A stretch of DNA of 64,000 nt from a virus. Its lineage: Duplodnaviria > Heunggongvirae > Uroviricota > Caudoviricetes. The notes beneath the pieces are model-generated. The model was given only the letters and a program-made list of their open reading frames with translations, was not told the origin of the DNA and made no database searches. The position numbers and the translations under genes are program-made. Where the stretch lies: positions 34,473-98,472 of the IMG/VR virus record IMGVR_UViG_2878528002_000001; one strand, given 5' to 3'. Shown piece by piece: positions 1 through 64,000 of the stretch (positions are counted from its first letter, which is position 1; each line of letters begins with the position of its first letter).

Positions 1-296
1 CCAAGAGCATCACGAATTTCTTTTTTGGTTTCCTTAATATTCGCTCTTACTTGCTGTCTGCCTTTAGAAAAATCAATAGCAACGGAAGGATCAATTTTAC
101 CTTTTCCGAGATTTTGGTTTGCTCCCTGAGTAATTTGCTGACCAATAAGCTGTCCTGCTTTATTTAAACTATTGGAATTAATTTCAGGGGTGATCTTAAT
201 TTTCTTATTTTCATATTCAGATAAAAACGAATCCATTTGACTGCGCGCAGCAGACAAGTCAAGCTCTCCAACTATGTGAGCTATAAAATCACTCAT
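1..296 (-). CDS. N-terminus of probable tail tape measure protein (runs off left edge)
   Basis: Open frame from ATG 296 (MSDFIAHIVGELDLSAARSQM...) with GGGGG/AAAGG RBS; lies downstream of tail tube and chaperone-like genes. Function inferred from position only. Confidence 0.55.
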   Translation of the reverse strand, partial: MSDFIAHIVGELDLSAARSQMDSFLSEYENKKIKITPEINSNSLNKAGQLIGQQITQGANQNLGKGKIDPSVAIDFSKGRQQVRANIKETKKEIRDAL

Positions 297-320
297 ATAT
301 TTCCCCCTTTCTCACATACT

Positions 321-345
321 AAAAAAGAGAGGATCGTTCCTCTCT
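321..345 (-). terminator. Intrinsic terminator
   Basis: AGAGAGGA-N4-TCCTCTCT hairpin followed by T6 on the minus strand. Confidence 0.6.
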
Positions 346-348
346 AAA

Positions 349-738
349 TTAACCAAAATGTGCGCCGAAAACGGCATCTATATTTTTTTGTATATCTTCT
401 TCAGTCTTCGCCCAAAATCCGCCTGGGTTGATTAATCCCCCAGCTTCGGCTACATTAAATACTTTTGGAGTAGACCATGTTCCAGTATCATAATTAAATG
501 CCATGTCGTCATATATATCAAAAGTATATCTATTACCACCACCAGAAACTCCAGTTGATCGAGCGGAATTTTCAAGCTGTCCTGTAACAACATACACTTT
601 AGGTTGAACTTGTCGATAATCACTTGTGTTTTTTACAGCGTCGAGATAACAAAGTGATTCAGTCTGCCCCATGGCACTTTCAAGTTCAGCTTGAAGTGCA
701 GATTCTAATGCTCCCCACGATGAAAAACTTCCACCCAT
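349..738 (-). CDS. Putative tail-associated virion protein
   Basis: ORF track 349..789; likely start is ATG 738 (MGGSFSSW) with GGAG RBS; tail-module position. Confidence 0.5.
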   Translation of the reverse strand: MGGSFSSWGALESALQAELESAMGQTESLCYLDAVKNTSDYRQVQPKVYVVTGQLENSARSTGVSGGGNRYTFDIYDDMAFNYDTGTWSTPKVFNVAEAGGLINPGGFWAKTEEDIQKNIDAVFGAHFG

Positions 739-826
739 ATTGTCAACTCCTTCTGACTGCTCTGCACGGATAAATCCGGCAGCATGCAACTCTGCCTTTC
801 CATGACTGGCGATTTCCTCACAAAAA

Positions 827-1489
827 TTATTTATTACTTACATTGCGTGAATTGTATAACATCTCGAATTTTCGAAGATTTCTATTTTCTTCTTTGAGAT
901 CTCGAATTTCTTTGTTTTTTGCATCCATAATTTCTTTTGTCGCATCGTCGAGATTGAATGCAGCCGCATCGCGAACAATATCCGTGATCATTTCCTTTGT
1001 AATCGGAAGATTAGAATCTTTTAATTTCTGAACAACCGTCATGACTGATTTCAGATTTTCAGGACTCATTAACTCAACATTCATGTTGGCAAAATTGGCG
1101 AGAGATTCAATAATCACATTTGCAGCTCCGACAATAGTACTCAAATCCGGATTCTCATGAATGATGTATGATTTCATAAAATCTACTTTGTCTTCGACAT
1201 AAGAATTTACTTCCGTCATAATATCGTTGTTTACTGCATATTTCCCAACGAAAGTCTCAATTAATCGTTTCATATCATTATCAGTCATACAGATTGTATA
1301 AAGATTATCTCCATCTTCAAGCTCATAACCCTCGATGAAATATGTTGCAATTGAAACGATTTTAGATATTGGTGCAAAATATGGAGTGTATTTACCACCT
1401 CTAAAATAGTCTTCAACAATACTCTCAATTACATTAATTTTATCCTGAATAGTAATATTTTCTTTGATTCTGAGATTTTCTTTTTTCAT
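827..1489 (-). CDS. Hypothetical protein, possible tail assembly chaperone
   Basis: 220 aa ORF between tail tube and tape measure; helical/coiled C-terminus. Confidence 0.45.
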   Translation of the reverse strand: MKKENLRIKENITIQDKINVIESIVEDYFRGGKYTPYFAPISKIVSIATYFIEGYELEDGDNLYTICMTDNDMKRLIETFVGKYAVNNDIMTEVNSYVEDKVDFMKSYIIHENPDLSTIVGAANVIIESLANFANMNVELMSPENLKSVMTVVQKLKDSNLPITKEMITDIVRDAAAFNLDDATKEIMDAKNKEIRDLKEENRNLRKFEMLYNSRNVSNK

Positions 1490-1493
1490 TAAA

Positions 1494-2033
1494 CTATTTT
1501 CCTTTCTTTTTCTCTAACATATGATTCTCTGCATCAGTCAGAAATTGCTCAATATTATATCGATAATTCACTTTTAATTTTTTCTTTCCTATTATAATGG
1601 GTGAACAATAATGCAACATATCCAGCTCCGTGAAACTTTTTTTGTTAATAGAATTTATCATATCTACAAATTCATCTATATATAAAAAATAAGTATTGCC
1701 GGACTTTCGAAAATCTAGCAAAAATCCAGAAATTACATTTGTGTATTTAGAAAAATTACATAATGATTCAATCTGATATAAATGAATTATTCCTGTATCT
1801 TCTTTAACTCTTTCAAAAGAACAGGATCCTTGAAATGTTTTGCATTCCACAGCATAAAAAAATCCACTTGCCCCGTGATAAAAAAAGAAATCGGCGGGAG
1901 AGTGGCGACTAAATCTTAATTTCGATGACATATTAAAGGCTTGTGCTGCGTCTGGCGGTCTATAAACTAACAGCCAATCGGGACACGAGTCTTTTACGTT
2001 ATCCTCGAATTGCTTTCCAATTGTTCTTGCCAT
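1494..2033 (-). CDS. recU: RecU-like Holliday junction resolvase (PD-(D/E)XK)
   Basis: Motifs GKQFE, SPADF, AVECKT..SCSF, IHLYQIESL match the RecU family pattern. Confidence 0.75.
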   Translation of the reverse strand: MARTIGKQFEDNVKDSCPDWLLVYRPPDAAQAFNMSSKLRFSRHSPADFFFYHGASGFFYAVECKTFQGSCSFERVKEDTGIIHLYQIESLCNFSKYTNVISGFLLDFRKSGNTYFLYIDEFVDMINSINKKSFTELDMLHYCSPIIIGKKKLKVNYRYNIEQFLTDAENHMLEKKKGK

Positions 2034-2035
2034 AC

Positions 2036-2215
2036 TTACTTTGTATAAACATTTGTGTAAAATTCTGTTAGAGTCGCAAACAATTGTTCATTCTTTTTAT
2101 ATTTCCATGTTGTTGCACCATTAATTTCTTTTACAAATGTATATCTAATACCATGTTCTAATAGATATTTGCATTCTTCTGACCATGTTGTGCTATATTC
2201 TCGGTCTATCTTCAA
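2036..2215 (-). CDS. Small DUF5659-like protein (59 aa)
   Basis: TTG start with AGAGGT RBS; MKIDREYSTTWSEECKYLLEHGIRYTFVKEINGATTWKYKK...; below the ORF-track cutoff. Confidence 0.55.
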   Translation of the reverse strand: MKIDREYSTTWSEECKYLLEHGIRYTFVKEINGATTWKYKKNEQLFATLTEFYTNVYTK

Positions 2216-2323
2216 ACTAATTTATACCTCTTTTCATTTCGTAAAAAATAGGGTTAGTACAAATAAATACATATTAGTGTTTATCTCTACTAACCCTATC
2301 AACTTTTCAACACTAACATATAA

Positions 2324-2506
2324 TTACTCGAAATATTTACATCCTTCTTTTTGTTTATGTGGAATATATTTATCTTGTTCATTGCAATATCTTTGACAAG
2401 TGCATAATTTTAACATCTCATCATAACCATCTTTATCTTTTAATTTGCAAAATAACATAATTCGTTCTGTTCGTCCCACATATTTTTCATAACAATTATT
2501 ACACAT
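2324..2506 (-). CDS. Small Cys-rich hypothetical protein
   Basis: 60 aa ORF with AAGGA RBS and 7 Cys. Confidence 0.6.
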   Translation of the reverse strand: MCNNCYEKYVGRTERIMLFCKLKDKDGYDEMLKLCTCQRYCNEQDKYIPHKQKEGCKYFE

Positions 2507-2518
2507 TTTATTCCTTCA

Positions 2519-2548
2519 AAATAATAGAGAGGTGTAAAAACACCTCTC
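2519..2548 (-). terminator. Terminator-like hairpin after tail tube gene
   Basis: GAGAGGTG-N6-CACCTCTC inverted repeat. Confidence 0.5.
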
Positions 2549-2565
2549 CGTATATTTCAACTTAA

Positions 2566-3567
2566 TTAAGATACGACAACTTTTACGATGTCTTTTGCAC
2601 CACTGGTTTTATGTGTTACTGTTACATAAGTTGTACCAGCTGCAACACCTGTGATTACTCCATCTTTTACCGTTGCGGTTCCAGCAGTTTCAGATGCAAA
2701 ATCACAATCTTTTGCATCGATAGATACATTACTGTATAAACCACCACGAATGCCAATTACAGAAAGAGTAGCGGTTCCTTTTCCTTTAATTGTAACTTCC
2801 GCTGGTGTAACAGCGATATCTGAGATGGCAACATCACTTTCTGCATCTGGAACTTCTGTTACATATGCATAAACAGTACCATCAGAACAAGAAGCACCTT
2901 CTACAGCAAGAGCATCACCCTCGATAGAGAAGGAAGAAACACCTTCAGCTTCCAGAGAAAGGTCAAATGTACCGTTTGGCTGGAATGATGGAATCTCAAT
3001 CTGAACCTGTCCAACTTTTCCTTTTGTGTTATTATACTTATCAGCAGTAAGCACAAGACGCCCGATAAGAGGAGCAGAATCAGCATCAATTGTAATATAT
3101 TTTACAGATTTAGAGAACTTGTATGTAGCTTTAACTGTTGCATCAGCATTACCAACTGTAATTGAATTTCCGGAAGGAAGAACTTCAACAATGCTTCCAT
3201 CTTCTTTTTCTACAAATACTTTTTCCCCTGTTACAGGTGTTTTAGTAAGTGTGCCAACACCTTTTGTAAGTGTTACACATTCCGCAATCTGGAACACATC
3301 ACGAAGTCCTGTAGCGATTGCAGAACCAGTATTTGCTGCGATGTATGCAAGATTCCAATCTGCCATTTCGATAGTTGGAGCAAGTTTACGTCCATATTTG
3401 TATTTGAACAGAGTCTTAGCACCTTTACCACCAGTTACTTCCTGATCTTCCATGGATACAGAAATACTTGTATTAAGAGCTGTTGTACCTGTAAATGCAA
3501 GAGTATCATTCACATAGAAGGCAACATCAGCTACGGATACTAAAAAGTCCTTAGAATTCTTAGCCAT
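2566..3567 (-). CDS. Major tail (tube) protein with C-terminal Ig-like domain
   Basis: 333 aa, Ala/Thr/Val/Gly-rich; C-terminal IAVTPAEVTIKG...TATV..GVITGVAAGTTYVTVT is Big_2-like; module position. Confidence 0.8.
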   Translation of the reverse strand: MAKNSKDFLVSVADVAFYVNDTLAFTGTTALNTSISVSMEDQEVTGGKGAKTLFKYKYGRKLAPTIEMADWNLAYIAANTGSAIATGLRDVFQIAECVTLTKGVGTLTKTPVTGEKVFVEKEDGSIVEVLPSGNSITVGNADATVKATYKFSKSVKYITIDADSAPLIGRLVLTADKYNNTKGKVGQVQIEIPSFQPNGTFDLSLEAEGVSSFSIEGDALAVEGASCSDGTVYAYVTEVPDAESDVAISDIAVTPAEVTIKGKGTATLSVIGIRGGLYSNVSIDAKDCDFASETAGTATVKDGVITGVAAGTTYVTVTHKTSGAKDIVKVVVS

Positions 3568-3614
3568 TTATTTTTCCTCGCTTTCTTATTTTTGAGTAAC
3601 AAAAAAGAAGCAGA

Positions 3615-4394
3615 TCATCCGATCTTGCTTCTAAGTTCATCCTCATTTGCTTTTACATTTGCATATTTATCTGTAACTTCCATACTGGTCATCCAATGCT
3701 GCAATGGTTCTTTAAACGTAACCATTCCGCCCATCTGCCCAGTAAAACAAGCTTCATATGTTTCATGTTTTTGTATACGTTTTATATATCTCCAAAATTT
3801 TCGTATACTTAATTTTTCAACATATTCACTTGGAACAGACAATGCTATTGCAAGTGAATCTATATAATCTTCAGTATCTCCATCTGATTTATTTTTCTTT
3901 GCTTCAAATTCGCGTGCTTTTTCCAACGCGTGATAAGCATCAATATTCATGAATTCGTCTATATCAAAATCCACATCGTTTTGAATGATGAATATGCGCC
4001 GCAAATCATCAAAAATATCATTTGTTATCTCACAACCATTTATAAAAACAGTTAAATCTTCCTCAACATCCATGTTTGCATTTTCACCACACATCAATAA
4101 TAGAAGTTGGCACGACATTTTAAAATAATAAGGAAGTACTGGCATTTTGTATTTAATTGCCACTTCTTCATCTTGTGCTACATATTTTAAAAAATCGAAA
4201 TACCTCATCTTGATAAATTTCTTTTCTGTAAAGGTAGCATCTTTTCGCACGGTAAATGCATGTTGATATTGATTGAATTCCAAAACATTCATCATTTTTA
4301 ACGGATATAATGTAATGAATTTATTATATTTGATTGGCGTATCGAATAATAAATATTTTTTTAAACCTTGCTTAGTTAATTCCACAAGAAACAC
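3615..4394 (-). CDS. Virion morphogenesis protein (putative tail completion or chaperone)
   Basis: 259 aa ORF in the contiguous head-tail operon. Confidence 0.5.
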   Translation of the reverse strand: MFLVELTKQGLKKYLLFDTPIKYNKFITLYPLKMMNVLEFNQYQHAFTVRKDATFTEKKFIKMRYFDFLKYVAQDEEVAIKYKMPVLPYYFKMSCQLLLLMCGENANMDVEEDLTVFINGCEITNDIFDDLRRIFIIQNDVDFDIDEFMNIDAYHALEKAREFEAKKNKSDGDTEDYIDSLAIALSVPSEYVEKLSIRKFWRYIKRIQKHETYEACFTGQMGGMVTFKEPLQHWMTSMEVTDKYANVKANEDELRSKIG

Positions 4395-4974
4395 CTGCGT
4401 TATAATTTTTTATTTGATATTGTAAGCATTTGCCGTAATATTGATTATTTGGACGATACGTCGTCATAAAATTACGGTACATAGGAGTTACTTCACCAAT
4501 TCCTTTGAGATTATTATTTTCTTGATTCATCATAAGATCATCGATACGTTCACACATTGCATCTATTCGATTCGCATATGTATTGGAAGCAAAAAGATTC
4601 ATGTCTTTGACCTCTTGAGCGGTAGGAGATGAGTATGGAGATAATCGGATCAAATCTTTGTCTGTAAATGGAATAATAAAGAGAGTAAAATCTACAAACA
4701 TGTTATTTGTGATATTTGTGATATTAGCATCTACAAACGTAAATACTTTCTTATCAGTAACTGCATCATCTACAAAATCATGATCAAACAGATGTCCCTG
4801 TTCTGTCCATTTTTTTCCATTGATGATCCATTCACCGCCAAGAATCACATCAACAATATCTAAGTCTTCACATTCACTTTCATTTGGAGATAATAATTTT
4901 CTATATTTTTCATCGCTCGCAAGAAGCCGCATGATTTTATTTTTATATTCAGCCAAAATGCCTAAATTACTCAT
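4372..4974 (-). CDS. Putative tail terminator / neck protein
   Basis: 200 aa ORF; position in operon. Confidence 0.45.
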   Translation of the reverse strand: MSNLGILAEYKNKIMRLLASDEKYRKLLSPNESECEDLDIVDVILGGEWIINGKKWTEQGHLFDHDFVDDAVTDKKVFTFVDANITNITNNMFVDFTLFIIPFTDKDLIRLSPYSSPTAQEVKDMNLFASNTYANRIDAMCERIDDLMMNQENNNLKGIGEVTPMYRNFMTTYRPNNQYYGKCLQYQIKNYNAGVSCGIN

Positions 4975-4983
4975 ACATCCTCC

Positions 4984-6027
4984 TTACATCACGTCGATGA
5001 TATTAATTTCTTTTTCTATTATAAGTTTTGTATCGGCAAAAATTTGAAGTTTAAAGCTTTTCCCTATGCGATTTTTGTCCGATGCTGATAACTTTATTGT
5101 TTCGTTATGTTCACCAGTTACATCCTGTGATACAGGAAAATCCGAGTCAACTTTCCATTCAAAAGAAACAGATGAAAGACTTATTTCAGCCCCGTTTTCC
5201 CTGAATGACACCGTATAATATCTCGGAATTCCAATTTTTAAATTGGAATTTCCAGAAATACTTCCGGTAATATTTCCAGTAGATGGTTTATTTGGAACAT
5301 CAGAAGATAGCTGATTAGGATCTATATAATCACAAATACCTAAATCAGGTCTGTCATGATCTAAATCCAATTCATTTTTATCCGCGATAAAACTAAGAAT
5401 GCCACCATGCGTCTCCCCAAAAAGATATAAGATATCGTCTGAACGAGTAATCTGAAATACTTTTTTAGGATTATGAATATTGCGGTCAATGAAAACACGC
5501 TTATTATCCAATGTTGCTGTATCATCATCATCCGGAAGTAAAATGGTAAAGTTATTGGATGTCAATATGATATATTGATTTCCAGTTCTGCCTGTATCGT
5601 ATTTACTAGCAGATGTACCATTACACCAACGTTCAATAATTTTGCCCTCATCATTCTGCCATTTGATTTTACACTGACATAATGAGAGAGTAGCCTTCTC
5701 ATATGTTCCATTGTTATCTGGATATCCCGTAATGAGCCAATACCGATCCTGATAATAGATGTACATTCCTGCGCGAACAGTACCAATCAGAAACAACCCA
5801 ATTCTCTCAAGTGTTTTTAACTGAGTATCGCCCATGCGTCCCTGTATAACACATCTGATTCTTTTACATTCGGATAAGTCGCTGCTGTATAAATCAACCG
5901 TGGTTGCTATATTAGTTTGCAAGGTTTCTGCGAATGAATCTTCTCTATAATCCAAATATGCGTCATTTTCATATCCGCCAAGTAAATTCGGACGAGTAGT
6001 TTTGTCCATCAAATACCAATCTTTCAT
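4984..6027 (-). CDS. Putative head-closure / neck protein
   Basis: 347 aa; beta-rich core with GMYIYYQDRYWLIT segment typical of stopper-like proteins; position. Confidence 0.5.
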   Translation of the reverse strand: MKDWYLMDKTTRPNLLGGYENDAYLDYREDSFAETLQTNIATTVDLYSSDLSECKRIRCVIQGRMGDTQLKTLERIGLFLIGTVRAGMYIYYQDRYWLITGYPDNNGTYEKATLSLCQCKIKWQNDEGKIIERWCNGTSASKYDTGRTGNQYIILTSNNFTILLPDDDDTATLDNKRVFIDRNIHNPKKVFQITRSDDILYLFGETHGGILSFIADKNELDLDHDRPDLGICDYIDPNQLSSDVPNKPSTGNITGSISGNSNLKIGIPRYYTVSFRENGAEISLSSVSFEWKVDSDFPVSQDVTGEHNETIKLSASDKNRIGKSFKLQIFADTKLIIEKEINIIDVM

Positions 6028-6037
6028 TAGATTCCTC

Positions 6038-6433
6038 CTATTCTGTATAAGAGGTTGCGGTCTGCTTATACAGCAAACGCTCTAACTCAAATTGTGCATG
6101 TTCAAGCTCGCTTTTCGCTGCTGATTTTGAAGATCCACTGCCATCAATGGATAAGTCTTTGCTTACAATACTAATGCGCTTATTGACTTTAGATAATTCT
6201 CGTTCCTGATAAAATACTTTCATCATCCATCCAAGAGTATCTATAACATAGCGGTCTAATTTTGTGTCAAATTCCCCGAGTTCTTCATCATATTCGATAG
6301 ATGCGATTTCAAAAGAATATTTTCCAACGGCTTTCATAAACCATTCTCTTTCAAGAGATTCGGGGATTTCAACTTTGTCCTGGAAAGTAGTATGAAAACT
6401 GTTTATTACTTCCTCATAAGTTGTTTTTCTCAT
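6038..6433 (-). CDS. Putative head-tail adaptor
   Basis: 131 aa helical protein downstream of capsid. Confidence 0.5.
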   Translation of the reverse strand: MRKTTYEEVINSFHTTFQDKVEIPESLEREWFMKAVGKYSFEIASIEYDEELGEFDTKLDRYVIDTLGWMMKVFYQERELSKVNKRISIVSKDLSIDGSGSSKSAAKSELEHAQFELERLLYKQTATSYTE

Positions 6434-6446
6434 CTATCGCCACTTC

Positions 6447-7019
6447 CTAAACTCTGATTCCAGTAAGATTTTCGACAGAACGAACTTTCTCATAATCATT
6501 AAACTTAAACTTACGGATCATTTCAACAATAGCAAATTCCTCGGCGCGAGTTTTTACCATGTTTGGAAGAGTAGCTTCAAAATCTATTTTGTTCTTTGCA
6601 AAAAGATTTTTTACAGCTTCTTCACTGATTACTTTTTGAGCAGAATTTTCTGTTTCAAAATCTGCTTCGATTCGCGTAGGTTTATCTTCAATATATAAAG
6701 TTGCATGAGAACCCTGTCCGTCAATTCCTGTAAAAAGTGTATTTCCGTTCTGAACCTGAGTAATAATTTCACTTGCAGTCAGTCTGACAGATCCACGAGC
6801 AGGAATGGTAACATCACCATTTGTTTCGATTCTCTGAAATCCTGTAGTCCAGTTTGCAATACTTTTTACAGTCACTTTCTTTTCTGGATTAAATTTTTCA
6901 ATTTTAGGTGTAGCAGGTTTTTCTTCTGCTTTTATGACAGAAGCAGTAGTTTTTGTTTGTGCTACTTCTTTTACACCATCTGTTACTTTTTTACTAACTG
7001 CCATTATATTTCCTTTCAA
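6447..7019 (-). CDS. Hypothetical head-associated protein
   Basis: 190 aa ORF; K/T/A-rich N-terminus. Confidence 0.5.
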   Translation of the reverse strand: MKGNIMAVSKKVTDGVKEVAQTKTTASVIKAEEKPATPKIEKFNPEKKVTVKSIANWTTGFQRIETNGDVTIPARGSVRLTASEIITQVQNGNTLFTGIDGQGSHATLYIEDKPTRIEADFETENSAQKVISEEAVKNLFAKNKIDFEATLPNMVKTRAEEFAIVEMIRKFKFNDYEKVRSVENLTGIRV

Positions 7020-7057
7020 CTATTTTGCATTTATCAACTATTAGACTAATTAGACGA

Positions 7058-7237
7058 TCAAACTGTATGGATTACTTCCTTATATAAAGATATGATTTTA
7101 TCCAAACGTTCTGATTTTTCAAAAGTGTAATATGGAGTATTGGTACGCTTATTCCTGGAATAGGAAACATATCTGATCCCAAATGCCATGATGAAACATG
7201 CCAACTTTTTTGAGTAGCAGTAAAAATACTCATTCAT
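7058..7237 (-). CDS. Small DUF5659-like protein (59 aa)
   Basis: MNEYFYCYSKKLACFIMAFGIRY...TPYYTFEKSERL; GGAG RBS; not in ORF track. Confidence 0.6.
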   Translation of the reverse strand: MNEYFYCYSKKLACFIMAFGIRYVSYSRNKRTNTPYYTFEKSERLDKIISLYKEVIHTV

Positions 7238-7320
7238 ATTTGCACTCCATGTATATAGGGGACTACACTAATGCGTAATCCCCCTTATATTAGTTGTTTA
7301 AAGCTAACTTTAAGACGCGA

Positions 7321-8421
7321 TTATTTATCAAAAGATCCAAGCTTTTTATCGCTGAGTAATCCGATCATGTATTCGTGTCCAGGTTCAACCATAGCTCCGA
7401 TTTCTAAGTCCATTCTGGAAATTAACTGACCAGTTGTAACATCTGCGCCAGAGAATGATGTTAATCCGCCTCTTGTTACAGTATGAATTGGACTTCTTCC
7501 GCCAGCTGGCATAACAAATCCGATACCTGCCGGAATCAGAGTTGCAAAATTCTTTCCATCTTCTGTGAGTGTAGTAAGATCATACTGATTTGGAATCTCT
7601 GTAAGAGTAGTTCCGTTATACATGCCCATAAGGCCTGTATCATGGATTTCTTTCATAACCGCTTCGGAAATTCCACTAACAGTAGGTGTTACACCCTGAT
7701 AACCAGCAAATCCGTTGAACTGGGAGATAAGTGCATAATCACCAGCGACAGTTGGTTTACCAAATCGTCTTACATCAGAAATAACTTTGTCAACACCAGT
7801 CTTTGTCAGACCATCACCTTCAAATACATAATTTACACCTGTTGCGTTTTTGATTGCATTGTAAACTGTTCTCATAACATACAGAGCAGCTTTGTTTCTA
7901 ATCTGTACACGAACCTGATCCTGAAGTGTATTCTCGTCAGACATATCACCAAGAGCGGCTTTTCTGTAATCTACAGCATAACCACCAGAAATAGTAGTTG
8001 TTGTGATCGGAACACGTTTCTTTCTAATTACTGGGAATTTTACATCCTGTCCAAGAGCCTGCTCATTTGCTGACAGATTGCCGAAATCAGTGATCTCGAT
8101 TTCACAAGATTCGTTGTATCCAAGTGGTTTATATGTACCATAGATTCCGAGAAGTTTGATTTCCTCAAGAAGTACTGGTTCCATAGCGAATCTACGAAGT
8201 TCATTCAGCTCTGAAATAGCAGTCACATCACCAGCAGATGCTTTCTGATTCAGTTCCATAATGTATTTAGCAGCAACGTCTGCTTTTTTTCCAAATTTAT
8301 CCAGTGGCTGTCCGTTAGTCATTGCAGAGAAAATTTCTACAATAGCAGATTTGCCATTGATTTTTCCGCTAACATAGTTAGCGTCTCTACGTTCATTATT
8401 AAGTTCAAATGTATAAGACAT
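7321..8421 (-). CDS. Major capsid protein
   Basis: 366 aa; follows protease and decoration genes; strong GGAGG RBS. Confidence 0.8.
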   Translation of the reverse strand: MSYTFELNNERRDANYVSGKINGKSAIVEIFSAMTNGQPLDKFGKKADVAAKYIMELNQKASAGDVTAISELNELRRFAMEPVLLEEIKLLGIYGTYKPLGYNESCEIEITDFGNLSANEQALGQDVKFPVIRKKRVPITTTTISGGYAVDYRKAALGDMSDENTLQDQVRVQIRNKAALYVMRTVYNAIKNATGVNYVFEGDGLTKTGVDKVISDVRRFGKPTVAGDYALISQFNGFAGYQGVTPTVSGISEAVMKEIHDTGLMGMYNGTTLTEIPNQYDLTTLTEDGKNFATLIPAGIGFVMPAGGRSPIHTVTRGGLTSFSGADVTTGQLISRMDLEIGAMVEPGHEYMIGLLSDKKLGSFDK

Positions 8422-8444
8422 TATCTATATCCTCCTTCACAAAA

Positions 8445-8864
8445 TTATTCAGTGACAACTTTAACTTCTACACCGAGTTTGTTTCCGATAATTGCAGTTA
8501 CTTCCAGATACGGAGCAGCAGCAGAACTATTTTTTACAAGTTTTCCTTCTGCATCGGATTCAAGTTTGTCACCTTTGGCAACGTCTGCCGGAAGTTCATC
8601 GCCATAAACTTCAAGCATTTTTCCGTTAAGTTTTGCAAGATCAAGAACCCTTACATGTTCACCTTTTACGATTTTGTATGTTGGCATATATTCATCATCA
8701 CCACGCTCAATCTGCATGATTACTTTTCCTTTGTTTGCACCAACTGTAAATTTTCCGCCATTTACTTCACCGTAAGCACCATTAAATGTATCTGCGGATG
8801 CTACTGCATCTTCAAATGGGTATTCCCCATGCTCAATCTGACCAATTGTAGAAAATTTGACCAT
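8445..8864 (-). CDS. Capsid decoration / cement protein (YonC-like position)
   Basis: 139 aa between protease and capsid genes. Confidence 0.55.
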   Translation of the reverse strand: MVKFSTIGQIEHGEYPFEDAVASADTFNGAYGEVNGGKFTVGANKGKVIMQIERGDDEYMPTYKIVKGEHVRVLDLAKLNGKMLEVYGDELPADVAKGDKLESDAEGKLVKNSSAAAPYLEVTAIIGNKLGVEVKVVTE

Positions 8865-8934
8865 TTTTAATCCTCCTTATTTTTGACAATAAAAATAGCC
8901 CGGAATTCCGGACTTCTAAGTAATTAATATTTAA

Positions 8935-10176
8935 TTAGAAAATATTGATATCTTCCTCTGTATCTGTTGTTTCTTCTTCACACATCTCGGAGAAGATATC
9001 CTCAACTTCAACTTCCTGATGAGAGTTCTGCTCTGCAATTCTAGCAGCTTCTGCTTCAGCAGCGGCTTTCTTCTGATTTGCTACAATGTTCATACAGATT
9101 TCAGATTTAATAGCTGTGATTTTTTCGTCTACACTATTAAGTTCTTCTTTCTTTTTGCAAGCACTAATTTCAGATTTTAGTTTATCAATATCATCTTTAG
9201 CAACTTCTTGTTCCTCTGAACTAAACTCTGCAAGAGTTTTATCAAGCGCGCTAAGTTTTTCTGCAATTTTCGCTTTAGCGATTTCCTCTTCAAGAATTCG
9301 CATCTCAGCCCAACTTGTTTCCTGATCCTTTTTCATATCATCAAGAAGTTTCTGCATATCTGCAATAGATGCATTCAGCTCAGAAATTTTTGTATCTTTT
9401 TCTGCAAGCTCGACATCTTTGCTCTCAAGCTGAGAATTTAACTCTGAAATCTGTGTTTCATATGATTCAGACTTTTTATTCATTTCTGAAATAGTAGCCT
9501 GAATAGTGGATTTGATTTCGTCCATACTAAATTCCATTTCTTTGTTTTCCTCCTTTTTTTCTTTCTTTTCTGCGATTTCAATAATTACTGCGTCATCATC
9601 CGCCGGTGAGATACTAAGAATAGCTGTTCCGGAAAATGCCATCTCCATTGGACTACGATATTCTCTGGTTGGTTCATCTTCCTCATAAATAATTTCATTA
9701 TTATTTTCAACTGTTCCCATTATTTCAATAGAAGTAGATACAGTTCCAAGTGCAAAATTTTTCCTTACCCATTTAACAAATTTAGGATAACGCTGAGAAT
9801 ATAAATATCCCTCACCGCATAAAACTTCAATATCATTACCGGATTCATCCTGCATTGTCTCGATACTTGCTTTTTCACATGTACCAACGACTTCTGAATT
9901 TTCAAAAGCGGGTTCTTTGAATCCATCTGAATTTGTAAATGCACCTGTTAATCCATGCCCCAAAGGAACTTCTTTAGTATCTTCATCTGCAAATTCGGCA
10001 CAAATTGGCATTCCAATAACAGAATCCATAGCTTTTTCTACATATTCTTTTTTCCAATGTATACCATTTTTATTTGTCTCATCTGGATTGTTATGAATTT
10101 TAAGAAGTGCAATTTTAATTGGGACACGACCATTTTTATTAGCTCGCTTAGAAATTTCGAGGATATTGTTAAACAT
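8935..10176 (-). CDS. Prohead protease-scaffold fusion (YonD-like)
   Basis: N-terminal protease-like region (PLGHG, VSTSIEI, FSGTAIL); C-terminal long acidic coiled coil. Confidence 0.75.
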   Translation of the reverse strand: MFNNILEISKRANKNGRVPIKIALLKIHNNPDETNKNGIHWKKEYVEKAMDSVIGMPICAEFADEDTKEVPLGHGLTGAFTNSDGFKEPAFENSEVVGTCEKASIETMQDESGNDIEVLCGEGYLYSQRYPKFVKWVRKNFALGTVSTSIEIMGTVENNNEIIYEEDEPTREYRSPMEMAFSGTAILSISPADDDAVIIEIAEKKEKKEENKEMEFSMDEIKSTIQATISEMNKKSESYETQISELNSQLESKDVELAEKDTKISELNASIADMQKLLDDMKKDQETSWAEMRILEEEIAKAKIAEKLSALDKTLAEFSSEEQEVAKDDIDKLKSEISACKKKEELNSVDEKITAIKSEICMNIVANQKKAAAEAEAARIAEQNSHQEVEVEDIFSEMCEEETTDTEEDINIF

Positions 10177-10225
10177 ATTTTATCCTCCTTTATGGTTATT
10201 TATAATGAAAGGCAAAAGCCTTAGA

Positions 10226-11911
10226 TTATTTATTATCGCTAGGAGATGGAAGATTATTTGCTCCATTATTTCTACTAACGATTGTATTTTCATTTGTTGG
10301 ATTATCTATTTGTGGTCTGCCATCTCCATCGGAAGCAGCAGTACCACTACCAGAATCTTCCTGATTTTTACTCAAAGTATATGATGTTTCATGAGGTTTA
10401 TAGCGGTCGAAAATTCCGTCTTCAATTTCCTGATCCAGAACACTGAAATATGCATCGGGATCAATTCCTGCGGATGCAATAAGAAATGACAATGATCCGC
10501 CAGCCGACATATATAAATCTTTGCAGAAATTGAAAAATGTCTGTTTATTAACGAAAGAAGTAGGGAAGTAGTAGATTTCTACTTTGTTCTTTTCGTCTTT
10601 AATAATGTTCTTGTTGATTACATAATTTAATTCCTGTTGCCATTCGTATACCCATGTATACAACTGAGCATTTATCATTTCCAGGTTATTTTGACCCGCG
10701 GCAAAATTACCAGTAGTCATTGCACCAATAAGTGACGCACAGATTCCTAAATCTTGCGAGATATCATTATTCAGATTGGATTCATTTTTGGAATCAAAAA
10801 TATCGATATCTACATCAACAGAACTGAGCTTTGTTCCAGCCGCTACGGAAAAGAAGCTAATTCCACCACGAGTATTCTTATTCATTACCGCATTTTTTAC
10901 ATCATTGTGCTGCTTTTCCTGTTGTTTTGCAGTCAAAGCACAAGTACCTTTATCTTTACCTTCTGGAAACGTCTGATAAATAATTTTCGAATTGATATCA
11001 TCTAAAACTTTGCGTTTGGTATCAACGTAGTAATCTTTATATAAAACATCTTCAAGTGCAGCAATAATAAGACTTCTTCCCCATGGTTCAGAATCTTTAC
11101 ATTTGATTTTTCTACATAATGTTCTGGTATTATCCAAAATCATCCAGTCACCCGTAGTTTCACCATCATGTCGTTTATGGTATCCATCAGTAATTTCTGT
11201 CGGATATTTTCACAACTTCTGATCAAGTTTTTCACCAGTAAAATCATCGAAATATCTGAGATTAAATGCCAATACATATCTGCCATTTCTCTTCCCTACG
11301 ATTTTGGTGTATCGCCATGGAAGAGTAATAATACGTGCATTAATTCCGACTTCGTTAATTTCCACGATATTTTCAACATCATAGTCCGTCATGAACTTAT
11401 TGCGATCAAATGTACCTTGCCGGACATCAAAATAATAAAAAGCCGTACCTTCACGCATTTCCGTGTGAAGAGCATCCCTGATAAAAGCTTTATCATCTAT
11501 TGTCCTTAAGGCAGCTTTCATTAAATCCCTATTCTTTTTTTTCTTGGTTTTCGCTGTGTTATTTGGGAAAATAATAATTCTATCCAGACATGGAAGAGAA
11601 GTCATATAATCTATAGAATTTGATACAATACCATTTTTGGTATATACAAAATCAGAGAGCCGAATTGCTTCTTCATGATACATCACTGGATTTTTCAAGA
11701 TATTATCTATATCAGATTTTGTGAAATAGTTATATACTCCACAAGAAAACAGAAAATTTGAAGCATCGAATGCGAGATTAGCATAGTAGCTGTTCTGTTC
11801 ATTTGTCACATCTTTAACTGGTTGTGCAACAGTTTGCACGGTCTGAGTATTCACCTCAGATATTTTATTTTTCGGAGGGCGACCCCTCTTGCGTTTTACT
11901 TCCTCTGGCAT
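10226..11911 (-). pseudogene. Portal protein (561 codons) interrupted by in-frame TGA at 11210-11212
   Basis: ORFs 11210..11911 and 10226..11143 are in one frame: ...GEKLDQKL*KYPTEITDGY...; lies between terminase and protease. Confidence 0.75.
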
Positions 11912-11967
11912 AGTCGCCTCCTTTCAATTTTTAAACCTCTCATCACTAAAGTCACGAGTGTTCTCGA

Positions 11968-13788
11968 CTAATTTATAAACGTTACATATTCATATTCACT
12001 CGAATTACCCATCATATCTAATTCAAGCTGATCAAAGAAATATGAGCCATATGAACAAGCGGTATATCTATCTTTTCGATTTTTACCCTGTTCATATATT
12101 TTGATGATACCTGTTTGTGGCATTTTTTCATACTGAAGTTCCGCACATTCACTTATCATAGCCTGAGTTTCAAGAAATGGTCGTTCGTATTCTACCTGAA
12201 TGTTAGGATCTATTTCATTTTTATAATCATTGTTATTTGGTAATATTTCTTCTTTTGCCGTGTTATAATTGACTAAAAAATCTATTTTATTTTCAATTAA
12301 ATTTTTTCGGAAAGAAGTAGCTATTTCACTATTCAAATTTTGAGTAGCATTAACAGCATATATACATGCAGGTGCGTTTGGATCAGGACATACTTTTGCA
12401 TATTCATCAACATTCATGCATTTAAGAGGAGGATATTCAACTCCACGTTCTTCATCGAACAATACCTTTTGAAGAGCATAAATTATCTGAATTCCACCCG
12501 ATCTCGCATCAATTACAATATAATCCGCATCAAAGTCCTCATACAATTGACGAATACGAATAGCTTGAAGGGTTGTATCACCAATCTGATTTGATTCAAT
12601 ATACGGATATTGTCTACGATAACCTTGTTTTACCTCAATTTCATTATTATTAGAAAGATATGTTGATGATTCTGGAATACCACGTACACATGCATAAACT
12701 GAATTATCATTTTGCGATCCTGCCACAAATGCGATATCATTTGATACTATACGCACCTCGTTATCTATTTTGGGAATTGCATATTTGTTTCTCTTATTAT
12801 TCTTATAATCCAATGTATTTCGAGGATAAAAAACATGTTTGGAAATCTGTCTATTCATCAACATCGAATATGTAAAATAAGAAGACATAGAATCTTTTAC
12901 ACGTAAATTCAAAAATTCGATTTTCCATGTAACAGGATCTTGCTTCTTACGTTCCCTAATTAACTGTTTTAATGTTTTAAGATGATGTTTCAGAGTAATA
13001 CTTTCATCAAATGTCAATAAAACGGCGCCATTATGTTTTTGCATACCCTCATATGATTGATCAACAATATCCCAAATCCATGCGCCATTATCAATCCAAC
13101 TAGAACTTATATAGACATCCACAGGGTCTTCTTGTAAAACTGTATTTTCACCGTAATATGGATTAAGCATATATGGTTGATTTCTAACGGTCTGGAACGG
13201 AGAAATAACGGAATCTTCAATTTTCTTGTCGATCATACGAAATTCTTCTCGGCAAATTGCGTTTGATCTTAATCCACGAGCATTGTCATTTGCAACAAAA
13301 ACCGTAATTTTTGATCCATTTCTAAATTTTACAAAAATATTATTTTCACTCGTACTCCAGTCCTCAATCTCTGCTTTTAATGGCTTGCTCCACTCACATA
13401 ACTCATCAAGTATCTTATCTGATACGATAAGTTTAGCCTGTTTCTTAGTGCTTGAACCTATCCTAAATTTTGTTCCCGGATATAATATACATCTGCAACA
13501 AGCATATAAAGCAATAATAAAAGATTTCGCATCGTTACGACTTGCGATAATGCATATAAAATTAGAAATGTCCATTAAATAAATAGCTAATTCCTGATAT
13601 ATATATAATGATAGTTTTAAATAGTCCTTTACAAAACGGTGCATATTTCTACGCCAAAAAGTACACCATGCTAAAGCATGCAATACATTTGTAGGATTAC
13701 TCAAATAATGAGTAGACGGGAATTTTTTATATAAATCTTTTTGATTTCTATCAGCAGGATATTGAGTTAAATTATTCATCATCTTCAT
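11968..13788 (-). CDS. Terminase large subunit
   Basis: 606 aa; Walker A-like ASRNDAKS, Walker B-like ICREEFR, nuclease motifs SNDIAF and KDRYTA. Confidence 0.85.
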   Translation of the reverse strand: MKMMNNLTQYPADRNQKDLYKKFPSTHYLSNPTNVLHALAWCTFWRRNMHRFVKDYLKLSLYIYQELAIYLMDISNFICIIASRNDAKSFIIALYACCRCILYPGTKFRIGSSTKKQAKLIVSDKILDELCEWSKPLKAEIEDWSTSENNIFVKFRNGSKITVFVANDNARGLRSNAICREEFRMIDKKIEDSVISPFQTVRNQPYMLNPYYGENTVLQEDPVDVYISSSWIDNGAWIWDIVDQSYEGMQKHNGAVLLTFDESITLKHHLKTLKQLIRERKKQDPVTWKIEFLNLRVKDSMSSYFTYSMLMNRQISKHVFYPRNTLDYKNNKRNKYAIPKIDNEVRIVSNDIAFVAGSQNDNSVYACVRGIPESSTYLSNNNEIEVKQGYRRQYPYIESNQIGDTTLQAIRIRQLYEDFDADYIVIDARSGGIQIIYALQKVLFDEERGVEYPPLKCMNVDEYAKVCPDPNAPACIYAVNATQNLNSEIATSFRKNLIENKIDFLVNYNTAKEEILPNNNDYKNEIDPNIQVEYERPFLETQAMISECAELQYEKMPQTGIIKIYEQGKNRKDRYTACSYGSYFFDQLELDMMGNSSEYEYVTFIN

Positions 13789-14818
13789 CCTCTGGGACGA
13801 AAAATTCTTTATCTCTTATATCACTACCTGTCATAATATTTTGCATTGGTCTACAAACATGCCGATCAAAATATTCGCCAATTTCATCCCAATCTGAATA
13901 TAGTTTTTTATCTTTGTAAAACTCTTCTGGTGTATATTGAGAAATAGTAGCGAGAGTAACACCAAATACTTCATCGTTACTAGAATCTTTTTCTTCTATA
14001 GTCCTAAGACCTGCTTGTTTGAATGTTTTACTATACTGTTCCACAAGAGAAGAATATTCTTTTGAATCACCTTTATTCAATGCTCTGATCATCAGCATAT
14101 TAATATTGCAAAGAGCTTTAATAAAAATCTCTTGGTTGTTATCTGCATTAGGATTATTTTTCTTTAACATTTTATAATGATCATCAAGATTTTTATAATC
14201 TGCCTCTGTAAAACCAACCCCCCATCTGTCGATAGCAGTAGCTGTAACAGCAACATTATCGTTCTTTGTTTGTTCCTTGGAAGATATCACAGAACTTAAT
14301 TGATTTTCATAATCATATTTCATTCCATCTATATAAGTAGCTCCGATACGAGCGGTTTGTCCTAAATTCTTTTTGGCTAAATAATGAGAAATTCTGCTTC
14401 GATCCACTGAAATTTGACGAGAGGCGGTAAGAGCGTCAATATGAAAGATTATATCGAATTGTTGACAGATATGTTTAACAGCATGGGCTTCATTCCCGTT
14501 ATATAAATCTACTAGCTGATAGTAATATTTATCGCGACAATCATTGCAAATTGTTAAATATCCATTGTTACTCTGATAAAGTGGTGATGCTGTTTTGCAA
14601 AAATGACTCTTCTGTGTATTCCAGCTTTCGCCACAGCAGGTACATTTAAACTTTTTATCATCCTCAGTAACATAAGACCTAGGCATCATAATTTTGATAG
14701 AAGTATTTAATTTAATGGGAGCATTTGTCTGCTCAACCATTTTTTCATCTCTTGATTGTATTTTATTTTGAGCCAAATACTCACATCCTTTCTGATTTAT
14801 TATTCCATATATTACCAA
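13772..14818 (-). CDS. Putative terminase small subunit (YonG-like, Zn-binding)
   Basis: 348 aa with CTCCG and CNDC motifs; overlaps terL start. Confidence 0.55.
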   Translation of the reverse strand: MVIYGIINQKGCEYLAQNKIQSRDEKMVEQTNAPIKLNTSIKIMMPRSYVTEDDKKFKCTCCGESWNTQKSHFCKTASPLYQSNNGYLTICNDCRDKYYYQLVDLYNGNEAHAVKHICQQFDIIFHIDALTASRQISVDRSRISHYLAKKNLGQTARIGATYIDGMKYDYENQLSSVISSKEQTKNDNVAVTATAIDRWGVGFTEADYKNLDDHYKMLKKNNPNADNNQEIFIKALCNINMLMIRALNKGDSKEYSSLVEQYSKTFKQAGLRTIEEKDSSNDEVFGVTLATISQYTPEEFYKDKKLYSDWDEIGEYFDRHVCRPMQNIMTGSDIRDKEFFVPEDEDDE

Positions 14819-14875
14819 TGATTTTCTTATTTAGTTTTGCTATAATTATTTCATTACAAAATAGGAGAGTGTTAT

Positions 14876-15217
14876 ATGGCAACATTTGAAATTGAAAATT
14901 ACATTAAATTAATTTGTATCCGCGTGGATCATTTTGAAAGTTATATTGTCGATGAAGTAAATACAAACAAAGAAGAAGACATAGACAAGTTTCTTACATT
15001 GCATCGAAATCGACCAGGTGTTAAAATACTAATATTTAGAATGAATACCATGGAAATCATTACCTTCGATGAAGTGAAAAGAATTATACATACTGCGCAT
15101 ATGTTTGATTATCTGCGTCAACTTGTTTCTGATGGGAATAAATTGCTTCAAGTAGAAGATGTTGATAAATTACCAATTGGCACGTTTATCAAATATCTTG
15201 CAGATATAGAAGAGTAG
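14876..15217 (+). CDS. Hypothetical protein, lone opposite-strand gene (moron-like)
   Basis: 113 aa with GGAG RBS; antisense to all neighbours. Confidence 0.6.
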   Translation: MATFEIENYIKLICIRVDHFESYIVDEVNTNKEEDIDKFLTLHRNRPGVKILIFRMNTMEIITFDEVKRIIHTAHMFDYLRQLVSDGNKLLQVEDVDKLPIGTFIKYLADIEE

Positions 15218-15302
15218 GGCGGTAGTAGGTGATGAACCTACATGTCTAAAGTCCATGTGCACCCAGACAGAAGACTTTGGCATCAGGTTTACCGCATAAT
15301 AA

Positions 15303-15326
15303 TAGAGGGGCTATCCAAACCCCTCT
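15303..15326. terminator. Hairpin between convergent genes
   Basis: AGAGGGG-N9-CCCCTCT. Confidence 0.5.
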
Positions 15327-15359
15327 TCCTTTGTTAAGGTCGTCCTTGTCGGACAAAAA

Positions 15360-16337
15360 TTATATTTTATTTACAAGATTCTTCCAGTATTCGAATCTCT
15401 TGTTTACGGATTCAGAAGAAGCAGTACCACCACCTGCAAAAATAGCAGCGTATTCTTCATTTGAATCATAGTTATTTGAGAAATCAGCCACGGCAAGAGC
15501 AAACGCTGTAAAATCTTTATTTTCTTTTATGCACTGATATGCCGCATATAACATCATCGGAATTGATGTTGGTTTAATTTTCAGTTCATCTATTGATTCA
15601 TCTAATTTGTCCAATGCCCCACGAAGAGTATCTACATCTTTGTTATTAATATGCTCATCATACCAAGAAATGAATTCATCTATATCTTTCGTTTTGAAAG
15701 ACGTGAAATCCTGATATTTATTTGTATTAATCAGCATCAGTGTTTCACGAATCATATCTCTGTTTACATCTTTTCGGAGTTGAGCATGAGACATAATCTT
15801 TTCAAAGAATGGATGATCAGCAAGAGAGAAGATAATTTCACTTACAGTGTCACTCTCAATTGCTGTACGTTTCTGTGTATTAGATAATGGCTTGCCATTA
15901 TTCTGACGACGAAACATCTCGCGAATATCCTCATCAGTGCATCCTGAGAAAATATATACAATAAGCTCGTAATCTGAAATTTTATCTTTTACAGATTCAT
16001 CTAGCTCAGAATATTTCTTTCCTGCAATCTCATATTTTTCACCATCGATTACCACAGGCTTTAAATCCTTTGATAATTTGTATTCATCATTGAGAAATTT
16101 ACAAATAGTAGTAGCGCGCTGAACGCCATCAAAGATGTATTTCTTTTCATCCTCTTTTAATTCCGCGCGGATTGGATCAAGTGGGTAGTTGCGAAGCATA
16201 GAATCGATAAGTAAGCTTTTCTGCTCTTTCGACCACTGATCCTCTTTACGCTGACATTTGTGTTTCGTGCTGTATCTACCCTTACCCATATCTTTTGCAA
16301 ATGTCTTTACAAGCTGTTTCTTGTTATTGAATTCCAT
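15360..16337 (-). CDS. DUF262 (ParB-like / GmrSD N-terminal) domain protein
   Basis: QRKEDQWS..QKSLLIDSML..YP..PI and IFDGVQRATTI motifs. Confidence 0.8.
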   Translation of the reverse strand: MEFNNKKQLVKTFAKDMGKGRYSTKHKCQRKEDQWSKEQKSLLIDSMLRNYPLDPIRAELKEDEKKYIFDGVQRATTICKFLNDEYKLSKDLKPVVIDGEKYEIAGKKYSELDESVKDKISDYELIVYIFSGCTDEDIREMFRRQNNGKPLSNTQKRTAIESDTVSEIIFSLADHPFFEKIMSHAQLRKDVNRDMIRETLMLINTNKYQDFTSFKTKDIDEFISWYDEHINNKDVDTLRGALDKLDESIDELKIKPTSIPMMLYAAYQCIKENKDFTAFALAVADFSNNYDSNEEYAAIFAGGGTASSESVNKRFEYWKNLVNKI

Positions 16338-16416
16338 TTTACACCTCCAATATATGATAATTTTACGTTATCATAATTGGATAAATATGTAAAGGGACAA
16401 ATACATCTTATTTATA

Positions 16417-16503
16417 CGTTGGAGGTAGGATTTGAACCCACGTGCCCTTGCGGACAAACGGTTTTCAAGACCGCCGCATTCAACCAGACTCTGCCACTCC
16501 AAC
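16417..16503 (-). tRNA. trnS: tRNA-Ser(TGA)
   Basis: Full cloverleaf: acceptor GTTGGAG/CTCCAAC, anticodon loop CTTGAAA, long variable arm TGTCC-GCAA-GGGCA, T-loop TTCAAAT, G73. Confidence 0.95.
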
Positions 16504-16609
16504 AAATTCCCGTCTTTCCGGATTGCCAGACAACCCAGTAGTCATTCCTTAAAGCCACCAGATAATCCCTCTAATTTGAAATAAAATTATGGAAAGGAGG
16601 GTGAAGTAT

Positions 16610-16717
16610 ATGGATTATCTACATAGTGTAAAATCTGTTCACGTTAATGGTTACAAACGTTTCCGTTGTGGTCAATAGGAACATGTAAGAGAACATTGGC
16701 GTTCTTTACCTATCTGA
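16610..16717 (+). pseudogene. Small HVxxY.R.R.G..EHV.EHWRS.P-type peptide with internal TAG
   Basis: Strong AAAGGAGGGTGA RBS; MDYLHSVKSVHVNGYKRFRCGQ*EHVREHWRSLPI; TAG at 16676-16678. Confidence 0.55.
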
Positions 16718-16905
16718 TAGACAAGGTATAGCTTTTCACCTAGAGCCGGATCAACTCTCTGATAAAGGTTTGGTTTCATTTCGTGGTAACTGACGACACT
16801 CTTTAACGTATCTATTTGGACACTACTACAATAATGGCTACCACACAGGTAGCTTATAGGATTAGAATTCCAACATCATTATAGGTTTACATGTCCGTGC
16901 AATTA

Positions 16906-17091
16906 TTAGAATTTATTTGACTTTCTTGCTTGTGACAAACTTTTTTGTCGTCGTACTGCATTCTTCTTTGCAGTTTTTTCTAATAACAAATCATCTAATT
17001 TATTATTTAATTCTCTGCCCAGAATGGATATACATGTGAATTCATCACTCCTATACAGAGAAGTAGCATAAGGCGTTTCTATATGTAACAC
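16906..17091 (-). CDS. Small basic hypothetical protein
   Basis: 61 aa; GAGGTG RBS before GTG; lies in an otherwise structured non-coding region. Confidence 0.35.
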   Translation of the reverse strand: MLHIETPYATSLYRSDEFTCISILGRELNNKLDDLLLEKTAKKNAVRRQKSLSQARKSNKF

Positions 17092-17457
17092 TATACACCT
17101 CGATTAGTAGTCATTGTTTTGGAAGCGGTGTTCTGCCCACTGTTTATCTTATACCTACTCGCTCATACATATCCGCGGTTTATGATCTTTTGGATTTTGC
17201 CTTATGACAAAATAACGTCTTTACAATTTCCTTATTGATTGGAAATTGCACTTCGTACTTCCACATGATATTATTGATTTAGTATTTCCGTCTATAAATA
17301 AATAATATTAACCGCTGTTGATCAGTAGTGGCTGCGTCTTTATATTTTTATGTTGCCCACATCAACAACGTCATCTACAGCCATTTATATTCCGGTTGTT
17401 AGCGGTATAGCCGGAGATCACTGTTTATTTACTATGAAATTGGAGTTTCGTTATAGA

Positions 17458-18495
17458 TCAGATAAATGCTTCATCTGATTCATCGTCCTCATCTGGTTTG
17501 ATTATGTAATGATTTTTTGTTGTTGAAACATCAACATGTCCAAGAAGTTTTTGAGCAACTTCAGCGGACTTATGCTCGTACACGACGATGTTTGTAGCTC
17601 TCGATTCCCTCAGGATGTGTGGGTGTACACGTCTTCCTACAATTTCTGTAAAAATAGTAGAACACCAGTCATTAAATACACCTTCTCCAACTTGACGCGT
17701 TTCACTACCATCTTTTCTCTTGATAACAAACATATAAGGACAATCGTCTTCTCCACGAACTTCAAGCCATTTTTTTAACCAATGCATAGCATCTTCCCCA
17801 AATTTTAATTTGCGTTGTTTACCAACAACAGATTTCCCTTTGCATCGAATCGTATTGGTTAAATATTGTTTTGAGATTGCAGTTACTTCCTTACCATCTT
17901 CATCCACAATTTTTATTTCTTTTTCTTTTGCAGTGTAATCAACAACCTCTTTTAGAAGTTGTCTTGCTTCAGCACGGCGACATCCTGTACTATAAGAAAA
18001 TACAAGATAAGCAAGCTTTTGCCATTCTTCACGTTTTTCTAATTCTTCACATAAATGAACATATTCGTCTGGAGTAAGGGGAACTTTTTCATGTACATAC
18101 CCCGTCTGGACAACTTTTAATCCAACTGTAAAATTCCTAAAAGTAGGGTATTCATCTTCATACATTACCATTACATAATTGCAAAATGTGCTTACGGCAG
18201 ATTTTTTAAATTTAATTGCAGAATCTGACATACCTCTATTTGTTAGCCAGTTTAAATATTTTTGAAATTCTTTCTTTTTGATTTCAGTAAAATCTTTATT
18301 TTTAAGATTATTTTTAACCCACACAAAAAATACTCTAAGACCAGATTTATATGCAGGTTTTGTCTTAACAGAAAGATCAGCTTGATTATCCAGATAGTCT
18401 TGAACCATTTCGCGATTAAATTCGTTGACTTGTTCCCATTCCTCATCTGTAATTTCTTCTGATCTGTCAGCTATTTTACCATCCAATAATCTCAC
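17458..18495 (-). CDS. Tyrosine recombinase (XerC/D-like)
   Basis: STGCRRAEA, HILRESRAT, LLGHVDVSTT..HY: complete catalytic set. Confidence 0.9.
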   Translation of the reverse strand: MRLLDGKIADRSEEITDEEWEQVNEFNREMVQDYLDNQADLSVKTKPAYKSGLRVFFVWVKNNLKNKDFTEIKKKEFQKYLNWLTNRGMSDSAIKFKKSAVSTFCNYVMVMYEDEYPTFRNFTVGLKVVQTGYVHEKVPLTPDEYVHLCEELEKREEWQKLAYLVFSYSTGCRRAEARQLLKEVVDYTAKEKEIKIVDEDGKEVTAISKQYLTNTIRCKGKSVVGKQRKLKFGEDAMHWLKKWLEVRGEDDCPYMFVIKRKDGSETRQVGEGVFNDWCSTIFTEIVGRRVHPHILRESRATNIVVYEHKSAEVAQKLLGHVDVSTTKNHYIIKPDEDDESDEAFI

Positions 18496-18522
18496 TTCCT
18501 TCCTTCATTGATATTGATATAA

Positions 18523-19794
18523 TTATGCAACATTATATATTACTTCATCTATTTTACTGGATAAAATCTCTTTATATTTTAACGAATCCATATCTTCTGG
18601 AAATAAAATAACATAATTGCAATTATTATCTAATAACAATTTTTCTTTCATTAGCATTTTGTCGCGATATTTTTCATGCTTCTTATATTTAAAGGTTTTT
18701 GTTCTCCATAAATTATTATCATTGCTAATCACCCCTGCAATTTCTATATATAATTTATATTTATTATCAACAATCAAACAATAATCACAATTCGATTTAC
18801 CTTTACAATCCGTAAATAATTTATACGGGACATCTCTATAATAACTTTCATTATATACATAACCTATAGAGCGTAGATAATTTGAAAAATCATATTCCAT
18901 AGAAGAAACAATACGTTCTCCATCATCAAAAATATACTTAAAACTAAAAGTATTTGGATTCATATTAAATCCAAGATCATTTATATATTTATACAAATCA
19001 ATATTTTCTCTTTTAAATGCTTTCATTATACTTTTATGCTCTACGTTATTTTGATGATACAGACCACTTTCAAGATCTTTCCATCGTACATATGTTTTTC
19101 CTGTTTTATCTTTAAAAGACAATAAAGACTCAGTTAATATGTCTTTATAATATGAAAATGGTAGAGGAATGACCCCGAGAGGTTTCATTAATCCCAATTT
19201 ATTTCTTGCATTTACAAGACTGCCATATATTCTATTAATGACAATCATAGAAAAGCCCACATTATTAGTTGTGATATCGTCTTTGAGTATTGGTCTGCCA
19301 AGTCTTTTTTCTAATTGAATTAAAGAATCTCCAACTTCTTTCTCAGTAAATTTTCTATGTGCATTAAATCCACACCATGAAATAAAATCACTATAATTTT
19401 TTACGGTTTTATCTGGACAATATTTTACAAACCAACTTGCACTAGGAAGCCCTAAATTATTATTAGTTAATTCAGTACTTGTAATGTAACCGCCTTTTGT
19501 ATTTGACAAGTCTTTGAATTTTTTTACAAATGCATCATAATCCATGCTTTCTGTTCTAACATGTGACGTCTTCCCAAATTGTAAAATAAAATCATTATAA
19601 GTAATTTTATTTTCCTTCAATAATCGAGTAATAATTCTTCCTTGTGGCATATTATGTTTAGAATCACACAAAACATAAGTAGGAACAACCCCATACTTAT
19701 TGACGAATTGTCTATATAAAATTACTAAGTCATCATATGTGATTTCTGTAGCTTTTATTTTTCTACCCGCAACATTTAATAGAACTTGTGTCAA
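18523..19794 (-). CDS. Homing-endonuclease-like protein (repeated DNA-binding units plus C-terminal PD-(D/E)XK domain)
   Basis: Repeats such as GLPSASWF and FSMIVINRIYGSL; C-terminal CDYCL....LYIEIAG; next to a tRNA. Confidence 0.6.
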   Translation of the reverse strand: MTQVLLNVAGRKIKATEITYDDLVILYRQFVNKYGVVPTYVLCDSKHNMPQGRIITRLLKENKITYNDFILQFGKTSHVRTESMDYDAFVKKFKDLSNTKGGYITSTELTNNNLGLPSASWFVKYCPDKTVKNYSDFISWCGFNAHRKFTEKEVGDSLIQLEKRLGRPILKDDITTNNVGFSMIVINRIYGSLVNARNKLGLMKPLGVIPLPFSYYKDILTESLLSFKDKTGKTYVRWKDLESGLYHQNNVEHKSIMKAFKRENIDLYKYINDLGFNMNPNTFSFKYIFDDGERIVSSMEYDFSNYLRSIGYVYNESYYRDVPYKLFTDCKGKSNCDYCLIVDNKYKLYIEIAGVISNDNNLWRTKTFKYKKHEKYRDKMLMKEKLLLDNNCNYVILFPEDMDSLKYKEILSSKIDEVIYNVA

Positions 19795-19862
19795 AAATAT
19801 CCTCCTATAAAATAGAAGAGGGCTTATCGCTGTTTCACAACATGCGCCTCAAATTTATTAAA

Positions 19863-19933
19863 CACATCCGCCGCGGCTTGAACACGGAACTAACAGTTTT
19901 GGAGACTGTCGCTTTTCATTAAGCTACGGATGC
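19863..19933 (-). tRNA. trnW: tRNA-Trp(CCA)
   Basis: Cloverleaf: GCATCCG/CGGATGT acceptor; anticodon arm ACAGT-CTCCAAA-ACTGT; T-loop TTCAAGC. Confidence 0.92.
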
Positions 19934-19957
19934 AAAACGCGAGATTTTACTCCCGCG

Positions 19958-20575
19958 TCAGAAATCAATCTTTATCAAAATATCACGTACTCTGTCTTCA
20001 TTCAGTACGTCACTGCCATAATATGAATAGCTTTTATATGCACCATCTTCATGTTTGCTCAGATTAAAACCATGTACATTGTCACCGTCTTTTAATGTAT
20101 GTACGTAGGTTTCACCTTCCTCAACCTCGTCGTCTAGGAAACATTTACCTTCTTTGCGGTCGTAGCAACACTCGCAAAAGTCATCATATTCTTCTGGTTC
20201 TTCATCGTTAGATTCTTCAAAAGAATACTCATATACAATTGCATTTTTGCTGATTTTCTTGAGGACTTTTGTATTAGAATCTCCAGAAATAAATACAACG
20301 TCGCCATCGGGATAAAGATATTCATCTTTAGGTTTTGCTTTCTCACACCAGATACCATCGTCGTTAATGGTCACATAGTATTCATCTTCGTACCCATGCC
20401 ATTCAGGATCTTCTAAAAGAAGCTCTTTGAATTTGTGATCGTAGAAGATTAGCTCGCGCAGAATTTCTTTTGCATCTTCATATTTACAAACAAACACGAT
20501 TTCATTATGCCCGTCGTACATATCATTTGCCGCAAGGCATAAATCCTCGATATCTTCAAAATATAATGTCTTCAT
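19958..20575 (-). CDS. Acidic hypothetical protein
   Basis: ORF track 19958..20662; likely start MKTLYFEDI after GGAGG RBS. Confidence 0.6.
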   Translation of the reverse strand: MKTLYFEDIEDLCLAANDMYDGHNEIVFVCKYEDAKEILRELIFYDHKFKELLLEDPEWHGYEDEYYVTINDDGIWCEKAKPKDEYLYPDGDVVFISGDSNTKVLKKISKNAIVYEYSFEESNDEEPEEYDDFCECCYDRKEGKCFLDDEVEEGETYVHTLKDGDNVHGFNLSKHEDGAYKSYSYYGSDVLNEDRVRDILIKIDF

Positions 20576-20588
20576 ATGACACCGCCAA

Positions 20589-20903
20589 TCACACTTCTTT
20601 GAATGCCGGAAGTGGTTTAAATACAAGTTTGTAATGTTCTGGTTTCTCCCAAGCAACACCATTTGCTACGCCAGATCTTGCGCCAACTTTAACTTTTTTA
20701 AATCCGCCGAGTCCTGGCAGTGGGAGTTTATCCTTTTCATCCAGTGCAGGAAGTTCATCACATACCATTTCTACATAAGAATCAAGAATGAGTTCAACCT
20801 GTGCTTTGGTAATTGGTTTCGGTTTATTCTCTTCGTCGTACTGCGCCAGATATTTCTCATTTACTCTGGCGGCAACTGCTTTAATCATTTCTACTTTTGT
20901 CAT
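20589..20903 (-). CDS. HU-like DNA-binding protein (YonN-like)
   Basis: MTKVEMIKAVAA...ITKAQVELILDS...LPGLGGFK...ARSG...PEHYKLVFKP is an HU/IHF signature. Confidence 0.85.
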   Translation of the reverse strand: MTKVEMIKAVAARVNEKYLAQYDEENKPKPITKAQVELILDSYVEMVCDELPALDEKDKLPLPGLGGFKKVKVGARSGVANGVAWEKPEHYKLVFKPLPAFKEV

Positions 20904-20924
20904 TTAACTATTTCCCCTATATCT

Positions 20925-20958
20925 CTAAAATAGAGACATCTAAAAATAGATGTCTCTG
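20925..20958 (-). terminator. Intrinsic terminator
   Basis: AGAGACATCTA-N4-TAGATGTCTCT followed by ATTTT on the minus strand. Confidence 0.6.
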
Positions 20959-20960
20959 TA

Positions 20961-22175
20961 CTAATTAACTTTTAATTTATGTTCGCAAGTCAGACCTTTA
21001 AGTTGATCAAACTCGTATAAAGAAGCCCCTGCGTTAGATGTCGCGAGTAACGACATTCCATAAGGATCTACTCCAATCATAGACCTAATAGAAAGAGCTT
21101 CTGCATTAATTCCCATTTCTTTAGAAACAAGATGATGGATATGTGCGCCAATAATGTATGAAATTGGTGTATCATAGGCGCGAGAGTAATCATTTAATGC
21201 CTTACCCAAATCTTTTACTTCGCCATGAATTCCAAGTACCTGATAAGTAGAAAACATACCGAAATTCATACCTGTAGGATTTTCGATGATTGTCACGTTT
21301 GGGTTATCCGCTAACTGATATTTAATCATAAGCATGATAACCTTACTCATATTTTCATCCGCGAATGCATTCTTCGGTGCGCCACAAAGTCTGAGCTGAT
21401 TATGATTACTATCCATAGTCATCTGGAATTTAACTCTTACATGCTTACTTAATGCGTTGATCCATTTTGCCAAGAAATCACCATATCTTGTGGCGGAGTC
21501 AATTACACCGTATCGAAGTTGCATAAGCTGAGAATTCAGACGCAGCAATCCTTGAATTCCATCACCAAGTTCCCATACGTTTAATTCTTTAATTCCACGG
21601 TCATGAATAATTTCGACAACCTGATTGTATAAATCCCACATACGATTTTCAAAAATTTCTGGGCTATATTCATTAATAATATTTCCGAAGAAATCCTTAA
21701 TGGAAAACTCAATTCCATAGTGGCAATCAGCCAGAGTCAATAAATATGATTTATTATTATGTACTGGCTTAATGTATTCCGGAACTTTTACAGGTGGAAG
21801 AGTAGCGATTGAACTACAAATCTTTTCTGTAATCATTTCATCACGAGCTTCTTCACGAAGCCACTTATTATACTCAAGTTTTTCAGTCTGAATTTTCTTA
21901 CGTTCTTTTTCAAGCTCGCGCTGGGCAAGTGTAATTTCCTGCAACTGGGCATTTGAATCCACGTATTTACTGCGATTCGCGGCAAGCATTTTGTCGAATG
22001 CCTGACGCTGTTTTCGGAATTTGGATTCTGTATATTCCGTACCGAGCAGTTCATTAAGAATATTCGCAACTTCCTGCCATGAACCGATTTTATCTTTCTC
22101 GCCCGTGATACGATAAATCAGTTCTTCATCACTTTCATTTTCAAATCTTCTATATGAAGTTATAATGTTCACCAC
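20961..22175 (-). CDS. Calcineurin-like metallophosphoesterase (YonJ-like)
   Basis: ADCHYG, LGDGIQG, SNHN, GIHG, GAHIHH motifs; N-terminal coiled coil. Confidence 0.8.
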   Translation of the reverse strand: MVNIITSYRRFENESDEELIYRITGEKDKIGSWQEVANILNELLGTEYTESKFRKQRQAFDKMLAANRSKYVDSNAQLQEITLAQRELEKERKKIQTEKLEYNKWLREEARDEMITEKICSSIATLPPVKVPEYIKPVHNNKSYLLTLADCHYGIEFSIKDFFGNIINEYSPEIFENRMWDLYNQVVEIIHDRGIKELNVWELGDGIQGLLRLNSQLMQLRYGVIDSATRYGDFLAKWINALSKHVRVKFQMTMDSNHNQLRLCGAPKNAFADENMSKVIMLMIKYQLADNPNVTIIENPTGMNFGMFSTYQVLGIHGEVKDLGKALNDYSRAYDTPISYIIGAHIHHLVSKEMGINAEALSIRSMIGVDPYGMSLLATSNAGASLYEFDQLKGLTCEHKLKVN

Positions 22176-22184
22176 CCAACCACA

Positions 22185-22394
22185 TTACTCATCTGCAAGA
22201 TTTTCTTTATCTTTAACAGTGATTGAGATTTCTACAATTGCACCTTCAAAATCCTGAAGTTCTGTAAGAAGTTCCTTTTCTTCAGTTCCATCCACAGTGA
22301 TGATTCCGGCTTCTGCATCGTATATACCAACCATCTTTTTAGTTGTAGTTGTGCTTTTTGTATAAGAATAACCATTTGATTTTTTATTTGCCAT
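22185..22394 (-). CDS. YonK-like protein
   Basis: 69 aa; ...ITVDGTEEKELLTELQDFEGAIVEISITVK; adjacent to the YonJ-like gene as in SPbeta. Confidence 0.6.
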   Translation of the reverse strand: MANKKSNGYSYTKSTTTTKKMVGIYDAEAGIITVDGTEEKELLTELQDFEGAIVEISITVKDKENLADE

Positions 22395-22436
22395 TCGACT
22401 AATTCTCCTTTAAATCTAATACTCAATTTTCTCTAC

Positions 22437-22467
22437 AAAAATAGGAGAGTGTTTAGCTCTCCTAAAA
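22437..22467 (-). terminator. Intrinsic terminator
   Basis: TAGGAGAG-N7-CTCTCCTA plus T-run on the minus strand. Confidence 0.6.
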
Positions 22468-23101
22468 TAATGCTTCGATGTTTTCTATAATTTTATCTGC
22501 GACACCATATTTGATAATCTCATTGGAATCTAACCACCAATTACGTCTGTAATTTTTGTCATATTCATTTTCCGGAATGTCTGTGTGATCGAGAATGAAT
22601 TTCTTTGTAAATTCCTCTGTCTTCCTTGTATATTCCAAATCGTCAAGTACCTTGCCGGTATCACCAAATGTTCCAGTGCTTCCATCATGAATAAGTGCTT
22701 CTGTTGTATTTAGAATATAACGATTTCCTTTCGGGATCCCCATTAAAAGAAGACCCCCCTGCGGAATAGCATTTACCCATGCCAATCGCATATACAGGTG
22801 TTTTTGATAAATTACATATAGTAATTAACTCCATGATGCTATTCAAAGAACCACCATTGCTATTGATGAAAATTTTGATTGGCTTTCTATCTTTTAAAGG
22901 AATATCTTTATCTTCACGATTCCACTGAATAATTTCCTGCGTCCATTCCACGGTTCCGTCATCAATATTCTGATTAATCAGAATCTCTCTGTTTTTAAGT
23001 CTTTTATAATAGTCCAAAAGAGAAGGATCTGGTAATTTTAAATTCGCCCAATCACCAATATCTTCCGTAACGTCAAAGAATTCTACATAATCTTTATTCA
23101 T
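22462..23101 (-). pseudogene. ClpP-like protease with +1 frameshift in a G6 run (22754-22759)
   Basis: INSNGGS, GKCYSAGG then LLLMG, LIHDGSTG; removing one G fuses the two track ORFs into 212 aa. Confidence 0.8.
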
Positions 23102-23130
23102 AGACTTATTTTCCTCGATTTTCGTAATAT

Positions 23131-24297
23131 TTACTCATTTGAGCATAATAAAAGAGAATCAGTTTTTTGATTCTCAAGATGTGTATTTCTGTAATTTGAA
23201 ATATATTCCTTTAATTGTTCATAATTATTATTAAACGTTGTATATGTATTATGAAAACTGCCAACAACATTTACCGAATGACATTCATGGCAAAGAGTTA
23301 TTCCATTGTTAATATGTGTCCTCAAACTTGGATAATCTGAAAAATTATATATATGATGAGCTTCAAGTCTGGTACCTCGTTTGCCACAGCATTGACATGT
23401 ATAGTTATCTCTTTCAAATACAGATTTCACCCATTGTTTATACTCTAAGCTATGCTGGATTTTATCGCGTTCTAGCGATATTCCACCTTTCCAATTAAAA
23501 TGCTTTTCATTTCGAGGCATCCTACACATTCGACAATTATTAGCATAATGTTTTAATCCATATAGCGATGTATTTTGAACCCCATAATATCTGTGTTTTT
23601 TGCAAATATATTCAACATTTGAATCACAATTATCAATATCATCAGTCAATAACTCATAATTTTTCTTTTGACAAATTTCCCTTACCTCATTAATGGTTGA
23701 TTGACTTTGCCTTTTTGAACTGTTTTCAGATATACATTTAGGACAGTTACAAGAATCTTTATCATCCAACGCCATAACAGTTGCTTTGAATTTAAAATCA
23801 TGTTTATTACATACAACTGAAACATTGGTTTTGAGAGTAATTTTCTTATTTTCATATAACTCTGGATCCGTCAATGTGTATCCCTTTTCTTTGCATAAAT
23901 TATTTAAAGAATCAATAGTATATTTCGTTGAACGTCCAATATTTCCATTTATTTGCTTTGCAATTTTAGCAGGATTTGTTGTACCATACTTCATCTTTTT
24001 TGTAATCAATGATTTTTTAGGCTGACATTCTTTGCACATATCAAACTTATTGTTTTTATGTGATCTATAATAATTTATTACTTTTCTGTCAAAAATCTTA
24101 CCACATCCATCGCATTTTATTTCCATCATTTGACTGCTTCCGTGAGGAATATCGTACCATTTTACATAAATTAATTGATAAGGAACAGTAATACGGTTTT
24201 TACTATCTAATTCTTTATGTATAATATAACCTTTATTTTCATAATGTTTATAATTTCCATGACATATTTTCACTTCTACATCTTCGTTTAATAACAT
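23131..24297 (-). CDS. HNH endonuclease with Zn-ribbon repeats
   Basis: C-terminal VFERDNYTCQCCG..LEAHHI...NGITLCHECH; upstream CxxC repeats. Confidence 0.85.
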   Translation of the reverse strand: MLLNEDVEVKICHGNYKHYENKGYIIHKELDSKNRITVPYQLIYVKWYDIPHGSSQMMEIKCDGCGKIFDRKVINYYRSHKNNKFDMCKECQPKKSLITKKMKYGTTNPAKIAKQINGNIGRSTKYTIDSLNNLCKEKGYTLTDPELYENKKITLKTNVSVVCNKHDFKFKATVMALDDKDSCNCPKCISENSSKRQSQSTINEVREICQKKNYELLTDDIDNCDSNVEYICKKHRYYGVQNTSLYGLKHYANNCRMCRMPRNEKHFNWKGGISLERDKIQHSLEYKQWVKSVFERDNYTCQCCGKRGTRLEAHHIYNFSDYPSLRTHINNGITLCHECHSVNVVGSFHNTYTTFNNNYEQLKEYISNYRNTHLENQKTDSLLLCSNE

Positions 24298-24338
24298 ATT
24301 TGAAATGTCCTTTCTTGCACTTTTTTACAAAACATAAT

Positions 24339-24506
24339 TTAGTGTTTCCAAACACTAGCCATATCATTTTTTAATTTATTTGTTTCTTCAAAAATAAAAA
24401 TAGTTTTATTATTATTCTTCTTATCTGGTTTTATATCATAAATAGGATTGCCTAATTTTAATAAATATCTTGCAACTCCTGGCGTAAATATTGATTTATA
24501 AGCCAA
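24339..24506 (-). CDS. Small DUF5659-like protein (55 aa)
   Basis: TTG start with GAGGA RBS; MAYKSIFTPGVARYLLKLGNPIYDIKPDKKN..KTIFIFEET. Confidence 0.65.
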   Translation of the reverse strand: MAYKSIFTPGVARYLLKLGNPIYDIKPDKKNNNKTIFIFEETNKLKNDMASVWKH

Positions 24507-24532
24507 TATTTTATCCTCTTTTCTGTTGATAT

Positions 24533-25966
24533 TTATAAGGTGATTTTTAGACTTGAATTAGAAATTACAACTCTAGTAGATTTACACATTTTTTCAAATT
24601 GCCTATCTGATTCCTTCTTCAAAGTTTCTTTTGCAGTTTTTGACCCATGATGTAATATAATTTTATTTGTATTGATACTTGTATACATATCGACAAGCTG
24701 CCAGAAGGGGGCATGCCCACTGAGTGATTTCAACGAGTATGATGCACATCTACAAGGATATTCCTTTTGATCAATCGTTATTGTTTTACGTTTGTTATCC
24801 TTCAATAATGATGCTAAACTTCCTTCTGTACTGAATCCCACAAGAAGTACTGTAGCATTCGAATCAGGAATACATCTTTTAAGATGATGTCTGATTCTGC
24901 CAGACTGACACATTCCAGAACTTGAAATAATCAGACATGACTCGTTGCTATCAACCAAATTTTTACTGTCTTCGGATTCCTTTATAAAAGTAAACATATT
25001 ACTTGCCATCATAGCATCGAAGTCAATTTTATCCTGTCCATCAAGACATTCTTCGTAGTCTTCAAAAATCTTAATCGTTAATGGGGAGTCAATATAAATT
25101 TTGGGTTTCCATTCAGAATCTTTATACATCTCATATAGCATAAGTGCTAATTGCTGGCTCCTGGACATAGAAAAACTTGGAATGATAACACGACCATGCA
25201 TTTCATGAATTTGTGTTTCTATAATAGATTTGAATTTATCCAAATCATTTTTTCGTTCTTTAATTCCAGTTTTAATATCAGGTCTGTCTCCATATGTACT
25301 TTCACCAATAACAACATCTGCATATTCGACCTGTTTATATTTGCCAACAAATCTATTACCAACAATTTTATTTCCTAAATCACCAGTAACGAGAAGTGTT
25401 TTTGTTGTTCCGTCAATTGTAAAATATAATTTTATTTGACAACTTCCGAGAATATGTCCTGCCGGAATTAGCTCAAATGCAAGTTCGTCATCTATTACAA
25501 TTTTTTGATTTACTGGTTTTTCAAGAGTATATTCCAACATCTTATATACGTCAGAAGCGGAATATAAAGGTTTGTAATTTTTATTATGCTGAGAATTAAT
25601 CACCAAAACATCGCGCTCATTGATGTAAGCAGAATCCAATATCATGTCTTTTAAAATTTGTTTTGAATTTTCGGATACAATAGTCGCGCCACGAAACCCA
25701 TCCCTATATAATTTAGGAATTAAACCGACATGATCAATATGATTATGAGTTACAAAAACAAAATCAATATCTTTTGCCTTGAATTCTTTGAATTTTCTAT
25801 TATTTACAAGATAATCTTCATATCTGTCATTTGTCTGATGCATTCCGCAATCTACCAAAATTCTGTGATTAAATGTCTCAATATAAATAAGACTCCCTGT
25901 TACATCCTCAGATGACGGAGAGTCTACAAAAGAAATTTTTACTCTGTTTTTCTTTTTTGCAGCGAT
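24533..25966 (-). CDS. beta-CASP / MBL-fold nuclease (CPSF3/Ysh1-like); probable ATC start
   Basis: THNHIDH, AGHILGS, TGDLG, GESTYG, SSSGMCQSGR, SGHA, LHHG motifs. The frame is open upstream of the track start (25858) to ATC 25966 behind AAGGTGG. Confidence 0.85.
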   Translation of the reverse strand: MAAKKKNRVKISFVDSPSSEDVTGSLIYIETFNHRILVDCGMHQTNDRYEDYLVNNRKFKEFKAKDIDFVFVTHNHIDHVGLIPKLYRDGFRGATIVSENSKQILKDMILDSAYINERDVLVINSQHNKNYKPLYSASDVYKMLEYTLEKPVNQKIVIDDELAFELIPAGHILGSCQIKLYFTIDGTTKTLLVTGDLGNKIVGNRFVGKYKQVEYADVVIGESTYGDRPDIKTGIKERKNDLDKFKSIIETQIHEMHGRVIIPSFSMSRSQQLALMLYEMYKDSEWKPKIYIDSPLTIKIFEDYEECLDGQDKIDFDAMMASNMFTFIKESEDSKNLVDSNESCLIISSSGMCQSGRIRHHLKRCIPDSNATVLLVGFSTEGSLASLLKDNKRKTITIDQKEYPCRCASYSLKSLSGHAPFWQLVDMYTSINTNKIILHHGSKTAKETLKKESDRQFEKMCKSTRVVISNSSLKITL

Positions 25967-25986
25967 GGTAGCGTACCACCTTTCTT

Positions 25987-26178
25987 TTAGATTTCGTGTC
26001 TTTTTGCACGAATAGCATTATAAGCTTTCATATTTTTGAAGCTTGTACATAGATAATATGTCTTTCTTTTATGAGAGCAACTATCTGTATGACTGATTCC
26101 ATAAGATCCGTATGGAATTCCGTATTCTTTATTCAAAGTTTTTGCATCTTCCTTTGAAATTTTTACCAAATTTTGCAC
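25987..26178 (-). CDS. Small hypothetical protein
   Basis: 63 aa; AAGGA RBS, GTG start. Confidence 0.55.
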   Translation of the reverse strand: MQNLVKISKEDAKTLNKEYGIPYGSYGISHTDSCSHKRKTYYLCTSFKNMKAYNAIRAKRHEI

Positions 26179-26212
26179 ATCCTTATTATTATATTTATCC
26201 GATTGGATAGAA

Positions 26213-26285
26213 TGGCGGGAGTAGGATTTGAACCCACGACTTCTGAATATGAATCAGACGAGCTACCGGACTGCTCTATCCCGCA
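26213..26285 (-). tRNA. trnM: tRNA-Met(CAT), initiator-like
   Basis: Cloverleaf with U1:C72 mismatch and A11:U24; anticodon stem TCTGA/TCAGA lacks the three G-C pairs. Confidence 0.9.
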
Positions 26286-26818
26286 AGACGATAGTGGCGA
26301 TACCACCGAAACAGCACCGCCACCACAAGAAAGGAGTTCTATGAATTTTAGAAGCATGTAAAAAACTGAGATGTCGTAATTTCAACCAATTTGTATTTGA
26401 CTACACATGTAATCACCATTTTAAATTAATAATATCCCGTAAGACGAGATCTTCTTTATCAGGAGAATCACTCCAAATTTATCTTTTAAGAAAGTCTTAT
26501 CACGAATCGTATAACGAAATAATGAGAGAGTAATGTAACAAATTGATGAAAGAACAAAATTTCAAGATTGCATTTATCGAAGTGCTTGTCATATTTTCAT
26601 ATACCCATAGCAAGGGGAACCATTTTGCTTTTTCCTAAAAAAAGTAAACTGTTAATAATATATGTAAACAAATATTAAGCATTAGTCTGCGTAATATACA
26701 CTTACGATTTTATGATATTTCTAGCATATCTGCTCCGCGGCATCATAGTTCATCCGTGGCTGAACCGATTGACAATCATTCAATCTCAGTCTTTTACATG
26801 CTCCCGAAGGAGCATTTA

Positions 26819-27433
26819 TTATTTAGTGGAAGTAATAATTTCTTCCAGCGTGTCGTTTACATCCCATTTTGGCGTAAACTCAACATCTGTTGTAAGCTCA
26901 ATAAGGTCTAATTTAGAAGAAATATTATCGCATTCTTTCTGAAGTTTCTTCGCAAGACCGCGCACATCATTACGATCAAAATCGATAGTAGTGGTTTCGA
27001 TTACTTCATATCTATAAGATGTCTGTTTACCATCTACATCAAATTTATAATCTGTGCCATATGTTTTTCTTTCAGAAGAATCCATTGCAGCAAGGCGTCG
27101 GAGATATCCAATATATTCCTGCTTGATTTTATTCAGCGAAATAGAAGAGTCGATGTCAATCTCCGTATTTCTTTTGGATGCAACAATCGCATCTGAAATT
27201 TTCTGTTTCTCTTTAATTGCATCTGCAATGAAGTTGATCACATTCATAGCATTAAAATCAGTAATTGGTTTATCTACTTTAACCGTCTCATCATCTGCGT
27301 CGGAATTTGCTTTCTTACGGTTATGTTCCTGAATTGTACTGGTGACAAAACTATTGTTTAATAGAAGTGCCTCTGCCTGTCCAATCATAGTGGATAAACA
27401 TTTCTGGTAACGATAAGCATCCTTTAAAATCAT
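26819..27433 (-). CDS. Hypothetical helical protein
   Basis: 204 aa; AAGGAG RBS. Confidence 0.65.
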   Translation of the reverse strand: MILKDAYRYQKCLSTMIGQAEALLLNNSFVTSTIQEHNRKKANSDADDETVKVDKPITDFNAMNVINFIADAIKEKQKISDAIVASKRNTEIDIDSSISLNKIKQEYIGYLRRLAAMDSSERKTYGTDYKFDVDGKQTSYRYEVIETTTIDFDRNDVRGLAKKLQKECDNISSKLDLIELTTDVEFTPKWDVNDTLEEIITSTK

Positions 27434-27453
27434 AAGCTCATTTCTCCTTTTGA

Positions 27454-27807
27454 CTAATTATAATATTTCATATTGTACAATTCTCTGATTTTCTTTTTAT
27501 AATCATCAGAAAATTTAGCTGTTGTTTTAAATATACGATCTGCACTAAGTTGTAAATTTGATTTAGATTGCTCCGGAAGTATTTTTCTCGAAGTTACTTT
27601 TAGTCCTGGAAAAATCTTTATAGTAACAGATTTATCTTCGTCACTAAATTTATCCTTTACAACATCGCCTAAAGTGTTCAAAACTTTCAGAACATCAGTA
27701 GTGGAGCAATTTATTTTATTTCCGATTTCACCAGCCAAATCAGATTGGCTAAAATATTTATCATCTATTCTAATAACGAAATCCTCCTCTGTAACAATCG
27801 TTACCAC
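27454..27807 (-). CDS. Second HU/IHF-like protein
   Basis: SQSDLAGEIGNKINCSTTDVLKVLNTL...IKIFPGLKV pattern; start uncertain. Confidence 0.55.
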   Translation of the reverse strand: MVTIVTEEDFVIRIDDKYFSQSDLAGEIGNKINCSTTDVLKVLNTLGDVVKDKFSDEDKSVTIKIFPGLKVTSRKILPEQSKSNLQLSADRIFKTTAKFSDDYKKKIRELYNMKYYN

Positions 27808-27897
27808 GGGAATAGGGTAGTAATCATATGAAAATAATAGACAGAAAACTACCCTCTCCTAAGTAACGTAAAAAACGCCCTCATATGAGTGGTGAAA

Positions 27898-30747
27898 TCA
27901 GGCTTCCATTTCCGAATTTACCTGTTTTTTTGTAATTTTATATGGAATATTGAACATTTCTATGTCATTTCCGTTCTCTTCAATTTGTAAAATTTCTTTT
28001 CTGGATTGAATGATTGCTTTATTAAAACTATCATTTCCACAAAGAAATAATACTTCCAAAAGCAAATTTTTGATTTGGGAATTTTCTTTATCTTCGATTG
28101 AAGACAATAGACGGTACAAAGTAGAGAATCCGATTGTTTCACTTTCGATATCGGCAATCAAACGTTCTCGCAGGATATTAACCTTTTCAGCTTTTTCTTT
28201 TGGTGTTCCTGAATCACTACCATAAATCTTTTTCCGTTCATTAATAAATTTCTTTAATATACTGTAAATCTTGTTAATCTGTTTTTGATTAACTCCAGAT
28301 GTGCGGAAAAGGGAATTATCAAGTATAGATACAAATGGTAGCCAATCTTTTTTATAAGAATTCTTTATTTTAAATCCATTGATAATTGTCTGCAAATAAT
28401 CCATGGATGTATGGTACTTGCAATAATGTTTCTTATCTGGATTGTAATATCCTTTTTGCTTTGATATATGAGAAAAGAAATGTGGCATCTTTTTCTTGCC
28501 TTTAATAAGATCACCATTTTCATTTTCTTCGTACTCTCTTAAAAACTCTTCGTATTTTTTCCGAAGTTTATCTAATTCCTTACCATTATCAATATCGAAT
28601 TCTTTCTTGGCTTTGTCAATCTCAATTCCAGACATTACATCTAATTGACAGATATCATAGTATAAATCCTTTATGTCATCATATGTTGAGCCATGATACA
28701 TACGATCCCATAGCAACGAATTTAATTCCTGTGAAAGATTTACAATTTCTCCAATTTTATTATCAGAAGTTTTGATATCCAAATCCGCCTGTTGCTCTGC
28801 TGTGTAATATCTTTTAATCTTACGGGCAGAAACAAAAGAAGTAGGAGTTTTAAATAAATGATAATTTCGTTTGGCAGCACGAATTAGCTTTTTGTTATCC
28901 GTAATCATTACCGTATCTGAGTCAAAATCAGCTCCAGATAGTCTCTGTAATACATTTTCTCCAATAGAGTTCAAACAGATAATCTCATCTGTCATGTTTA
29001 CATAACAGTCAATCAATTTATTTTCTGTGTTATATGGGAGCCAAATGTTCCCGATAGTAACATGAGGACTTCTACTAGCCAGTAAAGTCTGATTATATGC
29101 AAATCTCGTACTATGTATATTGCCAATGCCAATTTGACTTTTGCCATCAAACTTCCCAATTGCCTGTTGCAGCATTTCAATCGGATTTCCAAGAAGAGTA
29201 GAGTAATTGCCATTTACATATACATGTCCGTTTTTCAAATTCTTATAATAAGAACGTAATAAATCAACCAAAAAGTCATGGTAATACTTTGTTTTGGTAA
29301 AATTATCATTTACAGACATGAGAGAATATACAACATCATTTTTACTGGACATTGGACGTTCCATCAATTCAACATCATTTACATCAGGATATTTGATAAA
29401 ATGACGTACCACTTCTGGACGATCGCGAAGCATCTGCGCAAAATCAAGAGATTCTTGTAAAAATTCTCTAACCTCATCCTTTGACATCTGTAAAGTATTG
29501 ATAAGCTGATAATGTGTTTGAACCAATCTACCACCAAAGAAATGTGTCTTTTTATCATGCTTAACCACTCCAAAATTCGGATATAGATTATCCAACCAAC
29601 TATCCCATGTACTAAATTTTAAATATTTGATACTGTTAGGAGTGGTAATTAATTTTACGTCTTCTATTTTCGTAGCTCTAGTTTTACCATTCAACTGAGA
29701 AATGTCCGTAATGTTATTATCCTTAAACCATTGCTGAATATTGCAATTAAAACAACAAGACTTAAACATCAGATTTCTAAGAAGTACCATTCCGTATTCA
29801 GTATAATCACCAAACAAAGAAATATCCATAAGAGACTGACCGTCCCATATTGTATTTGTGATTTCACATTCTTTTTCAGAAGTCTTTAGCCAACCATTTT
29901 CATCATGAGTCTCAATAACTGTTTCTTCAAATGTACTATCAAAATCGTCTATTAAAAGAATATTTTCAGGTTTAATCGGAAGAGTGTCAATAATACTACT
30001 TGATGGAAGAGCGATATATCCTTCATAAGCAGCCAAATCAATTTCCTGACCTTCTTCAAGACGAATCGCGCCAGAACTAAAATTAAGAATCGGTTTAAAT
30101 AATGTTTCGTTTATAAAAAGACACTTGCCAACACGAGCTGAACCAGTAGATCTTTTCATGCGACAATATTTTGTTCCATTGCACACAAATCCATTTTTAT
30201 ATAATTCATTACGCAACTGTGAATTAGTTTTTAATACTTTTGGCGCACCTTTCATCTTATAAGTAATATATTTGCCATTTTTATCATTAACATATGTTGT
30301 CACAAATGGGCGGGATAATTTTTCGTTAATTTCTAAAATCGGCTCACCAATTTTAACACCAATAATATCTCCATCACTATTTTTAGCAATACAATCTTCA
30401 AATTCTAGATCTCTATAATCATATCCAAATTTGACAAACGTATTTTTGTTCATCTGGTTCCATTCTTTTACAGAATATTTGAATGTAAGATTTATTACTT
30501 GTGTGGAGTATTTATGCTTTTTAATTGTAAACATAAAATCATTACGGCGATATTGTTTATAATAAATATCCAATAATTCTATCAAATCGAGACTATAATC
30601 AAGTGTGTTGATGAATTTACGTAGATTATAATTTCCATCTTTTAATTTAAGATTATATCCTTCATCATTCCTACTATAATAATGAGATGCAAGATAAATA
30701 TCTTTTGCGTCTATACTTGGTATGTATACACCTGTATTATTTTCCAT
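27898..30747 (-). CDS. yonO: YonO-like single-subunit DNA-dependent RNA polymerase
   Basis: 949 aa; RSPHV and LQRLSGADFDSD (DxDxD) catalytic motif of the RdRP-like double-psi-barrel family; heads the late region as in SPbeta. Confidence 0.85.
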   Translation of the reverse strand: MENNTGVYIPSIDAKDIYLASHYYSRNDEGYNLKLKDGNYNLRKFINTLDYSLDLIELLDIYYKQYRRNDFMFTIKKHKYSTQVINLTFKYSVKEWNQMNKNTFVKFGYDYRDLEFEDCIAKNSDGDIIGVKIGEPILEINEKLSRPFVTTYVNDKNGKYITYKMKGAPKVLKTNSQLRNELYKNGFVCNGTKYCRMKRSTGSARVGKCLFINETLFKPILNFSSGAIRLEEGQEIDLAAYEGYIALPSSSIIDTLPIKPENILLIDDFDSTFEETVIETHDENGWLKTSEKECEITNTIWDGQSLMDISLFGDYTEYGMVLLRNLMFKSCCFNCNIQQWFKDNNITDISQLNGKTRATKIEDVKLITTPNSIKYLKFSTWDSWLDNLYPNFGVVKHDKKTHFFGGRLVQTHYQLINTLQMSKDEVREFLQESLDFAQMLRDRPEVVRHFIKYPDVNDVELMERPMSSKNDVVYSLMSVNDNFTKTKYYHDFLVDLLRSYYKNLKNGHVYVNGNYSTLLGNPIEMLQQAIGKFDGKSQIGIGNIHSTRFAYNQTLLASRSPHVTIGNIWLPYNTENKLIDCYVNMTDEIICLNSIGENVLQRLSGADFDSDTVMITDNKKLIRAAKRNYHLFKTPTSFVSARKIKRYYTAEQQADLDIKTSDNKIGEIVNLSQELNSLLWDRMYHGSTYDDIKDLYYDICQLDVMSGIEIDKAKKEFDIDNGKELDKLRKKYEEFLREYEENENGDLIKGKKKMPHFFSHISKQKGYYNPDKKHYCKYHTSMDYLQTIINGFKIKNSYKKDWLPFVSILDNSLFRTSGVNQKQINKIYSILKKFINERKKIYGSDSGTPKEKAEKVNILRERLIADIESETIGFSTLYRLLSSIEDKENSQIKNLLLEVLFLCGNDSFNKAIIQSRKEILQIEENGNDIEMFNIPYKITKKQVNSEMEA

Positions 30748-30782
30748 ATATACCTCTATTTTTCGATAATGCTATACTGATT

Positions 30783-31160
30783 TTATTTCACATGCGTGAT
30801 TAGCCCGTAACAATGCAATCCTAACTCATCCGCCATAAGCCCAATATCGGAATAATCCTCAATTTTATTTGTTTCATATACGGAGATATCATCTATGTCT
30901 TCACCATGCCTATATGCAAATACTATAGAGTTATCTTCTAAAATGACGAATACAGCACAACAATTACAGTCATTATCTGCCACCAATTGCCACGCCAAAT
31001 TTGTAATTTCTTCTTTGGTATTAAGGATGATATATGTTTTGCCACCGCACCCGCATTCACATTGCGGGGATATCAGAAAATTCTTTTCCTTATCCAGCCC
31101 ACATATATGAAATGTGACATTTCCAAGATTCCATGAAAATTTAATTAACCTATTACTCAT
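30783..31160 (-). CDS. Hypothetical protein
   Basis: 125 aa ORF, translationally coupled. Confidence 0.55.
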   Translation of the reverse strand: MSNRLIKFSWNLGNVTFHICGLDKEKNFLISPQCECGCGGKTYIILNTKEEITNLAWQLVADNDCNCCAVFVILEDNSIVFAYRHGEDIDDISVYETNKIEDYSDIGLMADELGLHCYGLITHVK

Positions 31161-31404
31161 TTTCTTCCTCCATTACGCTTGCGGTTTCGCCAAACCAGTT
31201 TAAAAGTTTTCCGACACTCCAGGTTGACACGCATTCCATATGTATCATTTCGTTTTGATAATTCTTGTAATAATAATCACCACGATAAATTTTGCCGCCA
31301 CATGCTTTACAGTAATGTCCGGATTCCCAATTTTTTAGATTTACATCCGGATTAAAATTCGGACATGTTGATACACATGGATCATGTCTACAAATTTCAC
31401 ACAT
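31153..31404 (-). CDS. Small Cys-rich Zn-finger-like protein
   Basis: CEIC..DPC...CP, CKACG, HMEC motifs. Confidence 0.6.
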   Translation of the reverse strand: MCEICRHDPCVSTCPNFNPDVNLKNWESGHYCKACGGKIYRGDYYYKNYQNEMIHMECVSTWSVGKLLNWFGETASVMEEENE

Positions 31405-31425
31405 TTAAATTCCTCCAAAATTTTC

Positions 31426-31863
31426 TTATATGTATTTATTATCCAAAAACTCCGTCACAAATCCATCATTTGTTGTATAATGAATTTCTCGAATTCCTAA
31501 ATCCTTAATGGCTGCCATACAGGAAGGACATGGGCGAGAAATCCCGTACGGCATGTCATCATTCCTCAATCGATATATATATAATTTTACTTTTGCAAAA
31601 TTAATATTCATGTGCCGGATACTATTAATACAGTTGATTTCCGCGTGGAGTTTTGGAAGAAGAGAAACCGTATCATCAAAATTCTCATTATCAGATCGAT
31701 AGGAGTTGTAATACTTCTGGATGGGATGGGTTTTGTTTGTATTACATCCAATACCGATAATAGATCCTTGATATACCGCGACACACCCGATATGGATTTT
31801 GGGATAATCCGATGCATGCGCCACATGCTTTGCTTTGCAAAAATATCTGATATCTGTTTTCAT
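31426..31863 (-). CDS. Cytidine / dCMP deaminase-fold protein
   Basis: HAE (LHAEINCI) and PCxxC (RPCPSCM) Zn motifs. Confidence 0.85.
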   Translation of the reverse strand: MKTDIRYFCKAKHVAHASDYPKIHIGCVAVYQGSIIGIGCNTNKTHPIQKYYNSYRSDNENFDDTVSLLPKLHAEINCINSIRHMNINFAKVKLYIYRLRNDDMPYGISRPCPSCMAAIKDLGIREIHYTTNDGFVTEFLDNKYI

Positions 31864-31978
31864 TATTAAATTTTCCCTTAAAATAATATGTGTTTTTGGA
31901 GTCGATTTTCGATTTAATAGTCGCAGCCCAACAACTATGCATTAAGCTTCGTAGAATTAAAAATAGATGTTTGATTCA

Positions 31979-32335
31979 TTATGATTTCTCGATAAGTTGA
32001 GACTTATAATCTTTTTGATGCTCACTGTTCGCAACACGATATTTAGCCATTCTGTTTTTGAATTCTTCAATCTGTTCTGGTGTCCGCTTGCGTCCGGATT
32101 CTGTACCAGGTTTTATCCCAGGATTCATCTTTAACCATTTCAGTGGGAACTTTGCGCAAATTGATCCATCTTTGTTTTCGTAAAAATATTTAAACTCATC
32201 ACCACGTTCCTCGTATAGTTTCAGGATACGGTTCTTGTGTTTTGGATTTGTGTAAGTACAAACCGCATAATGTTCGCCCGTAAGAAACTCAACACAATTC
32301 TCATTATTCTTATTAAAATTTCTCTCTACCGCCAT
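31979..32335 (-). CDS. Phage hypothetical protein
   Basis: 118 aa; GGAGG RBS. Confidence 0.6.
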   Translation of the reverse strand: MAVERNFNKNNENCVEFLTGEHYAVCTYTNPKHKNRILKLYEERGDEFKYFYENKDGSICAKFPLKWLKMNPGIKPGTESGRKRTPEQIEEFKNRMAKYRVANSEHQKDYKSQLIEKS

Positions 32336-32336
32336 A

Positions 32337-32585
32337 TCACATGCCTCCTAAATTATTAGCAATGTTTGCTCCACATTGCATATCAAATCGCCATGATGAC
32401 ATAATCCTTGCCGCATATTTTGACTCACTGTCTGGTTTTCCGGAAAACTCTGTGTCAAAATCAGAAGAGTAAATCATACCGCCAAACGTGCGATGTAACT
32501 CTTCACGGGATAGAAGAGTAGGATTGGTTAAATTGTGATATGGGGCTTTATATGTGTTATGTCTCTTTGCTGTATTTGCTGTCAT
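32337..32585 (-). CDS. Hypothetical protein
   Basis: 82 aa; GGAG RBS. Confidence 0.55.
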   Translation of the reverse strand: MTANTAKRHNTYKAPYHNLTNPTLLSREELHRTFGGMIYSSDFDTEFSGKPDSESKYAARIMSSWRFDMQCGANIANNLGGM

Positions 32586-32798
32586 ATGTAATTGCTGTCT
32601 CCTTTAAATTTACAAATTTATTTTTCATGATGATTATTCTCCATTCTTTGAACGTTGAACAAAAGGTTGCTATTTGAATTTCATACAATCATATATTGAT
32701 TCACCATCCTCTAAAATATAATTCTCCGTTTTAGATTCTTCTCAACTCAAAGTCATATAGAAGAAGTACAGTGCTTCCGCTAAAATTAACTTCTCCAT

Positions 32799-34088
32799 GT
32801 CAACTACCCACAAGCTAAAGCTTGATGGGCTTGTAGCTCGATTAGACTTCGCAATTACATTTAAGGGCGTAATTGCTTATTCCAAAGCATAAACTACCTA
32901 TCAGGACTAGAGCCAGCCCCTAAAATTCTTTTTCCCTCTGTTAATATATTTTTTGCAGCGTTTATATCTCTATCGTGATGAGTATGACATTCAGGACAAG
33001 TCCATTTTCTTATATATAATGGTTTCTTTCCAGTAATACAACCACAACAAGAACATATTTGAGAACTCGGAAACCATTTATCAATTTTTACAACAGTTCT
33101 TCCTTTATTCTCCGCCTTATATTCCAACATATTAATAAACATAGACCAACCAACATCTGCAACAGATAAAGCTAAATGATGATTTTTCATCATACCTTTT
33201 ACATTCAAATCTTCCAAAGATATAACTTGGTTCTCGTTAGTAATCTTATAAGAGATTTTATGTAAATAATCTTTTCGTTGATTTACAACACGTTGATTCA
33301 ACCTAGCAACTTTCATTTTCTGTCTGTTATAATTATTACTTCCTTTTGTCATTTTACTTAACTTTCGCTGTTCTTTTTTTAGCTTAGGCAAATTTTTTCG
33401 CAATGATTGTAATACAGGAAATTTAATTCCATCAGAACAAATCGCTAAATCAGTTAATCCTAAATCTATTCCTATTTCTTTGTTTACTTTGGGCAAAGTT
33501 TCATCTGTTTCAGCTTCTTTCCAAAGTATAGAAATATAAAACTCGTTAGTAGGTGTCATGGAAATAGTACAAGATTTTACAATTCCAATTTTATGCCTAT
33601 GATTGACAATTTTTATCTTTCCTAGTTTAGGTAGTTTTATTGTTTCATCATCAATAGGAAATCCATTAGCAATCATGGTTTTATAACTATTTTTAGAACA
33701 TTTCTTACTCTTGTATTTAGGAAATCCTTTATTTGGTTGTTTAAAAAATCCAGAAAATGCAGATTGTAAATCAATTTGAGTAAAACATAGAGCTTGTCCA
33801 TCTACTTCTTTCAACCATTCATATTCCTTTTTATAAAAAGCAGGTGTGTTTATCTTGCTTTTCTTGTTTTCTTCGTAATATTTGATATTGTCGGAGAGTG
33901 CTTGATTCCAATACCATCTGCAACAACCAAAAGTTTTAAGTATTAACATTTTTTGTTCATCTGTCGGAAAGCATCTAACTTTATATGCTTTTATATTGTT
34001 CACCTCCTTCAATATAATATTCTCTCTTTGTTTTTTTTATTATTTTATTACAATTCCTCCCATCAGCTAAAACTAATGGGATTCTTTG
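32799..34088 (-). mobile_element. IS200/IS605-family TnpB-only element (1290 bp)
   Basis: LE begins CAAAGAAT then CCCATTAG-N6-CTGATGGG hairpin; RE has the CCCATCAAGCTTTAGCTTGTGGG hairpin and ends TAGTTGAC; removal restores the flanking ORF; no tnpA. Confidence 0.9.
32894..34012 (-). CDS. tnpB: TnpB RNA-guided endonuclease
   Basis: [13 protein letters not shown]; RuvC GIDLG, LEDL, DRDINAA; Zn finger CSCCG/CPEC; all catalytic residues present. Confidence 0.95.
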
Positions 34089-34192
34089 CTATCATCTCCT
34101 TTGAAATAGAAGTATCTTCCCAAATCCAACTCAGTGAGTCATCGTTTCTTTCTTTTATACAATCAACAAGGAAATTGATAATCTCATATAAT

Positions 34193-35014
34193 CTATTCTC
34201 CGTCATATACATTCTCCTCCGTGATATTTTTAATATTGTAAATTTCCATCATCTTATGAATTGCCCACTCAATTTCCTGCTCATAGCCTTCTTTATTAAG
34301 AACATAGATATTTGGAACTGTTTTTGGCGGCTCATCCGGATTAACCTGTACAAAACCTAATTCTCTTTTTACAAGAAGAGGTTTACTATTTCCTACGGGT
34401 TGAGTGAGCCAATCCATACATTTCAAAATTGTGTTCTTCGCAACTGACAATTCCTTCGCCATTCCATCAATACTCCGCCAAAATGCTTCAGGCTGGTTTT
34501 CAGGATGATTCATTTTTTCTGAGTTATCTGGATTTCGCGGGCGATTGCCAATATAGGAGAGGATATATAGAAGAGCCATTAAGAGATTTTCATTATTAAT
34601 AGAAGAGTCATTCATCATGATGGTATTAAGCTGCGATGATGTTATTTTGCAGAAATGATCTGGGTAATCGAAATTTTCCGGTATGATAGTAATTTTGATT
34701 CCAGTATCATATCCGACAGTATCAAGATCCTGTTTGACTTTGATCATTTTGTTGTTGATCATGTATTCCAGTACATCCAGGATTTCTTTAAATGCTTTGG
34801 GTTTATGTTTCGTAGTTTTATATCCATAGAATTCCAGTACCTCGCGAATGGTAATCCAACTATAATTCTCATACGACCTATATCTGTCTATTAATATATA
34901 AGTAATGTAAAACTTGCGGCTGATCCCAAACTTGCTGCAAATGTCACCCTGGATATACCGATTTGGAAATCTAGTAAAATATTCCGTTTCCATTTTTATC
35001 TCCTTTCTGTTCAC
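34193..35014 (-). CDS. Putative HTH DNA-binding / replication-initiator-like protein
   Basis: 273 aa; C-terminal AFWRSIDGMAKELSVAKNTILKCMDWL is winged-HTH-like. Confidence 0.45.
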   Translation of the reverse strand: MNRKEIKMETEYFTRFPNRYIQGDICSKFGISRKFYITYILIDRYRSYENYSWITIREVLEFYGYKTTKHKPKAFKEILDVLEYMINNKMIKVKQDLDTVGYDTGIKITIIPENFDYPDHFCKITSSQLNTIMMNDSSINNENLLMALLYILSYIGNRPRNPDNSEKMNHPENQPEAFWRSIDGMAKELSVAKNTILKCMDWLTQPVGNSKPLLVKRELGFVQVNPDEPPKTVPNIYVLNKEGYEQEIEWAIHKMMEIYNIKNITEENVYDGE

Positions 35015-35017
35015 GGC

Positions 35018-35094
35018 GGTTCATTAGACCTACACAAAAGTGCTGTCCAATTTTGGCACGAGGGTTCATTGGACATACACAAAAGTGTCGTCCA
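35018..35094. repeat. Two 32-bp palindromic direct repeats
   Basis: 35018-35049 and 35063-35094; 28/32 identical. Confidence 0.8.
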
Positions 35095-35192
35095 GTGAAC
35101 ACTAATAAGATAGAATATATTAATATACTACGTATATTAATATTTGCGCATCCTTTTCCACATGATTGAGAAGATGAAAAAGATAGAATCAT

Positions 35193-35402
35193 TTAATTCA
35201 AAATTTCAATTTCATCTTCGTACATGCCGCTACATATACATTCTCTCTTTACATTACATTTCTGCATGTACTCATTTAATACTTCTCGTTCTTTATCGCT
35301 GGCAATACAATGAGCAAGTGTTTCCATGAAGAACATGTTCTCCTCATGTGTGAGGTTTAATAAATTTAAAATCTGATTTATTTTCTTTTCTGTTTTATCC
35401 AT
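35193..35402 (-). CDS. Hypothetical protein
   Basis: 69 aa; AAGGA RBS. Confidence 0.5.
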   Translation of the reverse strand: MDKTEKKINQILNLLNLTHEENMFFMETLAHCIASDKEREVLNEYMQKCNVKRECICSGMYEDEIEILN

Positions 35403-36657
35403 GTCGTTTTCCTTTCATTATTTATTTCTCTGTTTCACTTTTACTGACTCCTCTAGGTTGAGGATATATAAAGGTGCTTACGCACCCGATTCCCTTTCGG
35501 GAATTCCCAGTAAAGAAAAAATGTATATCCATTTTTATTTATAGGAAATTAAAATTTAATTTTTATTTATATCGCGGAACCTCAGTGGAGCGCATGGTGA
35601 GCAATGCGATTTGGTGCATTCATTAACTCCTGGATGGAATAGAAGATGAACATACCAGGATGAATCTATATTTCGTGGGCTGAATATTGAGATGGAAGAG
35701 TGTAGTAAAACCTTGTTTCATTAATGGAATTCTCTTTTTATTTTCTTTTTACATGTAATTCAACTTCGGTTTTACTACTTACGCAATTTGCGCAATAAAA
35801 AAAGACCAACTACATTGTTGATCTTTAATGGAAAAATATTTTTATTTTTTATATATTCGGTAATTTCGAGTAAGGACTTCGCCGCTATAAACATTTTCTT
35901 CTGATTCTACTGGGATTTCACGCAGCTCGTCTTAGCTTCGTTTTGCCTATCATCTGTTTTTCGTGCTATGAATTTTGCCCGCGTTCGATACCGATGCGCA
36001 TTATAATAAGGAAACGACTATGCGGAAAAGTGGGCTAGACCGCGTTTTTACGGCAAAAGCTCGCTAAAATTTTGACCATCCTGATCACGCGTTAGGTACT
36101 TATAATTTTCTCATGTAAAAGTACCCTCATATGGGGAATTATCGGGCTTTTCTACACACTCGCCGCTAAAATTCACGTTTCCGGCAAATTTGGTAGAGTG
36201 TCATAAAAACATGAATTAATGGGATGCTACCGAACACGTCTCCGAACAAATTTGATGGGAATTTAAAAGGATGGATTCGAAAAATGAGAGGATAGTGTGA
36301 GTGGAACACATGGGGGAGAATAATTGTCAGACTATTTTGATAATAATGTAAATTACCCCCATTGCATATACAATATACGCAATACAACAAAATTGATAGG
36401 GTATACAAAAACATTGGATTAATTGGACTTTTTGTGGAAATGGAATTGTTAGCTGTAATAAACTATTCTGAGATCACTATATATAAGATGTTTTAGTTTT
36501 TCAAACAATTTTAACTTTTCAGATAAAACGTTGATTTTATACATGCCCCTGGTATTGTCTGAAAATATGACGTTTTTGTGCGCCCCGTATGGTTTCGATA
36601 AAATGGTTCGGTATCGAATCATTAAAAAAAACAAAAATCCACATGTCCTATTCAATA

Positions 36658-36711
36658 CCACATAATCCCACGCTATTTTCTTTTGCATTCCACATAATCC
36701 CACGCTATTTT
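36658..36711. repeat. 22-bp direct repeat x2 (period 32)
   Basis: CCACATAATCCCACGCTATTTT at 36658-36679 and 36690-36711, with partial copies on each side. Confidence 0.85.
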
Positions 36712-37454
36712 GATGCAATCCCACACACTAAAATGTGGTTTTTGCACTACAATTTTGAGATTATGCATCAATTCAACATAAAGCCACATATATAATTCAC
36801 AAATACCACACAAAACAACATACATTTTACATAAATTATCAAACAATTATATAGCAAGCTGTTTATTTACGCGATGTCGCGTATTATTTTAACAATCTTA
36901 CATACATCAGTCATAATTGCACACGATACCGCAACAGCATCACATAATTGTTTACTATAATGATACAATAATATCATATTGATTGCAATACGCATACAGC
37001 TAGCACAACTTACACACAAGTTATACTATTGATATATCTATTGTATACACTAATGCAAGTATCACATACATATCACTACAATGATACTATACTATCACAC
37101 AATAACCATAATATTGTAGCATACATACACACTATATTATGTCATGTGTATATATACTATATTATCATAGTTGTGCATGCATCAACGATAATAGCTTGTA
37201 TTATCTGTATATATTGTGAGTACCAGTCGCAAACCATGACACGTTGATATACGTTATATTAATATATCTATATTATAGTATTGTATACCACTACATATAG
37301 TATCAAATACCGTACTTGTTATATATCTTTTTATATGGCACAAAATGGCGCGTTCTGGACGCGTTTACACTGTCACAAGACAAACTATGCGCGGATGCCT
37401 TGCACGGGATTACAGGACGTTATGATCGCGTTTCTTCCTATTATATGGCAAAAA

Positions 37455-38033
37455 TTATAAATTAATATCATTGAAATAATTGTAATCATTCTCAATTATA
37501 TATTGGGATATATCATATATATTATTTTTGTCTCGGTACATCATATCTTGTAATTTATACATTTTTATAGGATCATTTCCATGTTCTTTTATTTGCCAGT
37601 ATATAAAAGTCTTTCTTAATGATTCAGTGGTTATGTGTATTGACAGATTATATTTTTTCGTAAACCTTATATACCATCCGTTAAAAGTCGCAATATTCAT
37701 TTGTCGTTGATTATATCCAAATACATATACATATAATTGGTAATCATTGCTTATTTCTATATTATGTTGTATTGCCTCTTTACATGCTTTATTTAAATAC
37801 AATTTATATTCATTTCTTTCAATGTAATCTTTAATGGTATAATCGTTATTTAAAATATCATACCACTGTAAAGATAATAAATCTTTTGATTTTAACCCTA
37901 AATTAATACCTAATATAAAATATAATAATTGTTTTTCTCCAATTATAGGCTTTAGTGTTTGAAAATAAGCTTTTAATAAATTTATATATTCTTTTGACTT
38001 GATACTATCGGCTTTTTGTTGGGTATTACTCAT
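37455..38033 (-). CDS. Degenerate tyrosine-recombinase catalytic-domain protein
   Basis: GINLGLKSKDLLSL (R replaced by K), TESLRKTF (H replaced by E), no LGH box. Confidence 0.65.
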   Translation of the reverse strand: MSNTQQKADSIKSKEYINLLKAYFQTLKPIIGEKQLLYFILGINLGLKSKDLLSLQWYDILNNDYTIKDYIERNEYKLYLNKACKEAIQHNIEISNDYQLYVYVFGYNQRQMNIATFNGWYIRFTKKYNLSIHITTESLRKTFIYWQIKEHGNDPIKMYKLQDMMYRDKNNIYDISQYIIENDYNYFNDINL

Positions 38034-38223
38034 TATATGTTATGCCTTTATTGTCTAAATCAGATTTTATCAATGCTTTAATATAGGCTGTTTTAGTTTG
38101 ATCTGTATTTTCTATATATCGTATTAACCTATTATATTCTTTTGTTTCTTTTTCTGTATATTTCAGTCTAACAACATTACATTTATTATTATAATCTCTC
38201 TGACTTTTCGCATTATATGCCAT
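38026..38223 (-). CDS. Small ribbon-helix-helix-like regulator
   Basis: Likely start MAYNAKSQRDYN (GGAG RBS); ...QTKTAYIKALIKSDL; track ORF 38026..38286. Confidence 0.6.
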   Translation of the reverse strand: MAYNAKSQRDYNNKCNVVRLKYTEKETKEYNRLIRYIENTDQTKTAYIKALIKSDLDNKGITYNE

Positions 38224-38268
38224 TGTACACACTCCTTTAAATGATTTATTTTTGTACATAATAGTCAA

Positions 38269-38364
38269 ATAGGAGCACCTATTCAACGTATAAATTATGC
38301 ATACTGCTAAAGTTTAATAAATATAGGAGCACCTATTGACTGATAGGGGCACCTATGATATAGT
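38269..38364 (+). promoter_or_regulatory. Triple palindromic operator plus sigmaA promoter
   Basis: ATAGG-RGCA-CCTAT at 38269, 38323 and 38343; TTGACT(38336)-17-TATAGT(38359) with extended TG. Confidence 0.75.
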
Positions 38365-38637
38365 ATAACCATCAACAAGAGATACACAAGTATCAAACAG
38401 TTGATGCAACCTACATCATGTAGGACGTAACCGTCAATCTAATAAGTCCAGAGCGCACAAAATGAACATTGACAACTAAATTTACACCAAGCCAAAAAGT
38501 AGGATGGCTCCTCGTTTCAGGGATGTGGAAGACGGTCACTACACGAAAATGAAACAAGCGCAAGGCGGATACATCACCCGTAAAAATGCGCTATAGCAAA
38601 TACATAAGTTGAAATACATAAAAGGAGGTATTATCCA

Positions 38638-38727
38638 ATGTATACAGATTTCGGATACATCGGGAAAACGGATGGCATCGAATACGCAACTGTCGATGAA
38701 GCACTAGAAGCCAATCCAAACAACTAA
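38638..38727 (+). CDS. 29-aa peptide
   Basis: AAAGGAGGT RBS; MYTDFGYIGKTDGIEYATVDEALEANPNN; followed by a GGGGACT-GAAA-AGTCCCT hairpin. Confidence 0.6.
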   Translation: MYTDFGYIGKTDGIEYATVDEALEANPNN

Positions 38728-38759
38728 CAACGGGGGACTGAAAAGTCCCTCATTAGTAA

Positions 38760-39315
38760 ATACCTCCATAAAGATTGTAACATTTTTATAAAGTGCAGTC
38801 AACCGCACTATAAAAAAGAATGTGATGTTCACGACAGCAACAAAAACTTGCAAGGGTAGCAAATTGACATGATAGCAAGTAAAACAAAAGTCAAACCAAA
38901 AGACCACGCGACAGGTTAAAAATGCAAAAAGTCGGTTGTCCGTATCCGATCAAAAAACGGCGGTATGGTAAAACCCGTAAACGTTTCCTGTCCGTAGCCG
39001 TGGCACGGAGGACAAAAAACCACACGGAAGTTGTAAACAATAATACAACTTGCCACCGATGAAAAGACGGTGCAAAACAAAAAAGTGGGATAGTACAGAT
39101 TCTTAGAACGTGAGCGGATCACAATAAAAACCGCGACTGTACAACTTGCAAGTGATTAATGATTAACCGCTTGCTTTTTTGTTTTGACTTTGCAAGTCAT
39201 TTCTAACAAGCAAAGCAACGTGAAAGACGGGCAAAAACATAAGACCTGGATGGGCAGTAAGTAGTAGTCAAGTAACGTTGTTTCTAATGTTGGTAAATGT
39301 GGCTTGCAAAGATGA
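38760..39315 (+). ncRNA. Large multi-stem structured ncRNA candidate (ROOL/GOLLD-like in size and context)
   Basis: No plus-strand ORF; at least 8 nested stems, including a perfect 13-bp helix (39073-85/39174-86) and a ~22-bp helix with G:U pairs (39188-209/39288-311). Confidence 0.7.
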
Positions 39316-39366
39316 GAACAAAAAAGAGAACTAATAAATACGACAGATAAAAGGGAGGAATATAAA

Positions 39367-39615
39367 ATGTTAGATTATAGTTTTTTCTACGATTTAGCGA
39401 AATATTGTAATGATAACTGGAAAGGTTGCTTTACTGAAAAAGAAATAGCCGAAAATGCATATGAGTATTTAGTATCATATGAATATAGTGTTAAAAATGG
39501 TAGTCCAAACTACACTATTAGAACACTAATTCAAAATTTACAGGAAGATATAAAAAATGATTCTCAATCAGAATCATCTGATTATTTGATTATGTTAACA
39601 AGTGAATTAAATTAA
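39367..39615 (+). CDS. Hypothetical early protein
   Basis: 82 aa; GGAGG RBS. Confidence 0.65.
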   Translation: MLDYSFFYDLAKYCNDNWKGCFTEKEIAENAYEYLVSYEYSVKNGSPNYTIRTLIQNLQEDIKNDSQSESSDYLIMLTSELN

Positions 39616-39717
39616 TCAAATAATTTATAGGCAGTAACATAGCACACAAGCGTTTTTTCTTGTGTGCTTTTTAGTACCTATAAACAAAGATCATAAATTT
39701 AAGGGAGAAAATAAACC

Positions 39718-40056
39718 ATGAAAAAGAGAATCATTAGTACATTAGTTACCGCAACAGTAGCACTTACAGCTTTTTGGGGCGGTCAGTTGACCAACGCGAC
39801 AGTCCAGGCAAATGAAAAGAAATATATCGCAGTCGAGGACATTATAGACTGGAATACGGATGGGAAAGAATTATCACTTGCATTACAGGACGATACAGAA
39901 GCATACGCGTACAAGTCGCAGAACGTATATAAACCGGAAAGAAAACAGTTTCTTGCATTGGATGAGATCGCGGATGTAAAGGCAACGAAAACTGGATTTG
40001 AGATCATCACGGCGGACGGTGAAATCTACTATTTCGACAGACAGGAGATAAAATAG
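39718..40056 (+). CDS. Putative exported or membrane protein
   Basis: N-terminal MKKR + hydrophobic stretch + VQA, signal-peptide-like. Confidence 0.6.
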   Translation: MKKRIISTLVTATVALTAFWGGQLTNATVQANEKKYIAVEDIIDWNTDGKELSLALQDDTEAYAYKSQNVYKPERKQFLALDEIADVKATKTGFEIITADGEIYYFDRQEIK

Positions 40057-40057
40057 A

Positions 40058-40327
40058 ATGGAAAATAATTACATTATCGGCGAAAAGAACGGGAAATGTA
40101 TAGTTGTAACCGCAAAAGAGATTATTGGGAACGCGTTAGAACAGGAACGCGCCGGAATCAAACCGCACTATGCATGGTGGGATTACAAGGAAGAAAAGCC
40201 TGCAACAGGTAAAGGATGGCTTATTTGGTCATCAATAAATCACGGATGCGGTGTTGTATATCGCAGATATGATGGAAAAATGATCATTGTAACAGGTGTA
40301 CAAGGTGACTTTGCTTATATTTTATAG
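40058..40327 (+). CDS. Hypothetical protein
   Basis: 89 aa; GGAG RBS. Confidence 0.6.
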   Translation: MENNYIIGEKNGKCIVVTAKEIIGNALEQERAGIKPHYAWWDYKEEKPATGKGWLIWSSINHGCGVVYRRYDGKMIIVTGVQGDFAYIL

Positions 40328-40350
40328 AATGGAATCAGGAGGAAAAGAAC

Positions 40351-40866
40351 ATGATGAGAATTTATTTAACAAATTTAGGAAAATACAACGAGGGCGAATT
40401 AGTAGGCGAATGGGTGGATTTACCGATAGAAAAAGAAGATCTTCAAGAGGCATTTAAAAGAATCGGCATTGACGGAAAACAATACGAAGAATATTTTATA
40501 ACGGATTATGAATGCGATTTTTACAAGATTGGAGAATATGAAAGCATCACGACATTAAATGAAATCGCGGAAAAAATAGACAATCTCGATGAAGAACAAG
40601 AACAGGTTGTAAAAGTATTAATGTCCGAATGTGGCTACGATCTGGATGATGCTATCGAGAAAGCCGAAAGGGGTGATTATAGAATCTATAGTAACTGCGA
40701 TAATATGACAGATGTTGCATACATAGTTATTGAAGAATGTGGATATCTGGATAATGCACCGGAATTTTTAACTAGATATTTTGATTACAAAGCGTATGGG
40801 CGTGATCTTGGTATCGAGGGAAGTTTTTATTTTTTAGATAATGGCAACTGTATAGAAATCTATTGA
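40351..40866 (+). CDS. ardA: ArdA antirestriction protein
   Basis: RIYLTNLGKYNEGELVGEWVDLP, EYFITDYE, YFDYKAYGRDL; highly acidic. Confidence 0.92.
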   Translation: MMRIYLTNLGKYNEGELVGEWVDLPIEKEDLQEAFKRIGIDGKQYEEYFITDYECDFYKIGEYESITTLNEIAEKIDNLDEEQEQVVKVLMSECGYDLDDAIEKAERGDYRIYSNCDNMTDVAYIVIEECGYLDNAPEFLTRYFDYKAYGRDLGIEGSFYFLDNGNCIEIY

Positions 40867-40971
40867 TACATATACTTGTGACCAGTTAGAGCGCGTCAAG
40901 TATGGCGCGTTTTATAGTGTTCACAAGAACACCAACACACATAACACGGGAATTCAAGAGGAGGACGGAAA

Positions 40972-41157
40972 ATGGCAAGAAATAAAATTGAAACTGTAAT
41001 GAGCTATGATCAGTGGGAACAGGAACACAAGAGACGGACTAAAAAGGCGATACACGATACTATTCAGGGACTCACAAGGGATATCGCAACAGCAATGATC
41101 ATTCTTGCCTTGCCTCTTGGCATGGTGGCGCATTTCCTTTTATCAACGGGATATTGA
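40972..41157 (+). CDS. Small membrane protein
   Basis: 61 aa with C-terminal hydrophobic helix; GGAGG RBS. Confidence 0.55.
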   Translation: MARNKIETVMSYDQWEQEHKRRTKKAIHDTIQGLTRDIATAMIILALPLGMVAHFLLSTGY

Positions 41158-41175
41158 TAAAAAGAAGGTGTCACC

Positions 41176-41340
41176 ATGGGGAAATATCAAAGAAACAAAC
41201 AGAACGGAAAAAACGACACATCATTTAAACGATCATATGCCGGGATTTATGAGAATGCCGACATGGAGAACAGACAGACTCGGGAAGAACGGGCGGAAAA
41301 TTTTGATTTGAAAAAGTGGTTGCGTACTACAGATTTATAA
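41176..41340 (+). CDS. 54-aa hypothetical protein
   Basis: AAGGTG RBS; MGKYQRNKQN...; not in track. Confidence 0.5.
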   Translation: MGKYQRNKQNGKNDTSFKRSYAGIYENADMENRQTREERAENFDLKKWLRTTDL

Positions 41341-41354
41341 TTGGAGGAAAGGAA

Positions 41355-41570
41355 ATGCCGAAATTAGATCAATATATATATGATGCGATCGTTGGTTATA
41401 TGGACGATGATATCAGAGAGCGCGTACATAACTACATGGCACCGTGCAACAACGAAGAATTTTTAATAGAATACTGTGCACAGGATCGCAGCTTTGAAGA
41501 ACTGTTAAAAGCGGAATTTCACATTGATATGTGGGATTATCCGGAATTTGTCAATAGAATTTGCAACTGA
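41355..41570 (+). CDS. Hypothetical protein
   Basis: Start MPKLDQ after GGAGG; track 41316..41570. Confidence 0.6.
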   Translation: MPKLDQYIYDAIVGYMDDDIRERVHNYMAPCNNEEFLIEYCAQDRSFEELLKAEFHIDMWDYPEFVNRICN

Positions 41571-41620
41571 TAGAACGGAAAATTTTGATGAAAGTACAAT
41601 TTCAACAGGAGGAAAACATA

Positions 41621-41830
41621 ATGAAAGCAAAACAGTTTAAAAAAGTTGTAGAAGAAAATAGAAAATATATTGATATAGAAACAAGATATAAAACAGTACA
41701 AATGATTTTCTTTGTTAGAGATTTGATGATGGAATCTGGAAACAAAGAATGTGCAAAGTTAATTGACAATCTAGCGGATGAAATTGATAAAATTGATACT
41801 CACGAGATCATGAAAGAACATATATTTTAA
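41621..41830 (+). CDS. Hypothetical protein
   Basis: Start MKAKQF after AGGAGG; track 41561..41830. Confidence 0.55.
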   Translation: MKAKQFKKVVEENRKYIDIETRYKTVQMIFFVRDLMMESGNKECAKLIDNLADEIDKIDTHEIMKEHIF

Positions 41831-41958
41831 AACAATTTATGGATGAATTAGAAGCTATAGAGAACGCTATAAGATGGGATTATGTCAAAGAAGATTTTGA
41901 ACGTGATAGACATAGAAAAGAAAGTATTTTCTATGGAATGTGAGAATAGGAGGTATAT

Positions 41959-42255
41959 ATGTATTCATTAGTTAGATCGGAAAGGACAATATTTGATAAA
42001 AACAGAATAATGTTAAGTAAATCAATTGCTTACATATATTATGATGATATAGAACATTTGTTTATTGATTACGATAATAAAACATGGGGAAAATTTGATG
42101 AGTACGACTGGAAACGAAAAGGAGCAATCGTACCTGGCATTACATCTCATAATGAAGATAATATAAATTCTTATGACATACAGTATGAAATTTTGGAAAC
42201 GGTAGAAACATATTATTATGGAAATTTATGGGATAGAATAGAAAAGTTAAAATAA
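41959..42255 (+). CDS. Hypothetical protein
   Basis: 98 aa; GGAGGT RBS. Confidence 0.6.
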   Translation: MYSLVRSERTIFDKNRIMLSKSIAYIYYDDIEHLFIDYDNKTWGKFDEYDWKRKGAIVPGITSHNEDNINSYDIQYEILETVETYYYGNLWDRIEKLK

Positions 42256-42365
42256 ATAGTGTAAATAAGAAAGGAATAATATAATAGAATAACAGAGAAT
42301 ACCAAAAGGAATCCAATTGAAATGTATCTTTCGTAAGAACGGAAACAAATTAAATAAGAACAGAG

Positions 42366-42401
42366 AATAGTCTTATAGGAAAATCCATAAGGCTATTTTT
42401 T
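42366..42401 (+). terminator. Intrinsic terminator
   Basis: AATAGTCTTAT...ATAAGGCTATT plus T-run. Confidence 0.65.
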
Positions 42402-42441
42402 ATGGATGAAATGCACGTTTCGTGAATAGGAGGTAAAAGTT

Positions 42442-42963
42442 ATGATGCTGGAAAAGAAAGTTATGGATATTTTAGAGCGAAATAATTTTAGATGTAAAGA
42501 AGTAATCCAGAAGGATAACGGAAAATATACGGCTAAAATCTATGAACAGGCATATTCCGTCAAATGGTTTTGGACAATCTCATTTGATGGAACAACGGGA
42601 GATTTTATCGGAAGTGTTTACGAGACAGCTTGCGATTTCAATGTTGATGATGCAGTAGAAAAATACAGAAAAAAATTTTCGAGCATTTTGGATGCAGTTC
42701 ATTATATTGAAAATCGAAGAAATAATTTATTTGAGCTGTACAATCGATTGGAAGATGGAGAACCATCTAAAAAGTATTTAGTGGTCAAAAAGTTAAAAGA
42801 GCTTACAGAACGTTATATAGCACTGGAAAGTGATCTGATGGATGCCGGAGAAGCAACGGATGTTATGGACGAAATCGAAAATGCAGCCGTTGATCTTTTG
42901 ATTGATGGAACCGACATGACAACGGATGAATTTTTTAAAATTTTAGATAGCCGGAGGAAATAA
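42442..42963 (+). CDS. Hypothetical protein
   Basis: 173 aa; GGAGGT RBS. Confidence 0.6.
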   Translation: MMLEKKVMDILERNNFRCKEVIQKDNGKYTAKIYEQAYSVKWFWTISFDGTTGDFIGSVYETACDFNVDDAVEKYRKKFSSILDAVHYIENRRNNLFELYNRLEDGEPSKKYLVVKKLKELTERYIALESDLMDAGEATDVMDEIENAAVDLLIDGTDMTTDEFFKILDSRRK

Positions 42964-42965
42964 GG

Positions 42966-43262
42966 ATGGAAAAATTAAAAGAAGAAATCATTAATAAATT
43001 AGAAAAAGCTCTTAAAGATGCTGTAGTTTGGGCGAAATTAATCACAACGGAAAATTCGACACAGAACAAAACAAGAATTATCAATGCAGAATATCATTTG
43101 TCACAGTTTCTTGCTTATATGGAAGTTTTGTGGGAATTAGATATAGATAAATATGTTGAAATTGGAAGTGAAACGAATAAGGATAGAACCGCTGTGGCGT
43201 TGGCGATTGATAAACTTTATGAAATCGGAGGAAATGAAAATGAAAATTGTAAGTGTAACTAA
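42966..43262 (+). CDS. Hypothetical protein
   Basis: 98 aa. Confidence 0.55.
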   Translation: MEKLKEEIINKLEKALKDAVVWAKLITTENSTQNKTRIINAEYHLSQFLAYMEVLWELDIDKYVEIGSETNKDRTAVALAIDKLYEIGGNENENCKCN

Positions 43263-43461
43263 AGCAAAAGAGTTGTCAATAGATAAGGAAGTAAAAGCTT
43301 GCCCATTTTGCGGCGAAACGGATGATATCGTAGCTGAAGAATATGAAACCATTGTAGGTAATCGATGGAGAATAGTGTGCTTTGGTTGTATGGCAGGAAT
43401 AGACAGAGGATACGATCAAACACCGCATGGATTAATTGACGTATGGAACAGGAGGAAATAA
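43234..43461 (+). CDS. Lar-like restriction-alleviation Zn-finger protein
   Basis: KACPFCG...VCFGCMA...IDVWNRR pattern; GGAGG RBS. Confidence 0.7.
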   Translation: MKMKIVSVTKAKELSIDKEVKACPFCGETDDIVAEEYETIVGNRWRIVCFGCMAGIDRGYDQTPHGLIDVWNRRK

Positions 43462-43709
43462 AAATGGAAAAATCAAATATTAGAGTATTTGGAGAAGCAA
43501 GTATTGCACATGTAAAAAAGAGAGGTTTGTTTTCGTATGTAGTTGTAAGAGATTGTGATAAAAAAGTAATCGCAAAGTCATTTTCATTTAGGAAATATAT
43601 GGATGATACTATCCGTACAATGTATACAGGAGAATATTATGCTACGGGTGATTTCATATTGGTTGCTGATACTGTAAATGGTAGTAAAGAAATCTACAGA
43701 TGGAAATGA
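43443..43709 (+). CDS. Hypothetical protein
   Basis: Track ORF; likely start MEKSN after GGAGG. Confidence 0.55.
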   Translation: MEQEEIKMEKSNIRVFGEASIAHVKKRGLFSYVVVRDCDKKVIAKSFSFRKYMDDTIRTMYTGEYYATGDFILVADTVNGSKEIYRWK

Positions 43710-43735
43710 ATCATAAGTTGTATCGGAGGTAGAGA

Positions 43736-43963
43736 ATGATGTTTGATATAAATAAAGTATGGATTTACAGAATTGAAGATTGCGCATGTGGTGCTGTAAT
43801 TGCAGACAATAAAGAATTAGCAAAGGAAAAAGTAATTAATGCATATTTGCAGCATTACACAGAATTTGATCCGGATTATGCGGTTATTCAGATTGAAAAT
43901 GCATTAGAGAATGGAAATATTTTTACTGATTGTCCAGATGTGATAGAAGTTGATGAATGTTAA
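43736..43963 (+). CDS. Hypothetical protein
   Basis: 75 aa; GGAGGT RBS. Confidence 0.55.
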   Translation: MMFDINKVWIYRIEDCACGAVIADNKELAKEKVINAYLQHYTEFDPDYAVIQIENALENGNIFTDCPDVIEVDEC

Positions 43964-43998
43964 TGAAATAAAAGTTTCAGAGAATCGGAGAAAATAAT

Positions 43999-44226
43999 AT
44001 GAAAGAATTTAAGAAATTTGTGATAGATAAATGCAAAGAATCTGGTGTTTTAGATACGGAAAATATTTATTTTTCTCAGACAAGAGATATATACTATGCT
44101 GACTATAAACCGAATTATCCAGAAAAAACAAATGGTGACTTTACAATTTCTCAGGAAATTATATCTGGCAAAAGAAAAATGTATGGAAATTTTAATGCTT
44201 TGATTCCAACAATAATAGAATTGTAG
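43999..44226 (+). CDS. Hypothetical protein
   Basis: 75 aa; GGAG RBS. Confidence 0.55.
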   Translation: MKEFKKFVIDKCKESGVLDTENIYFSQTRDIYYADYKPNYPEKTNGDFTISQEIISGKRKMYGNFNALIPTIIEL

Positions 44227-44278
44227 TAATGAAACAAGAGTTTCCTTCGGAATAAAAAGAATAAGGATGGTGACATAA

Positions 44279-44725
44279 ATGAAATATACATGTTATGATT
44301 GGTATGGAAATAAGAAAGTAGACAATATTGATAACTTAAAAGATGCAGTAAGAGAAGCACTAAAATTAGATTGTGAAGTTCATGATGAAAACGGAGACAT
44401 CATCTATTCAAAATGGGATGGTTGGAATGGAGATTACCCAGAAATTGAAAAAAGATGGTTTCCTGTAGCTGATATGGAAATGGTAAACAAAGCAAATGAC
44501 TTTATTGAAAAAACAGGAATGTTTTATGAGTGGTGCAAGCTTCAAAGAGATCAGTTTTATAAATGGATAGGCAAAAGCGAATGGTTGCATAGTGACAGAT
44601 GGAGTGCGACTTATGATTGGGTAAACGATGGAAGATTTGCAAATGTAGATATTCCAGAAGATATTGTTAATTGCTTAGTCGAAGAATGGGAAACTAATGT
44701 CATACATTTAAAAGTAGGAATTTAA
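44279..44725 (+). CDS. Hypothetical Trp-rich protein
   Basis: 148 aa; RBS present. Confidence 0.6.
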   Translation: MKYTCYDWYGNKKVDNIDNLKDAVREALKLDCEVHDENGDIIYSKWDGWNGDYPEIEKRWFPVADMEMVNKANDFIEKTGMFYEWCKLQRDQFYKWIGKSEWLHSDRWSATYDWVNDGRFANVDIPEDIVNCLVEEWETNVIHLKVGI

Positions 44726-44736
44726 GGAGAATATAT

Positions 44737-45072
44737 ATGAAGAATCCAATATATGAATGTTCAAATTGTTATAATGAATTTTCGGAGCAACTATATCCAG
44801 TTAATATATCAGATGTTAAATGGATAAATCTTATTTGCGATAAATATCCGAATGGATGTATTCAAATAACTTGTCACGATGCTCAAGAAAACGCTTATTA
44901 TGCAACAAGACTTCTGAAATGTTATGTGAGTAAAAAAGGTAGATATGCAATTTGGGGTAAACATAGATTTTATGAAGGATATAGCGGCGGTCTTATATTG
45001 AGAGGTGTCCCGTATAAGTCTATTGAGACTATAAGAGATGCGGCTAAACCGTATGGAACGATAGTAGAATGA
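44737..45072 (+). CDS. Hypothetical protein
   Basis: 111 aa; AAGGAG RBS. Confidence 0.6.
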   Translation: MKNPIYECSNCYNEFSEQLYPVNISDVKWINLICDKYPNGCIQITCHDAQENAYYATRLLKCYVSKKGRYAIWGKHRFYEGYSGGLILRGVPYKSIETIRDAAKPYGTIVE

Positions 45073-45108
45073 AATGAGGATTTACTGTGAAGAACAGAGG
45101 TTGACAAT

Positions 45109-45405
45109 ATGGCATTAATAAAATCAGATATATTATTCAAGGTTTGTGGGGCAAAAAGTGTCGGAAAACAAAAAGTAAAAGTAAAACCAGTTGAACATCA
45201 TTATGAAAAAGATGGTGAACCAGAATATATTAAATATGGTTGTCCTTTGTGTGAAAGCTTGGGAAATGCATATAGAAAGTTTTATTCACACTCATCTGGA
45301 TTGTTTGATAAAGACAAACAATTTAATCAGTTTTCATTTTCAAAAGGAACTCCCAACTGTCCTATATGTGGAATTAATATTGATTGGGATTATAAGAAAC
45401 AATGA
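45109..45405 (+). CDS. Zn-ribbon protein
   Basis: CPLCE and CPICG..IDW motifs. Confidence 0.6.
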   Translation: MALIKSDILFKVCGAKSVGKQKVKVKPVEHHYEKDGEPEYIKYGCPLCESLGNAYRKFYSHSSGLFDKDKQFNQFSFSKGTPNCPICGINIDWDYKKQ

Positions 45406-45436
45406 AACGATGATTTCTTGAACAGAGGTATTTGCA

Positions 45437-45784
45437 ATGTTGAAATTTAAAAATATAACCAAAAGAGAAGATTTTAAAAAATATGTTGAATGGAGCAAGA
45501 TAAAAATTGAAGAAATAGAAAAACCACATAAAAATCAAAGAATGTGGAAAATTTCAGATTGTTTTGGAAATGTTTGGAATGTGTTATTTACTGGTAACGT
45601 TGACGAGTATCGTGTTTCATATGAGAATGAATTTTCTGCCGACATTCTGATGCAGGGTAATATGGTAGAAATTCATCGGGCTATTAAAAATGGTCGAAAT
45701 CTTAGAGCTGATAGGAATTTAAAACAATTTACACAAGTAGCTTTATTAGTAAGCTGTTATAACAAATTTGGATATTTAAAATAA
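45437..45784 (+). CDS. Hypothetical protein
   Basis: 115 aa; GAGGT RBS. Confidence 0.6.
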   Translation: MLKFKNITKREDFKKYVEWSKIKIEEIEKPHKNQRMWKISDCFGNVWNVLFTGNVDEYRVSYENEFSADILMQGNMVEIHRAIKNGRNLRADRNLKQFTQVALLVSCYNKFGYLK

Positions 45785-45935
45785 ATAATGAAATGAGTGG
45801 AATCATTATTGTGATCTGGTATATATGTCTAGCGGAAAATTATTCGATATGTTAAGGGGATATGGAATTGATTCTCCATCGAATTTAATAGACACAATTG
45901 TAGATTTGTGTAAAGGATATTAAAGTGGTGAAATT

Positions 45936-46160
45936 ATGGCAGAAAAATTAATAGAACATACATATGGAAGTCATATTTACATGAAAATGAAATTAGACAA
46001 TAAAAGAATCGAAGCAATAGATGTGTACTTACGAAACAATGGAGAGCATTATTATGTAACAAGTGCAGATCACGGAATGGAATTGTGCAGTGGTGAAAAT
46101 CTTAAACAGAGACAAAAGCTACGACAGGAAATTATAGATGCTTTTAATGAATTGTATTAG
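45936..46160 (+). CDS. Hypothetical protein
   Basis: 74 aa. Confidence 0.55.
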   Translation: MAEKLIEHTYGSHIYMKMKLDNKRIEAIDVYLRNNGEHYYVTSADHGMELCSGENLKQRQKLRQEIIDAFNELY

Positions 46161-46180
46161 CTAAGATTGGAGAAAATATT

Positions 46181-46411
46181 ATGTTGAATATAGTTGTTAT
46201 TAATTGTGATGGAAAATATGTGGAATACGAATGGGATTCAAAAAAAGCATTTGTACAGGATATGCAAAATGATAATGAAAATATTCCAATGCTCGATGAT
46301 CCTTTAGCAGAAGTCAACACACAAGACGATAATTTACAGTTATGGTGGAGAAATACAGATGGAATGACTGTAGACGATTTGTTAGAAGAATGTAAGCAGG
46401 AGTTAAATTAG
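46181..46411 (+). CDS. Hypothetical acidic protein
   Basis: 76 aa; GGAG RBS. Confidence 0.55.
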   Translation: MLNIVVINCDGKYVEYEWDSKKAFVQDMQNDNENIPMLDDPLAEVNTQDDNLQLWWRNTDGMTVDDLLEECKQELN

Positions 46412-46624
46412 ATATAACTTATGCAATGATAAAATAAACCTATGAAACGTAGATTTCTTAGGAAAGTGGTGAAGAGAAATAGTAAAAAACATACATGTGA
46501 CAAGACAAAGAATGAAATTATTGAGATTATTGCATAAGAGTTTAAAACGGTAAACAGAGATTATGATGATGCAATACAAAATTTTCAGAATAAATGCGTG
46601 TTTTATTAGAAGAAAGGAAATAAT

Positions 46625-46909
46625 ATGTTAGGATATAAGATTTATTTTAATGGAGATAAATTTGTAGCAGATAATACTGCAACAGAAGTTCAGACGATGC
46701 CATGCGATTCAACTGTTTCATGGATGGCTAATAAGACATATGCAGATAATGTCGTAGAAAAGTATAATGCAAATGATTTAAAGGATGTTAAAAAATGTAA
46801 GGAATGCGGAAAATATTTTTGGCAAACAAATGATGAAAGAATCTGGTTTACTGATAGGAATATGAAAGCACCTTGCAGATGTTATTCTTGCAGAAAAAAG
46901 AAACACTGA
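46625..46909 (+). CDS. Zn-ribbon (zf-trcl-like) protein
   Basis: CKECGKYFW..NDE..WF.......PCRCYSCRKKK. Confidence 0.65.
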   Translation: MLGYKIYFNGDKFVADNTATEVQTMPCDSTVSWMANKTYADNVVEKYNANDLKDVKKCKECGKYFWQTNDERIWFTDRNMKAPCRCYSCRKKKH

Positions 46910-47023
46910 AATTCGCATTTACTAGGAAAAGCGAGAGAATAACACCATTAAACAATGCAATAGAAATTATATTGAAATGGCACTTTTAAAAAAGAGAACG
47001 GAAAGTATCAGAAGGAAAATAAT

Positions 47024-47218
47024 ATGAAAGTATTTTATTTAGCACAAGAGAATTTCGGATGTGTTGTCTATGCAGATAATGAAAACGATGCATTTGAAAA
47101 AATGAAATGTCAAAGAAAAGAATTATTAGAAATTTTAGGATTGCCATTAGATATTACACGATGGGGAATTGAAGAATTTACACCGGACTTATATGATGGT
47201 GTCTTATGTTTTTATTAA
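47024..47218 (+). CDS. Hypothetical protein
   Basis: 64 aa; AAGGA RBS. Confidence 0.55.
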   Translation: MKVFYLAQENFGCVVYADNENDAFEKMKCQRKELLEILGLPLDITRWGIEEFTPDLYDGVLCFY

Positions 47219-47239
47219 AATGAAACGGAAATTTCAAAG

Positions 47240-47563
47240 TTGGAATTGGAGGAAAATAAAATGGATAAAAATATATATTGGTATGAACTATGTTTCTTTG
47301 GTGATGAGGATACAGAAAGCGAAAAATATGATAGTAATAAAGCTTGCAGCTATGTGATTAAAACAGAAATCCCACCAGTAATCGATGATATGATTGCATT
47401 GAAAATTTTGTTTGGGGAGCCAAGAGAACAATGGGAGAGAGAACTTATTGAAAATTGCACTTGTGTTATGGAAATATCAGAAGATGATGCTCAATTCTTT
47501 GATGTGGAAGGACTTACAAAGAGAGTTGAAAGTGAATACGGAGTATATTATACAAGGCAATGA
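47240..47563 (+). CDS. Hypothetical acidic protein
   Basis: Track ORF; likely start MDKNIY after GGAGG. Confidence 0.55.
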   Translation: MELEENKMDKNIYWYELCFFGDEDTESEKYDSNKACSYVIKTEIPPVIDDMIALKILFGEPREQWERELIENCTCVMEISEDDAQFFDVEGLTKRVESEYGVYYTRQ

Positions 47564-47751
47564 AAAGCACATTTCTTGGAGGTAAAAATATGCGGAAATA
47601 TACATTATATTATAATCAAAAATCTATGTTAATTCAGGCAGAATCATTTGATATGGCATACGCTGGAAATAAATCATGGTTTACATCTGGCTATGTATTT
47701 TTTATTGAGGACATGGAAACGAAAGAATTAAGAAAATATGTTGTCGAATAA
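47560..47751 (+). CDS. Hypothetical protein
   Basis: Track ORF; likely start MRKYTL after GGAGGT. Confidence 0.5.
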   Translation: MKSTFLGGKNMRKYTLYYNQKSMLIQAESFDMAYAGNKSWFTSGYVFFIEDMETKELRKYVVE

Positions 47752-48241
47752 GTAAATGAAAACCACATTTCAAAAGGAGAAATAGATATGGGAAAGAAAA
47801 ATAAACCGCGCTAGAAAGATTTGAATATATATGAACGGCTTGCTAGAAGATATAAACAGCGGGGTGGTTCTGATGAATGGGTTGAATGGCTGCGCCAGAA
47901 GACAATAGAAAAAAAATTGAAAGGACTAAATAAATAGAATGGAATATATTATTGAGAATCTTACAAAAAGAGAAATTGATATTATGGAATCGAGTGATAT
48001 TGAATGGTGTCCTGATGACATATCAAGTAATAATACAGATATTGTAGTTTTCACCCAAAAGGATCGAGATAGAGCATTATATTTAATGGGACGTAAATAA
48101 AAAGAATAAGAAAGAGAATATTGTAATAGAAAGTTATTTATAAGGAGGAAAATATTATGGCATATTTTGTAGGACAGTGTATTCTTTATGGAATCGTAGG
48201 ATTTGTGATTTACGCATTACTTTCATAACGGAAAACTGAAT

Positions 48242-48269
48242 ATAGCAATCGATCTGGTTGCTATTTTTT
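48242..48269 (+). terminator. Intrinsic terminator
   Basis: ATAGCAATC-N6-GTTGCTAT (near-perfect stem) plus T5. Confidence 0.6.
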
Positions 48270-48304
48270 ATTGAACGAAACAACAATTTCAAGGAGAAAA
48301 TCAA

Positions 48305-48508
48305 ATGGAAAACAATTACATAACAATTTATTCACGGAAATTAGCGGGATATTTATTGCTTAAAGGTTTCAAAATGGAAGATTTTCAGAAAAGCCATAAA
48401 GACAGTGAGAGAACTATTTTTTATTTTTACAATTCACCGGAATTGTCACGGGCAAAGATGGAATTCGATAGGTTGAAAAATTATAAAGGAAGTATTGTTA
48501 ATATATGA
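48305..48508 (+). CDS. DUF5659-like protein
   Basis: YITIYSRKLAGYLLLKGF...TIFYFYNSPEL. Confidence 0.65.
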   Translation: MENNYITIYSRKLAGYLLLKGFKMEDFQKSHKDSERTIFYFYNSPELSRAKMEFDRLKNYKGSIVNI

Positions 48509-48545
48509 AAGGATTATTTTGTAAGTTTACAGGAGGAATTATTAT

Positions 48546-49184
48546 ATGAAAGAACACATTAATATGGAAGGATGTATTACCATTACAAAAGATGAAGCTA
48601 TGAAAATGATTAATGATTTTAAAGGTGATTCAATTACGGTAAAAATTATTCAAAATCAAAAAGAAACCAATAAGATTCCAGTGGGAGATGTAGAAATAGG
48701 GCAGACAATATGTAATGGAAAATATGTTGTAGTCGATAGATATACACATGGAGATGCCTGTATTGTAAGAAAAGAAACTATTAAGAATATTCGATTTGGT
48801 GAAACAAATAACTATTCTAAATCAAATTTACGAAAGTATTTAAATACAGAGTATTTAAACGAAATCATGGATGAATTTGGTGAAATTGAATTACATACGG
48901 TTGATATGTTGTCGATGGACGGAGATGACTCTTATGGAAAATGTGAAAATCTAGTTTCTGCAATGACCTTTGATCGTTGGCGGAAATACCATAAATACAT
49001 CGGTAATGCGGATTGCATAGAATGGTTATCTACACCAAACCAAACGGAAAAATCAAATGATACGTGCTGTGTGCGGATTGTCGACTCCAATGGTATCGTG
49101 GGCTACAGCGATTGCTACTGGAACGACTACGGTGTGCGCCCGTTTTTTATCCTGAAATCTTCAATCTTAGTATCTGTAGATTAA
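48546..49184 (+). CDS. DUF6273-like protein with DGR variable-region-like C-terminus
   Basis: FGETNNYSKSNLRKYLN, WLSTP, GVRPFF motifs; GC-rich 3' segment. Confidence 0.7.
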   Translation: MKEHINMEGCITITKDEAMKMINDFKGDSITVKIIQNQKETNKIPVGDVEIGQTICNGKYVVVDRYTHGDACIVRKETIKNIRFGETNNYSKSNLRKYLNTEYLNEIMDEFGEIELHTVDMLSMDGDDSYGKCENLVSAMTFDRWRKYHKYIGNADCIEWLSTPNQTEKSNDTCCVRIVDSNGIVGYSDCYWNDYGVRPFFILKSSILVSVD

Positions 49185-49218
49185 GCATGAAAGAATCGTT
49201 TCAACGGAGGATTAATAT

Positions 49219-49413
49219 ATGGGGAAAATAATAGGGCAGATGACAGGATGGAGTTTTAATTCCATAAAAGAATTAGAACGTGCAAGAAATTGGCTCGTCG
49301 TTCGTGGATTTATGGTGAGCATAGATACTAAAAATATGGAGTTGAGAGTCACAGGAACCGTCAATGGGAAATGGGTAGAGGATACTTCTGGAAATTTAGT
49401 ATGTATCGAATGA
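49219..49413 (+). CDS. Hypothetical protein
   Basis: 64 aa; GGAGG RBS. Confidence 0.55.
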   Translation: MGKIIGQMTGWSFNSIKELERARNWLVVRGFMVSIDTKNMELRVTGTVNGKWVEDTSGNLVCIE

Positions 49414-49437
49414 AAGTCGGATTTCGAGGTAAAAGGT

Positions 49438-49755
49438 ATGACAAATTATAAAATAAAACATGGTGATATGGAACTGTGGTTGATTCTTGCAGCATTAGGG
49501 AAAGGGGAACAAAGAAAAAATCCTGATGATTTTACAAGAAATCCGGATGGAAGCTTACCTGTAAAATTTGAAGTTGGAGGTGTCGAACTGGATTTTTCAA
49601 ATGTTGCAAAAAGAATAGAAGATTCTATAGATTCGCTTGTGATGAACAATGCACAACAATTATTAAATACTAAGTATTCGCGCATAATTAATGAAATTGA
49701 GGATATTCAGAATCGGCTTGAAGATCAAAAAGCGACTTTATTTAAGTATGAATAG
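49438..49755 (+). CDS. Hypothetical protein
   Basis: 105 aa; GAGGT RBS. Confidence 0.55.
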   Translation: MTNYKIKHGDMELWLILAALGKGEQRKNPDDFTRNPDGSLPVKFEVGGVELDFSNVAKRIEDSIDSLVMNNAQQLLNTKYSRIINEIEDIQNRLEDQKATLFKYE

Positions 49756-49778
49756 AGAAAGAAAAACATATTAAAGTA

Positions 49779-50090
49779 GTGTGGGGTATAATAAATATAC
49801 TTAACGAAATTTCGGAGGTGATTATTAAAAAACAAAAAGTAGTTAAGTTGTTAAGAATGGAGGAATCATATATGTTTAAAATTGGTGATACAGTAAAGGT
49901 GATTAGAAGTACAAATACTGGTGAATTAATTCCAATTGGTACGATATGTACCGTTTTGGAAGTGAGGAAAGAATTAGACGGAAAATATTATTATGGAATT
50001 GGTGATAATAGATTTCATAGTAAGAGTGTAAACGGTTACTATTTAGAAAATGAATTAGAAAAAGGACATCTGGAATGGGTAAAAGAATAG
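49779..50090 (+). CDS. SH3-like small protein
   Basis: Likely start MFKIGDTVKV after GGAGG. Confidence 0.5.
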   Translation: MWGIINILNEISEVIIKKQKVVKLLRMEESYMFKIGDTVKVIRSTNTGELIPIGTICTVLEVRKELDGKYYYGIGDNRFHSKSVNGYYLENELEKGHLEWVKE

Positions 50091-50100
50091 GAGAACAAAC

Positions 50101-51237
50101 ATGAATGGATTAGCAGTAAAAGATATAGAATTTAATGGAGCAACACTGAGAGCAGCGCAGGATGTAGCTGGAAAAATCTGGGTTGGGATTCGATGGATGT
50201 GTATGGGAATTGGATTTGATGAAGACAAGATGAAGAATGAACGTAAGAAAATACAGAAAGATATTGTGTTAAATGAAGGGGTGAAATTTTACCCCTTGGG
50301 ATCTGGTAATTCAGATACAGAAGTTTTATGTCTTGATCTTGATTATATTCCGCTCTGGTTAGCGAAAATTTCTATTACACCGACAATGCAGAAGGAAAAT
50401 CCGGATCTTGTACAGAAACTTATTACATACCAGCTTAAAGCTAAAGATGTTTTAGCAGAAGCATTTCTTCCGAAGAAAGAAGAAATTGTTCCGGCACAAT
50501 CGAATATGATTCAACTGCAACTTCCTAACCTTCCGGATTACAGCGGAAATTTTCAGGAACTGAATGAAAAAATTGATAAACTGTATTCAGATATGGGAAA
50601 GCTCGCAAATCTTTTGATAGAGATGAAAGAAGGAAGCAAAATTTCTGTTGATATTCCGGAATCTATTAATCATGGAAATCTTTTAGAAGTACTTGAACAT
50701 TCCGCGATAACTGAATGGAAAAAGAAAATCTATTCCATGATTGACAGGCTTATTGATGCCGGAAAATGCAAAGAACGTTCTGAATGTCTTCAATATATCT
50801 ACAAGTATATGAATAAAAACTATGGTGTTGTCTGGGATCAGGAAATGAAAGAATATGCTATTCAGAACGGAAAGAAACCATCTACAATAGATCTTACATA
50901 TAATAATGAAACTTATCGTTCAATTTTCGAGTCAATTCTGGTTGATCTTGTGGAAAATAATACATCACAGGATGAAGAAATGGTATGTATGACGGACAAA
51001 ATCATTACTCCACTGATTGCGAAATACAATGATAATAGTAATGCCGGATGCGCTACTTACAAACTTGTATATGCCAGAATGGACAAAATCAAGCCTATTT
51101 GTTGGAGCAATCGTGAAGCGCGGTATATCAATAAACATGAAAAGAAAACCGCGACAAAGAAAAATATTATTAACGATAGCAAATCGTTGATGAAGATTTT
51201 CCGGGCAGCAGTTAAGCAGATGTTGGAGGAAGAGTAA
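50101..51237 (+). CDS. Phage antirepressor (P22_AR_N-type N-terminal domain)
   Basis: VKDIEFNG..LRAAQD..GKIWVGIRWMC.GIG...; CLDLDYIPLWLAKI; LITYQLKAKDVLAEAF. Confidence 0.8.
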   Translation: MNGLAVKDIEFNGATLRAAQDVAGKIWVGIRWMCMGIGFDEDKMKNERKKIQKDIVLNEGVKFYPLGSGNSDTEVLCLDLDYIPLWLAKISITPTMQKENPDLVQKLITYQLKAKDVLAEAFLPKKEEIVPAQSNMIQLQLPNLPDYSGNFQELNEKIDKLYSDMGKLANLLIEMKEGSKISVDIPESINHGNLLEVLEHSAITEWKKKIYSMIDRLIDAGKCKERSECLQYIYKYMNKNYGVVWDQEMKEYAIQNGKKPSTIDLTYNNETYRSIFESILVDLVENNTSQDEEMVCMTDKIITPLIAKYNDNSNAGCATYKLVYARMDKIKPICWSNREARYINKHEKKTATKKNIINDSKSLMKIFRAAVKQMLEEE

Positions 51238-51238
51238 G

Positions 51239-51463
51239 ATGAGTATGTATACAAGAATGTTGAATAATGGGATTGTAATAAAGAATGCTCAAGATGCTCT
51301 TAATACTGCAATTAAAAATGGAGCATATGTTTATATCACTTTAGCTGACGGAACGGAAATTCATTTAGATCGACCAATACAAATTAATTCTATAGAAGCT
51401 ACGGCATTGCATAGTGTCGCAGATGGATACTATAAAGCAGAACAGATTAACTTAAATGAGTGA
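51239..51463 (+). CDS. Hypothetical protein
   Basis: 74 aa, translationally coupled. Confidence 0.5.
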   Translation: MSMYTRMLNNGIVIKNAQDALNTAIKNGAYVYITLADGTEIHLDRPIQINSIEATALHSVADGYYKAEQINLNE

Positions 51464-51680
51464 TTTGAAATTACATATATGGTATAATGGAGGAAAAGAA
51501 TATGGAAGTTATCAGTGCATTTGAAGTGAGAGGCAAAAGGTTTGTGACAGTGAAGAACGGAAATAACGTGCACTCAATGCCGGAAAAAGAATTTGCGTGG
51601 ATTTTGTGTAACGAGAGAAAATATAATAGAGAAATGAAAACGGCGGCATAGCAATGAAAGAATAGTTTTGAGGTGCGAAT

Positions 51681-51896
51681 ATGAATGCATGGATTATTGA
51701 AAAACTAAAATCTTTACGGGAAGATTTATCAAAGAAACAGGAATTGTTCAAGGTAAACGTAAGGAATATTGATTCACCAACATATGAAGATAATACGATC
51801 AATGATTTATTAGCGATAAAAAAATTGAAAGTGGAAATTGAACAGCTTGAATTGATATTACAGCTAAGTGGGATTTTTCAGGCAGAGAATAAATAA
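51681..51896 (+). CDS. Hypothetical protein
   Basis: 71 aa; GAGGTG RBS. Confidence 0.55.
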   Translation: MNAWIIEKLKSLREDLSKKQELFKVNVRNIDSPTYEDNTINDLLAIKKLKVEIEQLELILQLSGIFQAENK

Positions 51897-51897
51897 T

Positions 51898-52009
51898 ATA
51901 TGGGTGCTAATATAGGAGCTGTTATGACGATAACGAACGAGTTCAAGTCTCGTAAATCAGTAACCAGGCTGACAAAAGTAAGAGCGGGTTCAAACCCCGC
52001 CGCCCATGT
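51898..52009 (+). ncRNA. tRNA-like RNA with two TPsiC-type hairpins
   Basis: Acceptor-like stem ATATGGGTG/CGCCCATGT; hairpins ACGAG-TTCAAGT-CTCGT and GCGGG-TTCAAAC-CCCGC; no canonical anticodon arm. Confidence 0.55.
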
Positions 52010-52245
52010 TCTATAATGGAATATTAAAAGGGAATTATGATATGAGACAATTTGAATGTATAAATAATAAAAGAATATATACTGAAGAGGAATTGCAAAA
52101 CCTATTTAAGTTTAAAGTAGTTCATGGATATGATAAAGGTTTTGAAAATTGGATTAAAGAAGAAATTCAAAATGGAAATCTTCGAGTTCTTTCAGATAAA
52201 GAAATTGTGAACAGACATATTCGAAAATATAATAGCTATAGATAA
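52006..52245 (+). CDS. Hypothetical protein
   Basis: Track ORF; likely start MRQFEC. Confidence 0.5.
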   Translation: MFYNGILKGNYDMRQFECINNKRIYTEEELQNLFKFKVVHGYDKGFENWIKEEIQNGNLRVLSDKEIVNRHIRKYNSYR

Positions 52246-52247
52246 CA

Positions 52248-52454
52248 ATGAAACCTAAGTTTCAAGAGAAATATATGAAGCAATTATATATTGTTGTAGA
52301 TATTCCAAAATACCCAGAGGATAATCCATCTTATAAATATGTTGTAAGAGCAAATGATTATAAAGAAGCAATTGAAATAGTGAAAAGAAAAACTGGACGA
52401 GCATCATGGGAGTTTGATGCGAATTTGGCGGAAAATAATGAAGTGTGGGAGTAG
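52248..52454 (+). CDS. Hypothetical protein
   Basis: Track ORF; likely start MKQLY. Confidence 0.5.
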   Translation: MKPKFQEKYMKQLYIVVDIPKYPEDNPSYKYVVRANDYKEAIEIVKRKTGRASWEFDANLAENNEVWE

Positions 52455-52717
52455 ATGATTTTATGGAACATGTGAATATATTTGAGACAAAAACAGATGA
52501 AGAATTATTAACATTATATAATCAATTTCTTGAAGTAGAGAAAACCGCTGTATTTTCTGATGATAATGAACTTGGAAAAATTAAAAGAGAGTATGAAAAT
52601 GATTTTGGTGCAAATACAACATTAATGATACAAATAGAATTGACACATACAATTGCGGATAGATGGTACAAAAATCATTCAAAAATGTATCGGAATGTGT
52701 TGCATGGAAAATATTGA
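52445..52717 (+). CDS. Hypothetical protein
   Basis: 90 aa. Confidence 0.5.
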   Translation: MGVDDFMEHVNIFETKTDEELLTLYNQFLEVEKTAVFSDDNELGKIKREYENDFGANTTLMIQIELTHTIADRWYKNHSKMYRNVLHGKY

Positions 52718-52830
52718 TGAAATTTGACTTTCGAGGTGAAAAATATGGATGCATGGATTATTGAAGGAAAAGATTATAAATGACAGAATATAGTACAACG
52801 AATTAAATTATATGCTATATATAGTATTTT

Positions 52831-53541
52831 GTGGAGGTGCAAAACATGGAAAATGAATATAAAGTAGAAGAAACAGAATTTGGAACAAAAACAAGCCATC
52901 CGGCGTATGGAACAATCATGTTTAATAGAGCTAACGGTTGTAGAAGAAGTTTATTTGGAAGCAGTATTGAACATAGTAATGTAATTACAATGGAAGTAAA
53001 ACATGCTGATATAGAACGTGGATTAAATAGAGATTGGGTTTATGGTAAAAGTCCTATTGTAGAAATAGAGATGAGTTATTCACAGTTTGCAGAAGCAATT
53101 ACATCTTTTGGTCAAGGAAGCGGAATACCTTGCACTATTAGATATACAGAAAAAGATGGTAAAATTCCTGAATGTGATTTTATCAGTAAAAGGAAACAGT
53201 TCACTGATGAATTCAAGAGTAAAACAGAAGATATAATGAATGAGTCACAGCAGTTAATCCAAAATGTAACCGATTTATTTTCTCAGAAAAAAGCACTAAC
53301 AAAGGCAGATAAAGAATCTATAATATATAAGCTTAGAAAATTAAGCATGGATCTTGGATGTAATTTGGATTTTATTGCAGAACAGTTTAATGTACAGATG
53401 GATAAAACGGTTATGGAGGCAAAGGGAGAAATCGAATCGTTCTGCCAGAATAAAATAAACTCTATTGCTAGTGCAGCATTAGCAGAAAATAGAAAAGAGT
53501 TTTTAAAATTGGAAAATCCAGTTGATATTGAACAAGAATAA
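52831..53541 (+). CDS. Phage hypothetical protein
   Basis: 236 aa; likely start MENEYK after GGAGGTG. Confidence 0.65.
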   Translation: MEVQNMENEYKVEETEFGTKTSHPAYGTIMFNRANGCRRSLFGSSIEHSNVITMEVKHADIERGLNRDWVYGKSPIVEIEMSYSQFAEAITSFGQGSGIPCTIRYTEKDGKIPECDFISKRKQFTDEFKSKTEDIMNESQQLIQNVTDLFSQKKALTKADKESIIYKLRKLSMDLGCNLDFIAEQFNVQMDKTVMEAKGEIESFCQNKINSIASAALAENRKEFLKLENPVDIEQE

Positions 53542-53780
53542 ATAAATGAAAAATTGCTTTCATAAGGAGGTATCATGATAGGAACTTTTGATCTTAATTT
53601 TGAGAAGCAACTTATAAAAAATTATGCAGAAGAAACTTATGAATTTCTTATAGATAGAGCTGATTCAAGACAACTTGAGAAAGATTTTGTTTTTCAAGAG
53701 TTTTTAAAACAACTTAATGCTTTGGCAAAGAAAAATGGAATCTTATAAATACATGGAATTGTTTTAGATAGGTAATTTAT

Positions 53781-54008
53781 ATGACGTATGAAGAAATGCA
53801 AAAAATCAAACATTTACGAGAAGTAACTTTTGTTATGGTTGAAGAATCATCGAGTGGAATTGAATGTACTAAAAATAGATTTGGTAGCAGAACTATGGAT
53901 GACTGCAAGAACGTTACTTTTGAAAAAATTGAATTAAAAAAAATTGATAATGACATTTTTCATATAAGAAAAGAATATTATGGTAGGAATCTATGGGTAA
54001 TGTTATGA
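53781..54008 (+). CDS. Hypothetical protein
   Basis: 75 aa. Confidence 0.5.
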   Translation: MTYEEMQKIKHLREVTFVMVEESSSGIECTKNRFGSRTMDDCKNVTFEKIELKKIDNDIFHIRKEYYGRNLWVML

Positions 54009-54045
54009 GATTAAGTTGTTTTTAATATAGAATGGAGTTGATTAC

Positions 54046-54309
54046 GTGAAAAGAATTAAAATGAAAAATAATACAACAAAATTTGTATGGGACGGAGATA
54101 ACTGCATAGATAAATATACAGAGTTTATAGAACAGTATTATTATGATTCAGAAAAAGAAAAGATGGAACATAAAAAAGAAATGGAATCAGATGGTTGGAA
54201 TGATTCTGGTCAAGTTATGGAAATGATAAGCGGTTCTTTAATGCCAGGAGCTAAAAATCCTCCGGTGCATGTCTGGTTTGGAAGTTATTACAAAACAATT
54301 AGAGAATAA
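54046..54309 (+). CDS. Hypothetical protein
   Basis: 87 aa; GGAG RBS, GTG start. Confidence 0.55.
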   Translation: MKRIKMKNNTTKFVWDGDNCIDKYTEFIEQYYYDSEKEKMEHKKEMESDGWNDSGQVMEMISGSLMPGAKNPPVHVWFGSYYKTIRE

Positions 54310-54568
54310 AATGAAAGATTGTTTTCAGGGAGTGATAATAATGACTGTTGAACAAGCTAACGGAAATTATAATTATATGTATGAATTTAGGATTGATAAG
54401 TCCTGGTATCCATGCCATTTATTAAATGATTCTGTAGAAAACGAACACTGTATGATTTTTACTAGAAACGGATCAGTGATACATAAACAATTACAGGACG
54501 TTAGAAAGATGCGTAAAGAAGATTATTTATATAACAGGAAAGAAGTTGTTGAATGGCTTGGAAAATGA
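54269..54568 (+). CDS. Hypothetical protein
   Basis: Track ORF; likely start MTVEQ after GGGAG. Confidence 0.5.
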   Translation: MSGLEVITKQLENKMKDCFQGVIIMTVEQANGNYNYMYEFRIDKSWYPCHLLNDSVENEHCMIFTRNGSVIHKQLQDVRKMRKEDYLYNRKEVVEWLGK

Positions 54569-54842
54569 GCTTATAATCATGGGATTCATGAAAATGTACA
54601 TGATGATTTGAAACTTTTTGATTCAGTAGATGATTTGATGAGAAGTTAAAACAGACATTTCGAAAGGAAAAATATGAACGAATATATGAACGAACCCATA
54701 GAACGAATCTGGATTCCGGAAGATGTTGTAAATACCTATAAGAAATTGCAGGATAAAGCAGTTGTGGCAAAAATTTTTTGCATTCCGGTAAAACAAGTGA
54801 CGAAGATTTTGAACGATAACAAATAACGAAAGAGGTATTTCA

Positions 54843-55082
54843 ATGGATATTTGTAAAACAAGAACTAAACTTAAACCCAAGGGAACAAAAGAAAGTTTTA
54901 TAGACGAGAAGAAGCATACTCATAGTTACGAGAGACGGATAGATGGAGTTGAATTATGGTTTGAACATGATGAAAATAATGAAATAATTTATTTTCGCCG
55001 AAGATATAATAGATTGGAGGCAATATATGGAATTATTGATCATGATGATAAGTATACAGAAGAAGACTATATTCGCAATTAG
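54843..55082 (+). CDS. Hypothetical protein
   Basis: 79 aa; GAGGT RBS. Confidence 0.55.
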   Translation: MDICKTRTKLKPKGTKESFIDEKKHTHSYERRIDGVELWFEHDENNEIIYFRRRYNRLEAIYGIIDHDDKYTEEDYIRN

Positions 55083-55150
55083 AAAAAGAACCGCTTGCTA
55101 CATAGATTAGTTTCTATTATAATAGAAGAAACGGAACGGAGGCGGTTGAA

Positions 55151-55336
55151 ATAGCAGTATCAAAAGCCAAGAAAGAAGCAAATGAAAGATATTTTAAAAA
55201 AGCTTATACTCAAGTAAAATTATCAATGCCAAACGAAGAAGCTGAGACATTATCTAAGTACTGCGATGAAAAAGGGTACACAAAAGCGGGTTTTATACGG
55301 CAGGCAATAAAAGATAAAATTGAGAGAAATGAGTAA
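55151..55336 (+). CDS. Small RHH-like regulator with probable ATA start (61 aa)
   Basis: (M)AVSKAKKEANERYFKKAYTQVKLSMP...KGYTKAGFIRQAIKDKI; GGAGG RBS; upstream promoter TTGCTA(55095)-17-TATAAT(55118). Confidence 0.65.
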   Translation: MAVSKAKKEANERYFKKAYTQVKLSMPNEEAETLSKYCDEKGYTKAGFIRQAIKDKIERNE

Positions 55337-55341
55337 AAGAT

Positions 55342-55368
55342 AGGACATCCGAAAGATGTCTTATTTTT
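55342..55368 (+). terminator. Intrinsic terminator
   Basis: AGGACATC-CGAAA-GATGTCTT plus ATTTTT. Confidence 0.65.
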
Positions 55369-55381
55369 ATACCAAAATATA

Positions 55382-55470
55382 CATTGGTACTATTGCATGT
55401 TATGCATAAAAACGTTTGTGAAACATTGGTACTAATGCCGATTGAAATACATTAGTACCAATTCTATAAT
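55382..55470 (+). promoter_or_regulatory. Triple palindromic operator plus sigmaA promoter
   Basis: CATTRGTACYAWTK-type sites at 55382, 55424 and 55450; TTGAAA(55442)-17-TATAAT(55465). Confidence 0.75.
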
Positions 55471-55752
55471 TTAATCAGGTTAAGAGAAACGAAACTTATT
55501 AAATTAAAAACAGAGAATTAATAAGTAATGAATTCTTTTAATAAATATTTCCGCGCTGTATATGCGTGGAGCAAGTTCTATATTTCTCTTGTGAAAAGAA
55601 GTATTAAAGGAGGATATATGAGAGTAGTTGAAATAGACGAAATATGATGCAAATAAATTATCCCACATATAAAGGTGTTGCGAGTAAATTATTCTCATAT
55701 AATTCTCGATCATGGGATTCTATGATATCTATACTAAGCAGGAGGAAGACAG

Positions 55753-56790
55753 ATGGCAAGAATTGATGAATTAAGAAAACAGTTAGTTGGGAATGTGTTT
55801 TGTTCTGATGATATCGATCAGGCTCTTGAAAAATATGATTTCTATCCTGTTGAAGTAGAAGACGATGAAGAGCGAAATATCTTTAAATATACCAATAAAA
55901 AATCGCAGATCTGGGTGTATTACAGTCAGGATGGAGAAGATTATCTTGTTGAAAAGGTAATCAACAGCAATAAGAAACGAGGCAAAACAGAAGTTGATCC
56001 GTTTTTTAACCCAGAAGATATCAAAAAGATGATGGATTATTTTTCAGAGCGTGAAATGTGGACAGAATACACAATTTTCATGTTGGAGTTATTACTTGCA
56101 AGACGTATCGGAGATACTGTTTCGTTGAAATGGTCTGATTTCTATGATGAGAATGGAGCCAGAAAAGATAGACTAAATACTTTATTGGAACAGAAAACTG
56201 ACAAGATTGTTGATATTTCAATTTCCAATATTGTATGGAAGTATCTTGACCTTTACTGCGAAAAAATGAATATTGAGCCAATGGAACATTATCATGAGGA
56301 TATTTTTCCAAGAGCAGCCAAGACTTATGCTCCAAGTAAAAAAGAGTATGAAAAAGCGGTTGCAAGCCAGGCTGATGCTTTTCGTAATGCATTTAAAAAG
56401 GCAGCCGATTATTGTGGAATTAAAAATGTAAGCACTCATTCACTCCGTAAGAGCTTTGGTTATATTGCGCATACATTGCAGCAATTCGATCCGGATAATC
56501 TGGTCGTGTTACAGTCAATTTTCGGACATGAGAATGTAGAAACCACCAAAAGATATATTGGTGTGATTCGTGAGAAGGCACGTAAGACATTTGAAGTGGT
56601 GTCACAGTTCATTGAAGATGCTGCAAATGGTGTTAAAACTGTCATTAAAAACGTTCCGGTCATTGCATTGCGGTCTAATGATCTTCGTGATTTATTGTTG
56701 GAAGCCGTGCGTATGGGGCAGGAAGGTAGAACCAGTATGGAAGATATGAGTAAATTGCTTGATAAAGCGGAAGAAATGAGGGTTTCATGA
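55753..56790 (+). CDS. Tyrosine recombinase / integrase
   Basis: LLARRIGDTVSLKW, THSLRKSFGY, IFGHENVETTKRYIG; complete catalytic set. Confidence 0.9.
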   Translation: MARIDELRKQLVGNVFCSDDIDQALEKYDFYPVEVEDDEERNIFKYTNKKSQIWVYYSQDGEDYLVEKVINSNKKRGKTEVDPFFNPEDIKKMMDYFSEREMWTEYTIFMLELLLARRIGDTVSLKWSDFYDENGARKDRLNTLLEQKTDKIVDISISNIVWKYLDLYCEKMNIEPMEHYHEDIFPRAAKTYAPSKKEYEKAVASQADAFRNAFKKAADYCGIKNVSTHSLRKSFGYIAHTLQQFDPDNLVVLQSIFGHENVETTKRYIGVIREKARKTFEVVSQFIEDAANGVKTVIKNVPVIALRSNDLRDLLLEAVRMGQEGRTSMEDMSKLLDKAEEMRVS

Positions 56791-56932
56791 GAGAATTCTA
56801 TTGTGAAAAGCGAGAAAAATGTAATTTGGAAGATGGAAAAGCGTGTGAAGCGTGCCAATGGGCGCGTGAGATATGCAAAAAATTTGGTTTATGCTTGGCG
56901 GAACGCAAGAAAGGATTAGAAAAATAATATGT

Positions 56933-56955
56933 AAAGGCGGTTATTCACCGCCTTT
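56933..56955. terminator. Bidirectional terminator-like hairpin
   Basis: AAAGGCGG-N7-CCGCCTTT between convergent genes. Confidence 0.6.
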
Positions 56956-57465
56956 CTTAGGAGTTTTAATGTTTGATTTGTCAAGATTATCAGCATATTT
57001 TTTAAATCTTGCAGAGAATTGTTTATCCATTTCAATGTTGACAACGTTCGTTACTATTTCGGTTAATAGTTTATTGAACTGTGGATCAGTTGGTTGCGGC
57101 TTGTTTTTAGACGAAATGATTACATTTTTTAATATAGGTGAATCATGATTAACACCAACACGTTCGCTAGAAGGAAATCCGTATGGATAATGTTCTTCGG
57201 CTACACAACTCGGCTGATCTGACATGGTGGATGCATAGTGGTTGTATTTTACGTTATTAGTGGTTTTTTCCTCTTTTACGAGAATATCACTAGGAGTGCA
57301 ATCCAATACGTCGCAGATAGATTCTAGCGTGTCTAAACCGATACGAGAAACGTCACCATTATATAGTTTTTCGGCTGGCTGATAACCAATACCAATAGCT
57401 TTGGCGAATTGATTAATGTTATCAAATTTTGAATCCACTAAGTTTTTGATTTTAATTTTTAGCAT
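56941..57465 (-). CDS. XRE/Cro-C1 HTH repressor
   Basis: Start MLKIKIK (GGAGGT RBS); INQFAKAIGIGYQPAEKLYNG...LDTLESICDVLDCTPSDIL. Confidence 0.8.
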   Translation of the reverse strand: MLKIKIKNLVDSKFDNINQFAKAIGIGYQPAEKLYNGDVSRIGLDTLESICDVLDCTPSDILVKEEKTTNNVKYNHYASTMSDQPSCVAEEHYPYGFPSSERVGVNHDSPILKNVIISSKNKPQPTDPQFNKLLTEIVTNVVNIEMDKQFSARFKKYADNLDKSNIKTPKKGGE

Positions 57466-57533
57466 ACGATTACCTCCTGTTATTACAGTATACCATAACT
57501 GTAGAAAATAACAATTATATTTTACAATAGTAC

Positions 57534-57562
57534 TTGACAATAACAGCAGGGTATAATATAAT
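57534..57562 (+). promoter_or_regulatory. Consensus sigmaA promoter divergent from the repressor
   Basis: TTGACA(57534)-17-TATAAT(57557). Confidence 0.8.
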
Positions 57563-57610
57563 GAGTATAAATCAAAGGTAATACATAGAAAACGAAAGGA
57601 GGAAGTACAT

Positions 57611-57997
57611 ATGGATCTTCACAGATATGATATAGTCGAGGCTGAAATTAAAATGACAACACCGTCTGGATCAGTACAGAAGAAAAGACGTCCATATGTA
57701 ATCGTAGGCAATGAGCAAGGAACCAAGACGGCTCCTACGGTTATTGCAATGCCTTTGACTCATATTATAAAAAGAACGAACCTTCCGGTTCACGGATGTA
57801 TTAAGGCGGATGGTGATACTGGACTGGCTTATTATTCAATGGTGCTTGGTGAACAGCCTTATACGCTGGACAAACAATATGAAGTCAAAAGAAAGCTTGG
57901 TTCAGTAGTCGATACGAAACAGAAAAATCTAATTAATAAAATCTGTTGGAATACTATGTTTTATGGAGAAAATATAAACTGGGAGGCAATATTATGA
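57611..57997 (+). CDS. MazF/PemK-family endoribonuclease
   Basis: DIVEA...SVQKKRRPYVIVGNEQG..APTVIAMPLT...LPVH; catalytic R and T present. Confidence 0.8.
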   Translation: MDLHRYDIVEAEIKMTTPSGSVQKKRRPYVIVGNEQGTKTAPTVIAMPLTHIIKRTNLPVHGCIKADGDTGLAYYSMVLGEQPYTLDKQYEVKRKLGSVVDTKQKNLINKICWNTMFYGENINWEAIL

Positions 57998-58257
57998 TAG
58001 GTTATATTACGGTACCGAAATCAGTGGCAAAAGAAATGATAGATAATTATCCAGGAGATAGAGTTCCTGTCCTTTCTTATAATATAGAAACTCATATTCA
58101 TAAGCCGACTGAAAGAAAAAGCAAACGGAGAACAAAAGAAATCATAGATATTGCGAAAGAAGTTGGATTTCAAAAGAATGATATTTTTGATGTTCTTGGA
58201 TGTATGACATGGGAAAATGAAATTAGAAGTATTTTGTTACCTAAATTGCTAGAATAA
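57994..58257 (+). CDS. Hypothetical protein coupled to the MazF-like gene
   Basis: Start MIGYITVPK after GGAGG; ATGA overlap. Confidence 0.55.
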   Translation: MIGYITVPKSVAKEMIDNYPGDRVPVLSYNIETHIHKPTERKSKRRTKEIIDIAKEVGFQKNDIFDVLGCMTWENEIRSILLPKLLE

Positions 58258-58309
58258 TGCCACTTATCCCGTTTTATCGGATTCTGAGAAGAGTATTATT
58301 TAAGAAAAG

Positions 58310-58360
58310 CAAACAAATGTTCGGTTTTCCGTTGACAAATACGAACACCTGGAATATACT
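58310..58360 (+). promoter_or_regulatory. sigmaA promoter with adjacent LexA (Cheo)-box-like site
   Basis: CAAACAAATGTTCG (58310-58323); TTGACA(58332)-17-TATACT(58355). Confidence 0.55.
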
Positions 58361-58610
58361 TACAATAAAAAAAGAGAAGCTCCTACTCCGGTGCGGGAAC
58401 ACCATAATGGAGTAGGAAACCTCTCAACACACATAACATAATCTCCCACGGGAATGGGAAGAAAATGCTACATATTTATATTACATAGATTTTCTTAAAA
58501 AATCAAGTTTTTCGTAGCATTTCTGCTAAATTTTTCCAATAATAAATAATTTATATATGTGTTTAAGTTATTCGAATTCGAGAATAACTTATTAAATTGC
58601 ACTAATTTTT

Positions 58611-58684
58611 GGAAGCATAGCTAAATTGATGTGAGCAGATGTCTCATAAACATAAGGTTGGGAGTTCGAATCTCTCTGCTTCCA
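58611..58684 (+). tRNA. tRNA with CAT anticodon (elongator Met or Ile2)
   Basis: GGAAGCA/TGCTTCC acceptor; loop CTCATAA; T arm GGGAG-TTCGAAT-CTCTC; top anticodon-stem pair is mismatched. Confidence 0.85.
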
Positions 58685-58714
58685 CTAACTAAATATAGAA
58701 AGGAATGATTAAAT

Positions 58715-59380
58715 GTGTACATAGTTACTGATGGTAAGAATTATGTCATGAAAGACCCTATTAATGCTGAACGATGGCTCGTTTCTACAAACATTAATCA
58801 TGCATATGTAGGATCGTTGAAACAGGCTAAACGCATTTTGAGAATGAAAAGATTCTCTCCGTCGAAAGGTTTTCATATGGTTGATCATGATACTGGGAAC
58901 ACTGTTCCAAAAGAAGTTGAGAATTATAGAGGCTCTGCTGGAGCATTTTTAGGTGAAAATGAGATTTCACTTGATGACAAGATTCTGGATGAAATTTTCA
59001 GAGAAGCACGAGGAATTCTTGGACTTGCCGGATGGGACATGACTCAGTTGAATACGTACATGAATCAATTGAGTGCCAATTTAGCAAAATACGATTCTGC
59101 GATTTCTGATATTGAGCATGTATTGCAGGAATACGAATCAAAACATGATGGAAAGAAACCTCCAGCAAACAAGGCAGCGAAATTAAGTTATTTACTTTTG
59201 GATGTAAGAGGTAAAAGAGGGAGAATTAAACAATGTCAGTGTTACATACGCGTTATGCAGGATGCGATAACAAACCATTATCCATTGGATAAACTTAAAC
59301 TGGAATTGAGTAAAGTTACATACGTTGACTACAAGGGTAGAACTAAGTACTACAATTTGGCATTAAATATTTTGAATTAA
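58715..59380 (+). CDS. Phage hypothetical protein
   Basis: 221 aa; helical C-terminus. Confidence 0.6.
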   Translation: MYIVTDGKNYVMKDPINAERWLVSTNINHAYVGSLKQAKRILRMKRFSPSKGFHMVDHDTGNTVPKEVENYRGSAGAFLGENEISLDDKILDEIFREARGILGLAGWDMTQLNTYMNQLSANLAKYDSAISDIEHVLQEYESKHDGKKPPANKAAKLSYLLLDVRGKRGRIKQCQCYIRVMQDAITNHYPLDKLKLELSKVTYVDYKGRTKYYNLALNILN

Positions 59381-59383
59381 AAG

Positions 59384-61540
59384 GTGATTATAATGGATTG
59401 CAAAGAAAAACAAGAGAAAATTGAATATTATGCAGGAAACAATATGAGACATCTTAAAAAGCTTTGCGATCCTATTATCGCAAAGAAGTCTTTACCGGAA
59501 ATGTATAGAGATGATCTTTATAGTGACGCGCAAAAAGTGTTGATGGAGAGTGTTGAATCATATAGAGATGATTCTGGTGTTGCTTTTAAAGATTATCTCA
59601 AAGGAAATATAAAAAATTCTTTTTGGGAATGGTCGCGTAATTCAATGGCACAAAAACGATGTAATGTCTTGCGTGATAAAAATGGAAAACCGGTAAAAGT
59701 AAAGGACGAAAATGGAAAGTTAAAAAAGATTATTATTCCAGATGTTAGATTAGATGCACCTGTAAATGAAGAAGATTCTCATAGCACAATAGGAGAATTA
59801 ACACCTTCCGGATTTGATATCAATAATGTAATTTCAGAACTTATAAAAGATGAAAATGTAGAATTATTTCTTGAATCATTATCTGATATTCAGAGAAGAC
59901 TTCTTGAACTGAGAATGTCTGGAATGAATACTGAGTCAGTTAAAAGAGAATTACATATTACAGAACATCAATATCAGGATAATATGGCTGCGATTAGAGA
60001 AAATGAAATGATTTCTTTATTCAATAAAAAAAGAAAACGTATAGAGAATAAAATGGAGCACAAGGATATGGAAGAGAAAATAGTTTTTATGGATGATGAT
60101 TGCATAATGGATTTGGATACAACCGATTCATATAGAATGGACAAGTATTCTCTTGAATCTCTGATTACGGATAAACAGGAGGGAGAGTTGGATTGTGCGT
60201 ATGTTTCGCAACGAGTTCCATTTGCATGGACGGAAGAGCAGATCAATAAATACTTTACAAGGGTTCTCAATAATCAGCCTATTACAGAGATGGTTATATG
60301 TGAAATGGTAATTCCTGGTGCTGGTGGAGGAAAAATTTCATATCTCATTGATGGATTGCAGCGATTATCATATGCCGAGGCTTTTAAAGAAAACAGAATT
60401 CCAATTAAAGCAAAAGGGGCTGAATTTACAAAAGTTTATTATAAGAAATTTGAGTACGATGAAAATGGTAACAAAGTTCTCGACGAATACGGAAGAGCAA
60501 AATATTCAATAGAAGTATTTAATCTGATTGGTAAATATTATAAAGATCTTCCGGAATTTTTGCAAAAGCGTTTCGATAAATTCAATGTAAATGTGACTAG
60601 ATATTTTGATTGTACTCCTGAGATGATTGATTATCATTTGCGTAACTATAACAACCATGTTGCTATGAGTAAAAATCAGTATGGCATCACGTGCATTTCA
60701 AATGATGTCGCAACAAAAATTAAGAAATTGTCTCAGAAACATGCGTTTTTTAAAGACAATATCAAATGCACGAATAAGAGTCGAAAAACAGGAGTGCTTG
60801 AAGAAGTAGTAGTCAGATCAATGATGTGTCTATATTTTATGGATGATTGGAAAAAAGATGCCACAGACGCATATAAATTCATTGATGAAAACGCAACAGA
60901 CGAGCAGTTTTCTTATTTACATAAGTTACTTGATGATATGCACGAGGTTTGTGGAGAAGAAGAAAAAGCACTTCTTACAACAACTAATACATATACATGG
61001 GTAAAAGTTTTTGATAATTTTACAAAGCTTGGAATTGAGAATGGCAGATTTATAGAATTTATGAAAGCATTTGGAACGACATTACATAGTAAAGAAATTA
61101 ACGGTCGTTCATATGATGAGGTAAGTACTAGAAATACAAAAGATAAGATAACTGTCAATAACAAAGTAGAAGTAATTACAGATCTTATGCGTGAATACTT
61201 TGGAGAATCTATCATTGTAGACGAATCTATTACTGAAGAAGACCTTTCTGATTTTGAGTTTGTAAAAGAAAATGTTTCTGATGATGTAAATGAGGAAGAT
61301 TTCGAGTTCTACAAAGACATGGTAGATGATTCTGTTAAATGCGATACTCCATTATATGAGAAATGTACTCCGGCATTAATCGCATTAATGGCAATTGCGT
61401 GTCAAGAAGAAAAGGATACTGAATTTGAATCCTGGGCTGGTAAATATGCAAAGGACAATATCACATTCAGTCCGAGTCAGAAAGTCAACTTCATGTATAT
61501 GAAGAATGATTTCGAAAAATACTGTCAGTCGGCAGTGTGA
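59384..61540 (+). CDS. Sigma-70-like domain fused to a DUF262 domain
   Basis: N-terminal region-2-like DDLYSDAQKVLMES..Y.DDSGV.F..YL...IKN and region-4-like LSDIQRRLLELRM; central YVSQRVPFAWT and YLIDGLQRLS. Confidence 0.7.
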   Translation: MIIMDCKEKQEKIEYYAGNNMRHLKKLCDPIIAKKSLPEMYRDDLYSDAQKVLMESVESYRDDSGVAFKDYLKGNIKNSFWEWSRNSMAQKRCNVLRDKNGKPVKVKDENGKLKKIIIPDVRLDAPVNEEDSHSTIGELTPSGFDINNVISELIKDENVELFLESLSDIQRRLLELRMSGMNTESVKRELHITEHQYQDNMAAIRENEMISLFNKKRKRIENKMEHKDMEEKIVFMDDDCIMDLDTTDSYRMDKYSLESLITDKQEGELDCAYVSQRVPFAWTEEQINKYFTRVLNNQPITEMVICEMVIPGAGGGKISYLIDGLQRLSYAEAFKENRIPIKAKGAEFTKVYYKKFEYDENGNKVLDEYGRAKYSIEVFNLIGKYYKDLPEFLQKRFDKFNVNVTRYFDCTPEMIDYHLRNYNNHVAMSKNQYGITCISNDVATKIKKLSQKHAFFKDNIKCTNKSRKTGVLEEVVVRSMMCLYFMDDWKKDATDAYKFIDENATDEQFSYLHKLLDDMHEVCGEEEKALLTTTNTYTWVKVFDNFTKLGIENGRFIEFMKAFGTTLHSKEINGRSYDEVSTRNTKDKITVNNKVEVITDLMREYFGESIIVDESITEEDLSDFEFVKENVSDDVNEEDFEFYKDMVDDSVKCDTPLYEKCTPALIALMAIACQEEKDTEFESWAGKYAKDNITFSPSQKVNFMYMKNDFEKYCQSAV

Positions 61541-61601
61541 AAATTATTAGGGATTTCCCGATTACATAAATAAAAAATATATATTTTTGGAGGAATAACA
61601 A

Positions 61602-62122
61602 ATGGATATTTTTAAAGAACCAGTAAAAGCAACTATGGATTGTAGTGATTTCATCACATTAATGAGTATTTATGGTACGAAGATGCGTAGTTATAATCCA
61701 GATGAGATTATTGATATTAAAGTATTAGATGATAATAACCGTGTAGTTAAAGTAAAATTTGCTGACGGATATGTTGTAAAAAATGTCAGGGATGAAGAAG
61801 ATACATTTGACATCGAGGAATGTTTATATCTCGCTTTGGCTAAAAACTTTATCGAAAAGAGTATACATATGAGGGAATTCTTCACATGGCAGAGGAACTT
61901 AAATACAAAAAGGATGCTGTTTCAATCGTAAAACATGGTGTAAGAGTCTATAAAAAGTACCTTGAGGAAGAGAAATCTAAAAAAGAAGAAGTAGAACGCT
62001 ATGAATGTAGGAAAGAAAAGAAGATTGCTCAGAAACAGCGGAGAAAAGAACGTGCTAGAAGAGAACAGATTGAGATTCAGAAACAGGCATATCTGGAAGC
62101 CATGAAGGAGAACGCATCATGA
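61602..62122 (+). pseudogene. Hypothetical gene with 1-nt deletion in A5 run (61842-61846)
   Basis: Adding one A joins ...LALAK to KLYRKEYTYEGILHMAEELKY..., giving 173 aa. Confidence 0.6.
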
Positions 62123-62463
62123 TCACAGATGATGAAGTAGGTAAATACAAAAAGAAAGCTGACTCGAATATATCAAAATCAAAGGCAAAATCGAAACATA
62201 AACATATATACAAGTCTTGTTTGATTACTGGAAGTTTCGGTAACACAAATTTGCAACATGTATCTATTGCGTCATATTGTACTATTTGTGGAAAAATTGG
62301 CGGGAATATTGATCCGACGCGAGACGTTGTAGAACATGTTTCAGACAAGCATCTTAGAATGCTTAGTAAAGAAAAAATTCTTGAGCAGAATAAAGATCTT
62401 GAAATATTTGATATTGGCAATATGTTTGCTAAATATGTACCGTTAAATAAGGAGGAAAAATAA
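62119..62463 (+). CDS. Hypothetical protein
   Basis: 114 aa; KHKHIY, YCTICGKI. Confidence 0.6.
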   Translation: MITDDEVGKYKKKADSNISKSKAKSKHKHIYKSCLITGSFGNTNLQHVSIASYCTICGKIGGNIDPTRDVVEHVSDKHLRMLSKEKILEQNKDLEIFDIGNMFAKYVPLNKEEK

Positions 62464-62464
62464 T

Positions 62465-62581
62465 ATGGGAATCACATGTAAGCAGTTTGGAAAAGTAAGA
62501 GGAATGATGCAGCGAGTTGAGAATGAGAAGACAAAGAAACACAATGAAGCTGTGAAGAAAAAGGCAAAAGACAAGAAATGA
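62465..62581 (+). CDS. 38-aa basic peptide
   Basis: AAGGAGG RBS; MGITCKQFGKVRG... Confidence 0.5.
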   Translation: MGITCKQFGKVRGMMQRVENEKTKKHNEAVKKKAKDKK

Positions 62582-62789
62582 TGAAACCGTAGTTTCATAG
62601 GGATTTTGATGCTACATATTGTGGTGTCATTAAATTGAATATACAATATATAGTGGTTGTGAATCTATATATTGTGGTTATGGAACAGCTAGGAACTTGT
62701 TTGGCGACAACCTAGCTGCTCCGATTGAAATATAGGATAAGCTATATTGATATTTAGTATATCAAATCTATTTGACTTATTCAAGTCAA

Positions 62790-63017
62790 GTTTATCTCAT
62801 GTATTATAGAATTCCAAAACTATGAGAGGAAGAGAACGGATTGTAGGCTTGTTTTAGAGATATGTAAATTCATAAGATTCCAAAACCAGAAATCCTTGAG
62901 AACGGGGACTCTGTAGTTTTAGAGGTATGTAAATTCATAAGATTCCAAAACTTTCCACCTGTGAAAGAAGAACACTCGATAGTTTTAGAGGTATGTAAAT
63001 TCATAAGATTCCAAAAC
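62790..63017 (+). CRISPR. Mini CRISPR array: 3 intact 36-bp repeats plus 1 degenerate repeat, 3 spacers (30, 29, 30 bp)
   Basis: GTTTTAGAG(G/A)TATGTAAATTCATAAGATTCCAAAAC at 62851-62886, 62916-62951 and 62982-63017; degenerate copy ending ATTCCAAAAC at 62820. Confidence 0.95.
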
Positions 63018-63029
63018 CTCAAATTACAT

Positions 63030-63240
63030 ATCTTATGAATTTATAGAATGTGAACTAAAAATAGACTAAGAGAAATCTACGTTATTACAAGATAATATAC
63101 CATTGTGTAGCTCTAGCAGTGTCAATATCATTCAAATTTAAACATGCGTTACATTCATATCATGCCTGGCGCAAGTGATTTGAATACTCCAAGACTTGTA
63201 ATAACATTGTCGAAGAGCATGACCGATTTTATATCGAGAA
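63030..63240 (+). ncRNA. tracrRNA-like anti-repeat fused to an IscB omegaRNA scaffold
   Basis: ATCTTATGAATTTA (63030-43) is the exact reverse complement of repeat nt 15-28; CTAAAA (63055-60) pairs repeat nt 2-7; then AGACTAAG..CTACGTT; helix 63081-90/63196-205; ACATTGTCGAAGAG motif; GCTCT/AGAGC pseudoknot-type pair. Confidence 0.88.
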
Positions 63241-63263
63241 TAATTTTATATAAGGAAAATAAT

Positions 63264-64000
63264 ATGAAGTACTTAGATTTTGTATTAATGATTGATAAGA
63301 ATAATCACCCTTGTTGTCCTATTAACAATGGAAAAGCAAGATATTTGTTAAAAAATGATAAAGCAAAAATAATTAATCACGAACCAGTAGTTATTCAAAG
63401 AATTGATGATTATAAATCAGAAAATGAAATAAGAGATATTTTTGAGCTAAAAATTGATAGTGGATATCTGAATATTGGATTTTCTGTTAGCGATAATCAG
63501 CATGAATATTTAGCTGGGCAAGTCGAGCTTTTAACTAAAATGAAAGATCGACTCTATACACGAAGTACTTTAAGAAGAGGTAGAAGAAATAGATTAAGAT
63601 ATCGTAAAAATAAAAATATGGATTATAAAATAACAAATAATCCTACATATAAAAACGGAAATGAGGATGGTTGGTTTGCTCCATCTATTGAACATAAAAT
63701 GGAATCCCATATAAGATTAGCGAAAAAGATTATGTCTTGGATTCCGGTAGATAAGATCATATTAGAAGTTGCGAAATTTGACATTCAAAAATTAAAGGCT
63801 GATGCAGAAGGAAAAAATATATCCGGAAAAGATTATCAAAATGGTGAAATGAAAGGATATGAAAATGCTGCCACCTATGTAAGGGCAAGAGATGAATACA
63901 CATGTCAAATCTGTAAGGATAAAAAAGGTAAAAATGCGTTACCTGGAAAAATACAGGTTCATCATATTATTCCACGAGAGAATGGTGGGTCAGATATTCC
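63264..64000 (+). CDS. iscB: IscB RNA-guided endonuclease (truncated by window end)
   Basis: Hand translation: PLMP-like HPCCP..GKARYLLK; RuvC-I LKIDSG; bridge helix RRGRRNRLRYRK; GWFAPS; RuvC-II LEVAKFD; HNH RDEYTCQIC..HHIIPRENGGSD. AAGGA RBS. Confidence 0.93.
   Translation, partial: MKYLDFVLMIDKNNHPCCPINNGKARYLLKNDKAKIINHEPVVIQRIDDYKSENEIRDIFELKIDSGYLNIGFSVSDNQHEYLAGQVELLTKMKDRLYTRSTLRRGRRNRLRYRKNKNMDYKITNNPTYKNGNEDGWFAPSIEHKMESHIRLAKKIMSWIPVDKIILEVAKFDIQKLKADAEGKNISGKDYQNGEMKGYENAATYVRARDEYTCQICKDKKGKNALPGKIQVHHIIPRENGGSDI

What the first reader, a model, noticed from the sequence alone, without database searches (positions are those of the whole stretch)
38760..39315. ~550-nt ornate non-coding RNA candidate at the start of the early region
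Seen: an ORF-free plus strand with dense nested pairing. Helices: ACATT..AGTGC/GCACT..AATGT (38780-38823); TGTCC/GGACA around TCCGT/ACGGA (38989-39014); AAGTTGTA/TACAACTT; CACCG/CGGTG; CAAAACAAAAAAG/CTTTTTTGTTTTG (39073/39174) enclosing GTACAG/CTGTAC and GCGG/CCGC; CTTTGCAAGTCATTTCTAACA with TGTTGGTAAATGTGGCTTGCAAAG; AAGCAACGT/ACGTTGTTT. G:U wobbles support the plus strand. Known: ROOL and GOLLD are large structured RNAs of Firmicute phages. Inference: a ROOL-like or new large-RNA class; I cannot assign it from memory.
Basis: partly seen in the sequence, partly recalled or inferred. Interest (0 to 1): 0.72.

Follow-up and report, generated by a model that had tools for sequence, protein, structure and literature searches.

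The report
Swappable RNA beads in phage leader
The supposed single giant RNA is really part of a string of small, interchangeable folded RNA pieces at the front of a gut phage's first-expressed, defence-blocking genes; one piece looks like the RNA antidote of a bacterial suicide defence, so the string may be an RNA toolkit against host immunity.

Summary
The helices exist, but this is not one 550-nt ornate RNA. It is the 3' part of a ~960-nt leader (38371-39330) between the early promoter and an anti-defence operon (ArdA, AcrIC5) of a 175-kb SPbeta-like gut prophage. In 37 homologous arrays (457-1158 nt) the leader is a mosaic of 30-185-nt modules that come and go blockwise. Only the promoter, a 5' stem and a 3' basal stem (31/37) are shared. 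Several modules are compact pseudoknots with compensatory changes. No Rfam family matches. One 36-nt module (38925-38960) is the genome's best hit to a pseudoknot-aware model trained on natural ToxI antitoxins, although a standard covariance model misses it; these phages lack ToxN. UACAUA, the strict MazF site, is the most enriched hexamer across arrays (18 vs 2.9), and 13/14 relatives encode a MazF homologue. Best reading (~0.5): an early cassette of decoy RNAs, partly freed by MazF-type cutting. Main rival: a cis-acting antitermination or MazF-sensing leader. Expression is not shown. Earlier notes of this scan report analogous arrays in T4-like and Kayvirus phages, not in this family.

The parts
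38270..38355 (.). Three copies of a 12-bp imperfect palindrome (38270, 38324, 38344) around the promoter; probable repressor operators
   Evidence: relatives carry different palindromes at the same places; role inferred
38336..38364 (+). Early sigma-A type promoter (extended -10); predicted start about 38371
   Evidence: -10 box and downstream motif conserved in the homologous arrays
38370..38406 (+). 5' stem closing a variable insert
   Evidence: sequence; 3' arm found 21-257 nt downstream in 30 of 32 arrays that retain the start
38407..38637 (+). Upstream modules of the same leader, outside the finding; two UACAUA sites at 38601 and 38615
   Evidence: replaced by other modules even in near-identical phages L122/L126
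38638..38727 (+). 29-aa small ORF with strong SD, itself an optional module, followed by a hairpin (38732-38751)
38790..38826 (+). Module M1: 5-bp stem with conserved loop and A-rich tail (probable pseudoknot); a second allele has a different stem and the same loop and tail
   Evidence: read by eye; no pair count run
38846..38895 (+). Module M2: predicted H-type pseudoknot; second stem only partly kept in other alleles
38898..38928 (+). Module M3: compact pseudoknot with 1-nt first loop; A-U to C-G change in stem 1
38925..38960 (+). Module M4: ToxI-like pseudoknot (stems 38933-35/38946-48 and 38940-43/38957-60), in about 22 of 37 arrays
   Evidence: negative with covariance model
38961..39145 (+). 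Block M5-M7: ~185-nt multi-helix domain with two pseudoknots, inherited as one block in 8 arrays
39148..39174 (+). Module M8: optional hairpin, deleted in L065 and L072
39174..39330 (+). Module M9: near-universal basal stem (39174-39196 with about 39300-39326) enclosing an exchangeable interior (16 nt in L105, ~100 nt in others)
39367..39615 (+). First gene after the array (82 aa, no family); differs between relatives
39641..39676 (+). Intrinsic terminator after the first gene
40351..41570 (+). Context: ArdA anti-restriction gene (40351-40866) and AcrIC5-like gene (41316-41570) in the downstream early cluster
57611..57997 (+). Context: phage MazF/PemK-family gene with two UACAUA sites in its own 5' region (57582, 57606)

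Best explanation
The finding is the 3' part of a modular non-coding cassette at the head of the phage's early transcript. SHOWN by comparison: a promoter-proximal leader made of short, independently folding, swappable RNA modules held between a conserved 5' stem and a conserved 3' stem, upstream of anti-defence genes. INFERRED: on infection or induction host RNA polymerase makes an abundant ~1.3-kb RNA (38371 to the terminator at 39641). The modules act in trans as decoys that occupy host RNA-binding defence proteins; M4 would neutralise a ToxN-type (type III toxin-antitoxin) nuclease as an orphan antitoxin mimic. Host or phage MazF cuts at UACAUA, and cuts in A-rich linkers or the long 3' stem, would part the modules from each other and from the mRNA. 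Module turnover reflects the host-phage arms race, like the turnover of the small anti-defence genes next door. Odds: modular structured-RNA array 0.9; M4 is a ToxI mimic 0.5; UACAUA sites are used for processing 0.5; no target identified for the other modules.
For: Blockwise presence/absence and 457-1158 nt length range; 5.9 kb of non-redundant sequence with mean folding z -2.9. Covariation: block 38959-39177 has 97.6% of cells paired and 8 compensatory pairs, 2 in a pseudoknot, against 25-45% for slid controls; M2/M3; M4 one compensatory pair. M4 fits the grammar of ToxI units upstream of 31 toxN genes, ranks first in the 174.7-kb genome on both strands with a model trained on 50 natural units only (17.4 bits, next 11.5), and stays near-invariant beside unrelated neighbours in a distant phage. 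No toxN in this phage or 13 relatives. ToxIN/CptIN occur in gut Clostridia (PMC3401426). UACAUA is the top hexamer of the non-redundant arrays (18 vs 2.9 expected, max 9 in 300 shuffles; near-cognates and reverse complement not enriched); it is the strict MazF site in Bacillus and Listeria (10.64898/2026.08.06.743204). MazF homologue in 13 of 14 relatives. ArdA and AcrIC5 downstream.
Against: A covariance model of the same ToxI units does not pick M4 (8.4 bits, E 9.4) or any array. Four of 60 shuffled genomes reach 17.4 bits somewhere, and M4 falls to 14.0 bits without the closest ToxI subfamily. No cognate host antitoxin with M4's sequence was found. The 8 compensatory changes in M5-M7 all come from one divergent allele. 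Single pseudo-ToxI repeats of phiTE did not protect (PMC3475682). No UACAUA lies inside 38760-39315 in this phage, and MazF-site excess is a known general trait of SPbeta-like transcripts (10.1101/2023.04.27.537455; right arm here 0.8/kb).
Confidence: 0.5

Rival explanations
1. Cis-acting control leader: the modules modify RNA polymerase (put/EAR-like antitermination), stabilise the mRNA, or make the early transcript a MazF sensor that biases lysis versus lysogeny, as MazF does in SPbeta/phi3T.
For: Position between promoter and first gene; a strong terminator at 39641-39668 with no convincing plus-strand promoter behind it, so ArdA and AcrIC5 need read-through; near-universal 3' stem just before the SD; UACAUA sites often sit directly before SD sequences; MazF restricts SPbeta-like phages.
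Against: A cis regulator would not need 5.9 kb of interchangeable, unrelated modules; L105 keeps a 457-nt array with a 16-nt interior in the 3' stem, and L167 lacks the stem. The two readings can coexist: stem in cis, beads in trans.
Confidence: 0.25
2. Trans-acting small RNAs aimed at housekeeping rather than defence: sponges for host RNA-binding proteins or nucleases, or antisense regulators, for host takeover.
For: Most modules have no identified target; recurrent motifs (CUUGCAA, UAAGUCC) suggest shared protein sites; Kayvirus lncRNA regions of similar size are abundant and of unknown function (PMC7698491).
Against: Rapid module turnover fits variable targets such as defence systems better than conserved housekeeping targets (inference); M4 resembles ToxI.
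Confidence: 0.14
3. A single ~550-nt ornate RNA (ROOL/GOLLD-like) folding and oligomerising as one unit.
For: Length, helix density, prophage location.
Against: No Rfam match; not inherited as a unit; no conserved long-range helix joins the modules; no tRNA nearby.
Confidence: 0.04
4. DNA-level feature or neutral debris: protein-binding palindromes, recombination scars or decayed genes whose hairpins are incidental.
For: Whole-region folding z is modest and no better on + than on -; palindromic CTTGCAAG recurs.
Against: Compensatory changes in pseudoknot stems and G.U-type changes valid only on the plus strand; strand-specific UACAUA excess.
Confidence: 0.05
5. Template array for a reverse transcriptase, like the UG27 ncRNA arrays of prophages.
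For: Variable array with gain and loss of units, and one ~155-nt long hairpin (10.64898/2026.09.22.753630).
Against: No RVT_1 match in the complete provirus; units here do not share one fold; no RT gene adjacent.
Confidence: 0.02

Closest known systems
pseudo-ToxI of Pectobacterium phage phiTE (Blower et al. 2012, PMC3475682) and ToxI antitoxins of ToxIN
   Same: Phage-borne, toxin-less, ~36-nt H-type pseudoknot resembling a type III antitoxin unit; same stem and loop spacing as natural units
   Different: One copy embedded among many unrelated modules rather than an expandable tandem repeat; Gram-positive temperate phage; no cognate toxin known; activity untested
Kayvirus lncRNA1/lncRNA2 regions (PMC7698491)
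   Same: ~550-nt phage non-coding regions; lncRNA2 is driven by an early-type promoter; function unknown. Unchecked notes of this scan call them modular and UACAUA-punctuated
   Different: Those lie beside tRNA genes in lytic Staphylococcus phages; this one heads the anti-defence operon of a temperate phage; sequence similarity not seen (phage collection gave one unrelated-to-Kayvirus hit)
ROOL and GOLLD large ornate RNAs (PMC12286853)
   Same: Size, helix density, prophage location
   Different: Those are single conserved folds, often near tRNA islands, forming nanocages; this is a mosaic with no Rfam match
MazF control of SPbeta/phi3T lysis-lysogeny (10.1101/2023.04.27.537455)
   Same: Large SPbeta-like temperate phage with excess MazF sites on its transcripts
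   Different: Reported for genes; here the excess peaks in a non-coding leader (about 3/kb vs 0.8/kb), and the phage encodes its own MazF homologue
UG27 reverse-transcriptase ncRNA arrays (10.64898/2026.09.22.753630)
   Same: Prophage array with gain and loss of structured units
   Different: No RT here; units are heterogeneous in size and fold

Membership tests
ROOL / GOLLD / OLE | Match to the Rfam covariance model | tested here: not met
   No hit at gathering score in the window, none relevant at E<=10 in 38200-39800, none at E<=0.05 in 18 homologous loci
ROOL / GOLLD / OLE | One conserved fold inherited over its whole length | tested here: not met
   Blockwise presence/absence
ROOL / GOLLD / OLE | Often near tRNA islands | tested here: not met
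   Nearest tRNAs at 26212 and 58611
ROOL / GOLLD / OLE | RNA-only multimer (cryo-EM) | not testable with these tools
   needs experiment
ToxI antitoxin / pseudo-ToxI (module M4) | 31-46 nt H-type pseudoknot, 3-4 bp stems, loops 3-4 / 1-2 / variable, A-rich flanks | tested here: met
   loop 3 is 7-8 nt, at or just over the upper edge of natural units seen
ToxI antitoxin / pseudo-ToxI (module M4) | Significant similarity to natural ToxI units | tested here: inconclusive
   First in genome with pseudoknot-aware model; not significant with covariance model or Rfam
ToxI antitoxin (true ToxIN locus) | Tandem repeats, terminator, then toxN | tested here: not met
   Single copy; no PF13958 in this phage or 13 relatives. 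This excludes a TA locus, not a mimic
ToxI antitoxin / pseudo-ToxI (module M4) | Binds and neutralises a ToxN | not testable with these tools
   needs experiment
UG27 ncRNA array | Adjacent RT with two accessory genes | tested here: not met
UG27 ncRNA array | Units of ~135-167 nt sharing one fold | tested here: not met
   Modules of 30-185 nt with different folds
RNA anti-CRISPR (solitary CRISPR repeat mimics) | Similarity to a host CRISPR repeat | tested here: inconclusive
   No Rfam CRISPR-repeat family hit; host repeats could not be fetched
put/EAR-type RNA antiterminator | Suppresses downstream terminators in cis | not testable with these tools
   A terminator needing read-through exists

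The most novel reading that the evidence does not exclude
Large gut prophages carry a reprogrammable 'RNA anti-defence island': one early transcript of many swappable decoy RNAs, each aimed at a different host RNA-binding immune protein, cut into units by a MazF nuclease that the phage borrows or encodes. Each unassigned module would then point to a host defence ribonucleoprotein, known or unknown.
Probability: 0.3. Interest if true: 0.9.

Novelty: new variant of a known kind. Interest (0 to 1): 0.72.

Why it matters
Known RNA-based counter-defences are few and single-purpose (pseudo-ToxI, RNA anti-CRISPRs). A hypervariable cassette holding about 6 kb of distinct structured modules across one phage family gives a ready library of candidate RNA inhibitors and baits for finding their host targets. 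It also ties two open questions together: what abundant phage non-coding regions do, and why SPbeta-like phages keep MazF sites and MazF genes. Cultured lysogens exist (GCA_003471125.1, GCA_003474255.1 carry the same integration-site gene), so it can be tested directly.

Tried and rejected
Rfam on window, region and homologues: nothing. Plasmid and phage BLAST with the leader or M4: chance hits only. The one genome-contig scan returned three chance matches, so no host genomes could be searched; host loci were not held. Covariance model of ToxI units missed M4. A second ToxI-like module seen by descriptor in L092/L104/L108/L118 scored under 8 bits in the trained model, so it is not counted. Expression: no RNA holder listed; two doubtful RNA runs gave four short contigs in the leader, which cannot show transcription. 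Resemblances from memory to preQ1-I (M1), c-di-GMP-I (M9 interior), Cas13d repeats and lacO (39110-39125) were not backed by Rfam and are dropped. CptI of E. rectale shares two short words with an upstream module of relatives, but the pseudoknot is not reproduced. The energy comparison used a wrong register; one search corrects it. One search timed out. Supplements with antitoxin or viral RNA lists were not held, so overlap with the candidates of PMC10690425 is unchecked. Literature searches found no description of this locus.

Full report
Setting. The window lies in a complete 174.7-kb provirus whose left end is a host ppdK gene also found in two cultured isolates; an earlier unchecked note names the host as Blautia. 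A 949-aa gene with a weak RdRP-family hit and a divergent integrase-fold gene recall YonO (my knowledge) and the MrpR repressor (PMC10516654) of SPbeta, so I call it SPbeta-like by inference. The finding sits where coding switches from minus to plus strand, downstream of a sigma-A type promoter at 38336-38364 flanked by three palindromes, and upstream of small genes including ArdA and AcrIC5.

Observation. All named helices are present. The stretch as a whole folds only modestly better than shuffles (z -1.94 plus, -3.00 minus). Rfam gives nothing. One helix is mis-assigned because the boundary was drawn at 39315: the U-tract at 39174 pairs with 39315-39326 (probability 0.99), a stem found in 31 of 37 homologous arrays, whereas the partner at 39073 occurs in 8.

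Homologues. A BLAST hit in a 176-kb faecal phage covered only the last 177 nt and the promoter. Pattern scans on the 3' stem and on the start-site motif brought in 36 further arrays. All that are complete at the 5' end begin with the same promoter motif, and most end in the same basal stem just before a Shine-Dalgarno site. Between these the content differs: 457-1158 nt, with window segments present or absent as blocks. Even phages with the same downstream genes swap the 38461-38582 segment (L122, L126). The interior of the 3' stem is itself exchangeable, down to 16 nt (L105). Removing redundancy leaves 26 segments, 5.9 kb, mean folding z -2.9. This is a mosaic array, not one RNA.

Structure of the modules. 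A scan for compact pseudoknots with an A-rich third loop finds three in the finding (shuffle mean 0.6; 6 of 200 reach three), more than in any other 556-nt tile of the window. In block 38959-39177, 52 pairs are kept in 97.6% of cells with 8 compensatory pairs, two in a pseudoknot stem; slid controls give 25-45%. All eight come from one divergent allele, so they are not eight independent events. M3 and M4 each show one compensatory pair; M2's second stem is only partly kept. The basal stem shows U-A to U.G changes that work only on the plus strand.

ToxI likeness of M4. I fetched 31 toxN loci from viral contigs and read their antitoxin units. They run: A-tract, G, CGG, short loop, 4-6 bp stem, 1-2 nt, CC(G/A), A-rich loop, stem partner. 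M4 (38925-38960) follows this, and shares its first 11-12 nt with one ToxI subfamily. The base before CGG varies freely among M4 alleles, as in natural units. My descriptor was written after seeing M4, so I ran two blind tests. A covariance model with one stem did not recognise M4. A pseudoknot-aware model trained on 50 natural units ranked it first in the genome on both strands (17.4 bits; next 11.5; held-out natural units mostly 14-30). Four of 60 shuffled genomes reach that score somewhere, so the weight comes from its lying in the 1-kb leader on the sense strand; without the closest subfamily it is still first at 14.0 bits. M4 is in about 22 of 37 arrays and nearly invariant in a distant phage with other neighbours. 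None of 14 phages has toxN. Verdict: built like ToxI, membership inconclusive, cognate toxin not found.

MazF sites. In the non-redundant arrays UACAUA is the most enriched of all hexamers (18 seen, 2.9 expected, at most 9 in 300 shuffles), while its three near-cognates and its reverse complement are not. That is the strict cut site of B. subtilis and Listeria MazF. The sites tend to lie just after stems or before SD sequences. The phage encodes a MazF homologue with two such sites in its own 5' region, and so do 13 of 14 relatives. Limits: this phage has only two sites in the leader, both upstream of the finding; the specificity of host and phage MazF here is unknown; and SPbeta-like transcripts are known to be rich in MazF sites generally, although the arrays hold about 3 per kb against 0.8 per kb on the right arm.

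Mechanism. Shown: a modular, covarying, plus-strand RNA array at the head of an anti-defence operon. Inferred: it is transcribed early, probably as a ~1.3-kb RNA ending at the terminator at 39641, is cut into units, and the units act as decoys for host RNA-binding defence proteins, M4 for a ToxN. I give this 0.5. The main rival (0.25) is a cis-acting leader for antitermination, stability or MazF sensing; the terminator without a following promoter supports it, the large interchangeable repertoire does not. A mixed case is plausible.

Comparison and novelty. The closest tested precedent is phiTE pseudo-ToxI. Kayvirus lncRNA regions are the closest in size and are abundant. ROOL, GOLLD and UG27 arrays fail their membership tests. 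I found no paper on this locus or on such an early-leader array. Earlier unchecked notes of this scan describe analogous module strings in T4-like and Kayvirus phages; I read them after forming the ToxI and MazF readings, and they are not independent proof. I rate it a new variant of a known kind, interest 0.72, with a 0.3 chance that it is a general, multi-target RNA anti-defence cassette.

Noticed in passing
window 57611-57997 (+): MazF/PemK-family gene with no obvious antitoxin directly upstream, its own promoter-like region and two UACAUA sites in its 5' UTR; a PF02452 gene is present in 13 of 14 related phages.
   Followed up: partly
window 27898-30747 (-): 949-aa protein with weak RdRP-family hit, probably a YonO-like phage RNA polymerase; no PDB sequence match.
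   Followed up: partly
window 24533-25858 (-): Phage-encoded beta-CASP metallo-beta-lactamase nuclease; a candidate RNA-processing enzyme.
   Followed up: no
window 37455-38286 (-): Divergent pair: 192-aa integrase-fold protein (MrpR-like repressor?) and a ~65-aa protein that is replaced in relatives together with the operator palindromes, suggesting immunity groups.
   Followed up: partly
window 38638-38727; L035, L065, L093 arrays: Small ORFs of 29-50 aa with strong SD and a following hairpin occupy one slot of the array; several look like one divergent family.
   Followed up: no
L062, L072, L092, L105 arrays, first 250 nt: A ~140-nt multi-stem module with several divergent alleles and apparent pseudoknots, absent from the window; no Rfam match.
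   Followed up: no
L032, L035, L068, L073, L095 arrays, slot after M4: A ~110-nt three-stem module with a GAAA-capped hairpin and visible compensatory changes replaces block M5-M7.
   Followed up: no
window 39186-39188 / 39311-39316: Internal loop of the basal stem has tandem GA on both strands, resembling a kink-turn; not kept in the L092 allele.
   Followed up: no
window 39110-39125: Sequence resembles the lac operator (from memory); it forms a pseudoknot here and is probably coincidence.
   Followed up: no
L129-L159, L177-L182: ToxI arrays of gut toxN loci often have non-identical repeats with a fixed first stem and a covarying second stem; L177-L179 carry about one unit only.
   Followed up: partly
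window 32894-34012 (-): TnpB/IS605-family gene.
   Followed up: no

Follow-up and report, generated by a model that had tools for sequence, protein, structure and literature searches.

Why would a bacteriophage carry a CRISPR array beside a nuclease gene of transposon ancestry, and against what would its guides be directed? IscB is a compact nuclease and a relative of the ancestor of Cas9, and CRISPR-associated IscBs are seen as snapshots of a transposon nuclease becoming Cas9. To our knowledge, almost nothing is known of their natural biology. We propose that the CRISPR-associated IscB system described here is very probably a fixed gene of a ~175-kb gut phage and is guided against rival mobile DNA. 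This reading draws on the anatomy of the locus, on family assignment, conservation, covariation, protospacers and spacer turnover, and on the absence of Cas1, Cas2 and TnpA. As two of the three guides correspond to an integrated mobile element of a gut bacterium, the locus gives the impression of a functional weapon against competing mobile DNA.

Organisation of the locus

The window, i.e. the whole stretch of 64,000 nt that was analysed, corresponds to positions 34473-98472 of a single 174,673-bp contig with 33.7% G+C. The contig comes from the viral records of IMG/VR and is estimated by CheckV to be 100% complete, and ORFs of the window match phage families (PHROG), among them a terminase-like protein, an exonuclease, HNH endonucleases and several phage-only families. 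A preliminary description had recognized three contiguous, co-oriented parts, namely an array of 36-bp repeats, an omegaRNA and iscB. This arrangement was confirmed: a degenerate repeat, the array, the anti-repeat/omegaRNA and iscB adjoin each other on the + strand at 62785-64000.

The array consists of three 36-nt repeats, GTTTTAGAGGTATGTAAATTCATAAGATTCCAAAAC, and three spacers of 30, 29 and 30 nt. In order, it comprises spacer 1 (62821-62850, 30 nt), repeat 1 (62851-62886, 36 nt with one mismatch), spacer 2 (62887-62915, 29 nt), repeat 2 (62916-62951, 36 nt), spacer 3 (62952-62981, 30 nt) and repeat 3 (62982-63017, 36 nt), all on the + strand, the last repeat being able to pair in cis with the anti-repeat. 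No further repeat copies were found elsewhere in the 174,673-bp contig. Spacer 1 is preceded by a degenerate first repeat (62785-62820, + strand) that matches the repeat in its 3' half only, AGAATTCCAAAAC; an equivalent degenerate 5' repeat was found in two related loci (L143 and L012) by alignment of the leaders. The degenerate copy thus occupies the promoter-proximal end of the array, opposite to its place in canonical arrays, and we counted this against our main reading.

Upstream of the array lies an AT-rich leader (62585-62784, + strand), in which a repeat search detected two 29-nt direct repeats (62597-62625 and 62650-62678). Alignment with L143, L007 and L012 revealed a common conserved element, ATCTATTTGACTTATTCAAG, that ends in TTCAAG directly before the first repeat. 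The leader may act as a promoter; in a promoter and terminator consensus scan of the locus, no scores above those of shuffled sequences were obtained.

The preliminary description had found no cas genes in the window, and for Cas1 and Cas2 this holds for the whole 174.7-kb phage genome; Cas1 was also not detected in the 10 relatives examined. TnpA (Y1_Tnp) was not found anywhere in the phage genome, and the GTCAAC left-end hairpin is not present at the 5' end of the omegaRNA, where the 5' stem of the HEARO model was unmatched. The relatives lie on contigs of 82-222 kb, one of them, sibling phage G002, with terminal repeats, and the position of the locus relative to its flanking genes is constant within sibling phage groups. 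These genomic data support the proposed domestication of iscB, i.e. that it is a phage gene and not a mobile IS.

The IscB protein

The iscB ORF (63264-64000 within the window, + strand) starts with an ATG at 63264 that is preceded by a Shine-Dalgarno-like AAGGAAAA, and the first 245 codons are inside the window. The gene was known to run off the window edge. Read on in the contig, it continues to the window-equivalent position 64835 (L001 2264-3835) and encodes an intact protein of 523 aa (P0001), with neither frameshift nor truncation.

P0001 matched the NCBIfam model guided_IscB (NF040563) at residues 7-333 with 270 bits (curated equivalog cutoff: 175 bits), and Pfam matches to RRXRR (E 1e-37) and HNH were obtained. 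The closest solved structures by sequence were IscBs (E ~1e-24), and the motifs aligned with those of OgeuIscB. An AlphaFold model (pLDDT 77) gave IscB 8csz as the best fold match (E 7e-23), followed by IsrB, Cas9d and larger Cas9s. It aligned over its full length with IscB structures, the C-terminal ~90 residues being specific to the clade described below.

In an alignment of 20 homologues, the RuvC residues D65, E168, H326 and D329, the HNH residues H233/H234, N248 and H257 and the arginines of the Arg-rich bridge helix (R104-R114) were all invariant. D65, E168, H233/H234 and the bridge helix had been named in the preliminary description. By these residues, P0001 can be taken as catalytically intact. 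The N-terminal PLMP domain aligned from residue 7, with the motif PCCP in the clade as opposed to PLMP in ordinary IscBs. Compared with ordinary IscBs, members of the clade also have a longer C-terminus and, following the bridge helix, an insert of 11 residues in the position that the REC lobe occupies in Cas9.

The omegaRNA and its pairing with the repeat

The anti-repeat (63030-63060, + strand) forms the 5' end of the omegaRNA and begins twelve bases 3' of the last repeat. RNAfold and duplexfold predicted a duplex with that repeat (dG -16.8 kcal/mol, z -3.3 versus shuffles) composed of a 16-bp upper stem (partner: repeat nt 13-28) and the lower stem UUUUAG:CUAAAA (partner: repeat nt 2-8).

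The HEARO-type scaffold (63040-63240, + strand) contains pseudoknot elements and a terminal hairpin at 63224-63236. Using cmscan, a match to Rfam HEARO (RF02033) was obtained at 63040-63223 with 52.6 bits (E 3e-9), which is under the gathering score of 83 bits because the model positions of the 5' GUCAAC stem are absent. An RNAalifold analysis of 14 loci yielded 39 pairs in the scaffold, 16 of them with compensatory changes, and the omegaRNA hallmarks noted at the outset are borne out by both results. The unmatched model positions also agree with the earlier statement that the GTCAA transposon-end start had been replaced by the CRISPR repeat. The phage has GUUUUAG...CUAAAA followed by AUAGACUAAG, in place of the ancestral GUCAAC...AGUUGA followed by AUAGCCUAAG in ordinary loci. 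As the one stands in for the other, the first omegaRNA helix would now be shared between two RNAs, a crRNA and a tracr-like one.

The repeat:anti-repeat duplex was found in all four repeat subtypes (4/4) in one shared register (repeat nt 14-30), with double compensatory changes across subtypes at repeat positions 18, 21, 23, 25, 27 and 28, although these pairs were drawn from the minimum-energy duplex of each sequence and are biased toward pairing. The cleanest covariation came from L142, the IscB of which is 93% identical to P0001: A25G in the repeat is accompanied by the compensating change T>C in the anti-repeat. The compensatory changes indicate that the partnership of repeat and anti-repeat is under selection.

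A phage-borne clade of CRISPR-associated IscBs

Arrays of 36-nt repeats were present in 17 of 17 IMG/VR loci with IscBs of 57-67% identity. They end 231-246 nt 5' of the iscB ATG and hold zero to four spacers, and their repeats fall into three subtypes besides the one in this phage. A protein search delimited a discrete group of 44-93% identity with full coverage and lengths of 513-579 aa, from which ordinary IscBs (at most 42% identity; 420-460 aa) are separate. Array and anti-repeat omegaRNA were also found in deep members (L138, 50%; L139 and L140, 49%; L141, 44%) and in L143-145 (76%), all of which sit in phage-like gene neighbourhoods. Every inspected member (the 17 IMG/VR loci and L138-L145), down to 44% identity, therefore carries both array and anti-repeat, and no close homologue lacking the array was encountered among them.

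In a maximum-likelihood tree the phage-borne clade was monophyletic with a support of 100/100 and apart from ordinary IscBs, the tree rows having been hand-picked from the protein search and the arrays verified for the named loci rather than for each tip. The nearest relatives that lack arrays are Clostridia-type IscBs of ~40% identity. Four such outgroups were inspected, in Clostridium phage c-st, a Clostridioides genome, an Epulopiscium contig and a Logan contig. None of the four IscB loci has an array, all four have kept the GTCAAC hairpin and two (L135 and L148) have tnpA or its remnant beside iscB. This contrast with ordinary IscBs also speaks for domestication.

Targets of the spacers

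The 3' 20-mer of spacer 2 served as query against metagenome contigs of JGI/ENA. Spacer 2 matched three contigs at 29 of 29 positions, with flanks that are not repeats, and spacer 3 matched the same contigs at 29 of 30 positions, ~7.5 kb from the spacer 2 site. The single mismatch, at position 11 of spacer 3, is synonymous (TGT/TGC). Among the target contigs are OLNN01000113.1 and OLNZ01000421.1, and in L158 the protospacers of spacers 2 and 3 with their flanks span 5209-5247 and 12775-12814, respectively. The spacer 2 site is inside a 126-aa HU-like DNA-binding gene (phrog_379) and the spacer 3 site inside a small ORF without assigned function; an HNH endonuclease gene (phrog_953) and an ArdC anti-restriction gene are located between and around both sites. 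To the left are the chromosomal genes ppk, lrgA, lrgB and putP, and PutP shares 83% identity with its [Ruminococcus] lactaris/Mediterraneibacter counterpart. Mobile-type genes that adjoin these chromosomal genes indicate a mobile element that has inserted into the chromosome of a member of the Lachnospiraceae. From the 13 kb that could be read, both a prophage and a conjugative element are conceivable; no nucleotide similarity between the element and the phage was found.

Two spacers of sibling phages pointed to another kind of mobile DNA. L011_s1 matched a 74-aa gene of sibling phage L012 at 27 of 30 positions (10/10 amino acids), and L009_s1 matched the same gene on the opposite strand at 25 of 30 positions (9/9 amino acids). 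These are matches to diverged alleles and not exact targets. The 74-aa gene has no Pfam family that we could find, and reads as helix-turn-helix-like from its sequence alone. Together with a gene for a SIR2 protein (PF02146, E 3e-56) it makes up a cassette of 1.43 kb inserted directly upstream of the L012 array and absent from the phages that bear L009_s1 and L011_s1. The proposal that the system is a weapon against mobile elements has direct sequence support in both sets of matches, which suggest an integrated element as the opponent of this phage and a sibling-phage cassette as that of its siblings.

Other searches were negative within their scope. The exact 3' 20-mers of the phage's own spacers had no target in IMG/VR, the array region gave chance-level matches only against the phage collection, and the own spacers had no match in 12 whole sibling contigs. 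Spacer 1 and most sibling spacers were without target in the searches run, and exact protospacers of L010_s3/L014_s1, L011_s1 and L009_s1 in IMG/VR were confined to the arrays themselves. A candidate target of L003_s1 in G004 (16-nt exact core, 22/30) was rejected, as ~0.6 such matches are expected over all spacers. The flanks of the four protospacers (AATATC, GCAAGC, TGTATC and GAAAAT; n=4) show no clear motif, with a weak pattern of A at +4 in all four and C at +6 in three.

The sibling matches raise the question of whether the system mainly serves sibling phages for RNA-guided conflict or homing among themselves. Co-infecting relatives would be cut at variable cassettes near the locus and either excluded or converted at the locus by recombination, as with phage homing endonucleases. 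Homing driven by OMEGA nucleases is documented (PMC13565253), and the cassette gene matched by L009_s1 and L011_s1 is absent from the very phages that bear these spacers. However, the targeted sibling L012 itself carries a near-identical IscB locus, a single sibling target region was found across the 12 whole sibling contigs, and spacers 2 and 3 match an unrelated integrated element without nucleotide similarity to the phage. We therefore consider this role unlikely as the main one.

The benefit to the phage might also lie in the break of the host chromosome rather than in the loss of the element, since cutting an integrated element breaks the chromosome that carries it, and the protospacers do adjoin chromosomal ppk, lrgAB and putP on one contig. 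Conserved host targets would serve such a takeover better, though. Both matches lie in mobile-element genes, so that only element-bearing strains would be cut, and the sibling spacers match phage DNA. Host takeover is accordingly improbable, and a weapon against rival mobile DNA remains our preferred reading.

Spacer turnover and the origin of spacers

In L016, L017 and L018, omegaRNA and iscB are 98.3-99% identical, yet none of the eight spacers is shared (0/8). The array of L002 is empty, with a lone repeat, and that of the 99.5%-identical L003 has one spacer; L139 and L140 differ in one internal spacer. Between the spacers L010_s3 and L014_s1 there are four differences, each at a third-codon position of one frame, and this fits separate sampling of the two from two alleles of a coding target. 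These comparisons indicate that spacer turnover is fast in phages without adaptation genes. Such turnover, the retention of array and anti-repeat down to 44% identity and the compensatory changes in the duplex lend indirect support to the multi-guide use that the preliminary description had proposed.

How would spacers be gained? Of the possible routes, either the action in trans of adaptation proteins from a type II-A host or an exchange by recombination among arrays seems likeliest. In style, the repeats belong to type II-A (GTTTTAGAG...CAAAAC, 36 nt, with 30-nt spacers), and a II-A array of Thomasclavelia cocleata (L136), in a locus with cas9-cas1-cas2-csn2, has the same repeat ends and the same 36/30 format. 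It is conceivable, if somewhat doubtful, that the arrays, lacking their own cas1/cas2, gain spacers by borrowing the adaptation machinery of a type II-A host, and the II-A style of the 36-nt repeats and the spacer length of 30 nt would then be explained. If true, the phages would offer a living replay of the coupling of an OMEGA nuclease to CRISPR adaptation, independent of the Cas9 lineage. We found no near-identical repeat in bacterial arrays, the best being 28/36 identical among arrays sampled outside the Lachnospiraceae, and uptake by host machinery is thus without direct support. Spacers of Thomasclavelia cocleata gave only low-complexity noise against these phages, and therefore no host link.

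The II-A format also bears on a decoy function, in which IscB and omegaRNA would sequester the type II-A crRNAs of the host; a phage dead-Cas9 with tracrRNA has been described as an anti-CRISPR decoy of this kind (PMC10910872). The style of the repeats would suit such a function, but P0001 has intact catalytic residues, the anti-repeat has changed in concert with the repeat of the phage itself, the best bacterial repeat reached just the 28/36 given above, and the phage arrays hold spacers of their own with real targets, all of which makes a decoy very improbable. Just as hard to believe is an ordinary transposon-borne IscB that lies by chance beside a decaying, non-functional array, for although the array is short, begins with a degenerate repeat and has no cas genes, array and anti-repeat are conserved at 44-93% identity with covariation, TnpA and the left-end hairpin are absent, and exact protospacers exist.

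Proposed mechanism and relation to known systems

Having preferred the reading of a weapon against rival mobile DNA, we infer the following course of transcription, processing, cleavage and motif use. Array and omegaRNA would be co-transcribed from the + strand. In the omegaRNA, the transposon-end stem has given way to the anti-repeat, with which the repeat of each spacer-repeat unit would base-pair; the last unit may do so in cis, and spacer 3 would then be a natural single guide. The guide would load IscB, and matching double-stranded DNA would be cut beside a target-adjacent motif. In this phage, the predicted targets are two genes of the mobile element in the chromosome of a Mediterraneibacter-like Lachnospiraceae, and in sibling phages they would be the accessory cassette (helix-turn-helix-like gene and SIR2) of another sibling.

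CRISPR-associated IscBs as a kind are already known, having been reported by Altae-Tran et al. 2021 (as far as summarized in PMC11610941). DelIscB, which has been characterized and engineered (PMC12660989), corresponds to CasIscB-1 to -3 (PMC12660989; PMC13180657 supplement 3), and the sources of CasIscB-1 to -4 are viral fractions and digesters (PMC13180657 supplement 3). HEARO/IscB genes on viral contigs have been noted as not CRISPR-associated (PMC9755519). We found no paper on the gut-phage clade or on natural CasIscB targets in a literature coverage that is incomplete, and the clade may be among the loci of Altae-Tran et al. 2021. The phage systems resemble CasIscB/DelIscB in that the array is directly 5' of an omegaRNA with an anti-repeat 5' end, and in having a small IscB, apparently without a REC lobe, and no adaptation genes; several published CasIscBs likewise came from viral-fraction metagenomes. 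In contrast, the protein lineage of the phage clade is distinct, and DelIscB has 457 aa and an unrelated repeat in its published scaffold compared with 523 aa here. II-A-style repeats, 36/30-nt spacing and gut phages of 82-222 kb further set the clade apart, as do the natural protospacers identified for it.

What is added here are these natural protospacers and spacer dynamics at the population level. The lineage offers a large and diverse set of natural phage loci for study, natural targets in the form of an integrated mobile element and the SIR2 cassette of a sibling phage, and evidence for rapid spacer exchange without adaptation genes. Two questions become testable, namely what purpose such systems serve and how arrays were fed before the linkage to Cas1-Cas2. 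In addition, the clade is a source of compact, AT-rich IscB orthologues for which crRNA and tracr-like designs are already at hand.

With IscB/HEARO of IS200/IS605 elements (OgeuIscB, 7xht/8csz; CST143 of Clostridium phage c-st) the phage system shares domain order, catalytic residues and the omegaRNA core. Ordinary elements, however, take one guide from the DNA flanking their left end and have a GTCAAC 5' hairpin, often with tnpA nearby, whereas in the phage this stem is divided between repeat and anti-repeat, and TnpA is absent from the genome.

A further phage-carried system for comparison is that of Vibrio phage ICP1. In work attributed to Seed et al. 2013, the CRISPR-Cas of ICP1 reportedly targets the integrated PLE island of the host and is said to be a complete type I-F system with adaptation genes. 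In both cases, the CRISPR spacers of a phage correspond to a mobile element that has inserted into the chromosome of the host. The present phage differs in using an IscB without adaptation genes.

Finally, the RNA architecture recalls type II CRISPR-Cas, in which the repeat:anti-repeat duplex likewise has a lower stem, a bulge and an upper stem and is followed by a nexus-like element. The phage lacks cas1, cas2 and csn2, unlike type II systems, and its effector of 523 aa has the 11-residue insert at the place of the Cas9 REC lobe. In the predicted structure, the fold of this effector is nearer to IscB than to any Cas9.

Leader and spacers of the array

In the leader upstream of the array, ...TATATAGTGGT... 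motifs occur as a pair (window 62597-62678). In three sibling phages with array-associated IscB (L002, L005 and L007), the leader motifs are arranged as a 15-nt inverted repeat without mismatches, ACTATATATAGTGGT / ACCACTATATATAGT, located at about 3540-3590 in L002 and L005. The paired motifs may represent a site for a regulator or a host factor in the CRISPR leader.

Spacers 1 and 2 have the octamer GAGAACGG in common, in identical register at spacer positions 12-19 (window 62832-62839 and 62898-62905, respectively). Since the reading frames of the octamer differ between the two spacers, its presence in both may be due to chance.

Genes in the vicinity of the array

Only one of the 12 sibling contigs, L012, carries a 1.43-kb insertion directly upstream of the array (L012 2178-3604), which codes for a SIR2-family protein (PF02146, E 3e-56) and for a 74-aa ORF. 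The latter had no Pfam match and appears helix-turn-helix-like when its sequence is inspected by eye. Spacers of two other siblings match the insertion and are predicted to target it.

Approximately 1.2 kb upstream of the window array lies a 718-aa ORF (59384-61540, + strand) that gave no PHROG match. It may encode a modification-dependent nuclease, because the ORF occupying the equivalent position in L143, the locus of a 76%-identical relative in the same clade, weakly matches GmrSD_N. L143 also contains a short TnpB-like gene (3314-4003; HTH_OrfB_IS605 and Cas12f1-like_TNB matches) ~1 kb upstream of its array, and a reverse transcriptase gene (RVT_1; 8841-9884) ~2.3 kb downstream of iscB.

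Other probable RNA-guided nucleases

A 372-aa ORF of the window phage (32894-34012, - strand) matched the phrog_506 'transposase' very strongly (E 1e-125). This ORF probably encodes a TnpB-type OMEGA nuclease, and the phage may therefore carry a second family of RNA-guided nucleases besides IscB.

The botulinum-toxin-converting Clostridium phage c-st encodes an ordinary IscB (AP008983.1 133642-134994) that is 38% identical to that of the window phage. Its locus combines a classical omegaRNA with a truncated tnpA and has no array, and the annotation in AP008983.1 goes no further than calling the protein hypothetical or an HNH endonuclease.

Follow-up and report, generated by a model that had tools for sequence, protein, structure and literature searches.

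A short CRISPR array followed at once by a sequence complementary to its own repeats, by an omegaRNA scaffold and by an iscB gene raises the question of how the nuclease of this locus is supplied with guides, and in particular whether spacer and scaffold are parts of one RNA or of two. CRISPR-associated IscBs are regarded as surviving intermediates that link the guide RNAs of transposons to the crRNA/tracrRNA pair of Cas9. The window, i.e. the whole stretch of 64,000 nucleotides analysed here, corresponds to positions 34,473-98,472 of the 174.7-kb provirus record IMGVR_UViG_2878528002_000001, and other coordinates below refer to the window unless indicated otherwise. The host of the locus is a large gut prophage that carries IscB, a small nuclease ancestral to Cas9. 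We consider it very probable that the region upstream of iscB encodes the guide RNA for a CRISPR-associated IscB carried by a phage, and that in this RNA the repeat:anti-repeat duplex replaces the guide-adaptor hairpin and yields, by default, a single guide folded in cis.

Layout of the locus, its IscB protein and its relatives

All elements of the locus lie on the + strand, in the order degenerate repeat, three spacers and three repeats, 12-nt linker, anti-repeat, omegaRNA scaffold and iscB. The three 36-nt repeats (62851..62886, 62916..62951 and 62982..63017) have the sequence GTTTTAGAGGTATGTAAATTCATAAGATTCCAAAAC, with a G10A substitution within the internal-loop region of repeat 1. They alternate with spacers of 30 nt (spacer 1, 62821..62850), 29 nt (spacer 2, 62887..62915) and 30 nt (spacer 3, 62952..62981). 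The degenerate repeat at the 5' end (62785..62820) has 18 mismatches to the last repeat and retains only its 3' end, ...AGAATTCCAAAAC; it is the mark of an old, trailer-like array end, and most related arrays likewise start with a degenerate repeat. Downstream of repeat 3, the linker and apical loop (63018..63029) begin with seven nucleotides conserved among lineages, CTCAAAT. The anti-repeat that follows comprises an upper-stem strand (63030..63045), its side of an internal loop (GAATGTGAA, 63046..63054) and a lower-stem strand, CTAAAA (63055..63060). The omegaRNA scaffold (63061..63240) then provides the nexus, the central stems, the pseudoknot region and a terminal hairpin at 63224-63238, and the 5' part of iscB occupies 63264..64000, the gene continuing past the window (L001:2165-3733).

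A -35-like box, TTGACT (62772..62777, + strand), kept in the closest relative (L033), marks a candidate start region for the array transcript. Consensus scans detected only a weak promoter site at 62725-62754 (TTGAAA-18-GATATT), no better than those in shuffled sequences, no separate scaffold promoter between the array and the anti-repeat, and no convincing terminator. As nothing promoter-like separates the array from the anti-repeat, one scaffold is expected per array transcript. A direct pattern search revealed no second repeat or anti-repeat elsewhere in the provirus genome; a search of the provirus with the RF02033 profile missed even the known copy and is therefore uninformative on further copies.

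The product of iscB is 523 residues long and harbours an RRXRR domain (PF14239, E=1.2e-37, residues 7-194) and an HNH domain (PF01844, E=3.8e-8). Its N-terminal PLMP/RRXRR domain aligns to that of a solved IscB, and the IDSG, LEVAKF, HHIIPR and HYTDA motifs align to IDPG, LELNRF, HHVVPR and HYLDA of solved IscBs. The RuvC domain is split by the HNH insertion, the nuclease motifs are intact and there is no REC lobe, which is the architecture of IscB. The nearest solved relatives are IscBs, and the sole Cas9 among those listed is YnpsCas9 (9k31, E=8e-8). No Y1 transposase TnpA (PF01797) was found in the 174.7-kb provirus record, nor any IS200/IS605 context, and the locus, rather than residing in an IS200/IS605 element, is fixed in a phage lineage as one of its genes. 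Cas1 (PF01867) is absent from the provirus and from 12 related phage records, seven of which are at least 90% complete. The provirus encodes no RNase III; the host enzyme is likely present.

We collected approximately 30 related loci with the same layout, mostly from phage contigs of 80-220 kb. All 17 loci from IMG/VR (contigs of 17-222 kb, most of them >80 kb) have the array, a CTCAA-type linker, the anti-repeat, the scaffold and iscB, and the further metagenome loci display the same order. A scan of IMG/VR with the scaffold motif contributed a single genuine addition, L042; its remaining new matches fell by chance in coding regions. The IscBs of this clade form about 40 clusters with 44-93% identity and range from 513 to 579 residues, with ordinary IscBs standing apart at approximately 40% identity. 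The arrays reach nine units in L028, and at the other extreme L002 has a single repeat and is a pure natural single guide. The related loci yielded 53 distinct spacers, and spacers differ between relatives. An array beside iscB with relative-specific spacers and an ncRNA with a covarying anti-repeat (see below) are among the features of CRISPR-associated IscBs; both are present, and the locus is a CRISPR-associated IscB.

A repeat:anti-repeat duplex in place of the guide-adaptor hairpin

A first-pass annotation of this DNA had paired repeat nt 13-28 with 63030-63045, and its coordinates and pair counts proved correct throughout. A repeat search found that each of the three repeats forms a 14-nt, 100% complementary arm pair with 63030-63043 (repeat nt 15-28), and this upper stem is lengthened by G14:U63044 and U13:A63045. 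The lower stem proposed in the same annotation, between UUUUAG (repeat nt 2-7) and CUAAAA (63055-63060), is present as well, separated from the upper stem by an internal loop to which the repeat strand contributes 5 nt and the anti-repeat strand 9 nt. With 12 nt between the last repeat and the anti-repeat, the hairpin formed in cis has the 20-nt loop that had been predicted, and it is part of both the MFE and the centroid folds of 62952-63265. The duplex does have the lower-stem, internal-loop and upper-stem layout of a crRNA:tracrRNA pair, to which it had been likened. Its energy of -19 kcal/mol compares with a window background of -9.0 +/- 2.9 kcal/mol. When both stems were forced, the duplex held no more than some 1.6% of the RNA-only ensemble as computed, which suggests that the lower stem probably needs the protein.

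A cmscan search matched 63040-63223 to the IscB omegaRNA family HEARO (RF02033; 52.6 bits, E=2.4e-9) over model positions 1-211. The score is below the Rfam gathering score of 83, a shortfall explained by the absence of the first stem and by sequence divergence. All HEARO helices are aligned and paired except this first stem (GUCAA...UUGAC), which is the sole missing part, and the nexus, central stem and pseudoknot-region architecture is found upstream of iscB. The element AUAGACUAAG...CUACGUUAU, which the first-pass annotation had placed at the nexus, indeed aligns to the nexus of HEARO, which comes immediately after the first stem of the model. In an ordinary IscB omegaRNA, L019 from a Bulleidia genome, GTCAA...TTGTTGA lies at the same place, immediately before TTAGACTAAG. 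Because the first HEARO stem alone is missing and the L019 stem lies at that very site, the repeat:anti-repeat duplex occupies the position of the omegaRNA guide-adaptor hairpin, for which it stands in. Structural studies have equated the guide-adaptor hairpin with the repeat:anti-repeat duplex of Cas9 (PMC9640706, PMC9581776). The scaffold itself is highly conserved, with 95% mean column identity among the window, L182 and L033, even though their IscBs are only 76-93% identical.

The first-pass annotation had suggested looking for repeat/anti-repeat covariation in relatives and had held that its absence would speak against the duplex; covariation was found. RNAalifold, run on a MAFFT alignment of 11 lineages, returned zero pairs, the variable linker having misaligned the anti-repeats, and covariation was therefore counted by script in ungapped registers, with a permutation control. 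There are at least nine repeat types, and for each of them the anti-repeat is of the matching type. Over repeat positions 15-30, cognate combinations form on average 15.2 standard pairs out of 16, vs 12.2 for non-cognate ones, and none of 100,000 permutations attained the observed cognate pairing total. Compensatory double changes affect repeat positions 18, 21, 23, 25, 26, 27 and 28 of the upper stem, as well as position 6 of the lower stem, where A6:U is replaced by G6:C in L028 and L031. Close relatives form a stepwise series, from C21:G and A25:U in the window to G25:C in L182 (93% IscB identity), and to U21:A together with G25:C in L033 (76%). In the pairing table across lineages G:U pairs are common and C.A combinations rare, which indicates that the + strand RNA is the functional, selected one. 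The covariation in relatives is what places the duplex decisively above chance.

The distance between the last repeat and the anti-repeat is 5-30 nt in every lineage. In L183, L187 and L009 the helix nearly reaches the end of the repeat, leaving CUCAAA within an apical loop of approximately 7-11 nt. The idea that the last repeat makes a natural single guide thus extends beyond the window, cis folding being possible in every lineage, with loops of 11-29 nt.

The central idea of a fused repeat:anti-repeat guide is therefore correct, but it has already been published for CRISPR-associated IscBs. CRISPR-associated IscBs whose ncRNA includes an array were described by Altae-Tran 2021 (Science 374:57, as summarised in PMC11610941), and the ncRNA of DelIscB has a spacer, a repeat and an anti-repeat hairpin and can be trimmed to an sgRNA, with its natural processing left open (PMC12660989, Zhang et al. 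2025). As in these systems, the array is upstream of iscB, one ncRNA would comprise spacer, repeat, anti-repeat and omegaRNA body, a repeat/anti-repeat hairpin is found in the stead of the guide-adaptor hairpin, and adaptation genes are absent (here, Cas1). Unlike these systems, the present lineage resides on phages or prophages of 80-220 kb; its protein is longer (513-579 aa vs 457) with a divergent C-terminal third, and its arrays have type II-A-like 36-nt repeats, 30-nt spacers and a conserved CTCAAA after the last repeat. We set the lineage apart from DelIscB and from the 2021 loci by their descriptions, and it may overlap the 2021 set.

With ordinary OMEGA IscBs (HEARO RF02033; OgeuIscB 7XHT/8CSZ), the system shares the PLMP/RRXRR domain, the split RuvC and the HNH, as well as the nexus and the remaining scaffold, a guide 5' of the first stem, and an RNA that is located upstream of iscB and reaches its start. 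It differs from them in that the first stem is made of repeat and anti-repeat, in having several exchangeable spacers rather than one flank-derived guide, and in the absence of TnpA and of IS200/IS605 context. The resemblance to the crRNA:tracrRNA of type II-A systems (PMC5382924) includes a 36-nt repeat that starts with GTTTTAGAG and ends with CCAAAAC, 30-nt spacers, the succession of lower stem, bulge, upper stem and nexus, and the ATTTGAG-GTTTT motif beside the terminal repeat. By contrast with type II-A, a REC lobe is missing from the effector, a full omegaRNA serves as scaffold and Cas1 is absent from the phage; the anti-repeat is contiguous with the array and would share its transcript, whereas the type II-A tracrRNA is a separate gene, and the junction motif is located at the transcription-distal end and on the other strand. 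With arrays of one to nine repeats, repeats of several types and compensatory changes that proceed step by step, this phage lineage constitutes a dense natural series, which allows the direct study of one guide RNA splitting into two.

Supply of guides to IscB

In the mechanism that we favour, a single + strand transcript would comprise the array with its three spacers, the 12-nt linker, the anti-repeat and the scaffold of approximately 180 nt, ending just before iscB. The guide-adaptor hairpin would be swapped for a duplex whose 5' strand is the CRISPR repeat and whose 3' strand is the anti-repeat. The default product would be one cis-folded RNA, consisting of the last spacer, the last repeat, the loop, the anti-repeat and the scaffold, and it would direct IscB to cut matching DNA of rival mobile elements. 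The upstream spacers might gain access to the scaffold by alternative pairing within or between transcripts, possibly with the help of host RNase III. When the anti-repeat was constrained to pair with one or another of the three repeats in a single transcript, an equilibrium model of ensemble energies gave repeats 1, 2 and 3 about 30%, 5% and 65%, respectively, which are model numbers only. On this model the last repeat is favoured, and upstream repeats could reach the anti-repeat within the same transcript. Pairing in trans, the route that the first-pass annotation had assigned to spacers 1 and 2, is not their sole option, since repeats 1 and 2 could pair within the same transcript.

A more restrictive scheme is conceivable, in which the spacer adjacent to the anti-repeat alone acts as a guide and the upstream spacers are silent, being reused only after recombination between repeats brings them to the adjacent position. 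The lack of a detectable scaffold promoter, which implies one scaffold per array transcript, is in keeping with it, as are the predominance of the cis hairpin in the equilibrium model (65%), a hairpin that would also form first during transcription, the decay of upstream repeats with distance from the anti-repeat (Spearman rho 0.66-0.72; see below) and the existence of the single-repeat locus. However, the degenerate 5'-most copy aside, upstream repeats have no more than 0-5 mismatches to the last repeat, and their substitutions, as read by eye rather than by a scripted count, are a mixture of changes that keep and changes that break pairing with the anti-repeat. In addition, about 35% of the model ensemble falls on repeats 1 and 2 of the same transcript, and arrays of up to nine units are maintained (L028). 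We therefore regard a strict restriction to the last spacer as doubtful, albeit possible.

Alternatively, the locus might operate mainly with a dual RNA like that of Cas9, host RNase III, which the first-pass annotation had raised as a possible maturation factor, cutting intermolecular duplexes to release crRNAs and a tracr-like scaffold, so that the cis hairpin would be a mere by-product of proximity. The geometry of the duplex is like that of crRNA:tracrRNA, 36-nt repeats and 30-nt spacers are those of type II-A, and the processing of the DelIscB ncRNA is treated as an open question in the literature (PMC12660989). Against this stand the failure to find an independent scaffold promoter, the lack of a phage-encoded RNase III (although the host enzyme is likely present) and the constant location of the anti-repeat 5-30 nt past the last repeat. 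That constant proximity, together with the tight loops of 7-11 nt in some lineages, points to selection for the cis hairpin, and a dual RNA as the main mode appears unlikely to us.

It is highly improbable that the array and anti-repeat serve host Cas9 as a decoy or hijacking RNA, in the manner of phage single guides that subvert Cas9. Type II-A-like repeats and a type II-A leader-junction motif would suit such a role, and phage sgRNA mimics do exist (bioRxiv 10.64898/2026.06.01.729453). Nevertheless, the anti-repeat continues into an IscB omegaRNA of approximately 180 nt and not into the tail of a Cas9 tracrRNA, the RNA is contiguous with iscB and co-conserved with it in every lineage, and changes in the anti-repeat track those in the repeats of the same phage. 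Cas9 has natural single guides of its own, tracr-L and the phage vsgRNAs / rAcrIIA1 (bioRxiv 10.64898/2026.06.01.729453, 10.64898/2026.06.03.729762). As in tracr-L and vsgRNAs, guide, repeat-like strand and anti-repeat are naturally fused here in one phage-encoded RNA; those RNAs are approximately 100 nt long and act as repressors or decoys of host Cas9, whereas the present one would guide the phage's own IscB. Finally, functionless chance complementarity beside an orphan repeat cluster, for which it could be argued that by energy alone the duplex is just ~3.4 sd above the window background, is ruled out by the covariation counts with their permutation control, and the conserved position of the anti-repeat, the conserved scaffold in some 30 loci and the perfect natural protospacers also contradict it.

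Growth of the array and targets of its spacers

We put forward, tentatively and as a possibility rather than a probability, that the array grows at its 3' end, beside the anti-repeat, with a host type II-A Cas1-Cas2 using the inverted CTCAAA(T) motif in trans, so that the newest spacer is the cis guide. A new spacer would then be inserted directly before the repeat that forms the hairpin with the scaffold, which would make a ready-made natural single guide, and older spacers would shift upstream and decay. On the minus strand of the window, 63024-63011 reads ATTTGAG-GTTTTGG, which includes the exact type II-A leader-repeat junction motif, ATTTGAG-GTTTT. ATTTGAG is the leader end of Group 1 type II-A systems, for which about 10 nt of leader and one repeat were reported to be sufficient for adaptation (PMC5382924). 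The first five or six nucleotides of CTCAAAT are conserved in nearly all lineages (NWTTGAG on the minus strand), whereas the remainder of the linker varies. The junction motif is inverted relative to transcription, and its role as a leader is putative.

The arrays themselves appear to have a polarity. A degenerate repeat is found at the promoter-side end in almost every one of them, and the farther a repeat lies from the anti-repeat, the more mismatches it has to the last repeat (Spearman 0.66, p=6e-8; 0.72 when the 5'-most repeat is left out). In L028, L031 and L187, derived states of the repeat form a nested series in the direction of the anti-repeat, as judged by eye, without a script, using the repeats of sister lineages as outgroup. 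The upstream spacer is identical in L005 and L067, which differ in the spacer proximal to the anti-repeat. Taken together, the motif, the decay at the 5' end, the nested states, the L005/L067 pair and the absence of Cas1 from 13 phage records suggest that a host integrase inserts spacers beside the anti-repeat.

Other observations run counter to growth at the 3' end. CUCAAA could be conserved as an apical RNA loop, the 5' end of the L183 array shows a canonical ATTTGAG-GTTTTAGAAC on the + strand, and a diverged 3'-end spacer is common to L010 and L014. We also considered TTTGAG/TTTGAC boxes at the 5' ends of arrays as a + strand leader and rejected them, as they are found at variable distances and are partly derived from the repeat itself, at its 5' end, except in L183.

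CRISPR systems devoid of adaptation genes have been described on other mobile elements, namely type IV-A3, whose spacers are acquired in trans (bioRxiv 10.1101/2023.06.23.546257), and Cas12r of the Thermus Lalka phages (bioRxiv 10.64898/2026.04.20.719267). Like them, the present system is borne by a mobile element, lacks adaptation genes (here, Cas1), has spacers that vary among close relatives and targets other mobile elements; it differs in its effector family and in that the growing end of the array, as proposed here, abuts the scaffold. Growth at the scaffold end is the one point that may be new. If it does occur there through the host type II-A machinery, spacer capture would be coupled in an unusual manner to immediate guide formation, in a compact nuclease with a natural single-guide design.

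Spacer 3, the guide in cis with the scaffold, has 30/30 matches in six metagenome contigs and 29/30 matches in two more, and the flanks of the protospacer vary at wobble positions. The protospacer is part of a 92-aa ORF, and the mobile element that carries this ORF, plasmid-like or phage-like, also codes for TubZ, an ArdC-N plus metallopeptidase protein, a tyrosine integrase or resolvase, Uma2 and peptidoglycan-binding proteins. No target was identified for spacers 1 and 2 within the collections searched. The exact 3' 20-mers of spacers 1, 2 and 3 had no match in IMG/VR, comparison of the three spacers with 15 related phage records returned repeat-to-repeat matches only and no protospacer, and searches of the array against PLSDB plasmids and of the whole RNA region against INPHARED phages gave nothing meaningful.

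Among the relatives, five sister phages have a spacer in common for which a 30/30 match lies within a 2740-aa gene of another phage. This protospacer and the perfect one of spacer 3 are both located on the coding strand, where the guides cannot pair with the mRNA, and this orientation implies that DNA would be the target. The 3' flanks of these two independent protospacers disagree (GCAAACG vs CGCATCT), the IscBs that own the spacers being just 67% identical, and no TAM consensus is derivable from the pair. As natural and perfect matches, these protospacers are indirect evidence for the predicted TAM-dependent cleavage of DNA with array spacers as guides. With perfect targets in a mobile element and in another phage, the system looks, from its spacer matches, like a phage weapon against rival mobile elements. 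When the 53 spacers were compared with 13 complete or partial genomes of related phages, just two diverged matches were obtained (27/30 and 25/30), from two spacers of other sisters, and both are in one 68-aa HTH gene of phage G010. This gene neighbours a SIR2-like gene, next to the array of that related phage.

Spacer matches among related phages

In L012, an IscB-array locus from the related phage record G010, an insertion (L012:1524-2478) separates the array from the conserved upstream gene; it carries two genes, one for a 68-aa HTH protein and one for a 262-aa SIR2-like protein. Spacers of sister phages match the HTH gene at 27 (L011) and 25 (L009) of 30 positions, which suggests that sibling phages target one another's accessory cassettes. 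At another related locus, two adjacent spacers (L028:2344-2475), GATGTACCCGGCAGATGAAGTCCAGATGTT and GATGTACCCAGCAGATGAAGCAGAAATGTT, represent variants of a single protospacer. It appears that this target site was sampled on two occasions, each time from a different allele. As for spacer 1 of the window, a 15-nt stretch (62829-62843) matches positions 62058-62072, part of the phage's own upstream gene, at all but one nucleotide (14/15), with divergence beyond. This partial match may have arisen by chance; alternatively, spacer 1 may be aimed at a diverged homologue of the upstream gene in another phage.

Sequence elements 5' of the array

In the window, the interval separating the upstream gene from the array harbours a hairpin (62682-62722; GGAACAGCTAGGAACTTGTTTGGCGACAACCTAGCTGCTCC) with the conserved loop motif GTTTGGCGAC. 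Further copies are present in L012 (about 2490-2530) and, about 100 nt 5' of the first repeat, in the related loci L002 and L005. The loop motif recurs in several lineages with varying stems, and in these phages the hairpin could serve in regulation or as a terminator. A 29-nt element with ATATTGTGGT at its end is also found in the window, in two copies 53 nt apart (62597-62678), and inverted copies of the related CTATATATAGTGGTT are present 5' of the L002 and L005 arrays. These elements may represent a promoter or operator motif of the phage.

Array ends, iscB start and neighbouring genes

The short-read Logan contigs L063-L066, L182, L188 and L189 all terminate within the last repeat, at GAGGTA..., as would be expected if the 36-nt repeat is longer than the assembler's k-mer, with loss of array content in these assemblies as the result.

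Gene callers give a 563-aa iscB product (e.g. P0002) because of an in-frame ATG located 40 codons 5' of the conserved MKYLDF start. The resulting N-terminal extension (63144-63263) falls within the omegaRNA scaffold and is probably untranslated.

In L033, the closest long relative, a truncated TnpB-like ORF (HTH_OrfB_IS605 and Cas12f1-like_TNB; L033:1314-2003) lies about 500 nt 5' of the IscB array, and a gene for a reverse transcriptase (L033:6841-7572) is located downstream.

Follow-up and report, generated by a model that had tools for sequence, protein, structure and literature searches.

A probable IscB guide array with type II-A-like repeats in a gut prophage, with signs of growth at its scaffold end

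The short repeat array described here very probably provides the guides of a CRISPR-associated IscB that the phage encodes. The stretch of phage DNA analysed (64,000 nucleotides, called the window) is part of the complete provirus record G000, which has a size of 174.7 kb. In the proposed architecture, the array, an anti-repeat with an omega-RNA scaffold and the iscB gene would all be read on the + strand. In the whole explanation, the array guides IscB, the guides are directed against sibling phages, and a host type II-A machine adds new units at the scaffold end. We regard this combined explanation as a serious candidate that falls slightly short of an even call, and its parts differ in strength.

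The sequence-only reading made before this study had described four repeat units and three spacers, with a repeat that starts with GTTTTAGAG and ends with CCAAAAC and with degeneracy that falls from 5′ to 3′. Re-reading of the sequence bore out this layout (Table 1). R0 is degenerate, R1 differs at one base, and R2 equals R3. The array obtained a score of 222 with a period of 66 in Tandem Repeats Finder. It has the features of a generic CRISPR array, namely at least three near-identical direct repeats of 23–50 nt and unique spacers of similar length, with a period of 65–66. R0 kept 25 of the 36 consensus positions in a gapped alignment and showed 11 differences from the last repeat. Its 31-nt degenerate form is kept in all members of the window's clade, so R0 is old and no chance look-alike. 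We read R0 as the oldest (trailer) end of the array. When up to 12 mismatches were allowed, no repeat copies beyond the array were found in the 174,673-bp record. Short words common to S1 and S2 and to S2 and S3 (GAGAACGG; ACTC..TA) were rejected, as their local alignment scores lay within the shuffled range. The weak sigma-70-like site in Table 1 was the sole promoter candidate on the + strand between the upstream gene and R0, and it is a lead only, since the count of promoter-like sites in the region was not above the shuffled expectation. A promoter within the repeats was dropped, because it was not conserved between clades and the promoter scan stayed at background level.

Table 1. Features of the array, scaffold and iscB region (positions in the window).
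Feature	Position	Strand	Description
Sigma-70-like promoter candidate, weak	62725..62754	+	TTGAAA-18-GATATT, 9/12 positions
R0	62790-62820	+	31 nt, degenerate terminal repeat copy; 5′ GTTT and 3′ ATTCCAAAAC retained, ~5 nt lost
S1	62821-62850	+	spacer 1, 30 nt
R1	62851-62886	+	36-nt repeat, single variant base (G to A, repeat position 10)
S2	62887-62915	+	spacer 2, 29 nt
R2	62916-62951	+	consensus 36-nt repeat
S3	62952-62981	+	spacer 3, 30 nt, adjoins scaffold-side repeat R3
R3	62982-63017	+	scaffold-proximal consensus repeat, identical to R2; positions 13-28 pair with anti-repeat
CTCAAAT	63018..63024	-	abuts last repeat; - strand junction ATTTGAG/GTTTT
Anti-repeat	63030..63061	+	16-bp stem with repeat positions 13-28, internal loop, CUAAAA:UUUUAG (repeat 5′) helix (fold)
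Omega-RNA (HEARO)-like scaffold	63040..63223	+	RF02033, 52.6 bits, E 8.5e-10
iscB	63264..64000, runs off window	+	full gene L001:2165-3736, 523 aa

The anti-repeat begins 12 nt after R3. The match of the scaffold to RF02033 spans the full model (positions 1–211) but lies below the gathering score of 83, and the scaffolds of the relatives scored 45–58 bits against the same model. The first stem of the HEARO model is missing in the scaffold, and the repeat:anti-repeat duplex stands in its place. The 523-aa protein carries the Pfam domains RRXRR (1.2e-37, over the full profile) and HNH (3.8e-08). Its gene is present in a single copy, and no second IscB was found in the prophage. The locus therefore shows what characterizes CRISPR-associated IscB: an RRXRR/HNH protein and, upstream on the same strand, a HEARO scaffold whose 5′ part is replaced by an anti-repeat. 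The stem formed by repeat and anti-repeat covaries, with compensatory changes across five clades, and a stem maintained in this way indicates that the repeats are functional RNA parts. The anti-repeat, the full-length HEARO match and the RRXRR and HNH protein downstream are the grounds on which we assign the repeats to IscB. In cis, the last spacer and repeat would fold back on the anti-repeat in the manner of a natural single guide, and the upstream spacer–repeat units would pair with the scaffold in trans. In such a natural single-guide RNA, the guide would be spacer 3. We infer transcription and processing of the array and cleavage by IscB.

Protein-guided searches of IMG/VR, metagenomes and assemblies gave 39 parsable loci, whose IscB proteins had 55% to 100% identity to that of the window. 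A common layout of mini-array (1–5 repeats), anti-repeat, scaffold and iscB was found in all 39. Among them, 25 arrays were distinct, as were 47 spacers; 33 of these spacers were exactly 30 nt long (range 28–31). A more distant relative, L262 (50% identity), has eight repeats. The profile-based scan of IMG/VR added a single locus, and the exact repeat of the window was not found in other IMG/VR contigs. The window's array was identical in three independent assemblies, one isolate assembly and two metagenomes, and the scaffold and iscB DNA of these assemblies was 99.8–99.9% identical. The prophage is carried by the assembly GCA_003474255.1, on the 850-kb contig QROE01000001.1. Lineages at 93% identity or below had no spacer in common with the window's array. 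The sequence-only reading had named identical spacers in all relatives with no protospacers as the sign of a frozen relic. For the family this was refuted, as 47 distinct spacers exist and some of them match sibling phages; for the window's own lineage, the array stayed identical in the three assemblies. Judged from these comparisons, spacer turnover is real across the family and slow or absent in the window's lineage. The only near-isogenic pair, L247 and L248, is identical over 2245 nt downstream and has 1 difference in 700 nt upstream; at the scaffold end, one of the two arrays has a 66-bp unit more than the other. This pair was dropped as proof of a fresh spacer gain, because the two repeats of L248 differ at 2 positions, which makes loss likelier.

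The arrays of the family have a consistent polarity. The 5′-most copy was uniquely the most divergent from the scaffold-proximal repeat in 24/24 distinct arrays with at least two repeats. From the 5′ end to the scaffold, the differences per copy were 11, 1, 0 and 0 in the window and 3, 2, 1, 1 and 0 in L008. Six pairs of arrays had a significantly similar spacer (scores of 23–29 against a shuffled maximum of 11), and five of these pairs were informative. The common spacer was the 5′-most in both partners of L017/L043, L018/L019 and L247/L248, and their scaffold-side spacers all differed. In L008/L039 and L011/L015, one partner was without its 5′ units, indicating loss. None of the five informative pairs had both partners differing on the 5′ side. 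The eight-repeat array of L262 has ATAAGG in copies 1–5, ATAGGG in copy 6 and ATAGAG in copies 7–8, and a nested series of this kind would arise if each insertion copied the terminal repeat. The earlier suggestion that the newest units adjoin the scaffold was thus supported by the divergence of the first copy, the 5′-anchored common spacers and the ordered repeat variants of L262. We consider growth of the array at the scaffold end likely. A weaker reading is that the first repeat decays as no guide needs it, which leaves the pattern of spacer sharing and the nested variants unexplained. By the family polarity, spacer 3 would be the youngest. Ordinary CRISPR arrays show the opposite relation of age to the direction of transcription.

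The likeness of the repeat to those of type II-A, which had been noticed from the sequence, was confirmed in a search of host arrays. A scan of 185,579 species genomes with a degenerate pattern of the family repeat returned a few bacterial arrays. One of them, from an uncultured Clostridia genome, directly follows Cas9 (with a PI domain), Cas1, Cas2 and Csn2, and its leader ends with ATTTGAG. This array is a genuine group-1 type II-A locus by the definition of PMC5382924. The repeat of the window is identical at 28/36 positions to the repeat of this locus and at 27–29/36 positions to those of other II-A-type arrays; these identities are partly circular, since the host repeats were retrieved with a pattern built from phage repeats that forced 19 of the 36 identities, and the remainder is still above chance. 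Across the phage repeats, identity to the four II-A-type repeats was 26–30/36 in the + (transcribed) orientation and 18–24 when reverse-complemented. The repeat also has the II-A form (36 nt with a 5′ GTTT and a 3′ AAAC, next to spacers of ~30 nt; PMC5382924), and the unit of 36 + 30 nt is II-A geometry. An IscB guide needs only about 16 nt (PMC12660989). No cas9-cas1-cas2-csn2 genes adjoin the array, whose effector is the 523-aa IscB, and a leader ending with ATTTGAG or CTRCGAG directly 5′ of the first repeat is missing in the window and in all relatives. With the cas genes absent and the leader misplaced, the locus is no member of type II-A.

A leader-like element was found at the other end of the array. 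The CTCAAAT that abuts the last repeat, when reverse-complemented, gives the leader-anchoring motif of group-1 type II-A, and ATTTGAG/GTTT is the leader–repeat junction of group-1 type II-A arrays (PMC5382924). The leader end is essential for spacer integration in type II-A (PMC5382924; PMC4330368). CTCAAA was retained in 23/25 distinct arrays while the surrounding loop varied; the exceptions were one sub-lineage with GCCAAAG and another with CTCAATG. CTCAA was retained in the relative at 50% identity. No family array had the leader-anchor motif at its 5′ end, and the bacterial II-A arrays whose repeats are similar have it at the opposite end. For each end and orientation, the probability of meeting an exact 7-mer at a given position by chance is ~6e-5, a figure that overstates the case because the motif was sought after the fact and the real odds are weaker.

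We propose CTCAAAT as a putative docking site for a host integrase. The ends of II-A repeats are near-palindromic (GTTTT...AAAAC), so an integrase that reads the leader end and GTTT could dock at CTCAAAT. In this model, the phage has no Cas1-type integrase of its own, and a host type II-A Cas1-Cas2-Csn2(-Cas9) complex would insert the spacers by docking on the inverted CTCAAAT. New units would enter at the scaffold-proximal repeat, and the transcription-proximal 5′ end would be the old, decaying trailer. Docking at CTCAAAT would account for the polarity, for units of this size and for the lack of adaptation genes. A supply of spacers by host Cas1-Cas2-Csn2 is plausible, with the inverted ATTTGAG motif and the 36 + 30-nt unit as support. 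That a host II-A integrase acts through the inverted motif can be put forward only tentatively. CTCAAA lies in a loop of the guide RNA, and its conservation could therefore serve RNA or IscB binding, not DNA docking. The fuller version, in which the leader anchor was turned round between the last repeat and the scaffold and host Cas1-Cas2-Csn2 loads the newest guide as a cis-fused single guide, is more doubtful still.

The absence of adaptation genes noted earlier for the window held in the whole prophage. No profile match to Cas1, Cas2 or Csn2 was found in the complete 174.7-kb prophage, and no match to Cas1 was found in 18 related phage records, 7 of which are at least 90% complete. A phage cas1 or cas2 just beyond the window, which would have spoken against the earlier reading, was thus looked for in the full prophage and not found.

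Among the alternatives, the one that survives best is a functional IscB guide array without dedicated acquisition, in which units come and go only through homologous recombination among the repeats of co-infecting sibling phages or of host arrays and the 5′ decay results from relaxed selection. We consider this possible, though rather unlikely. The first repeat follows no spacer in a spacer-then-repeat crRNA and is therefore unneeded in this architecture, leaderless phage mini-arrays have been proposed to gain spacers by recombination (discussion of PMC6858448), the difference between L247 and L248 resembles recombinational loss, and the window's array was stable over three samples. However, recombination leaves unexplained the consistent 5′ anchoring of common spacers, the strict 30-nt spacer length, and the presence of 47 distinct spacers among arrays of at most 8 repeats. 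Nor does it account for the ordered, nested variants of L262, which agree with a terminal repeat that is copied time after time. The sequence-only reading had offered recombination with a host array as one source of spacers; this is without support, since none of the phage spacers turned up in host arrays. The spacers of host arrays (Clostridia MAG, L. apodemi and others) likewise had no match to the phage family.

The targets of the spacers were sought with mismatches allowed, for all spacers, in 18 related phage records (2.46 Mb) and the prophage (2.6 Mb in total). Spacer 3 of L039, which is scaffold-proximal, matched two sibling phages with 1 and 2 mismatches, within a 1955-aa ORF. Spacer 1 of L012 (3 mismatches) and spacer 1 of L010 (5 mismatches) matched a third sibling in a Sir2-like gene, approximately 1 kb from its IscB locus. 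The chance expectation was ~2e-4 matches per spacer at 5 or fewer mismatches. One further spacer had a weaker match (6–7 mismatches) to a conserved gene of other siblings, and two adjacent spacers of L262 are variants of one site. The flanks of the 3–4 protospacers showed no consensus TAM/PAM on either side; with so few sites, the missing motif speaks neither for nor against capture by a PAM-reading II-A machine. The guides would aim IscB at the DNA of competing sibling phages and so exclude them from an occupied cell.

The spacers of the window itself are orphans. As stated earlier from the sequence, no match lies inside the window. Exact protospacers of S1–S3 were not found in GenBank phages (blastn on the array), nor were protospacers in the 18 related phage records (BLAST and mismatch-tolerant scan) or in 64 genomes of one Clostridia family. 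Their exact 3′ 20-mers were not found in IMG/VR, and plasmids gave only chance matches across repeat/spacer borders. Outside the window, S1 has a homologue in the phage's own genome (G000:146805-146834) with 21/30 positions identical without gaps and 16/17 at the 3′ end, against a chance expectation of about 0.004 such matches. It sits in a spacer region of the phage's tRNA cluster. This S1-like site is kept in 8 other contigs with the non-matching C, which indicates that S1 is an old, drifted spacer or is aimed at an unsampled variant.

These orphan spacers, the resemblance of S1 to a diverged copy of the phage's own DNA and the identical array of the closest relatives are what could be expected of a decaying relic, which would stem from a single capture of a host type II-A array, would now be unused and would keep its II-A likeness and motif as leftovers. 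This explanation is improbable, since the two scaffold-proximal repeats are intact and identical, compensatory changes have kept the anti-repeat complementarity between clades at 50–93% identity, the spacers differ in each sub-lineage at 93% identity or below, and some match current sibling phages with 1–3 mismatches. The motif also lies at the other end and in the other orientation than in host arrays and is thus no simple leftover.

An RNA decoy against host Cas9 immunity, of the Racr or viral single-guide type, would soak up Cas9 and tracrRNA or re-aim Cas9. Phage sgRNA mimics that sequester Cas9 are known (preprints 10.64898/2026.06.01.729453 and 10.64898/2026.06.03.729762), the first 15 nt of the repeat are nearly as in genuine II-A repeats, and the last unit with the anti-repeat resembles a single guide. 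Nevertheless, the scaffold scores as a HEARO/omega RNA, the anti-repeat covaries with the phage's own repeat and not with a host repeat, and the spacers are of full length (30 nt), diverse and matched to sibling phages, not to a cas9 promoter. Racr and viral sgRNAs are mimics that bind a Cas protein of the host, mostly lie in islands of anti-CRISPR genes and have no cognate effector, whereas here an intact iscB is joined to the locus in every relative. We therefore judge a decoy as the main function very unlikely. The repeats may have a secondary decoy role. Cross-talk of the array with a host Cas9, also named in the sequence-only reading, is plausible.

CRISPR-associated IscB (OMEGA) systems were reportedly first described by Altae-Tran et al. 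in 2021. They are a proposed stepping stone from transposon nucleases to Cas9. One such system known from metagenomes, DelIscB, has been characterised (PMC12660989). Like the phage locus, it has an upstream ncRNA that carries spacers and repeats together with an anti-repeat fused to the omega-RNA scaffold, is without adaptation genes, and is seen as an IscB–Cas9 intermediate. What distinguishes the phage family is its setting in large gut prophages, the closely II-A-like repeat, the spacers that match sibling phages, an age polarity that is consistently reversed and a II-A leader-anchor motif in inverted position. In the literature searched, no report was found of the first three for CRISPR-associated IscB, nor of a family-wide reversed polarity with an inverted leader-anchor motif.

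Group-1 II-A arrays of the Streptococcus thermophilus CRISPR1 type (PMC5382924; PMC4330368) share with the phage arrays the 36-nt GTTT...AAAC repeat, the 30-nt spacers, the 26–30/36 repeat identity and a 7-nt leader-anchor motif that abuts the repeat. The phage differs in having no cas9, cas1, cas2 or csn2, in carrying its anti-repeat in an omega-RNA scaffold instead of a tracrRNA, and in the position of the motif, which is transcription-distal and on the opposite strand relative to the internal sequence of the repeat. The mini-arrays of the Sulfolobales viruses SPV1 and SPV2 (PMC6858448) also consist of one to a few spacers with host-like repeats and without adaptation genes. Their spacers match close relatives, often in genes adjoining the array, and host adaptation is assumed for them (PMC6858448). 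They depend wholly on effectors of the host, and their leader is a normal one upstream, whereas the phage supplies effector and scaffold itself and carries its leader-like motif in inverted form at the far end. The interviral-conflict pattern of these viruses (PMC6858448) is seen in the spacers of L039, L012 and L010, which match siblings; the window has only the diverged own-genome match of S1. The Cas9 sgRNA mimics vsgRNA and rAcrIIA1 (10.64898/2026.06.01.729453, 10.64898/2026.06.03.729762) likewise join a guide, a II-A-like repeat and an anti-repeat in one transcript. Their guides are short, they lack an array and a nuclease gene, and they inhibit host Cas9, whereas the phage locus combines full-length, varied spacers with a dedicated IscB.

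The nearest IscB proteins of GenBank phages were those of Clostridium phage c-st and Clostridioides phage pCD1602_4, with 38% identity. These large clostridial phages also have an upstream HEARO RNA, which differs in that it scores fully (124–140 bits) and comes without repeats. This makes the array an innovation of the gut-phage clade.

Sibling prophages of a common human gut bacterium appear to use the system as a weapon against each other, and the 523-aa IscB is a compact predicted nuclease with a natural single guide. With its II-A-type unit, polarity and inverted 7-nt motif, the family gives a testable model of how IscB systems without an integrase of their own are supplied with spacers. 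If host II-A enzymes load the array, adaptation and interference modules of different owners would cooperate, the single-guide position of the newest guide would be explained, and the phage would hijack host adaptation for its own effector. The locus would then be a living intermediate, or natural model, between the IscB omega RNA and the crRNA:tracrRNA pair.

In the 399 genomes scored from a sample of 401 Clostridia genomes, no prophage copy of the window's IscB was found, and the homologues present had no more than 41% identity. Three matches came from a protein search for Csn2. The 877-aa ORF at the left end of the prophage reached at most 81% nucleotide identity in the sampled Clostridia genomes.

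The flank upstream of the degenerate first repeat (R0) of the array contains a pair of direct repeats about 110 nt 5′ of R0. Each copy is 29 nt long and has ATATTGTGGT as its end, and the two copies are 79% alike. A perfect inverted repeat occupies the matching place in clade A, one group of relatives with IscB arrays. The array may have its operator or promoter here.

The clade-A locus L003 carries one repeat and no spacers, and its unique upstream flank abuts the repeat directly. Ordinary IscB elements, which use flanking DNA as the guide, have this layout. Just 3′ of iscB in the same phage, a skipping-rope RNA (RF02924) was matched over its full length at 71 bits, above the threshold.

A relative with 50% IscB identity, L262, has an array of eight repeats. 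Its neighbouring spacers 3′ of the repeats at 844 and 910 are close variants of each other, as if two target variants had been sampled at one same site. Several spacers of this array end in ATG plus two bases. Nearly all of the Logan contigs with iscB (short-read unitigs L231, L236, L237 and L241–L246) begin within the last repeat, as expected because the repeat is 36 nt long and the unitigs are built from 31-mers; array content is therefore unreadable from them.

In phage G011, sibling spacers match a 68-aa ORF and the gene of a Sir2-like protein (phrog_2162, 7.6e-46). Both are situated in a variable region adjoining the IscB locus, and this region is missing from the spacer-carrying phages. 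A look-alike of spacer 1, with 16/17 positions matching at the 3′ end, was found in the complete provirus G000, outside the window. It is non-coding and flanked by phage tRNA-Leu and a third tRNA, in a conserved inter-tRNA region of 315 nt. The same sequence occurs in eight further contigs with differing gene neighbourhoods.

In the two relatives at 76% identity to the window's system, the IscB array is preceded at a distance of about 1 kb by a TnpB-type gene (Pfam Cas12f1-like_TNB and HTH_OrfB_IS605), so two different transposon-derived RNA-guided nucleases adjoin there.

Coordinates of the features in the window and in related loci
Feature	Record	Positions
Direct repeat pair	Window	62597-62678
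Inverted repeat	L003	2603-2649
Single repeat	L003	2723-2758
Skipping-rope RNA	L003	4760-4840
Eight-repeat array	L262	713-1213
Spacer-matched genes	L132 (G011)	10307-11258
Spacer 1 look-alike	G000	146805-146834
Same look-alike	L002	3806-3835
TnpB-type gene	L232	1-503
TnpB-type gene	L233	1-503
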